From positions 30,001 through 62,000 of the forward strand of contig JAIUPJ010000001.1 of NCBI GenBank assembly GCA_020160975.1: a DNA stretch of 32,000 bases, in the 5' to 3' direction. Origin of the DNA: Candidatus Saccharimonadota bacterium (GTDB taxonomy: Bacteria > Patescibacteriota > Saccharimonadia > Saccharimonadales > Saccharimonadaceae). The position numbers and the translations under genes are program-made. The notes beneath the pieces were generated by a model. That model saw nothing but the letters and a program-made list of their open reading frames with translations, did no database searches and was not told where the DNA came from. The number at the start of each line of letters is the position of its first letter. The stretch's first letter is position 1. This document shows, piece by piece, positions 1 to 32,000 of the stretch.

Positions 1-40
1 TCGTTCATCTCGACCCTACCTACGGCGACAAGTAGTACTC

Positions 41-84
41 AAAAAAGCAGAAACCCCGCTGACCGAGAGGCCAACGGGGCCTGC
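41..84 (-). terminator. Rho-independent terminator after the 98..394 minus-strand ORF
   Basis: On the minus strand there is an imperfect GC hairpin (plus-strand ccccg 54-58 pairs with cggg g 75-79; gcag 47-50 pairs with ctgc 81-84). It is followed by a T6 run (plus-strand A6 at 41-46). Confidence 0.6.
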
Positions 85-97
85 AATCGGGGCGGGG

Positions 98-394
98 TTA
101 GGTGTAGAAGCGACCGACAACAGCCCAGTTGCCACGACCGTAGCGAAAAGCAACTACCTCTTGAAGGCTGATGTCATCACGTGAGCCACATGCCCGTTCG
201 AGCGACGTTAGCTCATCTGTCACCTTGTTCACCAGCCGACGGCAGTCGGTTTTTAGTCCAACTGCTACTCCGATGTCGAGATGGGTTGCTCCGTACTTTT
301 CCTGGTCGCGACGAGCCTTACTCCACATTGCACGTGCGATACCACAGGCGGTTTTGTCTGAGGGGTTGATCAAGGTTACTCTTGAAATATCCAT
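98..394 (-). CDS. Hypothetical 98-aa protein, family not recognised
   Basis: Intact ORF flanked by a plausible promoter upstream and a terminator downstream. I recognise no motif. Confidence 0.45.
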   Translation of the reverse strand: MDISRVTLINPSDKTACGIARAMWSKARRDQEKYGATHLDIGVAVGLKTDCRRLVNKVTDELTSLERACGSRDDISLQEVVAFRYGRGNWAVVGRFYT

Positions 395-432
395 CTGGAT
401 AACCTATCTCTTTCGAGTATCAGGACATCCTT

Positions 433-461
433 ACGATACTTAGATTACGATAATATGTCAA
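433..461 (-). promoter_or_regulatory. Candidate sigma70-type promoter for the 98..394 gene
   Basis: Minus strand reads TTGACA (plus 461..456), a 17-nt spacer, then TATCGT (plus 438..433). It lies back-to-back with the plus-strand rpsJ promoter. Confidence 0.35.
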
Positions 462-462
462 C

Positions 463-490
463 TTGTCAGTTCTGCTTTTTCTGCTATAAT
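463..490 (+). promoter_or_regulatory. Candidate rpsJ promoter with extended -10
   Basis: TTGTCA (463-468), 16-nt spacer, TGcTATAAT (482-490). The same TGCTATAAT motif recurs at 25665-25673 and 26879-26887. Confidence 0.55.
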
Positions 491-593
491 GACCTATACA
501 ATACCAATGGCATCAGAGAACTCAGCGCTGGCGATGACTCAATTCCGACCATCGCAGAGGTTACTGGAGCAATAATCAAGAAAGGAGATTCAG

Positions 594-640
594 GGAAAGC
601 GCAGCCGGATAAGCGAATTCGCTTCTCTGTCCGCGCAATA
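594..640 (+). promoter_or_regulatory. Diverged third copy of the nested-hairpin RNA element, in the rpsJ 5' leader
   Basis: It shares the GCAGCC 5' flank and the CGC 3' flank with the other two copies. Inner hairpin is AAGCG/CGCTT (611-615/620-624). Outer 4-bp stem is CGGA/TCCG (606-609/630-633), in the same nested arrangement as 11275-11304 and 16941-16970. Confidence 0.4.
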
Positions 641-730
641 GGACACGGGGCTCCCAAAAAAATTGCAAGATTTTGAGGGGAGAAGTACCGCAGTTTTTCC
701 TATTCAGTGAGTTCCTTGAACGAACGAGTT

Positions 731-1063
731 ATGGCAGACACCAAACCAAATCCAGCAGAAGGCTTGCGGATTCGCATTCGCCTCAAAGCATACGATCATA
801 AAGTGATCGACCAATCAGCAAAACAAATCATCGACACCGCGCTTCGCACCGGTGCAAGTGTGGCCGGCCCAGTGCCATTACCAACGCGCAAAAGTACCTA
901 CACCGTCGTCAAGAGCCCGCACGTCTACAAAATGGGCGGTGAAGCATTCGAGATGCGGGTACATAAACGCCTAATCGATATCACCAATGCGACGCCAAAG
1001 ACCATCGATAATCTGCAGAACCTCAGCTTACCAGCTGGTGTCGATGCAGAAATTCGTATGTAA
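731..1063 (+). CDS. rpsJ: 30S ribosomal protein S10
   Basis: Contains [18 protein letters not shown], the S10 N-terminal signature. The tracked ORF starts at GTG 707, but comparison with S10 N-termini favours ATG 731 (110 aa). Confidence 0.95.
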
Positions 1064-1082
1064 TTAGCCTGCGGAACTCAAA

Positions 1083-1116
1083 ATACCCGAGATGACAATC
1101 ATATCGGGTATTTTTG
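1083..1116. terminator. Bidirectional rho-independent terminator between rpsJ and the convergent 1167..1484 gene
   Basis: Stem ATACCCGA (1083-1090) pairs with TCGGGTAT (1104-1111). A T5 run follows on the plus strand and an A4 run precedes it, giving a U-tract on the minus strand. Confidence 0.7.
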
Positions 1117-1166
1117 TGTAAAGCTTAAACACTCTTATGGGACTGCCGCGGTTACCGTGCCACTAC

Positions 1167-1484
1167 CTACTGTGCTGTTGGAGACATGATTGAAATACTA
1201 TCTTGGTTCAATGAGTCGACTTCGTCGTAGATGCGTTGGACACGATCGTTAATATCGACTACCCATAGCCCGAGAGCGAGCACGATGATAGCCAAAGCCG
1301 CCCAATAAATCGTTTGTCGAGTGACACGAAGTGTCAAGAATGGGTCAGCGGGTCGCGCAATCCGAAATGACTGCACTGGAGCATCTCTCTTTCGCACCGT
1401 ATGAGTTACTGATGTCTTTGCTGTTGATTTAGCTGGTGCGCGCTTTACCGTCGCTTTTTTTACCGATTTCTTTGCAGTTGCCAT
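1167..1484 (-). CDS. Small bitopic membrane protein (lysine-rich N-terminus, one TM helix), function unknown
   Basis: AAGGAG lies 5 nt upstream of ATG 1484; the tracked GTG 1490 overlaps that SD. The hydrophobic segment is IYWAALAIIVLALGLWVV. Confidence 0.6.
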   Translation of the reverse strand: MATAKKSVKKATVKRAPAKSTAKTSVTHTVRKRDAPVQSFRIARPADPFLTLRVTRQTIYWAALAIIVLALGLWVVDINDRVQRIYDEVDSLNQDSISIMSPTAQ

Positions 1485-1568
1485 GACCACTCCTTAGATA
1501 ATTATCATTAGCTTCATTATCCTTAATGCCTGTCCGAATTGCAACATGCTTATGATATACTGGTGCCA

Positions 1569-1877
1569 ATGGTCAGAACACGAAACAAAAAGACACCTAC
1601 GAAAAAACGATACAAACTACGCGATCGGCAAGAGACCGACGGGCAGTATCTTCTCAAGCTTGTGCTGGTTATTCTCATGGGCACAGCATGGTTGAAGTTT
1701 GCGACGCCAGTAATGCTCGGCCCTGTACCTGTCGCCGGACTTCCGATCGGCATGCTGTTTGCCTTTCTTGTGATTCGTCGCTTTGAAAAACGCCAGGCCG
1801 ACCGCAAGATTTGGTACGCAATGCTCATCGTCGTGACGCTGATTTGTTACTTCGTGCCAGCCGGCATCATGATATAG
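1569..1877 (+). CDS. Small polytopic membrane protein, function unknown
   Basis: Basic N-terminus followed by about 3 hydrophobic segments. It ends 3 nt before the deacetylase gene. The start is uncertain: TTG 1539, GTG 1563 or ATG 1569. ATG 1569 sits 7 nt after a TATACT box (1556-1561), so the mRNA may be leaderless. Confidence 0.5.
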   Translation: MVRTRNKKTPTKKRYKLRDRQETDGQYLLKLVLVILMGTAWLKFATPVMLGPVPVAGLPIGMLFAFLVIRRFEKRQADRKIWYAMLIVVTLICYFVPAGIMI

Positions 1878-1880
1878 ACG

Positions 1881-3332
1881 ATGGTACGCAGGAAATCACA
1901 GCGCATCTCTCTTTTCTTCACCACCATCTCTCTTGCCGTGGGGTTGATTGTCACGGCTTGCTTCCTCGTGCTCGGCAAAGAGCAGGTACCTGTTACGCAG
2001 AAATCAAATGAAAAGTACTATTGGCAAGATTCAAAATACAACGACATCCGAACGCGAGTCGCAAAACAATCGGGCTCGACATATCAATCATTTGTCGAAT
2101 ATCCGGTGACAAAAAGCCCCGAAGTCAACCAAAGAATCGCCGATACCATCGACGAATTCGACCGGACATTCCACGCCGAAATTGAAGGCCGATTGCCTGC
2201 GGGTAAAGAGCCGTTTATGCAAAATACTAGCTACCAGGTGATCAGAATGACCGATGATTTCTTGTCGATCGAAGTCGTCACAAGTCGCAATACCGAAGAT
2301 GCGCTAGTGCACTCGGGCACTGCCTACTGGACGTTCAATCTCGAAACAGGGAGCGAAGTGACGCTGGCCGATATATTTGGCGACGAGCAGAGCGATGGCC
2401 AGGCCCGTCTTTTTATATACCTCAAGCGCGAACTCGCACGACAAGCCAAACTAAAGGGTATCCCGCTCGATGCCGATAAGGTTGCAAACCTCGTCACACA
2501 GGAACATATGAAGAGTTTTCTTGCGCCCGATGCCGATACGCTGCGGTTTGACTTTGGCCAAGGCGTGGTCGCCTCTGAGTCGGACGACCCGCTGACGGTC
2601 ACTTTGTCGATTAGCAACTTGCAGTTATTCCTGCAGTCAGAGACGGCCAGACGACTTTTTACGATTATGCCGATAGGCGATGCGCCAGAATGGAAGGCCC
2701 CAGAGGTCAATCGAGGAAATGTCGACTGCGCCCGGGTCAAGTGCATTGCGCTAACGTTTGATGACGGGCCGGGGGTGTTTACGAACAAATTACTGGATAC
2801 GCTCCAGCAATACAAGGCCCATGCTAGCTTTTTCTTGATCGGCAAAAATGCCATCAGCTACAAAGATGTTGTCAAGCGCATGCAAAACGATGGCCACACC
2901 ATCGGCAATCATAGCTGGGATCACAAAAGTCTGCCACTACTGACGCCAGCGGCAATTGACGCGGAGCTCAGTCAAACAAATACCGAGATTACAAAGATAA
3001 CAGGAATAGTACCCAGCTATATGCGGCCTCCTGGCGGAGCGCTGGCGCCAAACGTCTACGCAGCACTCCAGCGCCAAAATATGACGGCGGTCATGTGGTC
3101 AGTTGACACGCGCGATTGGGCTGATCGAAATAGTGATATTGTGTACAACCGAGTTGTTTCTGGTGCCAAACCTGGCGCGATTATCATCTTGCACGACATT
3201 CACAAAACCAGTGTCGATGCTGTACCGCGTATTCTCAAGGCGCTCCAGCGCCAAGGGTATGCTTTTGTCAGTATCGACGAGCTATTCGGCCCCAACGCCG
3301 CTCCCGGAAAAGCTGTTAGTCACGCATCGTAA
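1881..3332 (+). CDS. Membrane-anchored polysaccharide/peptidoglycan deacetylase (NodB domain) with an RsiV/PdaC-like middle domain
   Basis: N-terminal TM helix. The C-terminal NodB motifs are TFDDGP, HSWDH and LHD. The middle region resembles the DUF3298/DUF4163-type domain seen in B. subtilis PdaC and RsiV. That middle-domain assignment is from memory and was not aligned. Confidence 0.85.
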   Translation: MVRRKSQRISLFFTTISLAVGLIVTACFLVLGKEQVPVTQKSNEKYYWQDSKYNDIRTRVAKQSGSTYQSFVEYPVTKSPEVNQRIADTIDEFDRTFHAEIEGRLPAGKEPFMQNTSYQVIRMTDDFLSIEVVTSRNTEDALVHSGTAYWTFNLETGSEVTLADIFGDEQSDGQARLFIYLKRELARQAKLKGIPLDADKVANLVTQEHMKSFLAPDADTLRFDFGQGVVASESDDPLTVTLSISNLQLFLQSETARRLFTIMPIGDAPEWKAPEVNRGNVDCARVKCIALTFDDGPGVFTNKLLDTLQQYKAHASFFLIGKNAISYKDVVKRMQNDGHTIGNHSWDHKSLPLLTPAAIDAELSQTNTEITKITGIVPSYMRPPGGALAPNVYAALQRQNMTAVMWSVDTRDWADRNSDIVYNRVVSGAKPGAIIILHDIHKTSVDAVPRILKALQRQGYAFVSIDELFGPNAAPGKAVSHAS

Positions 3333-3416
3333 TTGAACGTAAGTATCTTTTTATTATACTAAAGTCTATGATAATTGTCAATAGTCGACGTTCTTTGATT
3401 TTCTCTAGTTAATCTC

Positions 3417-3446
3417 TTGACAAACAGTAGTGATGCGTGATACGAT
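3417..3446 (+). promoter_or_regulatory. Candidate promoter for the rplC-led operon
   Basis: TTGACA (3417-3422), 18-nt spacer, TACGAT (3441-3446) preceded by TG. Confidence 0.5.
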
Positions 3447-3477
3447 TGTTTAGTAACTTATTACGTAATAACAACTC

Positions 3478-3599
3478 GTTTCCGCGTGAATGAGCAGGTC
3501 CGATCTCTGAACAGAGGAGGGAAACCGCTTGCCACCGGAGATTTTAAATGGCTTAAGTGAGCTGAAGTACCTGAAGAGGTACCAATCAGGGCACTTAAG
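3478..3599 (+). promoter_or_regulatory. Structured 5' leader upstream of rplC
   Basis: Hand-folded helices are GTTTCC/GGAAAC (3478-3483/3520-3525), enclosing CTCT-GAAC-AGAG, and an 8-bp helix CTTAAGTG/CACTTAAG (3552-3559/3592-3599), enclosing GTACC/GGTAC (3567-3571/3578-3582). The leader ends about 20 nt before the rplC SD. Confidence 0.4.
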
Positions 3600-3619
3600 T
3601 GAATGGGAGCAAGAGGGCA

Positions 3620-4234
3620 ATGAAAGCACTTCTCGGTACCAAAATTGGTATGACCCAAGTCATCGGCGAAGACGGTGTGGCTATTCCTGTCACATTGATT
3701 CAAGCCGGCCCTGTTACCGTGACTCAGGTGAAGTCTGTCGAAATCGACGGCTACAACGCGGTACAGGTGGCATATGGCGAGGGTAAGAACCTGAGCAAGG
3801 CCGTGGCTGGACATGTGAAACCAGCCGGTGTAACCCCGAAGGAAATTCGGGAATTTCGACTCGACGAACTTGGCGAAGTCAAGGTCGGCGATTCATTTAA
3901 TGTCGAACAGTTTGAGCTGGGCGACAGCGTCGACGCCACGGGTATTAGCAAGGGTAAAGGCTTTGCTGGTACGATCAAGCGTCACAATTTCAAACGCCAC
4001 CGTAAAACGCACGGTGGTAAGGGTAATACTCGTAAGCCAGGTTCAATTGGCTCGATGTACCCGCAAAAGATTTTCAAAGGTAAGCGCATGGCTGGCCACA
4101 TGGGTGCCGAACAAGTCACTGTCAAGAACTTGGTCGTTGCCTATGTCTCAGCTGCAGACAACCTCATCGGTGTCAAAGGCGCTGTGCCAGGCCCAAAGAA
4201 AGGCTTAATCGTATTAAACGGAGGTACTAAGTAA
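3620..4234 (+). CDS. rplC: 50S ribosomal protein L3
   Basis: Starts MKALLGTKIGMTQ and contains KGKGFAGTIKRHNF. AAGAGGG SD lies upstream of ATG 3620; the tracked GTG 3599 is probably too early. Confidence 0.95.
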   Translation: MKALLGTKIGMTQVIGEDGVAIPVTLIQAGPVTVTQVKSVEIDGYNAVQVAYGEGKNLSKAVAGHVKPAGVTPKEIREFRLDELGEVKVGDSFNVEQFELGDSVDATGISKGKGFAGTIKRHNFKRHRKTHGGKGNTRKPGSIGSMYPQKIFKGKRMAGHMGAEQVTVKNLVVAYVSAADNLIGVKGAVPGPKKGLIVLNGGTK

Positions 4235-4854
4235 TGGCTACTGCAGAAACAAAGCCAGCAAAAGCTACCTTGCCTGGTAGCGTCTTCGCAGTTGACGTAC
4301 CAAACCACGAGTTGGTGAAATTGGCCTATGACGCCTTTCTCGCTAACAGCCGCAAGGCCAGCGCTACGACCAAGACTCGTGGCGAAGTCAGTGGTGGTGG
4401 CAAGAAGCCTTGGAAGCAAAAGGGAACCGGTCGTGCACGCTTCGGTAGCACGCGTAACCCTATCTGGCGTACTGGTGGTATCGTGTTCGGTCCACTCGGT
4501 AACGAGAACTACAAGCTAAAAGTCAGCAAGACCAGCAAGCGTGTCGCACTTCGTCAGGCGCTGACCCTTGCAAATAAAGCAAAGAAAATTCAGGTGTCTG
4601 ACATCAAGACCACCGGCAAGACTGCCGAAATCGCCAAATTCTTTGTCGACAACAAATTCCACGAAGACGCCAAGGTGCTCATCGTGGTAGACGAGAAAAC
4701 TCCCGAAATGCTCCGCGCGACAAACAATCTCCAGAATGCCCTCCTGGTGCGCGCAAATTACCTGAGCGTTTATTACATTCTTAACGCCGACCAAATCGTC
4801 ATGACTCCTGCAGCTGTGAATGTGGTCGAAGAGTGGCTTGGAGGTGACAAATAA
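4234..4854 (+). CDS. rplD: 50S ribosomal protein L4
   Basis: Contains GGGKKPWKQKGTGRARFGS. TAATG overlap with rplC. Confidence 0.95.
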   Translation: MATAETKPAKATLPGSVFAVDVPNHELVKLAYDAFLANSRKASATTKTRGEVSGGGKKPWKQKGTGRARFGSTRNPIWRTGGIVFGPLGNENYKLKVSKTSKRVALRQALTLANKAKKIQVSDIKTTGKTAEIAKFFVDNKFHEDAKVLIVVDEKTPEMLRATNNLQNALLVRANYLSVYYILNADQIVMTPAAVNVVEEWLGGDK

Positions 4855-5174
4855 TGAAACTTACTGTTGTAACCCCACGCGCTACTGAAAAGGCATACCG
4901 CCTTGTCACTGGCCAAAACACCTATGTGTTTGATGTGCCACTGAGCGCCAATAAGAACGAAATCGTCGCAGCTGTCGAAGAGCAATTTGAAGGCACGAAA
5001 GTCGCCAGCATCAAAACGCTCGTTCAGAGCGGAAAAAGCATCCGGTTCAACCGTGGCAAGCGCCGCTACCCTGGTACGACCAATCGCCGCGACAGCAAAA
5101 AAGCTTACGTCACTCTCTCTGAGGGCAAAATCAAGGTCTTTGAGCAAGAAGAAGTGAAGGAGGAGAAGAAATAA
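4854..5174 (+). CDS. rplW: 50S ribosomal protein L23
   Basis: L23-like sequence at the syntenic position. TAATG overlap with rplD. Confidence 0.9.
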   Translation: MKLTVVTPRATEKAYRLVTGQNTYVFDVPLSANKNEIVAAVEEQFEGTKVASIKTLVQSGKSIRFNRGKRRYPGTTNRRDSKKAYVTLSEGKIKVFEQEEVKEEKK

Positions 5175-6013
5175 TGGCTATCAAAGCTTATAACCCAACT
5201 ACTCCTGCACGTCGAGGCATGACCAGCCAAGATTTGTCTGATATCACTACCCGCAAGCCGCTCAAGTCCCTCATTAAGAGCAAGAAACAAAATGCTGGCC
5301 GCAATAACACTGGTCGTATTACTGTTCGCCATCGCGGTGGCGGTGTCCGCCGGCACTACCGTCTTCTTAACCACCGCATGGCGGCTGATATGACACTGAC
5401 GGTCGAAGAAATTGAATACGACCCAAACCGTAGTGCACGTATCGCTCGCGTCAAAGACCAGCACGGTCTCTATCACTACATTTTGGCTGATACGCAAATG
5501 ACAAAGGGTAAGAAGATTCAGACAGGTGCTGATGCACCAGTCGAAGCTAGCAACCGCATGCCGCTGGCGAATATCCCTGTCGGTAGCCAGATCTACGCCA
5601 TCGAAATCAACCCTGGAAAGGGTGCGCAAATGGTACGTAGTGCCGGCACCAAAGCTCAGCTGATGGCAAAAGAAGGCGACTACGCGATGGTCAAGATGCC
5701 ATCGGGTGAAGTCCGCAAATTCCGCCTAGAGTGTGAAGCGACGCTCGGTGTGGTCGGCAACGTCCAGCACCAAAATATCAAGATCGGTAGCGCTGGTCGC
5801 AACCGACGCAAAGGTATTCGCCCAGGTGTTCGTGGTGTGGTTATGAACGCCGCAGACCACCCTCATGGTGGTGGTGACGGTGGACGTCACGGTAGTGGTA
5901 AACCACCACGCACGCCATGGGGTCAATTAACACTTGGCTACCGTACGCGCCGACGCAAAGATACTACGAAGATGATTGTAAAGAGTCGTCATGACGCTAA
6001 GAGGAAGAGGTAA
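5174..6013 (+). CDS. rplB: 50S ribosomal protein L2
   Basis: Contains MNAADHPHGGGDG and GRNNTGRITVRHRGGG. Confidence 0.97.
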   Translation: MAIKAYNPTTPARRGMTSQDLSDITTRKPLKSLIKSKKQNAGRNNTGRITVRHRGGGVRRHYRLLNHRMAADMTLTVEEIEYDPNRSARIARVKDQHGLYHYILADTQMTKGKKIQTGADAPVEASNRMPLANIPVGSQIYAIEINPGKGAQMVRSAGTKAQLMAKEGDYAMVKMPSGEVRKFRLECEATLGVVGNVQHQNIKIGSAGRNRRKGIRPGVRGVVMNAADHPHGGGDGGRHGSGKPPRTPWGQLTLGYRTRRRKDTTKMIVKSRHDAKRKR

Positions 6014-6016
6014 TAT

Positions 6017-6283
6017 ATGAGTCGTTCACTCAAAAAAGGCCCATTCGTCGACGCAAAGCTTGCCAAAAAAGTGGCGGCTCTGAAGACGGGTGACCGCACA
6101 GTGACCAAAACTTGGGCTCGCAGCAGTACAATCACGCCAGAAATGGTAGGATTTACCTTTGCAGTTCACAATGGTCGCGTTCACGTACCCGTGCTGATTT
6201 CGGAAAACATGGTTGGCCACAAACTCGGTGAGTTTAGCCCAACTCGCAAATTCCGCAAGCACGGTGGAAAGGATAAGAAATAA
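6017..6283 (+). CDS. rpsS: 30S ribosomal protein S19
   Basis: Starts [12 protein letters not shown] and contains VHNGR. Confidence 0.95.
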
Positions 6284-6717
6284 TGGCTGAGAACACTATG
6301 TATACGGTTCGAGCCAATATCAAGGGCGTCGACCAGACGCCACGCAAAGTTTCGCTTGTTGCGAGCCTTGTCCGTGGTCGCTCTGTCGCTGACGCACTCG
6401 TGATTCTCGACCACACCCCAAAGCGTGCTGCTTTGGTGGTCAAGAAGGCAATCGCCAGTGCGGCAGCCAACGCTACCAACAACCATGGTCTCGATGGCAA
6501 GACATTGCAGATTAAGACACTGAGCGTCACTGCCGGTCCTCGGATCAAAAGGTTCAAGCCAGCCAGCCGCGGTCGTGCGCTGCCTTTCCAGAAGCGCAGC
6601 AGTCACGTATTGGTTGAAGTCGCTGGACTTGAAAAAGTTAAGAAAAAACCTGCCGAGAAAAAGGCAGTAGCAGCCGAAGCAGCCGCGAAGCCAGCTGCAA
6701 AGAAAGAGGAGAAGTAA
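6283..6717 (+). CDS. rplV: 50S ribosomal protein L22 with K/A/P-rich C-terminal tail
   Basis: L22 core at the syntenic position. The C-terminus reads KKKPAEKKAVAAEAAAKPAAKKEEK. Confidence 0.93.
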   Translation: MAENTMYTVRANIKGVDQTPRKVSLVASLVRGRSVADALVILDHTPKRAALVVKKAIASAAANATNNHGLDGKTLQIKTLSVTAGPRIKRFKPASRGRALPFQKRSSHVLVEVAGLEKVKKKPAEKKAVAAEAAAKPAAKKEEK

Positions 6718-6720
6718 ACT

Positions 6721-7362
6721 ATGGGTCAGAAAGTAAACCCACTCAGCTTCCGCCTTCAAGTTCACAAAAACTGGAACTCTCGCTGGTTTGCAGGCAAAAA
6801 AGATTTTGCTAAATGGCTCGCAGAGGATATCAAGATTCGTGACCTCGTGGAAGCAAAGTTTGCCAGCCGCCCAACCATCGCTCGTGTCGAGATTGAGCGC
6901 AGCGCAAACCTCATCACTGTCACCGTTCATACCGCCAAAGCTGGTGTGGTGATTGGTCGTGGTGGTGCAGGTATCACTGAGCTGAAGAAAGATATCGAGC
7001 GTGTTGCGAGCCTGCCAGTTCGTATCAACGTTGAAGAAGTTCGTCGTCCAGAGTTGAACGCCAAGCTGGTTGCCGAGAATATCGCTCGTCAGCTCGAACG
7101 CCGCGCCAACTTCCGCCGTGCGGTTAAAATGGCTGTACAAAACACCATGAACGCCGGCGCTAAAGGTGTCCGTATCGAGGTGGCAGGACGCTTGAACGGC
7201 GCAGAAATGAGCCGTCGCGAGAAAACTATCGAAGGCTCCGTGCCGCTTCACACGCTTCGCGCTGATATCGATTTCCACGCCGCACGTGCTCTTGGGCCAA
7301 ACGGTACTGGTATCATTGGCGTGAAAGTTTGGATCCACAAGGGTGAAAGGAGTGACGCGTAA
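6721..7362 (+). CDS. rpsC: 30S ribosomal protein S3
   Basis: Starts [12 protein letters not shown] and has a KH-domain GRGG motif. Confidence 0.96.
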
Positions 7363-7778
7363 TGTTGTTACCGAAAAAAGTACCACATCGTAAAGTTCGA
7401 ATCGGCAAAAATGAAGGCATCGCGACTCGCGGTCACTACGTCGCTTTTGGCGACTATGGTCTGCAGAGCCTCGAAAACGAGCGTATCACCAGCCGCCAAA
7501 TTGAATCTGCGCGTCAGGCAATGACCCGCTATATCAAGCGTGGTGGTAAAATCTGGATTCGTATCTTCCCGCACACCCCTGTCACCAAGAAAGCCCTTGG
7601 GCTCAAGATGGGTGGTGGTAAAGGTAACCCAGAGTATTTTGTCGCCAAGGTAAAAGCTGGCACGGTGCTATTCGAAATGAAGGGCGTGTCTGAAGAGACT
7701 GCTCGTGAAGCAATGCGCCTGGCTGGCCACAAGCTGCCCGTCAAAACTCGTGTGATTGCACGTGAGGAGGCAAACTAA
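7362..7778 (+). CDS. rplP: 50S ribosomal protein L16
   Basis: Starts [11 protein letters not shown] and contains [12 protein letters not shown]. Confidence 0.96.
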
Positions 7779-8011
7779 TGGCTGACTCCAAGAAAACCAA
7801 GGTGACAAAGAAGGCTGTTGAAGTGAAAAGTCTCACCGACCTACACAAAGAACTTGCTAGTAAGAAGCAAGACTTGCTCGACAGCAAGAAATCTCATCGT
7901 TCAGGTGAGCTTGTCAACCCACGTGTGCTCGGCACACTCAAGAAAGAAATCGCTCGTCTTCTCACCGCTATCCGCGCTGAAGAACTAAAGAGCCAAAAGG
8001 AGAGTAAATAA
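7778..8011 (+). CDS. rpmC: 50S ribosomal protein L29
   Basis: Size, syntenic position and an L29-like helical sequence. TAATG overlap with rplP. Confidence 0.88.
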   Translation: MADSKKTKVTKKAVEVKSLTDLHKELASKKQDLLDSKKSHRSGELVNPRVLGTLKKEIARLLTAIRAEELKSQKESK

Positions 8012-8012
8012 T

Positions 8013-8336
8013 ATGGCCAAGACATTGACTGGTGTCGTGACTTCAGATGTTGCGAACAAAACCATCACCGTCACTGTGACTAGTCGTGAGACTCATCCGA
8101 TTTACAAGAAGCAGTATACTGTGACTCGTAAATACGCAGCTCATGACGAGAACAATGACGCAAACAAAGGCGACACTGTCGTGATTAGCGAAGTGCGCCC
8201 GATTTCAAAGAATAAGAGTTTCACGCTTGCCGAGATCGTTAAGCGATCGGTTGGATCGATCGAGCTCAAAGAAGAGGTAAACGCTGACGTCGAAGACAAA
8301 GCTGACCTCGATCATGATGAGAAGGAGGCTGCATAA
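8013..8336 (+). CDS. rpsQ: 30S ribosomal protein S17 with acidic C-terminal extension
   Basis: Contains [23 protein letters not shown] and ISKNKSF. Confidence 0.93.
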
Positions 8337-8704
8337 TGCTTCAGCAAGAATCTCGCGTGAAAGTCACTGATAACAGTGGTGCGAAAGAAGCGCTCATTAT
8401 CCGTGTACTCGGCGGAACACGCCGACGTTATGCCTATGTTGGTGACGTCGTTGTATTGACAATCAAAGACGCAAACCCTACCGGTAACGTCAAGAAGAAG
8501 TCTGTCGTCAAGGGTGTGATTGTGCGCACTCGTGACCAGATTCGCCGCAAAGACGGTAGCACCATTAGCTTCGACGACAACGCCGCGGTGATCATCAACG
8601 ACGACAAGACCCCAAAAGCAACTCGCGTATTTGGCCCTGTGCCTCGTGAGCTTCGCGACCTAGGGTATGCAAAGATCATCAGCCTTGCACCGGAGGTACT
8701 CTAG
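8336..8704 (+). CDS. rplN: 50S ribosomal protein L14
   Basis: Starts [18 protein letters not shown]. Confidence 0.97.
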
Positions 8705-8705
8705 T

Positions 8706-9023
8706 ATGGCACGTATCCGAAAAGATGACCTCGTAAAAGTTGTTGCCGGTGACCACAAAGGCACTACTGGTAAAGTAGTAGCTGTGGTACCGAGCAAAAA
8801 TGTCGCGCTCGTCGAAGGTATAGGTATCGGCCGGCGCCACGTCAAGCCAAGCCAGCTTAACCCACGTGGCGGCAAGAAAGACATCCACGTCGGTGTGAGC
8901 CTGCACAAGCTCGCGCTCGTAGTAGATGAAAAATCTACCACAACCAGCCGAATCGGCTATAAGAAAACTGAGACAGGCAAGATGCGTGTCGCACGTCAAT
9001 TGAAAAACAAGGAGATTAAGTAA
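8706..9023 (+). CDS. rplX: 50S ribosomal protein L24
   Basis: MARIRKDDLVKVVAGDHKG (KOW motif) from ATG 8706. The tracked start at 8667 lies inside rplN. Confidence 0.93.
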   Translation: MARIRKDDLVKVVAGDHKGTTGKVVAVVPSKNVALVEGIGIGRRHVKPSQLNPRGGKKDIHVGVSLHKLALVVDEKSTTTSRIGYKKTETGKMRVARQLKNKEIK

Positions 9024-9604
9024 TGGCAGACAAGAAAGCCGCAGTCTACACTCCTCGCTTGAAAGCCTTGTACGCGAATGAATACCGCAAGGAACTACAG
9101 GCCGAACTGAAGCTTGAGAACGTACACCAGGTGCCAAGTCTCGAGAAGATCGTGGTAAGCGTAGGAACCGGAAAAACTAAAGACGACAAGCGCATGCTTG
9201 AGACCGTCAAAAACACGTTGACAAAAGTTACCGGCCAAGCTCCTGTAGAGCGTCTTGCAAAGAAGTCTATTGCGACTTTCAAGATTCGCGCAGGCATGGG
9301 TGCTCCAGTAGGTATTAATGTGACACTTCGCGGTACACAGATGTACGAGTTCCTCGACCGTTTTGTCAACGTTGCGCTGCCGCGTGTTCGTGACTTCCAT
9401 GGAGTTGGTGTCAAGTTTGATAAGGGCGGCAACTACAACCTTGGTCTGACCGACCAGAGTATCTTCCCTGAACTTTCCTTTGAGGAAACTCAGGTGGTCC
9501 ATGGGATGCAAGTGACGTTCGCTATTAAAAATGGCGACAAGGTAAAATCACGCGCACTACTCGAGAAATTTGGCCTACCATTTGAGAAAGAGGAGAAGAA
9601 GTAA
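9023..9604 (+). CDS. rplE: 50S ribosomal protein L5
   Basis: L5 sequence ([13 protein letters not shown]) at the syntenic position. Confidence 0.96.
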
Positions 9605-9873
9605 TGGCAAAGAAATCTATGATTGCTCGCGACCTAAAGCGCCAGAAACTGATCCAGAAGTATGCCGCAAAGCGCGCAGAGCTCAAAGAAATGGGTGACC
9701 TCGAAGGTCTACAGAAGCTTCCGCTCAACAGTAGCCCAACTCGCTGGAAAAACCGCGACGCGCTCGATGGTCGACCAAGAGGATACATGCGAAAGTTTGG
9801 CCTGGGGCGAATCAATTTCCGTGAAAAAGCAGTCAAGGGCGAGATCCCTGGTGTAACAAAGAGTAGCTGGTAA
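9604..9873 (+). CDS. rpsN: 30S ribosomal protein S14, long cysteine-free form
   Basis: 89 aa, ends KSSW, and contains no Cys residue. Confidence 0.93.
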
Positions 9874-9891
9874 AGGAAAGGAGTAAAAGAA

Positions 9892-10293
9892 ATGAGTTTA
9901 CAATCTACAGACCCAATCGCTGACCTCCTGACCCGTATCAGGAACGCAAATATGGTGGGCAAAACTGAAATCCGCGTACCAACTTCGAAGCTTAAGAAAG
10001 TCGTGGCTGAACAGCTAGTCAAGAATAAGTATCTGGCAGCTGTCAAAGTCGAAGACGGCAAGCCTCGCGGCACGCTCGTCGTGACGCTCGCAAAGGACGG
10101 CGAGAACTGCCCGATCAACGAAATCACGAAAGTCAGCAAGCCTGGCCGTCGTGTCTACGTGGCTGCCGCTGACATTCCAAAGGTCAAGCAAGGCCGTGGC
10201 ATCGTCCTCGTCTCTACGTCTAAGGGCGTGATGACTGGTGGTGAAGCAGTGAAGCATAAGCTTGGCGGAGAGCTGCTACTAAAGGTTTACTAG
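9892..10293 (+). CDS. rpsH: 30S ribosomal protein S8
   Basis: Contains DPIADLLTRIRNA. Confidence 0.96.
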   Translation: MSLQSTDPIADLLTRIRNANMVGKTEIRVPTSKLKKVVAEQLVKNKYLAAVKVEDGKPRGTLVVTLAKDGENCPINEITKVSKPGRRVYVAAADIPKVKQGRGIVLVSTSKGVMTGGEAVKHKLGGELLLKVY

Positions 10294-10294
10294 T

Positions 10295-10465
10295 ATGCCT
10301 GAAATGCATGGTCGCAAGTTCGAATTCCCAGTGATTAAAACAGATTTATCACCTGAACGAAGAGATGCAGTGAGTAAGTATTTCATGAGAGTCGCGGAAA
10401 GGCTTCATAAATTGAACCCTGTACGCTCCGAATTTCTCAGAGAGAAGAATGTTAAGAAAGGATAA
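10295..10465 (+). CDS. Unlisted small ORF, 56-aa basic protein (MPEMHGRKFEFPVIKTDLSPERRDAVSKYFMRVAERLHKLNPVRSEFLREKNVKKG)
   Basis: Translated by hand; it falls below the ORF-track length cutoff. The ATG lies 1 nt after the rpsH stop, with AAAGG 9 nt upstream. G+C is 69/171 by hand count (about 40%), against about 55% in a 60-nt hand count of early rplF (10741-10800). No family recognised. Confidence 0.35.
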   Translation: MPEMHGRKFEFPVIKTDLSPERRDAVSKYFMRVAERLHKLNPVRSEFLREKNVKKG

Positions 10466-10531
10466 GATATGAATCGAATTGGAAAACTACCAATCAACAT
10501 CACTAGTGGTGTGAAGATCACAGTCGACTCA
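10451..10531 (+). repeat. Direct repeat copy A (rplF RBS plus first 21 codons)
   Basis: 81 nt aligned by eye to 10691-10771 at a 240-nt offset, with 9 mismatches. There are 4 mismatches in the 63 nt from the ATG onward. Confidence 0.85.
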
Positions 10532-10549
10532 TCAACGAAAGGAGCTTAA
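10469..10549 (+). pseudogene. Truncated duplicate of the rplF 5' end (26 codons, MNRIGKLPINITSGVKITVDSSTKGA*)
   Basis: Matches the MSRIGKLPINIPSGVTITVDS start of the real rplF at 10709. The conserved IP is changed to IT, and a stop follows after divergence at codon 22. Confidence 0.7.
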
Positions 10550-10553
10550 AGTT

Positions 10554-10694
10554 ATGGAAATATTCCTGATTATTTTTCTACCGATCATCGCGATGTGCGC
10601 AGTAATTGGCACAATCACCTTGGTTGCAATCGCAAATGAACAGCACAAGATCTTGACGATGCTGCACGAGCAGTCTCAAAAAGATAATAAGTAA
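10554..10694 (+). CDS. Unlisted small ORF, 46-aa hydrophobic peptide (MEIFLIIFLPIIAMCAVIGTITLVAIANEQHKILTMLHEQSQKDNK)
   Basis: Translated by hand. AAAGGAG SD lies 9 nt upstream of the ATG. It has one predicted TM helix followed by a polar/charged tail. G+C is 57/141 by hand count (about 40%). Confidence 0.45.
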   Translation: MEIFLIIFLPIIAMCAVIGTITLVAIANEQHKILTMLHEQSQKDNK

Positions 10695-10771
10695 AGAAAG
10701 GAAATTCTATGAGTCGAATTGGAAAACTACCAATCAACATCCCTAGTGGTGTGACAATCACAGTCGACTCA
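10691..10771 (+). repeat. Direct repeat copy B (functional rplF RBS and start)
   Basis: Partner of 10451-10531. This copy is continuous with the rest of rplF. Confidence 0.85.
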
Positions 10772-11245
10772 GACGTGCTAACCGTCAAGGGAGCCAAAGG
10801 CGAACTGAACGTACCACATCTGAGTGACGTCACGGTAAAAGAAGAGGACGGCAAAATCATCGTCACCCGCAAAGATGACGAGCGCATCGCCAAGGCCCAA
10901 CATGGCCTACAACGAGCATTGCTCAACAACGCTGTCGAAGGAGTCACCAAGGGCTTTGAGAAGCGTCTCGAAGTAAAAGGTGTGGGGTTCCGTGTCGCAA
11001 CCACCAACAATGTACTCGACATGAGCCTCGGCTTCAGCCACCCCGTACAATACAAGGCACCAGAAGGTGTACAGATTACCAACGACAAGATGACAATCAT
11101 TGTTGCAGGTATCGATAAGCAAAAAGTCGGCCAAGTGGCTGCAGAGATTCGCGCGATCAAGAAACCTGAGCCATACAAGGGTAAGGGTATTGCGTACAGC
11201 GACGAAGTAATTTTGCGCAAAGCAGGAAAGGCTGGTAAAAAATAA
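10709..11245 (+). CDS. rplF: 50S ribosomal protein L6
   Basis: Starts MSRIGKLPINIPSGV and contains VKGAKGEL. 178 aa. Confidence 0.96.
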   Translation: MSRIGKLPINIPSGVTITVDSDVLTVKGAKGELNVPHLSDVTVKEEDGKIIVTRKDDERIAKAQHGLQRALLNNAVEGVTKGFEKRLEVKGVGFRVATTNNVLDMSLGFSHPVQYKAPEGVQITNDKMTIIVAGIDKQKVGQVAAEIRAIKKPEPYKGKGIAYSDEVILRKAGKAGKK

Positions 11246-11262
11246 TGATTAGTAATTTTCAG

Positions 11263-11333
11263 GAAAAGAGCAGCCAGTCCCGAGCGATTCACTCGCTCGC
11301 ACTGCGCGATGAGAAAAACGTAGTTTGTCTCAT
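11263..11333 (+). promoter_or_regulatory. Nested-hairpin RNA element, copy 1 (rplF-rplR gap)
   Basis: Inner hairpin 11281-11287/11293-11299, outer stem 11275-11278/11301-11304, second hairpin 11309-11333. It is near-identical to 16929-17002, and the differences are compensatory. Confidence 0.6.
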
Positions 11334-11354
11334 AACCCGAAGGGGGAACAAGTA

Positions 11355-11711
11355 ATGAGTAATTCACTCGCGAAAAAACTACTAAATAAATCACTCCGCA
11401 AAGGCCGTGTCCGTAGCAAAGTTACGGGAACCGCTGAGCGCCCGCGCCTAAGCGTGACTATTAGCAATGTTCATGTGTCAGCTCAGCTGATTGATGACGA
11501 AAAAGGTCACACGCTCGCCAGTGCTACCACTGTAGGTAGTAAGGCAGCCGGTACGATGACCGAGAAGTGTGCTGCACTTGGCACCGAAATCGCCAAGAAA
11601 GCAAAGAAAGTTAAAGTAACCGCAGTCGTCTTCGATCGCAATGGTCGCCAGTACGCTGGTCGCCTGAGCGCTTTCGCTAACGCTGCACGTAAAGAAGGAT
11701 TGGAGTTCTAG
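11355..11711 (+). CDS. rplR: 50S ribosomal protein L18
   Basis: AAGGGGGA SD lies before ATG 11355; the tracked TTG 11325 lies inside the RNA element. L18-like RPRLSV and FDRNG motifs. Confidence 0.94.
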   Translation: MSNSLAKKLLNKSLRKGRVRSKVTGTAERPRLSVTISNVHVSAQLIDDEKGHTLASATTVGSKAAGTMTEKCAALGTEIAKKAKKVKVTAVVFDRNGRQYAGRLSAFANAARKEGLEF

Positions 11712-11712
11712 T

Positions 11713-12369
11713 ATGGCTGATCAACCAGCTGCACCTGCAGCCACTGCACATGCTACACCACAGGGCCAACGCGGTGGAAGCCGTGGTGGCAACCAACGTG
11801 GTGGTCGTCGCGATGACCGACGAAATCAAGCACCAGAGGCACCAAAAGAATTTGAAGAAGTAGTAATCAACATCGACCGCGTGGCTCGTGTGGTCAAGGG
11901 TGGCCGACGCTTCCGCTTTAAGGCACTAGTGGTCGTTGGCAACCGAAAGAACAAAGTCGGTGTCGGTGTAGCTAAGGGTGCAGACGTGCAAGCAGCGATC
12001 GCCAAAGCTACAGATGTAGCGAAAAAACATCTCATCACCGTACCAGTGGTCAACGAAACAATCCCACACGAAGCCGAGGTGAAACTCAGCGGTGCTCGCG
12101 TGCTTATCAAGCCAGGCGCACCTGGTACTGGTATTATCGCCGGCGGCGTGGTTCGTTCGGTTATCTCGGTAACTGGCATTCGCAACATGCTGTCAAAAAG
12201 TCTCGGTAGCACCAACAAGGTGAACATCGCGTATGCCACAATCGAAGCGCTTCGTAGCCAAGTCCCGCGCGACGAATGGCTCACGACTGATAAGTCAGAC
12301 AAAAAAGCTCCTGCAAAGACTACAGACAAGCCTGCCGAAAAGCCGGCTGCGAAAAAGGAGGCTAAGTGA
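11713..12369 (+). CDS. rpsE: 30S ribosomal protein S5 with R/G-rich N-terminal and K/A/P-rich C-terminal extensions
   Basis: S5 core (VARVVKGGRRFRF, GTGIIAGG). 218 aa, against roughly 165 aa typically. Confidence 0.95.
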   Translation: MADQPAAPAATAHATPQGQRGGSRGGNQRGGRRDDRRNQAPEAPKEFEEVVINIDRVARVVKGGRRFRFKALVVVGNRKNKVGVGVAKGADVQAAIAKATDVAKKHLITVPVVNETIPHEAEVKLSGARVLIKPGAPGTGIIAGGVVRSVISVTGIRNMLSKSLGSTNKVNIAYATIEALRSQVPRDEWLTTDKSDKKAPAKTTDKPAEKPAAKKEAK

Positions 12370-12854
12370 TGACTAAGTATAACGAACTCCAGGTCGCTGC
12401 AAACAAAGATAAGAAGCGCGTTGGTCGCGGTATCTCTGCCGGTGGCGGTAAAACCGCTGGTCGTGGTACCAAAGGACAGGGCGCACGTACAGGTAAGAAG
12501 CTTGGCGTGATGTTCCAGGGTGGCCAAAACGGCCTGAAGTCTGCGATTCCAAAGGGACGCGGATTTAAGAGCCTACGCACACCTGCACAGGTCGTCTACC
12601 TCGACCGACTGAACGAGCTAAAGGGAAGTGTCGATAACTTCAAGCTTTACGAGGCTGGACTTATCGCCACACCATTCCACACAGTCAAGGTCATCTTGCG
12701 TGGTGAGTTGACTGCAAAGATCACGACCCTTAAGGTACAAGCTGCATCAAAAAGCGTGATTGAAGCTGTCAAAAAAGCTGGTGGTGCATTTGAAAAGACG
12801 CCAACACCGATTCCAAAAAGCGCCAAAGAAGCTGAAGCTGCTGACAAGAATTAG
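12369..12854 (+). CDS. rplO: 50S ribosomal protein L15
   Basis: Contains GRGISAGGGKTAGRGTKGQ. AAGGAGG lies 7 nt before ATG 12369, which overlaps the rpsE TGA. No L30 gene lies between S5 and L15. Confidence 0.95.
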   Translation: MTKYNELQVAANKDKKRVGRGISAGGGKTAGRGTKGQGARTGKKLGVMFQGGQNGLKSAIPKGRGFKSLRTPAQVVYLDRLNELKGSVDNFKLYEAGLIATPFHTVKVILRGELTAKITTLKVQAASKSVIEAVKKAGGAFEKTPTPIPKSAKEAEAADKN

Positions 12855-12871
12855 TTGATCTCAGCGACAAA

Positions 12872-12900
12872 AAAGACTCCAGTCTGGAGTCTTTTTGTTT
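12872..12900 (+). terminator. Rho-independent terminator after rplO
   Basis: AGACTCCA/TGGAGTCT stem with a 3-nt loop, then a T5 run. Confidence 0.8.
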
Positions 12901-12945
12901 GTTGCGTTTACTCCAACCTCCGCACCTCACCAGTCGAAGCACCTG

Positions 12946-12976
12946 CTCCCCGTGATCGCGGGAGGGTTTCTGTTTT
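12946..12976 (+). terminator. Second, weaker terminator-like hairpin
   Basis: CTCCC/GGGAG stem plus 2 more bp, followed by GGTTTCTGTTTTT. Confidence 0.35.
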
Positions 12977-13059
12977 TATAAATTGTGAAATAAGTTACCG
13001 ACTCTGGGGTTCACCAGAGTAGACTATAAAACATAAGATAATTTAAGCGGAGAATACTA

Positions 13060-13539
13060 ATGAATAGTATCAAGAAGCTAACGATGGGACTCGCGCTTGT
13101 TTTGCTCAGCGCGTCATGCTCAGCGATGGTGTCGGACGGACAGGCGAGTGCTGCTGCGAGGTGTACTGACTACATGTATGGGTATGGAGGTAATGGAACA
13201 TGTGTTCGCTATTTACAGCAAATGCTCAATGCTGCGGGTGCAAACTGGGCAGAAGCATCATATTACGGCACGTGCTACGGCAGGTCAGTGTCGATGGAAG
13301 TACTTGCAACTGACGGGTCTTTTGGCGGTCGCACTGACGCAAAGGTGCGTAGCTTTCAATACGCCTACTGTCTTGGAACCGATGGCCTCGTAGGCCAGAA
13401 GACCTGGGCAAAACTCTGTCAGCGCGTAAGTGCCTGGTACACCAATACAAGCTACCCAGGTGCTTCAATGTATAACCAGAGTCATAATGCCGGCTACTAC
13501 GCTGGCTGTAGTAAGTACGGCTACTTCGCGCTCCGCTAA
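13060..13539 (+). CDS. Secreted cysteine-rich protein with peptidoglycan-binding (PG_binding_1-like) domain
   Basis: N-terminal signal peptide (MGLALVLLSASCSA). The pattern VRYLQQMLNAAG...TDGSFGGRTDAKVRSFQ...GTDGLVGQKTWAKL matches the PG_binding_1 consensus. GGAG SD lies 7 nt upstream. Confidence 0.7.
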   Translation: MNSIKKLTMGLALVLLSASCSAMVSDGQASAAARCTDYMYGYGGNGTCVRYLQQMLNAAGANWAEASYYGTCYGRSVSMEVLATDGSFGGRTDAKVRSFQYAYCLGTDGLVGQKTWAKLCQRVSAWYTNTSYPGASMYNQSHNAGYYAGCSKYGYFALR

Positions 13540-13558
13540 AAAGTATTGCTTAGAAGGT

Positions 13559-13585
13559 AAAAAGCCTCCTATGTGGAGGCTTTTT
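13559..13585. terminator. Bidirectional terminator between convergent genes
   Basis: 9-bp stem AAAGCCTCC/GGAGGCTTT with A-runs and T-runs on both sides. Confidence 0.8.
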
Positions 13586-13603
13586 ATGTCACCCGAGATG
13601 AAG

Positions 13604-14605
13604 CTATCTACCTATTGCAGTGCTCGTAGCTGCTGAAGCACTACACTCGCTAATATTGATATTGACCTCGATGCGGCGATCGATATCGTCACTTGTCGAT
13701 GATGCGCCACTTATAGGATTGTACAGTCTCACCATATCGGCAGGTACACCACGGGCAATAAGCTCGTTTTTGACCTTTGCTGCTCGTTGATTAGCCAGCT
13801 CTTCACCCGCTGCGGTACTTGATGACTCGCGAACAGACCCACGCACCATGTAAAAGAATGTTTTACCCTTGTTTACTTTATACACCTTGGCGATTTTATC
13901 TAGTTGCGCTGAACCGGTGAAGTCGCTGAGTGTATCAGTAGAGTCGGGCTTAAAGTAGATATTGTCCAGATAGGTGCCGTTACCACTGCTTACCCCAGCG
14001 TCGAGCGCCTCTTGATCGATATAGGAGATATCGGCGTTCAATAGATCGCTTACTGTTAAGCATTTGCCTGTCGAGGGATTCACCGTGGTATCTTTCTCTG
14101 TGTCGGTGACAGTAGTCTTGCCAGTGCTATTTAGGTTAAAGGTCGTGACTTTACCGCTCTTTACGACGACAGTCGTGTCTTTGAGTGTTTCAGAATTTTT
14201 GACAGCAAAATTTACCACAAAACCAATATCCTTGTTCTTGACATCGCTTATGTTGTAGCTGGCGCCTTTGAGTCCAGCAGTAGCACTCTTGGTGAGTGTG
14301 TCGCTGCCACTACCCGAAAGTTCTTTCATCTTTGCGTCGTTGTCGTCGCGGACTGCGTCCATAAAGTTGGTTGCGACAGCTCTCGCCTGAAGCCCAGGAT
14401 ACGCTATCGCAATGAATGCACCGACAGCGAGTAAAATGAGTACAAGTGGCAGTGTGATCCATAGCCAAAGAAGACTTCGCTTACCCTGCGGAGCAGGCGT
14501 CGACACATAGGGCGAGGCTTGTGTTGATGGCGCTTGGGGCTGCGACACTTGTTGTGCCGGCTCCCCTTGTGGACTGACGGGTGGAATGGGTGGCTGTTCG
14601 TTCAT
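13604..14605 (-). CDS. Membrane-anchored protein with P/Q-rich N-terminus and OmpA/MotB-like C-terminal peptidoglycan-binding domain
   Basis: AAGGAG lies before ATG 14605 (tracked start 14650). There is one TM helix (LLWLWITLPLVLILLAVGAFIAIA). The C-terminus NQRAAKVKNELIARGVPADMV...DRRIEVNI resembles the OmpA_C motif. Confidence 0.65.
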   Translation of the reverse strand: MNEQPPIPPVSPQGEPAQQVSQPQAPSTQASPYVSTPAPQGKRSLLWLWITLPLVLILLAVGAFIAIAYPGLQARAVATNFMDAVRDDNDAKMKELSGSGSDTLTKSATAGLKGASYNISDVKNKDIGFVVNFAVKNSETLKDTTVVVKSGKVTTFNLNSTGKTTVTDTEKDTTVNPSTGKCLTVSDLLNADISYIDQEALDAGVSSGNGTYLDNIYFKPDSTDTLSDFTGSAQLDKIAKVYKVNKGKTFFYMVRGSVRESSSTAAGEELANQRAAKVKNELIARGVPADMVRLYNPISGASSTSDDIDRRIEVNINISECSASAATSTAIGR

Positions 14606-14658
14606 AGAACTCCTTGTTAGTTGGTTATGGTTTTGATTATACCTGATCACTCACTTTT

Positions 14659-14687
14659 TCGACATTTTTTCGTCACTCCTGTATACT
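14659..14687 (+). promoter_or_regulatory. Candidate secY promoter
   Basis: TCGACA (14659-14664), 17-nt spacer, TATACT (14682-14687). Confidence 0.5.
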
Positions 14688-14737
14688 ACGATAAGAAGAA
14701 TGACTATAACAATAGTGTAAAAAGGGACTTGTAAGAA

Positions 14738-16144
14738 ATGAATTGGCGTACCGTACTCCGCTCACTAAAAAATCGTGACATGCAAAAGCGTTTGGGGATT
14801 GTATTTGGGCTTATCATCGCCTTTCGGTTCTTGGCGCACATTCCGGTGCCGCTAGCCGAGCCAACCAAACTAAAGACAATCATCGACAATGTCATTAACA
14901 GCAGTGACTTTGGTGGGTTTTTAAACCTGATGAGTGGTGGTGCGCTCGGGCAGATGTCGATCGTGCTAGTAGGACTTAGCCCATTTATTACCGCGAGTAT
15001 CATCACGCAGCTCCTGACAAAAGCCATTCCGCGTCTCGAAGAACTTCACAAAGATGGCGAATCGGGCCGACGCAAAATCAACCAGTGGACACGAATTATC
15101 TCTGTGCCGCTCGCCGTCGTACAATCAGTAGCCTTCATCTATATTCTCCGCCAATCAGTCCTCGCTGGTAGCACTGCCGGTACGGTGTCGACAAGTCCGA
15201 TGGAATGGGTAGTGGCCGTGACCGCCATGACCGCTGGCTCGGTACTCTTGATGTGGCTCGGTGAGCTCATTACCGAACAGGGAATCGGTAATGGCATCTC
15301 CCTGGTTATCTTTGCGGGTATTGTCAGCCAATTGCCAACGACATTCCGCACCATGATCAGCTCATTGACAGATACATCGGCTGGTAAACTCAATGTCTTT
15401 AACTGGTTTGAACTGCCAGTCAATCCAACAAGTTTCTGGGTGATTCTGGGCATCATGGCGCTTGGTATCATCATTTTGTATTTCCTGGTAAAGATAAATG
15501 AAGCCCAACGAATTATCACCGTGAACTACGCAAAGCGTGTCGGCGGCAACACCAGCTATGGCGGCATTAAGAGCATCCTGCCGGTCAAGCTCATCGCCGC
15601 AGGAGTGATCCCAATCATCTTCGCGGTGGCGTTCCTTAGCCTGCCTGCTTTTGTCGGCCAAGTAATGAAAGCCATGCCAAATGCTGACCAGTCTCTCGCG
15701 GCAAATCTCATCAAATGGTTCCAGACACCAACCGCTGCGAGCTTTGCAACCAATGACTGGGGTGTTGCGATCTATCCGGTCGCCTACTTCCTGCTGGTGA
15801 TCGCCTTTACGTATTTCTACACCGGCATCGTGTTTAATGCCAATGAGATCGCCGAGAATCTGCAAAAGCAAGGTGGGTTTATCGAAGGCGTTCGGCCAGG
15901 TCTGCAGACAGAGAAATACCTAGCGCAGACAGTCAATAGACTAATCCTCTTCGGCTCAATCGCTCTCGGCTTCATCGCGGTCATGCCATTCATCATCGAC
16001 TATATCTTTGCGCGCATCGGCATCAACGCAGCAAATATATCGATTGGCGGAACAGGACTTCTGATTGTAGTCGCAGTCGGTCTTGAGACGCTGCGTCAGA
16101 TCAACTCCCGCGCCTTGATGGTGACGTATGACGACTACAAGTAG
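14738..16144 (+). CDS. secY: Preprotein translocase subunit SecY
   Basis: 468 aa and polytopic, with SecY-like GISPFITASIITQLL and GELITEQGIGNGISL motifs. Confidence 0.96.
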   Translation: MNWRTVLRSLKNRDMQKRLGIVFGLIIAFRFLAHIPVPLAEPTKLKTIIDNVINSSDFGGFLNLMSGGALGQMSIVLVGLSPFITASIITQLLTKAIPRLEELHKDGESGRRKINQWTRIISVPLAVVQSVAFIYILRQSVLAGSTAGTVSTSPMEWVVAVTAMTAGSVLLMWLGELITEQGIGNGISLVIFAGIVSQLPTTFRTMISSLTDTSAGKLNVFNWFELPVNPTSFWVILGIMALGIIILYFLVKINEAQRIITVNYAKRVGGNTSYGGIKSILPVKLIAAGVIPIIFAVAFLSLPAFVGQVMKAMPNADQSLAANLIKWFQTPTAASFATNDWGVAIYPVAYFLLVIAFTYFYTGIVFNANEIAENLQKQGGFIEGVRPGLQTEKYLAQTVNRLILFGSIALGFIAVMPFIIDYIFARIGINAANISIGGTGLLIVVAVGLETLRQINSRALMVTYDDYK

Positions 16145-16436
16145 CGCTATCGCTCATAGAAACAAAAGCTTACGCAGATAGGACAACCAGCCCCCGTTTT
16201 CCTCGACTGCAACAAAAACATGTTGACCAGCTGCGCGTTTCGTTTAATGGCATCATTGAGCTATACAAGTACCGAGTTGGCCTCTTGTAGCCCGAATCCA
16301 TCTGCTCATTCGCTCCGGACATCAATGCCCAGGGCCTTACATATATTGGACCTTGACGCATGCGATGTTTTCGATACAATAGGATTAATCTGACATAAAA
16401 CACGGAAAAACCATTCGTGATTACCTGTTTTAGCTG

Positions 16437-16465
16437 TTTACTTTTTTACACTGTTACCTTATAAT
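16437..16465 (+). promoter_or_regulatory. Candidate infA promoter
   Basis: TTTACT (16437-16442), 17-nt spacer, TATAAT (16460-16465). Confidence 0.45.
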
Positions 16466-16481
16466 GTTAAGTTGTATATCT

Positions 16482-16706
16482 ATGGCGAGTACCAAAGAAG
16501 TTATTAAGTTGAAAGGTAAGGTGGTGGAAGCACTGCCTAATACTCAATTTAAGGTGGAACTGGAGAACGGCCTGAGTATTATCGCTCACATTAGCGGCAA
16601 GATGCGCAAGCATTATATCCGCTTGGTACCAGGCGATACCGTGGAAGTCGAGTTGACCCCTTACGATCTCACGAAGGGCAGAATCGTTTTTCGCGCACGG
16701 GATTAA
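16482..16706 (+). CDS. infA: Translation initiation factor IF-1
   Basis: Starts [33 protein letters not shown] 16482 is preferred because the tracked ATG 16464 overlaps the -10 box. Confidence 0.93.
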
Positions 16707-16713
16707 TAACAAG

Positions 16714-16744
16714 GAAATATCAATCCGATATCATTTGATATTTC
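16714..16744 (+). other. Perfect 10-bp inverted repeat between infA and rpmJ
   Basis: GAAATATCAA (16714-16723) pairs with TTGATATTTC (16735-16744) across an 11-nt loop. The T-tract is weak, so it could be an attenuator, a processing site or a stabiliser. Confidence 0.4.
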
Positions 16745-16782
16745 TTCTAAACAGGGTTTTTCCTGGAGGAGTTTGTACGCTC

Positions 16783-16899
16783 ATGAAAGTTCGTGCGAGT
16801 GTCAAAAAAATCAGCCCTGATGATCAGCTGGTTCGGCGTAAAGGCCGACTCCGTGTCATCAACAAGAAGAAACCTAAGAATAAGCAGAGACAGGGCTAG
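16783..16899 (+). CDS. rpmJ: 50S ribosomal protein L36, cysteine-free form (unlisted ORF, 38 aa)
   Basis: Hand translation gives [46 protein letters not shown] lies upstream. The usual Zn-ligand positions carry S, D, N and K. Confidence 0.9.
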
Positions 16900-16928
16900 T
16901 GAATATCATCAGTTCTTACGCGGTTAGC

Positions 16929-17002
16929 GAAAAGAGCAGCCGGTCTCAAGCGATTTATTCGCTTGCACCGCGCGATGAGAAAAACACTGGAGTTTGTCTC
17001 GT
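16929..17002 (+). promoter_or_regulatory. Nested-hairpin RNA element, copy 2 (rpmJ-rpsM gap)
   Basis: Inner hairpin 16947-16953/16959-16965, outer stem 16941-16944/16967-16970, second hairpin 16975-17002. Confidence 0.6.
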
Positions 17003-17026
17003 TAAGAAAGAAAGGCAGGGTTAAGC

Positions 17027-17413
17027 ATGGCTCGAATCTCTGGGGTTGTAATTCCCGCAGAAAAGCAAGTGCAGATCGCTTTGACGTATATCTACGGCAT
17101 CGGTCCTAAGCACTCTCGAGACATCCTTGCGGCGGCAAAAATTGAGCCGACCACTCGGGTGAAAGATCTCACCGAGGCTGAAGAGCAGAAACTTCGTGAA
17201 GTAATCGATCGCGATTACACTACCGAAGGCGATCTGCAACGCCTGGTGACCAACAATATTAAGCGTCTCAAGGACGTCAATGCCTATCGTGGTCTCCGCC
17301 ACAAGGCAGGACTTCCCACTCGCGGACAGCGTACTCGTACGAATGCACGAACTCGTAAGGGTAGGGCTGTTGCCGTCGGTGGCGCACAACCTAAAGCAGC
17401 AAGTAAGACCTAG
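17027..17413 (+). CDS. rpsM: 30S ribosomal protein S13
   Basis: Starts [26 protein letters not shown]. Confidence 0.96.
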
Positions 17414-17429
17414 GAAAGGACTGTAGTAT

Positions 17430-17822
17430 ATGGCAGAAGCAAAAACTTCAACTAAGAAGAAGCAACGTCGATCAGTCCCAACTGGTCAGTTGCACGTTCA
17501 GGCGACATTCAACAACACGATTGTGACATTCGCTGACACAAAGGGAAATGTACTCGCTACCAGTAGCGCTGGTGCGTGTGGATTCCGCGGCAGCAAAAAA
17601 GGCACAGCATACGCTAGCCAAATTGCAGCCGAAAAAGCGGCAGAAGCAGCAAAATCAGGTTATGGGCTTTCGGCCGTTGACGTGTTCGTCAAGGGTGTCG
17701 GACTCGGCCGTGATGCAGCGATTCGCGCACTCGGTAACTTCGACATTACCGTCAACAGTATCAAAGATGTGACCGGTGTCCCTCACGGCGGCACTCGTCC
17801 ACGAAAGGCAAGGAGAGCATAA
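17430..17822 (+). CDS. rpsK: 30S ribosomal protein S11
   Basis: S11 motifs FNNTIVTFAD and GFRGSKKGT. Confidence 0.96.
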   Translation: MAEAKTSTKKKQRRSVPTGQLHVQATFNNTIVTFADTKGNVLATSSAGACGFRGSKKGTAYASQIAAEKAAEAAKSGYGLSAVDVFVKGVGLGRDAAIRALGNFDITVNSIKDVTGVPHGGTRPRKARRA

Positions 17823-18439
17823 TGGCACGAGATACATCTCCAATTGTCAAACAAAGTCGCCGCGAAGGTGTGGCGCTCCATCCAAAAGCATACAAGGTAA
17901 TGGCTCGCAAGAGCGGGATTCCTGGTGAGCACGCTGGCGGTCGACAAGGTAAGCAAAGTCAATACGCCATTCAGCTGCGCGAGAAGCAAAAAGTACGTCG
18001 TATGTACGGCCTGCTCGAAAAGCAATTTGCCAAGCTCATGAATGAGGCGACGCGCAAGCCAGGGCTAAGCGGTGAGAACCTCTTACAGTTTCTAGAGCTC
18101 CGCCTTGACAACGCTGTGTACCGCGCTGGGTTTGCAACCAGTCGACGGGGCGCTCGCCAATTGGTAAGCCATGGTCACTTCATGCTTAACGACCGTCGTG
18201 TTGACATCCCTTCAATCCGTGTCAAAGCGGGTGATGTCATTACTGTGCGTCCAAAGAGCACCAAATCAGGCTATTTCGGTCAGATCAACGACATCCACGG
18301 CAACACCGTTCAAGGCCCGCTCAGCTGGCTCAAAGGTGATGTCAAGACGCTCAAGATCGAAGTGACTGGTCTTCCAAAGCGCGAAGAAGCCGAAGCCGAC
18401 ATTAATGAACAGCTAATTGTTGAGTACTACTCACGATAA
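17822..18439 (+). CDS. rpsD: 30S ribosomal protein S4
   Basis: S4 domain with RLDNAVYRAGFATSRRGARQLVSHGHF. Confidence 0.96.
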   Translation: MARDTSPIVKQSRREGVALHPKAYKVMARKSGIPGEHAGGRQGKQSQYAIQLREKQKVRRMYGLLEKQFAKLMNEATRKPGLSGENLLQFLELRLDNAVYRAGFATSRRGARQLVSHGHFMLNDRRVDIPSIRVKAGDVITVRPKSTKSGYFGQINDIHGNTVQGPLSWLKGDVKTLKIEVTGLPKREEAEADINEQLIVEYYSR

Positions 18440-18461
18440 ATTAAGGGTAAGGAGAAAATAC

Positions 18462-19385
18462 ATGTCTAAAGTAATTCACAACCCAGCACTCGCAAGCGTC
18501 AAAGACACTGGCGACAACGCTGCAAGCTTCGTGATTGAGCCACTCCACGCCGGTTACGGCAATACCCTTGGCAACAGCCTGCGCCGCGTCCTGCTTTCGA
18601 GCGTGCGTGGTGGTGCGATTGTTGCGTTCAAGATCGAGGGTGCAACTCACGAATTCACTACCGTCCCTGGCGTCACTGAAGACGTCGTGGATATCATGCT
18701 CAACCTCAAGGGCGTCAACCTGACCGTCCACAGCGACGAGCCAGTCGAACTGCGACTTGAGAAAAAAGGCGCCGGCGTTGTTACGGCTGCAGATATCAAA
18801 ACAACTGCAGACGTTGAAGTCGTCAACCCTGAGCAAATCATCTGCACAATTGATGACCCGAAGAAGTCTGTTGCTATCGACTTTGTCGTTGAGGCGGGAC
18901 GTGGCTACCAGGACATCGAAACATCAAGCAAAAATCGCGTCCACAGTGACATGATTGCGCTTGACGCGATGTTTAGTCCAGTTACCCGAGTCCGATTCAA
19001 GGTTGATCCAACTCGTGTCGGCCAAGAGACAAACCTTGACAAACTCGAGATCACTGTAGAGACAGACGGCAGCGTCAGCCCACGCGATGCGTTCGAAGAA
19101 GCTGCTGCCATCCTTGTCAACCAGTACAGCGCGCTCGCTGGTAGCACGACTGTCGAGTCTGCGCCTGCACTTGGTACAGGAAAAGATGACGAAAAAAATG
19201 AGCTTGGCACACCGATCGAAGAACTTGGCCTCAGCGCGCGTACTGCAAATGCTCTTGTCAACAATGAGATCCGTACAGTCCATGACCTTGTCACACTGTC
19301 CGAACAAGATCTACGCGAACTCAAAGGATTTGGGTCAAAAGCACTTGATGAAGTCAAAGATAAATTGGCGGAACTGGAGCTCTAA
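18462..19385 (+). CDS. rpoA: DNA-directed RNA polymerase alpha subunit
   Basis: AAGGAG lies before ATG 18462; the tracked start 18417 lies inside rpsD. The C-terminal domain contains LGLSARTANAL. Confidence 0.95.
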   Translation: MSKVIHNPALASVKDTGDNAASFVIEPLHAGYGNTLGNSLRRVLLSSVRGGAIVAFKIEGATHEFTTVPGVTEDVVDIMLNLKGVNLTVHSDEPVELRLEKKGAGVVTAADIKTTADVEVVNPEQIICTIDDPKKSVAIDFVVEAGRGYQDIETSSKNRVHSDMIALDAMFSPVTRVRFKVDPTRVGQETNLDKLEITVETDGSVSPRDAFEEAAAILVNQYSALAGSTTVESAPALGTGKDDEKNELGTPIEELGLSARTANALVNNEIRTVHDLVTLSEQDLRELKGFGSKALDEVKDKLAELEL

Positions 19386-19826
19386 ATGCATCGACACGGA
19401 TATAAAGGACGCAAGTTTGGACGCGAGACCGACCAGCGCCGTGCGCTGATCAAGGGGCTCGCTACCAGCCTTGTCATAGAAGAGCGGATTGAGACCACGT
19501 TGCCAAAGGCAAAAGAACTCACTCGCTACATCGAGAAGCTAATCACAAAAGCGAAGAAGGGCGACCTTGCCAATCGACGCCGCGTGATTGCGGGCTTGAG
19601 TACGCAAGTTGCGGCTATCAAGCTTGTTGATCAAATTGCTCCTCAGCTCGCAGGTCGCACCAGCGGCCACGTCCGCGTGGCTCGTACGCGAATCCGCGTT
19701 GGCGACGGCGCGCAGATGGCAGTCATTGAGTTTGTTGACGAGCTCAAGGATATGCCAAAAGAAGACAAGAAGCCTGCTGCAAAGCCAGCAGCCAAGAAAT
19801 CAGTCGCTAAGAAGGAGGCGAACTAA
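19386..19826 (+). CDS. rplQ: 50S ribosomal protein L17 with K/A/P-rich tail
   Basis: Starts MHRHGYKGRKFGRETDQRRALIKGL. Confidence 0.95.
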   Translation: MHRHGYKGRKFGRETDQRRALIKGLATSLVIEERIETTLPKAKELTRYIEKLITKAKKGDLANRRRVIAGLSTQVAAIKLVDQIAPQLAGRTSGHVRVARTRIRVGDGAQMAVIEFVDELKDMPKEDKKPAAKPAAKKSVAKKEAN

Positions 19827-20257
19827 TGAAGACGTTTTCACAAAAAACCGCCGACATTTCTCGCCGCTGGATTCTCATCGATGCAAAAGATGCCACCCTT
19901 GGCCGTCTCTCAACTGAGATCGCTAAGTATTTGATCGGCAAATACAAGCCAACGTACACCCCGCACATCGACAGCGGCGACTACGTAGTGGTCATCAACG
20001 CAGCTGAAGTTCCAGTGACAGGCGAGAAAGAAACTGACAAGATCTATTATCGACACAGTGGATTTCCCGGCGGCATCAAGGATGCACAGCTCAAAGAAGT
20101 TCGTGAGAAGTTCCCTGAGCGAATTATTGAGAGTGCGGTCAAGGGCATGCTGCCAAAGAACAAGCTCTCGCCAGAGCGTATGGCGCGACTGCGCATTTTC
20201 CCAGGTAGCGAGCACACACATACTGCTCAGACACCAGAAAAGGTTGAGGTAAAATAA
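19826..20257 (+). CDS. rplM: 50S ribosomal protein L13
   Basis: Contains RRWILIDAKDATLGRL. Confidence 0.95.
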   Translation: MKTFSQKTADISRRWILIDAKDATLGRLSTEIAKYLIGKYKPTYTPHIDSGDYVVVINAAEVPVTGEKETDKIYYRHSGFPGGIKDAQLKEVREKFPERIIESAVKGMLPKNKLSPERMARLRIFPGSEHTHTAQTPEKVEVK

Positions 20258-20258
20258 T

Positions 20259-20663
20259 ATGGCTACAGCAAATAAAACCTACGACTACGGTCTCGGTCGT
20301 CGCAAAAGTGCGACCGCTACCGCCCGACTTGTCAAAGGCAAGGGCGCAATTGTCATCAATGGCAAGCCTGCGTCTGAATACCTATCTGACAATAAAGCAA
20401 TGCTCGCCGAAATCACCGACCCACTTGCCCTGGTTGGCAAGCAGGCCGAATTCGACGTAAGTATTCTTGTCAAAGGCGGCGGTCTCAGCGGCCAAGTAGA
20501 CGCAATCAAGATGGCGATTGCCAAGGCAATTACCGTTGGTGCACCTGACCTACGCAGTCCACTGAAAAAAGCCGAACTTTTGCGTCGCGATCCTCGCGAG
20601 AAAGAGCGCAAGAAGTACGGCCTACGCAGTGCCCGCAAGCGCGAACAGTACTCGAAACGCTAG
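20259..20663 (+). CDS. rpsI: 30S ribosomal protein S9
   Basis: Contains GLGRRKSATA and ends with the basic tail KREQYSKR. Confidence 0.95.
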   Translation: MATANKTYDYGLGRRKSATATARLVKGKGAIVINGKPASEYLSDNKAMLAEITDPLALVGKQAEFDVSILVKGGGLSGQVDAIKMAIAKAITVGAPDLRSPLKKAELLRRDPREKERKKYGLRSARKREQYSKR

Positions 20664-20681
20664 TTCGCTTCAACAGATACG

Positions 20682-20720
20682 ATTATATACGGCACCTCTT
20701 CTGCAGGTGCCGTATATAAT
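20682..20720 (+). terminator. 16-bp perfect hairpin ending the r-protein cluster
   Basis: ATTATATACGGCACCT pairs with AGGTGCCGTATATAAT across a 7-nt loop. The U-tract is weak. Confidence 0.5.
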
Positions 20721-20764
20721 TGGTCGTGCTTGCATGTTCTTGGCCGACAGTGCATGATACAAGC

Positions 20765-21289
20765 ATGTCCAGCACTCGTGAGTATACCACCGAGACAATC
20801 GCAGCCACATTAGAGCGCATTGACCCCGAGCGGTCATTTATCTATATGGGTTCAGCGGCACTCGTCATGCAGCTGTTTACAGACGGACAAGTGCTACCGA
20901 AGCCGTTTCACGATCTAGATATTGACGCACTTGCCCCAAGAGAAATCGTGGATAACTATACCAAGGATGGACACTTAAATCCTCATATAACTTACCATTC
21001 CCACACTATGTATGCCGAAGACCCATTAACCCCTACTGTTCAGCTATTCGAAGGTATCGATGATGAGTACTTTTTCATAAACTATATTTCGGCTTCGCTC
21101 GAAAAGCTCTCAACACTTCCGAGTGGCCATCGTGCACTGACAGTTGAGGAGATAATACACCAAAAGCTTCAGCTCGGTCGTCCCAGAGATATCGCACAGA
21201 TCGCTTGTGTTCTCACGCTTATGCCCTCACGTATCGGCAACAGTAGCGAAGTATTGACGCGACTCCGTTCGCTCACAGCGAAATCTTGA
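20765..21289 (+). CDS. Hypothetical protein, possible Pol-beta-superfamily nucleotidyltransferase fold
   Basis: GS...DLDID spacing and a C-terminal RPRDIAQI motif are reminiscent of AbiEii/DUF1814-like nucleotidyltransferases. The resemblance is weak and by eye only. Start uncertain (TTG 20720 or ATG 20765). Confidence 0.35.
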   Translation: MSSTREYTTETIAATLERIDPERSFIYMGSAALVMQLFTDGQVLPKPFHDLDIDALAPREIVDNYTKDGHLNPHITYHSHTMYAEDPLTPTVQLFEGIDDEYFFINYISASLEKLSTLPSGHRALTVEEIIHQKLQLGRPRDIAQIACVLTLMPSRIGNSSEVLTRLRSLTAKS

Positions 21290-21320
21290 GAGTACAGAGT
21301 CTCTAGGTTAGATAAACTAC

Positions 21321-21329
21321 TGGTATAAT
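21321..21329 (+). promoter_or_regulatory. Extended -10 box (TGgTATAAT) 9 nt upstream of the trpS ATG
   Basis: No convincing -35 box and no SD, so the trpS mRNA may be near-leaderless. Confidence 0.4.
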
Positions 21330-21338
21330 AGAAGAGTT

Positions 21339-22370
21339 ATGAGCAAACCTGTTATTCTCACTGGCATTCGAGCCAACAACGATCTGCATATCGGCAATTA
21401 CTTTGGTGCTATGCTGCCGATGATTGACATGGCGAAGCGTCGTTCAGATGAATACGATATACATATGTTCATCCCCGACCTCCACAGCTTCACTGCGCCG
21501 ATTGATCACAGTCAACTACAGGCCAGCATCATGAACAACGCGCGCGTTTATGTGGCGGCAGGATTACCGCTCGACAACCCTTCGATCCACCTGTACCGTC
21601 AGAGCTACGTACCGGCACATAGTGAGTTGACCGTGCTGCTCAACAACTTCGTCGGCATGGGTGAGATGGAACGCATGACACAGTACAAGGACAAGTCTGC
21701 CAGGCTTTCAAACGACCGTGTCAGCGTCGGACTATTTGACTATCCTGTCCTGATGGCCAGCGATATCTTGCTCTACAACGCCAAGTACATTCCTGTTGGT
21801 GACGACCAGACACAGCACCTCGAAATTACGCGGGATATCGCTGAGCGCATGAATGGCCGTTTTGGTGAGCTGTTTACTGTGCCGGAGCCTGTCGCAAAAC
21901 AACACGAGTTTTTCGGCAAGGAGCAGGGGCTCCGCATCAAAGACCTTGCCGACCCGAGCAAGAAAATGAGCAAAAGTGATGAAACTGGCAAAGGCGTCAT
22001 TTTCCTCAGTGATTCGCCCGACGAAGCCCGCAAAAAAATCATGAGCGCCACCACAGATGACAAAGCGAGCGTGAACTATGATAAAGAGAATCAGCCAGGT
22101 ATCAGTAACATCATCGATATCCTCGCGCTCCTTCGTGGTGTCACACCTGCAGAAGTTGCCGCTGAATATCAAGGCATGGATCGCTATGGTGATTTCAAAA
22201 AAATCGTTGCAGATGAAATGGCGCAGTTCTTGACCGATTTCCAATCGCGCCTGGCATCCCTCAATGATGCCGCTATCCTTACGAAGCTTGAAGAAAGCGA
22301 GCGGGCAATGAATGAAGTGGCAAATACTACTTTGCGCCGTGTCCAAAAAGCCATTGGGCTGAGGAGCTAG
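21339..22370 (+). CDS. trpS: Tryptophanyl-tRNA synthetase
   Basis: Class I motifs HIGN (a HIGH variant) and KMSKS. At 343 aa, the size and GIRANNDLHIGNYFG fit TrpRS. Confidence 0.9.
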   Translation: MSKPVILTGIRANNDLHIGNYFGAMLPMIDMAKRRSDEYDIHMFIPDLHSFTAPIDHSQLQASIMNNARVYVAAGLPLDNPSIHLYRQSYVPAHSELTVLLNNFVGMGEMERMTQYKDKSARLSNDRVSVGLFDYPVLMASDILLYNAKYIPVGDDQTQHLEITRDIAERMNGRFGELFTVPEPVAKQHEFFGKEQGLRIKDLADPSKKMSKSDETGKGVIFLSDSPDEARKKIMSATTDDKASVNYDKENQPGISNIIDILALLRGVTPAEVAAEYQGMDRYGDFKKIVADEMAQFLTDFQSRLASLNDAAILTKLEESERAMNEVANTTLRRVQKAIGLRS

Positions 22371-23549
22371 ATGAAAGTTACCACAAGCGACCTTTTGGCT
22401 ATTTTGCGGCGATTTGGTGAAGCGGATGATTCACATGTGCCTCGGTTGATCGACCAGGTTATACAGTCGCACCCGAGCTCGACAAATCAGCTCATAAAAT
22501 TTCGCTTCAACCGCCATCATTACTTTGTGCTGTTCGACGAATCTGCAGAGGATAATGCACGCTACATCCTAGGGCAAATTCAGCAAGAAAAAAGCGATGC
22601 GGCAGGGGAACTATTGCTCAATCCCACCACGCATATCGAGACACACGGTCTACCATTCAAGGGAAAAGACGCCTATCTTTTCAAGCTGAACGACGGCAAA
22701 CGTCGCCTCGACGTCTATCTCGCCGAGCACTACCCGGCCATCAACCGCAGCACTTGGCAAAAATATATCAAAGCCGGCTACATAAAAGTCAACGATCAAG
22801 CCATCACAAAAGGATCTCACGAAGTGAGTGCCGCTGATCGCATCGCGACTAGCATCCCCGAGGGTACTGATCACTCAGCTAAAGAACTGCCAATTATATA
22901 TCTTGATGACGATGTGATTGTCGTCAACAAACCCGCCGGCATATTAACACATAGCAAAGGTGCGATGAATGATGAATTTACCGTTGCGGACTTTTTCCGA
23001 CGCTACACGACCGTCGGGCTCGAAACCAATCGCCCTGGAGTAGTCCACCGACTCGACCGCGACACCAGTGGTGTAATTATCGGTGCGCGCACACCAGAGA
23101 GTTTTGATCGTCTGAAACAGCAGTTCTCCGAACGTAAAGCCAAGAAGACCTATCTGGCTGTCGTTGTCGGCCAGCCAAAAGAGCCTCGCGCCACCGTCGA
23201 TGTGCCGATTGCTCGGCACCCCTCTGCGCCCAGTACGTTCCGCGCTGATTCAAAAGGCAAAGAGGCAATTACTGAGTATCTTACGCTCGCCACCAATGGC
23301 AAGCAATCACTGCTCGCTCTCCAGCCTCACACCGGTCGCACGCACCAGCTGCGCGTTCACCTGGCACACCTTGGCACTCCCATCATTGGCGACAGGGTCT
23401 ACGGCAAAGCAGGAGGGAGACTGCTACTGCATGCGTATCGACTTGAAGTAACGACCATTCCTGAGCAGCGTCATACCTTCACAGCACCGATCCCCGCGGA
23501 ATTCACCGCCCAATTCCCAGAGGCAACGCATGACATCGCTCATCTTTAG
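22371..23549 (+). CDS. RluA-family (RluD-like) pseudouridine synthase with S4 domain and an unrecognised N-terminal extension of about 105 aa
   Basis: Catalytic HRLDRDTSG motif. An S4-like segment (RLDVYLAEHY...IKVNDQ) lies upstream of it. Confidence 0.85.
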   Translation: MKVTTSDLLAILRRFGEADDSHVPRLIDQVIQSHPSSTNQLIKFRFNRHHYFVLFDESAEDNARYILGQIQQEKSDAAGELLLNPTTHIETHGLPFKGKDAYLFKLNDGKRRLDVYLAEHYPAINRSTWQKYIKAGYIKVNDQAITKGSHEVSAADRIATSIPEGTDHSAKELPIIYLDDDVIVVNKPAGILTHSKGAMNDEFTVADFFRRYTTVGLETNRPGVVHRLDRDTSGVIIGARTPESFDRLKQQFSERKAKKTYLAVVVGQPKEPRATVDVPIARHPSAPSTFRADSKGKEAITEYLTLATNGKQSLLALQPHTGRTHQLRVHLAHLGTPIIGDRVYGKAGGRLLLHAYRLEVTTIPEQRHTFTAPIPAEFTAQFPEATHDIAHL

Positions 23550-24360
23550 CCCCCGGACCGAAGCCGCACTGGCTTCTCTCAAAGAGAACTTGCCTCATGC
23601 GCTTTTGCTCACAGGACTAAGCGGAGCTGGCCTCTACACTACTGCACGTATGCTTACGGACAAAAAACTGGAGATGACAATCAAGCCGACTGATCGAGAG
23701 GGTAACGTTGACTCCTCTCCGAAGGGCATCATTCGAGCCAAGCAGATCCGACAACTCATCGAGCACGCCGTAAAAAAAACTAGCAACCAGCGCTATTACA
23801 TCGTCGACGATGCTGATCAAATGAACCACACTGCCCAAAATGCCTTTTTGAAACTCCTCGAAGAACCGCCAGAGCACGTTTCTTTCATTCTGACATCTCA
23901 CACGCCTCACAAGCTGCTCCCGACAATTCTTTCGCGTCTTCAGCGCATCACACTTGACCCGATCAGCAGCGTCCAATCGCAGGCGCTTCTGTCTGCACAT
24001 GACGTTACAAGTGAGCGCGATCAGTCACAAATGCTTTTTCTCGCACAAGGCCTGCCCGCTACATTGACACGCCTTGCGCTCGACCAGAAATACTTCCAAG
24101 CGGCGAGCACGTCCATTCGTGATGCACGTACATTACTTCAAGGCGATGCGGTTACCAGGATCCAACTCATCGAATCATACCAAAAGGACCGCGCGCAGAC
24201 GCTTGCCCTGCTGCAATCAGCGCAACGAATCGTACGTCACAGCCTCAGCACTCAGCCTAGCAGCGACATCATCACGACCGCGGATCGCCTTGCCACCGCA
24301 TACGATCGAATCGCTGCCAATGGCAACATTCGCCTCCAGCTGATGGGATTTATCGTCTGA
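23530..24360 (+). CDS. holB: DNA polymerase III delta-prime subunit
   Basis: Contains NAFLKLLEEPPEHVSFILTS, a PTILSR sensor motif and a degenerate P-loop. It overlaps the upstream gene by 20 nt. Confidence 0.8.
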   Translation: MTSLIFSPRTEAALASLKENLPHALLLTGLSGAGLYTTARMLTDKKLEMTIKPTDREGNVDSSPKGIIRAKQIRQLIEHAVKKTSNQRYYIVDDADQMNHTAQNAFLKLLEEPPEHVSFILTSHTPHKLLPTILSRLQRITLDPISSVQSQALLSAHDVTSERDQSQMLFLAQGLPATLTRLALDQKYFQAASTSIRDARTLLQGDAVTRIQLIESYQKDRAQTLALLQSAQRIVRHSLSTQPSSDIITTADRLATAYDRIAANGNIRLQLMGFIV

Positions 24361-24382
24361 TTATGGTACAATAGCCACTAGT

Positions 24383-25039
24383 ATGTTTGGACTTCTTCTT
24401 GTCACAATCGTTAGCGCCTGGGCGATTTGGCGTAGCGAAAGCATCGATGAAACCGTCAACGATTTGTCGCAGAAAGTATCGGTTAAGCTCGACAAGCTTT
24501 GGGATATTGCACAAGATTCACTAAAAGAGCGTAAGTACCTGCGCGCGGAAAAAGCCCTGCTGACAATTCTTCGAGTTGACGAAAAAAACGCCACAGCATA
24601 TAACCGACTCGGTATTTTGTACGCCAAGCAGCAAGCCTATAGCGACGCCATCGAATGTTTTGAGATCGCACAAAGTCTTGAACCAAGTGCGAGCAGTTTG
24701 CACAACGTAGGACTTATTTATTACGAAACGGGTCATTATGACAAAGCTGCGCTGGCATTTGAACAAGCGCTTGGCATAGAAGATACCCACGCCTCGCGGC
24801 ACATCGCATACGCTAAGGTGCAGGAGAAACTTGGTAACACCAAGCAGATGATCGCATCACTCGAAAAAGCCGTCGAGATCGACCCAAGTGTGCAGTCATA
24901 TCACATTCTGGCTGATGCATACGAACGTGCGGGCGAGACCGAAAAAGCAACCGAACTTCGCGAGCAAGTCAACAAAGAGCTCGCGAGCAAAAACCCGCCA
25001 ACTCGCCAGGTGCAGCAAGTTCGCAAAGTGCAGATCTAG
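24383..25039 (+). CDS. Membrane-anchored TPR-repeat protein
   Basis: N-terminal TM helix followed by repeated A..Y..LG..Y......A...FE.AL TPR patterns. Confidence 0.7.
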   Translation: MFGLLLVTIVSAWAIWRSESIDETVNDLSQKVSVKLDKLWDIAQDSLKERKYLRAEKALLTILRVDEKNATAYNRLGILYAKQQAYSDAIECFEIAQSLEPSASSLHNVGLIYYETGHYDKAALAFEQALGIEDTHASRHIAYAKVQEKLGNTKQMIASLEKAVEIDPSVQSYHILADAYERAGETEKATELREQVNKELASKNPPTRQVQQVRKVQI

Positions 25040-25164
25040 CGCTTCACTGATAACAGTAAACCCTGGTTCTTTCTCATTTGGCATTATAAGTGGACCACGT
25101 TTTTTCTGTCTATTCACTCTCTTCTAGGTATACAAAAACAAACGAAATAAATTTGGATTATTTT

Positions 25165-25193
25165 TTGCAGATTTTAATTAAATAATGCATAAT
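25165..25193 (+). promoter_or_regulatory. Candidate promoter of the NUDIX gene
   Basis: TTGCAG, 17-nt spacer, TGCATAAT. The ATG lies 8 nt after the -10 box with no SD, so the mRNA may be leaderless. Confidence 0.45.
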
Positions 25194-25201
25194 ACTCTCT
25201 C

Positions 25202-25648
25202 ATGAATAGAACAGGAAAATATCCAGATACAATTTATCGCGTTGGAACAAAAGCTGTCATTAAAAACGAAGAAGGAAAGGTGCTCTGCGTACATGACACG
25301 GGCGAGGAGGACATGTGGTCGCTTCCTGGCGGAGGACTAGATCATGGCGATGACGTGCCTGGCGGTCTAAAGAGGGAGCTAGGTGAAGAGTTGGACTACC
25401 ATGGCGAGGTCGCACTTGAGTACAATAACTCGTGTGTCTACTACTCTCATGCAATTGGAGCTTTCGTTCTCTATCTTGTGTTCGATGTCGAGCTACTCGA
25501 CCAGTACTCTCCTCATGCTGGTATTGACGCAAAAGAGGTCGCCTATCTCAGCCCAGAAGACCTGGCAGGATATAACGACAGGCAAGCTGAAATCATTAAA
25601 AAGTATGGCTTTGGTGAAGCTATTGACTTTCCGATACTAAGACCTTGA
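25202..25648 (+). CDS. NUDIX hydrolase
   Basis: Nudix box GGGLDHGDDVPGGLKRELGEELD. Confidence 0.85.
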   Translation: MNRTGKYPDTIYRVGTKAVIKNEEGKVLCVHDTGEEDMWSLPGGGLDHGDDVPGGLKRELGEELDYHGEVALEYNNSCVYYSHAIGAFVLYLVFDVELLDQYSPHAGIDAKEVAYLSPEDLAGYNDRQAEIIKKYGFGEAIDFPILRP

Positions 25649-25673
25649 GACAAATAAAAGCCTCTGCTATAAT
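25645..25673 (+). promoter_or_regulatory. Promoter of the tRNA-Thr/tRNA-Tyr unit
   Basis: TTGAGA (25645-25650), 17-nt spacer, TGcTATAAT (25665-25673). Confidence 0.6.
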
Positions 25674-25710
25674 ACGTTGAAGCGTAAACGCTGCATCTGA
25701 TTATTTGTAT

Positions 25711-25787
25711 GCCGCTTTAGCTCAGCTGGTTAGAGCAACTGTTTTGTAAACAGTAGGTCCACGGTTCGAATCCGTGAAGCGGCTCCA
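25711..25787 (+). tRNA. tRNA-Thr (anticodon UGU), CCA encoded
   Basis: Cloverleaf folded by hand: acceptor GCCGCTT/AAGCGGC, anticodon stem ACTGT/ACAGT with loop TTTGTAA, T-loop TTCGAAT. Confidence 0.93.
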
Positions 25788-25841
25788 AGATGCATGCATA
25801 AAACATTGTTGTGCCTGCATTACGGAAAGATACAATCTCAC

Positions 25842-25926
25842 GCCGGAATCGTCTAGTGGCAATGACAAGAGACTGTAAATCTCTCGGCGCAAGCCTTCGT
25901 AGGTTCGAGTCCTACTTCCGGCACCA
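25842..25926 (+). tRNA. tRNA-Tyr (anticodon GUA), long variable arm, CCA encoded
   Basis: Acceptor GCCGGAA/TTCCGGC, anticodon loop CTGTAAA, variable-arm stem GGC-GCAA-GCC, T arm GTAGG-TTCGAGT-CCTAC. Confidence 0.93.
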
Positions 25927-25933
25927 AATAAGC

Positions 25934-25962
25934 TATCGGTCCTCGTGACCGGTATTTTATTT
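25934..25962 (+). terminator. Rho-independent terminator after tRNA-Tyr
   Basis: Stem of about 8 bp (25934-25941/25947-25954, one G-U pair) with loop CTCGT, then TTTTATTT. Confidence 0.65.
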
Positions 25963-26051
25963 AGTCTCGACATTGAGCCCGAGAACCGTCCTTTTGCTAT
26001 AGCAGAAGAGGTTTTGCGGAATGAAACGAAGGATGAAGCCTAGCGACGGAT

Positions 26052-26072
26052 GTCCTACTTCCGGCGCCAAAA
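26052..26072 (+). repeat. Direct repeat of the tRNA-Tyr 3' end (att-like)
   Basis: GTCCTACTTCCGGCgCCAAA matches GTCCTACTTCCGGCaCCAAA at 25909-25929 with one mismatch. Confidence 0.75.
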
Positions 26073-26106
26073 GTAAATCACCTAGCAAAATGCTAGGTGA
26101 TTTACT
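26072..26106 (-). terminator. 16-bp perfect hairpin immediately 3' of the minus-strand tRNA-Thr
   Basis: AGTAAATCACCTAGCA pairs with TGCTAGGTGATTTACT across a 3-nt loop. A short T-run follows on the minus strand. Confidence 0.6.
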
Positions 26107-26107
26107 A

Positions 26108-26183
26108 TGGAGCCACGATCGGGGGTTGAACCCGAGACCTCATCCTTACCATGGATGCGCTCTACCAACTGAGCTATCGCGGC
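26108..26183 (-). tRNA. tRNA-Thr (anticodon GGU), CCA encoded
   Basis: The reverse complement folds with acceptor GCCGCGA/TCGTGGC (one G-U pair), anticodon stem CATCC/GGATG with loop ATGGTAA, and T-loop TTCAACC. Confidence 0.92.
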
Positions 26184-26331
26184 ATGCATAAACTAGTGCA
26201 CCATCGAAAGATTGCTGTGCAAATCCGGCCATTTGAAGCTGATAGAGCGCGTACACTATACATTTAACTCGTCTTTGGCTCGGACAGGAACCGACCTATC
26301 GGGGCATCACAATCATTTTAACAGATAATGA

Positions 26332-26340
26332 TGGTACAAT
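26332..26340 (+). promoter_or_regulatory. Extended -10 box (TGgTACAAT) 6 nt upstream of the yajQ ATG
   Basis: The spacing places the expected transcription start at or next to the A of ATG 26347, and there is no SD. Confidence 0.45.
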
Positions 26341-26346
26341 AAAGAC

Positions 26347-26841
26347 ATGGCAAACTTTAGTTTTGATATCGAAAGCAGCTACGACAAGGCTGAAATGAAT
26401 AATGTCGAGCAGCTAGTCGTCAAGGAGATTGCAAATCGCTATGATTTCAAAGGCACCCCAGCGAGTATCGAATGGCTAGCAGACAAAAAAGGTTTCAAAG
26501 TCATTGGTAGTAACGAGTGGCAGCTCGAAGCAGTCATCGACATGGTCGGCAAGCAGCTCGCAAAGCGCGGCATGACCAGCAAGGTACTTGACCTCAGTGG
26601 CAAAGTGACCGAGGCTAATCTACGCGCGTGGAAGGATGTGCCATTTCGCGACGGGCTGAAGCAAGCTGATGCCAAGAAAATCACCAAACTCCTCAAAGAA
26701 TCACACCCTAAAGCCAAAACCCAGATTCAAGGTGACGCTGTGCGCGTGACGAGCAGCAGCAAGGATGAGCTTCAGTCGGTCATGACCACTCTCCGCGCAG
26801 CTGACTTCGACTTTCCGCTCCTATTCACAAATTATCGCTAG
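26347..26841 (+). CDS. yajQ: YajQ-family (UPF0234) nucleotide-binding protein
   Basis: Starts SFDIES, with RYDFKG, then IQGDAVRV and FTNYR at the end. This is collinear with E. coli YajQ as I remember it. Confidence 0.85.
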   Translation: MANFSFDIESSYDKAEMNNVEQLVVKEIANRYDFKGTPASIEWLADKKGFKVIGSNEWQLEAVIDMVGKQLAKRGMTSKVLDLSGKVTEANLRAWKDVPFRDGLKQADAKKITKLLKESHPKAKTQIQGDAVRVTSSSKDELQSVMTTLRAADFDFPLLFTNYR

Positions 26842-26858
26842 TCACTGGCTGCTTACTC

Positions 26859-26887
26859 TTGAAAAAATCATCCACCTCTGCTATAAT
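26859..26887 (+). promoter_or_regulatory. rpmG promoter
   Basis: TTGAAA (26859-26864), 17-nt spacer, TGcTATAAT (26879-26887). Confidence 0.6.
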
Positions 26888-26926
26888 CAGTTATTGATTG
26901 TAATTATCAACCACTAAAGGAACTCT

Positions 26927-27136
26927 ATGGCTAAGAAAACGAATACAAAGCGCAAGATCGTTGCTCTCGTGAGCGAGCTGACAGGTCACCGCACCTACGT
27001 CACGCGCAAGAACACCATGAACACTCCAGACAAGCTGGAGCTTAACAAGTACGACCCAAAGGCACGCAAGCACGCTAAGTACGTCGAGACCAAGAAATCT
27101 CTCGGACGCAACGAAGTAAAGCCACGCAAAGGCTAG
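26927..27136 (+). CDS. rpmG: 50S ribosomal protein L33, cysteine-free form with C-terminal extension
   Basis: Contains YVTRKNTMNTPDKLELNKYDPKARKH. No Cys residue. Confidence 0.88.
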   Translation: MAKKTNTKRKIVALVSELTGHRTYVTRKNTMNTPDKLELNKYDPKARKHAKYVETKKSLGRNEVKPRKG

Positions 27137-27156
27137 CCATCATTTTGCATCATGCG

Positions 27157-27187
27157 ATAGAGCCGAACCTGCGGCTCTATTTATTTT
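27157..27187 (+). terminator. Rho-independent terminator after rpmG
   Basis: 9-bp stem ATAGAGCCG/CGGCTCTAT followed by TTATTTT. It overlaps the 3' end of the convergent minus-strand gene. Confidence 0.75.
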
Positions 27188-27905
27188 CTGGTATATCGCA
27201 ATACAATGCTGCGAGATTAGTATCAATTGCTTCAGCCAACCACAAACCATTTGACAGCAACTTGTCGAGTTGCGCTTCATCAGGATGAGGGCTCTCAACA
27301 TAGAGATAAAGCGTATTGTCCTCTACCTCCACACTCGCGTGATCAAAATGGCTCACAATCACCTCGGCAACTTGCGGCGTCACGCATCGTTCAATTTCAA
27401 GTGTATGTGTGGCACGGCCATAAACAGTGTATTCGTCTAAGAAATGATGAGAGTATGGCAAAAGACCCCCGACATACAGTTGAGCAAGCTGCTCAAAAGA
27501 CGACTCGAACACTGTAAGGCGATTTCGATGTCCAATATAAAAATGCGGCAGCGTCGACTTTGTATGCAAATCGACAGTAAGAATGAGCCAGTGGCAACGC
27601 TGCTCCTTATGCGTCTTACGTGTCAGGACAACATCGTTGCGCAGAACAAGCGCCACATCGTAACCTCGAACTGAACCGACCGAATAATGATTATCCCGAT
27701 GCGTGTGCGAAACAGTGTGACCGCGTACGAGCCGGTGGTCGTCGTCATTTTGATGAACTGTTCCGAAGTAAACAAGGCCGAGTTTTTCTGCAAAGCGGCG
27801 AACAATGGTCGCTACCTGCCGTGCTTTGACGAGATGCACGGGTGACATGTGTCGCAAGGTTCGCTTGGTGCGGGCGTACAACTTTTTCCTATGAAGCGTA
27901 CTCAT
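27177..27905 (-). CDS. Hypothetical His-rich 242-aa protein, last cistron of the glucan operon
   Basis: Intact ORF starting 7 nt after the GH15 stop. No family confidently recognised. Confidence 0.55.
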   Translation of the reverse strand: MSTLHRKKLYARTKRTLRHMSPVHLVKARQVATIVRRFAEKLGLVYFGTVHQNDDDHRLVRGHTVSHTHRDNHYSVGSVRGYDVALVLRNDVVLTRKTHKEQRCHWLILTVDLHTKSTLPHFYIGHRNRLTVFESSFEQLAQLYVGGLLPYSHHFLDEYTVYGRATHTLEIERCVTPQVAEVIVSHFDHASVEVEDNTLYLYVESPHPDEAQLDKLLSNGLWLAEAIDTNLAALYCDIPENK

Positions 27906-27912
27906 GCCATCA

Positions 27913-29856
27913 TCACTCTGTTATCGTATCCAACATGGTTGATAGGTATTCTGCCTGACTCCATGCGAGGGGAGCAACCGAAACTTCGTTACCGGTGGCG
28001 GGGTCGATTTGCTCAGCCAGCACACCTGTTGGCCACATACTGTCTCTGGCCCAATCGATAATATGTCGCGCATCGTCTTCACGTCCTACTTCGAGGTAAT
28101 ATTGTGCGATCCAAAGCGAGGTCACAAACCACCAGTTTCCTAGACTCTTTTCGTCGCTTCGACGATAGTTATCATGCTCGTAACGAGGAAAGCCAGGTTT
28201 GTCGGGGCTGGTCTTCATGATTTTTTCGACCGTAGCGATTGCTTGAGTTGCCTCAGGACTGTCAACGGGAAACAGGCCAAACATAAATGCACCGAACACA
28301 CTCGACAAGTCGATTGTCTCATCTGGCGACACTTCACCCGTAGGCTTGGTAGTAATGCCTTTGTAGAATGCTTTTCGTTGCGTGTTGACAAAATACTGCT
28401 CGGCAGCACTTCGCATGTCATCGGCGGCTGCTCGCCATTTCACGGCGTTGTCGTTGTCTTTGCGAATCTCAGCCAAGTCAGCAGCGGCCAGCAATGCGGC
28501 GTACGTCACGGCAGTCGTATAGGTAGTCGTCATAAATTGCTCTTCCCACAAATCATAGCTTGCTCGTGGCAGATGGGTGTGTTCGTCAATGTAGCTCGCC
28601 AAAAAATCTGCCATCGGCATCACCATAGGCTCATAAAATTCCTTTAACAGAACCGCGTCATTTTGCATATGGTAGTACTGACTAAATACGAACAGAACAA
28701 GCGCAGTTTCGTCCGTCTGAATTGGTGGTGCTACCACTCCATCATCATGTAGATAGGGGTGCCAGCTGCTGCCCAGTGCGCCGTCTGCACGATACTTGTG
28801 CATCAAGTAGCCACCTGCATTGAGCGAACGCCGACAAAACTCAAAGAAACGATGCGGCTCATCTTTGTAGCCCATCCGGATCAATGGCCACAGCACATAC
28901 GCACCATCTCGAGGCCAACAATAGGCATAGGCATCACGCCAATAATTCAGCATGCCGCTGTCTGTACTGGCAATCACGGCACCGCGCTTGTCGATATGCG
29001 ACTTCACCAGCATAGCGCTTTTGAGAAACGATTCGCTGTAGCCTAATCCTAATTTCTCTGCTGTTTTGCGGGCAGGCCGGAGCCAATCGTGCCACCATTT
29101 GGCGGTGACATCGAACCGTCGATGCAATCCTTGACGCTGCAGCTGCTTATGAATGTACAGCGCTTCACGCATTGATGTACCGCACGCTACCCAATAATGC
29201 GCTCGTCGCGAGCTATGTCCGGGAATGTTAAATCTAAATCGCAGCGTAGAGTCGACCCGTCCGTGCTCGACAGCCGAACCGCTTAATTCACCGTCCTCAG
29301 CGTCTCGATACGTCCCGTCATGACCCTCAATCGCAAAAAGTCCCACAGCATATTGGTCAAACGCATGGCCCGCATCGTCGACCGCCCCTACCACAAAGGC
29401 ACGGCGACCACGGTAATGAAGCACGGCGTGGTCATCGGGAAGATACTGCCCTGTGTCGGTATTGCTACGCGCGTCGCCTACCACAAATGCTTGGTGGAGA
29501 AACAGTCGAATATCACGCTTTTCTGCATGCTGGTTCACGACATGAATATTGCGCATAAATGCACTGAACTCTGCGTCAACCGTATCGTCAAATTCCACAA
29601 TAATGCCGATCTTTTTGTTACGTGCTATCACGTGGCCAATCAACGAGTGGTGTGGGTATGAAAAGTCAAATGTCCAGTCGCCATTATCGAGCCAACTCAG
29701 GCTGCCGTCTACCCAGACCCCAACAAGGTGGCGCAAGTGTTTTCCGGCGGCGTGATTTTCCAGTCCAACATATGGGAAATAAAAGTCGTGCACTAACCCG
29801 TATTTGTTGATGCCAACGTGGAGCTCACCGTTGCTTAGGACGATAGGACGGGCCAT
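27913..29856 (-). CDS. Glycoside hydrolase family 15 (glucoamylase/glucodextranase-like)
   Basis: 647 aa, containing YAYCWPRDGAYV, the GH15 W-x-RD motif. The architecture is an N-terminal beta-domain plus an (alpha/alpha)6 catalytic domain. Confidence 0.8.
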   Translation of the reverse strand: MARPIVLSNGELHVGINKYGLVHDFYFPYVGLENHAAGKHLRHLVGVWVDGSLSWLDNGDWTFDFSYPHHSLIGHVIARNKKIGIIVEFDDTVDAEFSAFMRNIHVVNQHAEKRDIRLFLHQAFVVGDARSNTDTGQYLPDDHAVLHYRGRRAFVVGAVDDAGHAFDQYAVGLFAIEGHDGTYRDAEDGELSGSAVEHGRVDSTLRFRFNIPGHSSRRAHYWVACGTSMREALYIHKQLQRQGLHRRFDVTAKWWHDWLRPARKTAEKLGLGYSESFLKSAMLVKSHIDKRGAVIASTDSGMLNYWRDAYAYCWPRDGAYVLWPLIRMGYKDEPHRFFEFCRRSLNAGGYLMHKYRADGALGSSWHPYLHDDGVVAPPIQTDETALVLFVFSQYYHMQNDAVLLKEFYEPMVMPMADFLASYIDEHTHLPRASYDLWEEQFMTTTYTTAVTYAALLAAADLAEIRKDNDNAVKWRAAADDMRSAAEQYFVNTQRKAFYKGITTKPTGEVSPDETIDLSSVFGAFMFGLFPVDSPEATQAIATVEKIMKTSPDKPGFPRYEHDNYRRSDEKSLGNWWFVTSLWIAQYYLEVGREDDARHIIDWARDSMWPTGVLAEQIDPATGNEVSVAPLAWSQAEYLSTMLDTITE

Positions 29857-29862
29857 CTAATC

Positions 29863-31074
29863 CTATACCTCATGTCCAAGTTGCATCAGGCGGTACTGCA
29901 TATCTCGCATGGCATTCATAAAGTACATATAACCGTCGTATGGAGACTGGTAGGGACTGAAGTACGCGTGTACATCACCGTCGCTAAACCATTTTGTGCA
30001 CATGTAGTAGACATGGTCGGACGTTTGTAATTTGCGCCAATCAGCTATCAACGTCATATCACCGCAGGCGAGCACCGCTTTCTCCATGTCATATATAAAT
30101 CTAATCGCTTGCTGCTGCATATCATTACCGAGCCAAGCACTGAGGTCACGCTCATTATCTGCCCAAGTGATTGTCTGAGGACAGTCAAGCACGTCTGCGG
30201 GTTCAAAGCTCTCAGCCGCTTCTGTCACTGTCATGAATGTATGATCGGCCTGTGCCATCCATGCACCTGGCAGCGACTCAAGAAAGTCGAAAATTCCTGT
30301 CTCGCCCCATTGATGTTCACCAAATGTCTCATAGTCCATGAATAGGTTAATGAGCGGCTGATCCCAGGATTGGCCAAGCCACCCGATGAACTTTTCGGTT
30401 GTCAAGGGATAGTCTGACCACTGTCGATTTCCAAAACGAAACGCAATATCATCACTGAGCTTGTAGTTTTTTGTGAGTATCCTGATCGACTCAGCTGCAG
30501 GCGGCTGATATACAAAATTCGGACTGCGCCATCCCATGATGCCGTCCCAACCTTCCGCTAGAATTGCTTTGTATCCCGCTTGGTCTGCCCACTGTGCCAG
30601 CTCGTTGTTATAGCTTAGCTCGGTGTTACGAAATGCAGTGGGTGTCACGCCAAAAATAGACTGAACCTTTTCGCGGTGCATTGTCACTTGCGCTTCAAAC
30701 TCTTCGCGAGAGAAGAAGAATGCCAGCGAATGATAGTAGGTTTCTGCCACTATCTCTACCCGACCTGTCGCTACTAGAGCCTTAAAGCTCTCGAGGACTT
30801 CAGGTTGATACTGCTCAAACTGTTCTATCACCGTACCTGTTATCGACAGCGATAGTTTAAACTCTGGATGCGTTTCCAGCATACACAGCAGCCGTTGATT
30901 AGTAGGTAGGTACGACTTATCGGCAACCTTGTGCAAAATATCTTCGTTATTCCCCCGTGCGCCAGTCGGCATATCGAAGTAATTATGGCTATAGCCCGCA
31001 TCAAAGATACTATACGGTCGAATTCGGTACGGTTGATGGACGTGAAGATAGAGAACTATGGCACGCTTACTCAT
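29863..31074 (-). CDS. Glycoside hydrolase family 57 (alpha-amylase-like)
   Basis: Contains LYLHVHQPYR (GH57 region I) and FMDYETFGEH (region IV-like). The start ATG 31074 forms an ATGA overlap with the upstream stop; the tracked start 31155 lies inside the GT4 gene. Confidence 0.8.
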   Translation of the reverse strand: MSKRAIVLYLHVHQPYRIRPYSIFDAGYSHNYFDMPTGARGNNEDILHKVADKSYLPTNQRLLCMLETHPEFKLSLSITGTVIEQFEQYQPEVLESFKALVATGRVEIVAETYYHSLAFFFSREEFEAQVTMHREKVQSIFGVTPTAFRNTELSYNNELAQWADQAGYKAILAEGWDGIMGWRSPNFVYQPPAAESIRILTKNYKLSDDIAFRFGNRQWSDYPLTTEKFIGWLGQSWDQPLINLFMDYETFGEHQWGETGIFDFLESLPGAWMAQADHTFMTVTEAAESFEPADVLDCPQTITWADNERDLSAWLGNDMQQQAIRFIYDMEKAVLACGDMTLIADWRKLQTSDHVYYMCTKWFSDGDVHAYFSPYQSPYDGYMYFMNAMRDMQYRLMQLGHEV

Positions 31075-32000
31075 ATGGTAGCTCCCACCATGCGACGCTG
31101 CTCGTGCACTACTCGATGATACTGCCTGTGGATGTTTCGAGACACAGGCGCCCATGTATGGAGCGACTGCTCCTGCTGAGCATTTCGCAGCAGGTCATCG
31201 TGGAGTGATCGGTGCTCGAGCACAGCACAAATTTGATCAGCCATACGGAAAGTGTCCCAATAATCAGCCTTCAGCACATGCTGAAGGGCTTCAGCGATTC
31301 CTGATTGTTTCGAAATCAGCGCTGGCGCGCCATACGCAACTGATTCGTAGGGCACCATCCCCAACGGCTCCGATACCGACGGCATAACAAACAAGTCAGC
31401 CATTCGAAATCCATCGCGCCACTGCTTACCAATCCCCTCGACACGACCCGTAAATATCACATTTCGAGCAATACCTAGAGATGCAGCCTGTTCAAGAAGC
31501 TCAGGAATCTGCTCACCGCCGCCCATTAACAAAAAAAGTGTCTTTGGGCGCTTTTCTATCACCAACTTGGCTGCTTCGAGCAAATAATAGATACCTTTTT
31601 GTACAGTCATACGGCCCGCATTAATCACCACGCCGTATCCTGCATCTCTCATCGACTGGATATAGCGATAGGTGTCATGCTCCTCGTCGATCAGTACCCG
31701 CGGAATCTCCATAACATTACGGGCTACCGAGATCTTTTCGGCGGGGAGATCGTATTGTTCAATCAAGGTCTGCTTGGTGCGTTCACTGACGGCAAAAATA
31801 TGATCAGCCATATGGAGCCCCATGTATTCGATCTCTCTCACTAGCGGATTACCATGTCCACCGCCAGCACGGTCGTACTCAGTTGCATGAATGTGCACGA
31901 ACAGAGGCAGGCCGCTGATACGTTTTGCCTCGATACCGGCTTTCAATGTCAACCAGTCGTGAGCATGGATAATATCAAAACTCCCTAGCTTAACCGTATG
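31071..32000 (-). CDS. GT4-family glycosyltransferase (glycogen-synthase-like), 5' end outside the window
   Basis: The reading frame stays open to position 32000 (…FDIIHAHDW…). The C-terminal region has the E-x7-E motif SEPLGMVPYES. Confidence 0.8.
   Translation of the reverse strand, partial: HTVKLGSFDIIHAHDWLTLKAGIEAKRISGLPLFVHIHATEYDRAGGGHGNPLVREIEYMGLHMADHIFAVSERTKQTLIEQYDLPAEKISVARNVMEIPRVLIDEEHDTYRYIQSMRDAGYGVVINAGRMTVQKGIYYLLEAAKLVIEKRPKTLFLLMGGGEQIPELLEQAASLGIARNVIFTGRVEGIGKQWRDGFRMADLFVMPSVSEPLGMVPYESVAYGAPALISKQSGIAEALQHVLKADYWDTFRMADQICAVLEHRSLHDDLLRNAQQEQSLHTWAPVSRNIHRQYHRVVHEQRRMVGATI

Follow-up and report, generated by a model that had tools for sequence, protein, structure and literature searches.

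A duplicated rplF start in the spc operon of a Saccharibacteria species, a probable scar of cassette stacking between rpsH and rplF

Introduction

Few gene orders in bacteria are as conserved as that of the spc ribosomal operon. The stretch of DNA analysed here (the window, 32,000 nucleotides) comes from an uncultured member of the Saccharibacteria (TM7) and covers its S10-spc-alpha ribosomal protein cluster. The nearest genomes at species level, with L6 proteins 74-86% identical, are named Candidatus Saccharibacteria or Saccharimonadaceae. Inside this cluster the genes rpsH (ribosomal protein S8) and rplF (ribosomal protein L6) lie well apart, and the beginning of rplF is present twice. By what kind of event did an essential gene receive a second, truncated start, and which of the two copies is the old one? 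An original prediction, made from the letters of the window, regarded the arrangement as an insertion of about 240 bp into the 5' end of rplF by a miniature integrative element that brought its own substitute start for the gene. Here we present a description of the locus and its repeat, a comparison with strains of the same species and with related genomes, and a proposal for the origin of the duplicated start. A literature search did not find this locus described.

Organization of the locus

The coordinates of rpsH (9892..10293, + strand; PF00410 in matching loci) and of the intact rplF (10709..11245, + strand) agree with the predicted spacing of 415 nt. Nearly all of this gap is coding, on the + strand. 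The first reading frame, ORF1 (10295..10465, + strand, 171 nt), is a cassette of 56 aa that starts 1 nt past the rpsH stop codon (TAGTATG) and whose end, ..NVKKG*, overlies a Shine-Dalgarno sequence. The upstream copy of the repeat (10451..10531, + strand, 81 nt) consists of the clade-typical Shine-Dalgarno region AAGAAAGGATAAGAT and rplF codons 1-21. The 26-codon rplF 5' remnant to which it belongs, here called the stub (MNRIGKLPINITSGVKITVDSSTKGA), extends over 10469..10549 (+ strand). A unique segment of 159 nt (10532..10690, + strand) comprises a 22-nt joint with the Shine-Dalgarno sequence AAAGGAG, followed by most of ORF2 (10554..10694, + strand, 141 nt), which encodes 46 aa and is species-specific. 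The downstream copy of the repeat (10691..10771, + strand) carries a derived Shine-Dalgarno spacer (GGAAATTCT) and the functional rplF codons 1-21. Both small ORFs are thus found with the lengths that had been predicted, 171 and 141 nt.

From rpsH through rplF the successive ORFs are separated by 1, 3, 4 and 14 nt, and no promoter-like or terminator-like sites were found on the + strand between 9800 and 11500. These short distances, together with the lack of promoter and terminator matches on that strand, suggest that the chain from rpsH to rplF is co-transcribed and translationally coupled. The G+C content is 0.37-0.44 in the gap (0.39 for the gap as a whole) versus 0.51-0.54 in rplF, in line with the lower value formerly counted by hand. 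An Rfam scan of 10200-11400 detected no RNA family. The gap contents, i.e. ORF1, stub and ORF2, have no Pfam match. The ORF2 product contains an apolar run of 25 residues near its N-terminus and is probably a single-pass membrane peptide.

Other insertions in the operon, with bridging ORFs, are located at 11245-11355 and 16899-17024. The RNA genes of the whole window are three tRNAs only.

The direct repeat

The repeat formed by 10451-10531 and 10691-10771 was reproduced as first described, with a length of 81 nt, an offset of 240 nt and 9 mismatches (89% identity). The 32-kb window has no longer direct repeat than this one, which aligns with a score of 54; none of 200 shuffles reached that score, 6-9 being typical. 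As predicted, the repeat spans the Shine-Dalgarno region and the first 21 codons of rplF.

Outside the repeat the resemblance ends. At the offset of 240 the other 159 nt are 22.6% identical, compared with a mean of 25% at other offsets, a random level that bears out the earlier judgement that this is not a simple tandem duplication. A duplication of 240 nt (RBS plus the first 222 nt of rplF), with later divergence of the upstream copy and de novo formation of ORF2, would account for the offset of exactly 240 nt and for the fact that both copies are the species' own sequence. It is very improbable, since a sharp boundary separates 89-97% identity from 22.6%, a value at or below the random mean of 25%, and gradual divergence cannot keep 81 nt almost whole next to 159 nt at random level.

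Insertion of a transposon or MITE was considered as well and rejected: there are no terminal inverted repeats, and the duplication measures 81 nt as against target duplications of 2-15 bp.

Occurrence in related genomes

The layout rpsH-ORF1-stub-ORF2-rplF is present in at least 18 independently assembled samples (JGI, ENA, NCBI and Logan contigs), and the index of a public collection lists the exact ORF2 protein for 72 blocks. Comparison of assemblies thus gave the same layout throughout these samples, and the 240-bp insertion is real. A repeat-induced misjoin is a general risk of metagenome assembly, and L006 does have a scaffolding duplication around an N run at this very junction; the recurrence of the layout in the 18 or more samples, from different pipelines and with several stub haplotypes and three ORF1 alleles, leaves practically no room for an assembly artefact.

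Sites that lack the insertion also exist, as expected if a segment was added. In a sister species (L199-L202, L6 96% identical) the order is rpsH, a gene of 69 aa and rplF, without stub and without ORF2. The same single-cassette layout is seen on two rare contigs of the window species, L095 (Logan) and L193 (1.5x coverage). In these two the assembly may have collapsed over 56 nt of identical sequence, or a secondary deletion may have taken place between the repeats. Other relatives (L005, L008, L009, L013, L106, L108 and L110) have only 10-33 nt between rpsH and rplF. No genome was found that has rpsH, ORF2 and rplF alone. Among the matches listed by a metagenome scan there were no additional contigs of the window species.

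The upstream copy of the rplF start

Residues N2, T12 and K16 of the stub stand against S2, P12 and T16 in 20 of 20 relatives examined; T12 belongs to the motif NITSGV, which the original prediction had noted in the 26-codon upstream copy. Within the species the stub occurs in at least nine haplotypes, with mostly amino-acid changes and no indels, and has 8 variable sites in 63 nt. The downstream copy shows no variation among the conspecific strains examined. Substitutions at invariant residues and nine or more segregating haplotypes fit neutral decay, and the stub fits a neutral, decaying remnant. The view that the upstream copy is the decaying one is upheld by these changes and haplotypes and by the spacer, which has kept the form usual in the clade. 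An import of N2, T12 and K16 into the window strain from the rplF of a donor was rejected in favour of decay, as none of the relatives carries these residues. Translation of the stub probably continues.

The stub spacer GGATAAGAT equals the Shine-Dalgarno spacer of unoccupied sites (relatives such as L005 and L108) and of other cassettes of the clade. Between the two copies the spacers differ at 5 of 6 positions, next to 63 nt that are almost identical in some strains: in other conspecific strains the stub shows near-identity to the real rplF start. A spacer mismatch beside 63 near-identical nucleotides needs either two alleles of one species or later homogenisation. The I-N-I codons ATCAACATC, found in both copies, are specific to the species; L199 has ATTGAAATC instead. 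Because both copies share ATCAACATC and L199 lacks it, the event is later than the split of the two species, and because these shared codons are species-specific, the replacement 5' end is self DNA and not foreign.

A selected function of the stub, be it as a leader or bridging ORF that hands ribosomes from ORF1 to ORF2 and rplF or as a peptide with a role, is unlikely. It would agree with the strong Shine-Dalgarno sequence and ATG, with a tail that carries the Shine-Dalgarno sequence of ORF2 (AAAGGAG), with bridging ORFs at the two further insertions in the operon, and with a 26-codon frame that is intact, free of indels and stops, in all of the nine or more haplotypes. With 8 variable sites in 63 nt, however, the absence of stops and indels is expected by chance, most polymorphisms alter amino acids that are invariant in the real L6, and the equivalent remnants in another lineage (L002) have lost the ATG.

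Cassettes at the rpsH-rplF junction

Over the wider range of Saccharibacteria relatives that were compared, rpsH and rplF are 10 to 1377 nt apart. The junctions L14-L24, L5-S14 and S14-S8 measure about -4 to 20 nt in close relatives, as do, with few exceptions, L24-L5 and L6-L18. In most bacteria of other phyla 4-50 nt separate rpsH from rplF, the largest value being 154. Where L6 is at least 70% identical, 14 of 21 lineages have an occupied slot at this junction, and about 11 mutually unrelated ORF families were found there. The inserts are nearly always + strand ORFs of 46-104 aa that start 1-5 nt past the rpsH stop codon, and many end in ..KKG* on the Shine-Dalgarno sequence of rplF. By type they are single-pass membrane peptides or acidic helical proteins.

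Within the window species (about 98.5% identity over 6 kb) ORF1 is one of three mutually unrelated alleles, which are 56, 59 and 69 aa long. The strains share the stub, ORF2 and the rplF start, whichever allele they carry. ORF1 lies outside the 240-bp event; it is a cassette exchanged on its own, of which these three alleles exist.

Homology searches with the two small ORFs, proposed at the outset, had a divided result. No homologues of ORF2 were found outside its own cluster and species, and in a full HMMER search the only true relative of ORF1 was P0012 (77 aa), which another Saccharibacteria genome carries in the same slot between rpsH and rplF. Two large repeat proteins among the HMMER matches of ORF1, P0008 and P0009, were judged spurious, repetitive helical units having been matched. 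The 59-aa allele has no homologues outside its own species. For the 69-aa allele, every relative that could be placed occupies the same slot in other species. With dN/dS values of 0.05-0.14 the 69-aa family is under purifying selection, from which it follows that cassettes can be real genes. Between L199 and the window species the dS of the 69-aa cassette is 0.72, near the 0.5-0.7 of its flanks, and this similarity to the dS of rpsH and rplF fits vertical descent between the two.

A Pfam scan of 10 cassette ORFs and PADLOC and PHROGs scans of an overlapping set yielded nothing at or near family thresholds. AlphaFold models have low confidence (pLDDT 66.8 for ORF1 and 62.8 for the 69-aa family), and a Foldseek search of the PDB with the low-confidence 69-aa model had no hit with E under 0.1.

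Exchange of cassettes

The traces of exchange extend into both flanking genes. L194 and L195 belong to divergent species, with 20-40 differing sites per 100 nt in the flanks, and have in common a tract of 358 nt that is 100% identical. This tract takes in the last 63 nt of rpsH, a 68-aa cassette and, on the other side, the first 74 nt of rplF. Conspecific strains show 12-18 substitutions per 200 nt in the 3' half of rpsH versus a background of about 3; their divergence is also raised in the stub, and alleles of the cassette are variously combined with haplotypes of the stub. As the tracts end within the flanking genes, at positions that vary, they speak for homologous recombination and not for a site-specific recombinase. 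The comparison of these sequences indicates that cassettes are exchanged by homologous recombination and that the slot is a hot spot for it. Integration directed at a gene end, the logic invoked by the original prediction, does not agree with transferred tracts that stop inside rpsH and rplF and not at fixed sites.

The 3' end of rpsH would be the left homology arm of the slot and the first 63-74 nt of rplF the right one. Throughout the clade hardly any variation is seen in the first 26 nt of rplF, synonymous sites included, and this near-invariance supplies a homology arm. Saccharibacteria are naturally transformable by means of a com system, and linear DNA is integrated by homologous recombination (PMC10633639). 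A point against the proposal is the shortness of such arms (60-75 nt) for a RecA-dependent exchange across diverged species.

Origin of the duplicated start

We consider the 81-nt repeat to be the scar of an irregular recombination that stacked cassettes at a gene-exchange hot spot, with a probability of roughly 0.6. Remnants of flanking genes inside the slot were found only in multi-cassette loci, namely in the window species and in L002, and in 0 of 13 single-insert loci. Their limitation to multi-cassette loci marks the repeat as a by-product of stacking and not of replacement. The remnant of the window species consists of 78-81 nt of the rplF 5' region. L002 has three ORFs separated by two joints. 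In each joint about 17 nt from the 5' end of rplF, with ACG for ATG, are fused to 14-15 nt from the 3' end of rpsH; read by eye, the fused pieces have some 3 nt of microhomology.

A comparable rpsH 3' remnant at the joint behind the stub was considered and dropped. The 25-nt stretch 10532-10556 (joint plus ATG of ORF2) has no significant similarity to the rpsH 3' end or to rplF (p about 0.24-0.36). With no significant rpsH 3' remnant at this joint, ORF2 is not demonstrably a former resident of the slot.

The proposed course of events is as follows. The slot between the rpsH stop codon and the rplF RBS holds swappable small ORFs that would be co-transcribed and coupled with the ribosomal genes. 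These are exchanged between strains and between species, the last 60-250 nt or so of rpsH and about the first 60-75 nt of rplF serving as arms. In an ancestor living after the split from L199, a piece of 240 nt would have been joined behind nt 63 of the resident rplF, and the resident cassette would not have been replaced. This piece would have consisted of the 22-nt joint, ORF2, its own spacer (GGAAATTCT) and rplF nt 1-63. One of its ends would have been joined by homology and the other illegitimately, i.e. by homology-facilitated illegitimate recombination, which has been proposed as the origin of stacked orphan arrays (PMC5361080). An alternative route with the same outcome would be a short circularised fragment and a Campbell-type single crossover in the rplF 5' arm. 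The result would be two cassettes, with the old 5' end of rplF and the old RBS turned into a neutral, decaying stub of 26 codons. The stub would now act as the right arm in the ongoing exchange of the ORF1 cassette, with its alleles of 56, 59 and 69 aa. The integrity of rplF would follow from the full start region brought by the added piece. The clade-typical spacer of the stub, together with the 69-aa cassette that abuts rplF in the sister species, makes the stub most simply the old 5' end, to which the 240-nt unit was added. We infer the molecular route of the stacking and which half came in, as we do the functions of the cassettes.

The original prediction holds for the insertion itself and for its polarity. 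Its miniature integrative element with an own 5' end is not borne out: the replacement end is self DNA, the unique part is single-copy in the window and no recombinase was seen among the ORFs scanned there. A mobile 240-bp unit that targets the 5' end of rplF, brings a substitute end and depends on a recombinase encoded elsewhere would explain repeats of the end of the target gene, a restored gene and the fact that the sister species lacks the insertion. In L002 the two joints are alike, with ACG in place of ATG in each, and one might take them for a repeated attachment site. Such an element is quite unlikely all the same. ORF2 and the unit are confined to this locus and species, and the 159-nt unique part occurs once in the window. 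An exact-DNA scan of a viral contig collection with the first 38 nt of ORF2 gave no matches, and 10000-11300 contains no relevant inverted repeats. Nine of the 10 large non-ribosomal ORFs of the window have Pfam matches of housekeeping type and one has no match; none is an integrase or recombinase. The substitute 5' end belongs to the species itself, the joints of L002 are fused rplF and rpsH pieces, and the ends of cassette tracts vary inside rpsH and rplF as homologous recombination predicts.

Implications

The stub itself is a scar; the interest lies in a slot without apparent recombinase between two essential ribosomal protein genes. It is conceivable, if doubtful, that the rpsH-rplF junction is a dedicated exchangeable expression site, a recombinase-free counterpart of an integron or an immunity array. 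If so, strain-specific membrane peptides and acidic helical proteins would be made at the levels of ribosomal proteins, and they would be swapped via arms of 60-75 nt by natural transformation, with occasional stacking. In these epibiotic bacteria the cassettes could then aid host interaction, defence against phages or competitors, or modulation of the ribosome.

Strain-level turnover at a junction of the spc operon, transfer of cassettes across species and a tolerated duplication of the start of an essential gene are unexpected. The locus is a small and easily amplified marker for strain identity and recombination in uncultured Saccharibacteria and offers natural examples of the minimum length of homology arms that still allows exchange. 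The small proteins of the slot, probably highly expressed and with at least one family under purifying selection, are candidates for the strain-specific biology of epibiotic bacteria with reduced genomes. For annotation, short rplF-like ORFs 5' of rplF should be taken as recombination scars and not as genes.

Relation to other loci

Some genomic islands and prophages integrate at the end of a tRNA, tmRNA or protein gene and carry a replacement for that end. The window locus resembles them in that the end of the target gene is duplicated as direct repeats, the gene is intact and the displaced copy is non-functional. It differs from them in the small size of the unit (240 bp), in the self origin of the replacement end and in the lack of a visible integrase and of any second copy or other sign of mobility.

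O-antigen and capsule loci are replacement-type flexible islands that are exchanged by homologous recombination in conserved flanks. Conserved flanks, non-homologous contents, raised divergence of the flanks and alleles shared across species are features of these loci and of the slot alike. The slot measures 0.15-1 kb compared with their 10-30 kb, and it is sited inside the most conserved operon of the genome.

Integron cassettes are promoterless small ORFs in one orientation behind an upstream promoter, with attC sites that are imperfect inverted repeats and with the integrase IntI. ORFs of this kind, growth by addition and strain-variable content are shared with integron arrays, which are also drawn on for comparison in PMC5361080. 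The slot differs from them by the lack of attC-like inverted repeats and of a visible integrase, and by exchanged tracts that reach into the flanking genes.

The Rhs, CDI and Vibrio cholerae T6SS orphan arrays (PMC5361080) correspond to the slot in a conserved flank that acts as recombination anchor, in horizontally moving modules with unrelated alternatives in close strains, and in occasional stacking that leaves remnants of the conserved flank, plain replacement being commoner. Unlike in these arrays, the anchors at the slot are two essential ribosomal protein genes within the spc operon, what is left behind comes from the 5' end of the essential gene downstream and not from the 3' part of a toxin gene, and the cassettes have no detectable match to a toxin, immunity, defence or phage family. 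The slot is not a member of this group by content; in its way of working it is like a recombination-driven replacement locus with orphan arrays.

Probable cassette transfer and stacking at the rpsH-rplF junction

Loci of related Saccharibacteria that span the ribosomal genes are referred to by L numbers, with positions counted within each locus. The 358 nt at L194 2437-2794 are 100% identical to L195, although the two loci belong to two species. The identical tract comprises the last 63 nt of rpsH, a cassette of 68 aa and the first 74 nt of rplF, whereas the flanks outside it show 20-40 differences per 100 nt. An identical tract amid such divergent flanks indicates that the cassette was passed recently between the species.

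In L002 the junction is occupied by an array of three cassettes of 92, 70 and 104 aa (2964-4000). At the joints between the cassettes a remnant of the rplF 5' end, ACGAGYCGAATCGGAAR, in which ATG is changed to ACG, is joined to a remnant of the rpsH 3' end, GAAGGTTTACTAA/G. We infer that this array is a second case of stacking, independent of the one in the window species.

Between rpsH and rplF, L010 has a spacer of 99 nt (3902-4000) without a sizeable ORF, composed of short repeats of the GGAATAT and CCAATAG type. In L006, a duplicated rpsH 3' end (TAGTATGCAG...) borders a run of N at the same junction (3692-4000); this duplication is a scaffolding artefact in a public MAG, and the rpsH-rplF locus is thus one that is hard to assemble from mixed strains.

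Organization upstream of rplF

Directly 5' of rplF, L001 (1795-1909) and L002 (3885-4000) carry a promoter-like TATAAT or TACAAT box. Downstream of the box comes a conserved element, about 80 nt long, that is closed by a 12-bp stem and encloses an inner hairpin with four compensatory pairs. The element, which had no match in Rfam, may be a leader RNA of rplF. The cassette of L001 is followed by a terminator-like hairpin. The operon appears to be split ahead of rplF in both loci.

A more distant group of Saccharibacteria (L6 about 66% identical), represented by L014 (1-4000), L017, L113, L114, L018 and L112, has the operon interrupted at the rpsH-rplF junction. Upstream of rplF are found rpsB and tsf in L014, and a stretch of other genes spanning 1.0-1.4 kb together with a promoter-like TATAAT in L018 and L112; in L017, L113 and L114 no rpsH was found ahead of rplF.

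Other insertion points in the ribosomal cluster

The interval between rplO (L15) and secY (window 12855-14737) contains extra genes, namely a PG_binding_1-domain gene on the plus strand (13060-13539) and, encoded on the other strand, an OmpA-like gene (13604-14650). The gap from L15 to secY is only about 100-120 nt in L194 and L203, and we regard this interval as a further insertion point in the cluster. The L24-L5 junction measures 193 nt in L106 and 71 nt in L002. Extra DNA at other ribosomal-gene junctions of the clade is occasional and much rarer than at rpsH-rplF.

Repeated sequences in the window

A direct repeat of 35 nt with 71% identity (25644-25678 and 26858-26892), which includes CTCTGCTATAAT, adjoins tRNA genes at 25711-26183 and probably reflects promoter sequences in common.

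A paralogue of the 110-nt rplF-rplR (L6-L18) spacer (11245-11355, core repeat 11263-11319) lies between rpmJ (L36) and rpsM (S13) (16899-17024, core repeat 16929-16985), with 88% identity across 57 nt. Each copy holds a bridging ORF, of 36 and 41 aa, respectively; the two are mutually similar and span from the stop of the upstream gene to just short of the next start. A hairpin is present in both copies with two compensatory changes between them (CGAGCGA/TCGCTCG versus CAAGCGA/TCGCTTG and CAGT/ACTG versus CGGT/ACCG). The L6-L18 spacer is 97% identical between the window and the sister species L199, yet dS in the flanks is about 0.5; in more distant relatives L6 and L18 are adjacent, without the spacer element. 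The pair may represent a structured repeated intergenic element.

Follow-up and report, generated by a model that had tools for sequence, protein, structure and literature searches.

The closest described counterparts of the element reported here are the MITEs (Correia/NEMIS, RUP, ERIC) and the REP/BIME sequences, which are likewise short (about 80-130 nt), non-coding and multi-copy, lie in transcribed intergenic DNA where they form stable hairpins in the transcript, and occur as near-identical subfamilies with presence/absence polymorphism between close relatives. Unlike MITEs, however, our element has no terminal inverted repeats, its 5' tail GGGAAAAGAGCAGCC not being the reverse complement of its 3' end GGTTTGTCTCATTAC, and its target duplications measure about 20-43 bp instead of the 2-10 bp of MITEs. 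In contrast to MITEs and REP, the 2.5 kb around the listed copies contained no partner IS or RAYT-type gene; unlike MITEs and REP/BIME, the element lies preferentially in sense and at genes for tRNA, rRNA and r-proteins, and its single-stranded tail and one of its hairpins are conserved in sequence across divergent hosts. IS200/IS605-type hairpin ends, their miniature derivatives (PATEs) and REP/RAYT elements insert beside a short specific motif without duplicating the target, and their imperfect hairpins are recognised strand-specifically. As in these systems, the orientation bias of our element could follow the replication or gene strand; unlike them, it duplicates its target, and no TnpA or RAYT gene was found near the listed copies.

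Rickettsia palindromic elements (RPE) are reportedly small palindromic repeats that insert into essential genes, RNA genes included, and are said to be translated in frame while the host gene stays functional. The likeness is that of a small repeat in a reduced-genome, host-dependent bacterium; in contrast, there is no sequence similarity, the host phylum differs, and our copies, instead of being fused into the host protein, are predicted to be translated as a spacer ORF of their own between the two neighbouring genes, a separation made possible by the duplication of the junction. Intervening sequences (IVSs) of 23S rRNA, located in helices 25 and 45 and removed by RNase III, are comparable since members of the family also lie at the helix-45 tip and in another variable helix, as sporadic inserts of about 100 nt without an ORF; classical IVSs, however, are restricted to rRNA and form one long stem, whereas our element also precedes tRNAs, 5S and protein genes. 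Lastly, the r-protein leaders (S10/L4, spc/S8 and alpha/S4) are, like our element, structured RNAs immediately 5' of r-protein genes that overlap the ribosome-binding region, but they differ from it in that its orthologous positions are not conserved, it is not confined to r-protein genes, it matches no Rfam leader and, at internal junctions, it is predicted to be read through by ribosomes. No description of the element was found in the searchable literature, the nearest being the uncharacterised short inserts at known RNase III IVS sites in the 23S of Saccharibacteria (PMC11270868), and the family is apparently undescribed so far.

The window (the whole stretch of 32,000 nt that was analysed) belongs to the genome of a Saccharibacterium (CPR). 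The genes bordering the two gaps of interest are the following:
10709-11245, + strand: rplF (L6), upstream of copy A; from its translation and from Pfam Ribosomal_L6 on the identical locus L081
11355-11711, + strand: rplR (L18), downstream of copy A; Pfam Ribosomal_L18p
16783-16899, + strand: rpmJ (L36), upstream of copy B; Pfam Ribosomal_L36
17027-17413, + strand: rpsM (S13), downstream of copy B; Pfam Ribosomal_S13

The initial annotation took rplF>rplR and rpmJ>rpsM as the sole long gaps of this operon, which proved too narrow, as rpsH>rplF measures 415 nt and secY>infA spans about 337 nt, and both rpsJ/rplC and rplO/secY are separated by entire inserted genes. It had also described an element of about 70 nt in two copies. 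The duplication is real and the coordinates given for the inner hairpin, the outer stem (11275-78/11301-04 in the first copy, 16941-44/16967-70 in the second) and the second hairpin were exact in both copies; the extent, however, is about 85 nt, the element reaching further into a conserved single-stranded 5' tail, GGAAAAGAGCAGCC, and the number of copies was underestimated, since a third, diverged one is found at 589-710. A 3' mini-hairpin comprising the Shine-Dalgarno (SD) purines often extends the element still further. The copies and their parts, as predicted with covariance model (CM) R2 and by folding, are:
11258-11340, + strand: copy A, in the rplF>rplR gap; CM R2 84.0 bits, E = 3e-24; predicted fold
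11263-11272, + strand: 5' tail of copy A
11273-78 with 11301-04 and 11306-07, + strand: P1 of copy A
11281-87/11293-99, + strand: P1a of copy A, with pentaloop 11288-92
11309-14/11328-33, + strand: P2 of copy A, with inner stem 11316-19/11323-26
11336-11345, + strand: P3 mini-hairpin CCC-GAAG-GGG, just 3' of the copy A fold
16924-17009, + strand: copy B, in the rpmJ>rpsM gap; CM R2 85.9 bits, E = 9e-25; predicted fold
16939-44 with 16967-70 and 16972-73, + strand: P1 of copy B
16947-53/16959-65, + strand: P1a of copy B
16975-80/16997-17002, + strand: P2 of copy B
589-710, + strand: copy C, in the rpsJ 5' leader (rpsJ ATG at 731); CM R2 34.3 bits, E = 7e-9
463-490, + strand: promoter-like site TTGTCA-16-TATAAT with TG extension, 11/12 matches

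At copy A the 3' strand of P3 is the purine run GGGGG, which is the SD of rplR. Copy C is diverged and of a long type, its P2 containing an insertion of about 50 nt, an architecture also present in L110, L120, L128 and L187. It lies 3' of the promoter-like site, which is about 100 nt upstream, is kept in genomes with and without copy C, and probably drives the rpsJ transcript carrying this copy.

Copies A and B share an ungapped 57-nt core with 88% identity, and ViennaRNA gave one two-domain fold common to both, in which the minimum-energy and centroid structures coincide (z = -2.8 and -3.1). They differ by nine substitutions and one 3-nt loop indel; four of the substitutions form two double (compensatory) changes, one gives rise to a U-G pair and the remainder are located in loops or the bulge. 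The proposal that all differences between the copies are compensatory or unpaired was therefore borne out, allowing for the wobble pair. When nine substitutions were simulated at random, all 23 pairs stayed canonical in 0.15% of the trials, and this together with at least two double changes was seen in 0.02%. Seven of ten same-species contigs carry an allele of copy A (A') with a loop change, a G:C>G:U change and a bulge change, and copy B was invariant across four same-species contigs.

The family as a whole supported selection on an RNA fold, as had been proposed from the two copies. Over the 119 homologues among the matches listed, 94.5% of the alignment cells pair and 18 of the 23 pairs show double changes; the covariation score was 0.40, where shuffles gave 0.10 and slid controls did not exceed 0.08, with P1a covarying strongly, and RNAalifold returned the same structure. 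In P2, 27 G.U were counted against 4 A.C among the matches listed, an excess which suggests that the listed strand is the one that folds. The view that this is no known r-protein leader was also upheld, as no Rfam 15 family reached its gathering score. Scanning all three window copies at the gathering threshold and at E <= 10 gave nothing relevant, the best leader match being Alpha_RBS (RF00140), whose 8.9 bits (E = 7.8) fall short of the threshold of 38. Self-cleaving ribozymes (hammerhead, twister, pistol, hatchet, HDV-like and others) gave no match at E <= 10 in the three copies, and the context of the GAUGAG motif, by reading, is not that of the hammerhead core. The motif is thus widespread and strongly covarying, and is absent from Rfam 15.

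One metagenome scan matched at least 120 loci, of which about 115 are true homologues, and a profile search of those loci yielded 134 elements among the matches listed. The family is made up of the conserved purine-rich 5' tail, a stem P1 around the hypervariable, covarying hairpin P1a, and a nearly invariant hairpin P2, GAUGAGAAAAACC...GGUUUGUCUCAU, with a P3-type hairpin (CUCC-GAA-GGAG, CCC-GAA-GGG or GGC-GNA-GCC) following many members. Next to no variation is seen in the tail and P2, even though the L2 of the hosts is only 65-80% identical to that of the window, and the r-proteins encoded downstream of family copies are 44-84% identical to those of the window and at most 96% identical to those of named Saccharibacteria MAGs. 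With respect to RNA genes, members are found 1-14 nt 5' of tRNAs, immediately upstream of 5S and of the 23S 5' end, and within 23S itself, at the helix-45 IVS site and in a second variable helix. The helix-45 insertion tip presumably corresponds to E. coli 23S positions of about 1170-1185. In L116, L150 and L190 the element is placed in 23S immediately 5' of GGUAGAGGAGCGUU, and in 23S genes with an inserted element the span of the LSU model exceeds the model by 400-900 nt. The family appears to explain the short inserts reported in Saccharibacteria 23S, and it also populates tRNA leaders and r-protein operons. Other sites are operon junctions, terminators, gene 3' ends, dnaK, ssb, RNase III and, on the opposite strand, the msrA 5' end. 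At the msrA site we found different P1a subfamilies, implying independent insertions or replacement; these copies had been considered as orthologues for assessing constraint in place and were dropped because of the differing subfamilies.

The initial annotation stated that copies scattered at random sites would speak against its reading. A dispersed multi-copy repeat with target duplications is indeed what was found, with many unrelated sites, near-identical subfamilies (one identical P1 insert occurs at eight different sites among the matches listed) and presence/absence polymorphism, but the sites are not random: copies are enriched near genes of the translation apparatus and, among the matches listed, about 70-75% are in sense and 25-30% in antisense orientation. 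Direct flanking repeats of 33-43 nt with 95-100% identity were detected in L124, L199, L194 (two copies), L144, L108 and L178; elsewhere in the family the flanking duplications are older and diverged, the overall range being about 20-43 nt. No recurrent transposase or reverse-transcriptase neighbour was found among 582 ORFs within 2.5 kb of the listed copies, the only recurring genes being those for r-proteins, SSB, S6, MsrA and similar. The family pattern had 0 matches to viral contigs, and so gives no sign of a phage vector.

Absence from the orthologous gaps of relatives had likewise been named beforehand as an observation that would weigh against the regulatory reading. In all 80 relatives examined rplF and rplR overlap or abut (spacing of -4 to +2 nt) without the element, and in 53 of 55 rpmJ and rpsM are 2 nt apart, also without it. 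The two exceptions are L020, with a short gap of 53 nt, and L058, with one of 31 nt, and L020 retains a P2 remnant (a partial deletion) at rpmJ>rpsM and nothing at rplF>rplR. Because the junctions are tight in relatives, copies A and B are lineage-specific insertions. Neither of the two CMs matched anything in 1.26 Mb of the relatives' operons, although CM R1 scores foreign copies with 24-84 bits; among the 80 loci searched in this way, only 12 extend as far as rpsJ. The target copies at the two junctions are as follows:
11228-11257, + strand: upstream duplicate of the copy A target, from local alignment with 11340-11364
11340-11364, + strand: downstream duplicate of the copy A target, GGGGGAACAAGTAATGAGTAATT, the working rplR SD and start codon
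16875-16898, + strand: upstream duplicate of the copy B target, AAGAATAAGCAGAGACAGGGCTA, the working rpmJ 3' end
17003-17026, + strand: downstream duplicate of the copy B target, TAAGAAAGAAAGGCAGGGTTAAGC, from alignment

The stretch 11228-11257 contains the rplF end with its stop codon and a duplicated rplR start (TAATG) with the first codons, where relatives have a single junction (...GGTAAGAARTAATGnCTAATTCAC...). At copy B, 16875-16898 carries synonymous changes with respect to relatives, and the last 16 nt of TAAGAAAGAAAGGCAGGGTTAAGC exactly match the ancestral rpmJ end and rpsM SD of relatives, whose junction reads ...AAGAATAAGCAAAGGCAGGGTTAAGC|ATGGCTCG. Judged from these alignments, the element was inserted together with a direct duplication of its target, recognisable over about 22-26 bp at the window junctions, although the flank repeats of the window taken alone are modestly significant (reached by 9/200 and 19/200 shuffles). 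An unrelated insert in the window is also flanked by a duplication, of 81 nt (10451-10531 / 10691-10771). This suggests that long duplications may be general to insertions in these operons, that is, the way in which insertions arise or survive here and not a property of the element.

Among genomes with 100% identical S10, copy C occurs in L211, L219 and L220 but not in L212-L218; its filled and empty alleles do not differ by a simple junction, as about 105 nt and a further 27 nt or so are different. L096, with a filled site, and L019, with an empty one, share 96% identity in S3. The insertion of copy B is older than the split from L020, whose L18 is 83% identical, and half of the synonymous sites of its upstream target copy have changed since insertion, yet copy B is intact. 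In the population, copies A and C vary in structure-neutral ways, with G:C>G:U and A-U>G.U among the changes.

At both window junctions the duplication leaves the stop codon of the upstream gene on one side and the SD and start codon of the downstream gene on the other, and an ORF bridges the element:
11245-11355, + strand: mini-ORF A, 36 codons, through the whole of copy A
16899-17024, + strand: mini-ORF B, 41 codons, through copy B in the same frame as mini-ORF A

Mini-ORF A shares a TAATG with each neighbour, its ATG overlapping the stop of rplF and its TAA the ATG of rplR; the GTG of mini-ORF B overlaps the rpmJ stop (TAGTG) and its TAA lies 2 nt 5' of the rpsM ATG. The frame is kept between the two because the sole indel between copies A and B is of 3 nt. 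As no promoter or terminator lies within the element, it is presumably co-transcribed with the operon. Ribosomes finishing rplF (or rpmJ) would restart at the duplicated start codon, cross the element as a spacer ORF of 36 (or 41) codons and stop on the rplR start codon at copy A, or 2 nt before that of rpsM at copy B, and such reading through would preserve translational coupling. Beyond the window, 15 of the 31 copies in an ORF context, among the matches listed, are preceded in one particular frame by a start codon at a distance of 12-33 nt; nine of the resulting ORFs end in a TAATG overlap (at seven kinds of site), one in ATGA, and the remaining five stop within 20 nt of the downstream start. 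The ten overlapping ORFs precede S17, L2 (three copies), L4 (two copies), L23, L14, RNase III and an AtpG-like gene. By junction duplication and a read-through ORF that keeps the coupling, ultra-compact genomes whose essential genes overlap could absorb insertions.

Our preferred explanation, which we consider rather probable, is that of a non-autonomous mobile structured repeat of Saccharibacteria, about 80-90 nt long, that is tolerated where it is harmless. Its copies do occupy harmless places, namely tRNA and rRNA 5' leaders, the tips of variable 23S helices, terminator regions and gene junctions. The mobilisation machinery would act in trans, recognising one strand, either as RNA or as single-stranded DNA, and the conservation of fold and sequence most likely reflects recognition by this machinery, and probably no regulatory role specific to r-proteins. 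If the element moves by so unusual a route, with 20-43-bp duplications, no inverted repeats and a sense bias, it would point to a novel insertion mechanism in CPR. The enrichment near translation genes and the sense bias, which selection alone may not explain, count against this reading. Furthermore, the almost invariant tail and P2, the old but intact copy B and the structure-neutral variants agree with purifying selection in place and hence with a host function, and less well with a purely selfish repeat.

These observations lend some credit to a second reading, which we hold as the less likely one: a domesticated cis-acting RNA module, either bound in its transcribed form by one trans-acting factor (for instance RNase III or another endoribonuclease, an RNA-binding protein or a small ligand) or self-cleaving. 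The module would set the 5' ends or the stability of tRNA, rRNA and r-protein transcripts, linking the expression of the translation apparatus, and would serve as an intervening sequence within 23S. Its copies at tRNA, 5S and 23S 5' ends and inside 23S, the near-invariance of tail and P2 over divergent hosts, the structure-neutral variation in place, the long intact maintenance of copy B, the pairing of the SD purines within P3, and the short inserts at RNase III IVS sites in Saccharibacteria 23S (PMC11270868) are all in line with it. However, the element is missing at the same junctions in the 80 relatives and its rpsJ copy is polymorphic within a species, which imply that it is dispensable; L020 has lost part of it, 25-30% of the copies are antisense to their neighbours, as at msrA, others are located at terminators and at the 3' ends of genes, none of the three tRNA genes of the window (which contains no rRNA) has a copy, and there is no resemblance to any Rfam ribozyme or leader. 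Still, the non-random sites, the enrichment at translation genes and the sense bias make a shared processing step or a single trans-acting factor possible, and a domesticated element would serve the translation apparatus as a common signal for processing or control where known regulators are very few.

Returning to mobility, a more specific version of it, which we regard as unlikely, is that of an RNA-mediated counterpart of SINEs, in which a host reverse transcriptase copies an abundant structured RNA. Template switching onto highly expressed transcripts (tRNA, rRNA and r-protein mRNA) would be followed by genomic recombination. This would cover the sense bias and the preference for the 5' regions of abundant RNAs, the variable 20-43-nt duplications with variable filler at the 5' junction, the absence of inverted repeats and the strand-specific fold.

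It is very improbable that the element is a signal acting at the DNA level (an internal promoter, a terminator or a transcription-factor site, for example) that was duplicated in the operon. The location 5' of highly expressed genes could hint at a promoter, but there is no sigma-70-like hexamer pair and no terminator in or near copies A and B, no U-tract follows P2, the promoter-like site near copy C is also present in genomes without the element, and the covariation and G.U excess point to a folded single strand.

Even less probable is an r-protein autoregulatory leader, that is, a mimic of an rRNA site bound by one r-protein and duplicated for rplR, rpsM and rpsJ. Three sense copies do lie just 5' of r-protein genes, near the SD; nevertheless the position is conserved in none of the 80 relatives, the element elsewhere precedes tRNAs, rRNAs, dnaK, ssb, RNase III and (antisense) msrA, translation is predicted to pass through it at operon junctions, and no Rfam leader matches. 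The dedicated cis-regulator at entry points of the r-protein cluster that had been suggested initially is thus contradicted by a dispersed family absent from the relatives' junctions.

The least credible reading takes the 36- and 41-residue products as functional small proteins: both ORFs are open in the same frame with a 3-nt indel and with starts and stops overlapping those of the neighbours, and comparable ORFs exist at other operon junctions, but the A/B differences are mostly and all three A' differences wholly non-synonymous, copy C has a stop in that frame, most copies precede RNA genes, where translation is absent, and, among the matches listed, core lengths modulo 3 are spread over 61/14/43, so that P2 is read in two different frames, with frame 0 open in 52 of 118. 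A small-protein gene was accordingly rejected for the family, which keeps no single frame and has no synonymous excess. The covariance model can be used to annotate such loci, avoiding the prediction of spurious small genes or novel riboswitches.

The 5' tail has some minor features of its own. Its AAAAGAG forms a mirror repeat with GAGAAAA in the 5' strand of P2, and a possible P0 helix, GCUC/GAGC, could be formed with the semi-conserved 5' flank AGCUCA. The tail also bears a 10-nt likeness, which we take to be casual, to the L11-binding region of 23S.

The element is a structured repeat of about 85 nt, consisting of a 5' tail, a P1 stem enclosing a 7-bp hairpin (P1a) and a bipartite hairpin (P2). 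The initial annotation had described two duplicated stretches, one before rplR and the other before rpsM. Both were borne out, but the set was incomplete, as covariance models identified a third copy:

11258-11340, copy A, between rplF (10709-11245) and rplR (ATG at 11355)
16924-17009, copy B, between rpmJ (16783-16899) and rpsM (ATG at 17027)
589-710, copy C, in the rpsJ leader
463-490, strong promoter-like site about 100 nt upstream of copy C

The genes flanking copies A and B were identified by translation and from the Pfam labels of identical public loci. The two copies are 88% identical over a 57-nt core, and P1 with its enclosed hairpin, followed by P2, is both the minimum free energy and the centroid structure of each (folding z-scores -2.8 and -3.1, respectively). 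They differ by nine substitutions and one 3-nt loop indel; in keeping with the proposal that every difference is compensatory or unpaired, two substitution pairs are compensatory, one produces U-G and the rest are unpaired. When nine random substitutions were simulated, 23 of 23 pairs were still canonical in 0.15% of trials. In line with the initial annotation, which recognised no known leader here, a scan of Rfam 15 with copies A and B returned no family at gathering thresholds and none of relevance at E <= 10; the element is not in Rfam 15, and we found no description of it in the full-text literature searched. Copy A was present in all ten contigs with an identical L18, and copy B wherever its site was covered; in seven of these ten same-species contigs, copy A has a variant allele altered at three points (a loop change, G:C to G:U, and a bulge change).

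The window's L18 is 73-84% identical to that of 80 Saccharibacteria (TM7, CPR) genomes. The gaps proposed as regulated entry points of the cluster proved to be closed in nearly all of these relatives: rplF runs into or directly adjoins rplR (-4 to +2 nt) in 80/80, and the rpmJ-rpsM spacing is 2 nt in 53/55. Neither the covariance model built from copies A and B nor the later family model matched anything in 1.26 Mb of the relatives' sequence. This absence is real, since foreign homologues reach 24-84 bits with the first model; together with the tight junctions, it implies that copies A and B are lineage-specific insertions. The ancestral junction sequence is present twice, once on either side of each insert. 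Copy A is flanked by GGTAAAAAATAATGA(TTA)GTAATT and GGAACAAGTAATGAGTAATT, and copy B by AAGAATAAGCAGAGACAGGGCTAG and AAGAAAGAAAGGCAGGGTTAAGC, while relatives have a single rpmJ-rpsM junction, AAGAATAAGCAAAGGCAGGGTTAAGC followed by ATG. The upstream junction copy retains the end of the upstream gene, and the downstream one the SD and start codon of the gene that follows. Taken alone, the flanking repeats are only modestly significant (reached in 9/200 and 19/200 shuffles); it is the comparison with relatives, not the shuffle statistics, that makes the duplication convincing. In one relative (L020, L18 83% identical), the duplicated junction before rpsM is present with the element reduced to the 3' part of P2, which fits a deletion between two GAAAA repeats, and rplR has no preceding insert. 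This result implies that copy B is older than copy A and that the element can be lost.

Metagenome contigs were scanned with one pattern drawn from the positions common to copies A, B and C. At least 120 loci matched, about 115 of them clear homologues, and a profile search of the 120 loci listed gave at least 134 elements, up to four per locus; a scan of viral contigs found no member. Among the matches listed, P2 is nearly invariant (GAUGAGAAAAACCGUAGGUUUGUCUCAU) though absent from the search pattern, the 5' tail GGGAAAAGAGCAGCC is conserved as strongly, and P1a varies freely in sequence and length. Across 119 aligned copies, pairing holds in 94.5% of cells, with double changes at 18 of the 23 pairs; the covariation score was 0.40, compared with 0.10 for shuffles and no more than 0.08 for slid controls, on an alignment that had been fitted to the model. 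RNAalifold predicted the same structure for the family, and one model pair (alignment columns 22-95) is in fact a conserved mismatch. In P2 there are 27 G.U against 4 A.C, an excess pointing to folding of the listed strand. A small P3 hairpin commonly lies 3' of the element, with the SD purines as its 3' strand. In the family consensus, GAGAAAA of the P2 5' strand mirrors AAAAGAG of the tail. The 5' flank commonly reads AGCU(C/A)A and might base-pair with the tail GAGC to give a candidate P0 helix.

Copy C is diverged and lies 20 nt upstream of the rpsJ start, scoring 34.3 bits (E = 7e-9) against the family model. About 50 nt are inserted in its P2, an architecture common, among the matches listed, to four metagenome copies (L110, L120, L128 and L187). 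The extra domain of this long subfamily reads GGGGnCCCC, a small hairpin and GGGG..GUACCG. In L110 and L128, small ORFs that bridge two operon genes remain open across it. Of the genomes whose S10 is 100% identical, three (L211, L219, L220) have copy C and seven (L212-L218) have none, the promoter and remaining leader aligning; the L219 allele shows an A-U to G.U change, internal-loop changes and a loop indel. A short upstream ORF at 508-576 (MASENSALAMTQFRPSQRLLEQ-stop), between the promoter-like site and copy C, is conserved in sequence whether genomes carry copy C or not.

Among the matches listed, 25 members are followed 1-14 nt downstream by a same-strand tRNA, and further members stand ahead of 5S rRNA or of the 23S 5' end. 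Within 23S, members occupy the tip of helix 45 and a second variable helix, as placed relative to the E. coli 23S sequence. At r-protein operon junctions, members precede S3, S17, L2, L4, L23, L14, S14, L13, L11, L10 and S18. Further listed matches precede ssb, dnaK, RNase III and aminoacyl-tRNA synthetase genes or lie at intrinsic terminators and, on the opposite strand, at the msrA 5' end; about 70-75% are in sense orientation relative to co-directional neighbours. Hosts are Saccharibacteria or relatives wherever r-proteins permit comparison, with up to 96% identity to named MAGs. A 2024 survey found that 64/66 rRNA inserts of Saccharibacteria are short, lack introns or homing-endonuclease genes and occupy known intervening-sequence sites, and left them uncharacterised (PMC11270868); our family probably accounts for these short inserts.

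Single rRNA operons (L099, L190, L150, L116) can hold three or four sense copies, at such positions as before the 23S 5' end (two in tandem, directly upstream in L099, oriented coordinates 1380-1593), within 23S (two) and before 5S (one), and their 23S genes exceed the Rfam model by 400-900 nt. In L183, about 14 nt 3' of a copy, ARAGORN reports a tRNA with anticodon UUA ('tRNA-Stop') that otherwise closely resembles the tRNA-Tyr (GUA) at the same kind of site in L148, and could be a suppressor-like or mutated tRNA. Though tRNA leaders are the commonest site elsewhere, no copy occurs at the window's three tRNA genes:

25711-25784, forward strand, tRNA
25842-25923, forward strand, tRNA
26111-26183, reverse strand, tRNA

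Near this cluster, at 25644-25678 and 26858-26892, is a pair of similar promoter-like repeats (CTTGAnA...CTCTGCTATAAT).

Many copies are flanked by long direct target repeats (43, 43, 41, 38, 42, 36 and 33 nt; 95-100% identity), which in other members are shorter or diverged. Comparison of a filled site (L096) with an empty one (L019; S3 96% identical) showed the insert plus a duplication of about 19 nt over the SD and start. Among the matches listed, the P1 insert CGACAAAATGTATTCCATTTTGCCG recurs without change at eight different sites, and at msrA the P1a subfamily differs between genomes. The element has no terminal inverted repeats, and no transposase or reverse-transcriptase gene was found recurring near copies. 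The origin of the window copies is clear: each is an inserted member of a dispersed family of structured, non-autonomous elements. The element comes closest to MITE/REP-type repeats, Rickettsia palindromic elements and 23S intervening sequences, and is set apart from each by defining features.

Why the fold is maintained is a separate matter. We favour mobility, the fold probably being what the mobilising machinery would require: identical subfamilies recur at many sites, copies are polymorphic and dispensable, and they can be lost. Set against these, the near-invariance of tail and P2, the structure-neutral variation in place, the long retention of copy B, the concentration of copies around translation genes and their placement at intervening-sequence sites and ahead of mature RNA 5' ends would allow a domesticated host role, in coordinated control or in the processing or stability of RNA, which we regard as the less likely reading. 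The ribosomal-protein leader suggested by the initial annotation is contradicted by the relatives' empty junctions and by the many family sites away from r-protein genes. A small protein is contradicted by the family's frame statistics: among the matches listed, core length modulo 3 is 61/14/43 and frames are not preferentially open. A promoter or terminator is likewise contradicted, neither having been found in copies A or B.

At tightly coupled junctions, one frame (AGG GAA AAG AGC AGC) is open across the element, read from the duplicated start codon, which lies 12-33 nt upstream. Among the matches listed, its stop overlaps the true downstream ATG in ten copies, nine as TAATG and one as ATGA; they precede S17, L2 (three copies), L4 (two), L23, L14, RNase III and an AtpG-like gene, and two (L110, L128) are long variants. 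The window has two such bridging ORFs:

11245-11355, ORF A, from one TAATG overlap to the next
16899-17024, ORF B, opening in a TAGTG overlap and ending with a TAA 2 nt upstream of the rpsM ATG

The sole indel between copies A and B, of 3 nt, keeps the reading frame. That some ten independent sites all use the one-in-three frame argues, from sequence, that only inserts preserving translational coupling would survive at such junctions.

An unrelated insert in the same operon is also flanked by a duplicated gene start, with different cargo: in the rpsH-rplF spacer (10294-10708), a second copy of the rplF SD and of the gene's first ~60 nt lies 240 nt upstream (10451-10531 and 10691-10771; 81 nt, 89% identity). 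As a warning, insertions here may in general arise, or survive, with long duplications. Between these repeats, a 46-codon ORF (10554-10694) encodes a hydrophobic peptide (MEIFLIIFLPIIAMCAVIGTITLVAIAN...), and a 56-codon ORF occupies 10295-10465. Judged from best tblastn hits only, S8 and L6 are 125 nt to 8.5 kb apart in at least 31 of the relatives L001-L080 (40 sequences with both genes, window included); in Saccharibacteria this junction appears to be an insertion hot spot. Non-ribosomal genes, named from Pfam labels, also break the conserved cluster at about 1170-3332 (rpsJ-rplC; a polysaccharide deacetylase and ORFs of 102 aa and, on the minus strand, 105 aa) and at 13060-14650 (rplO-secY; a PG_binding_1 protein and a minus-strand OmpA-like protein). 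The rplO-secY gene content differs between L083 and L086, two loci with identical L18.
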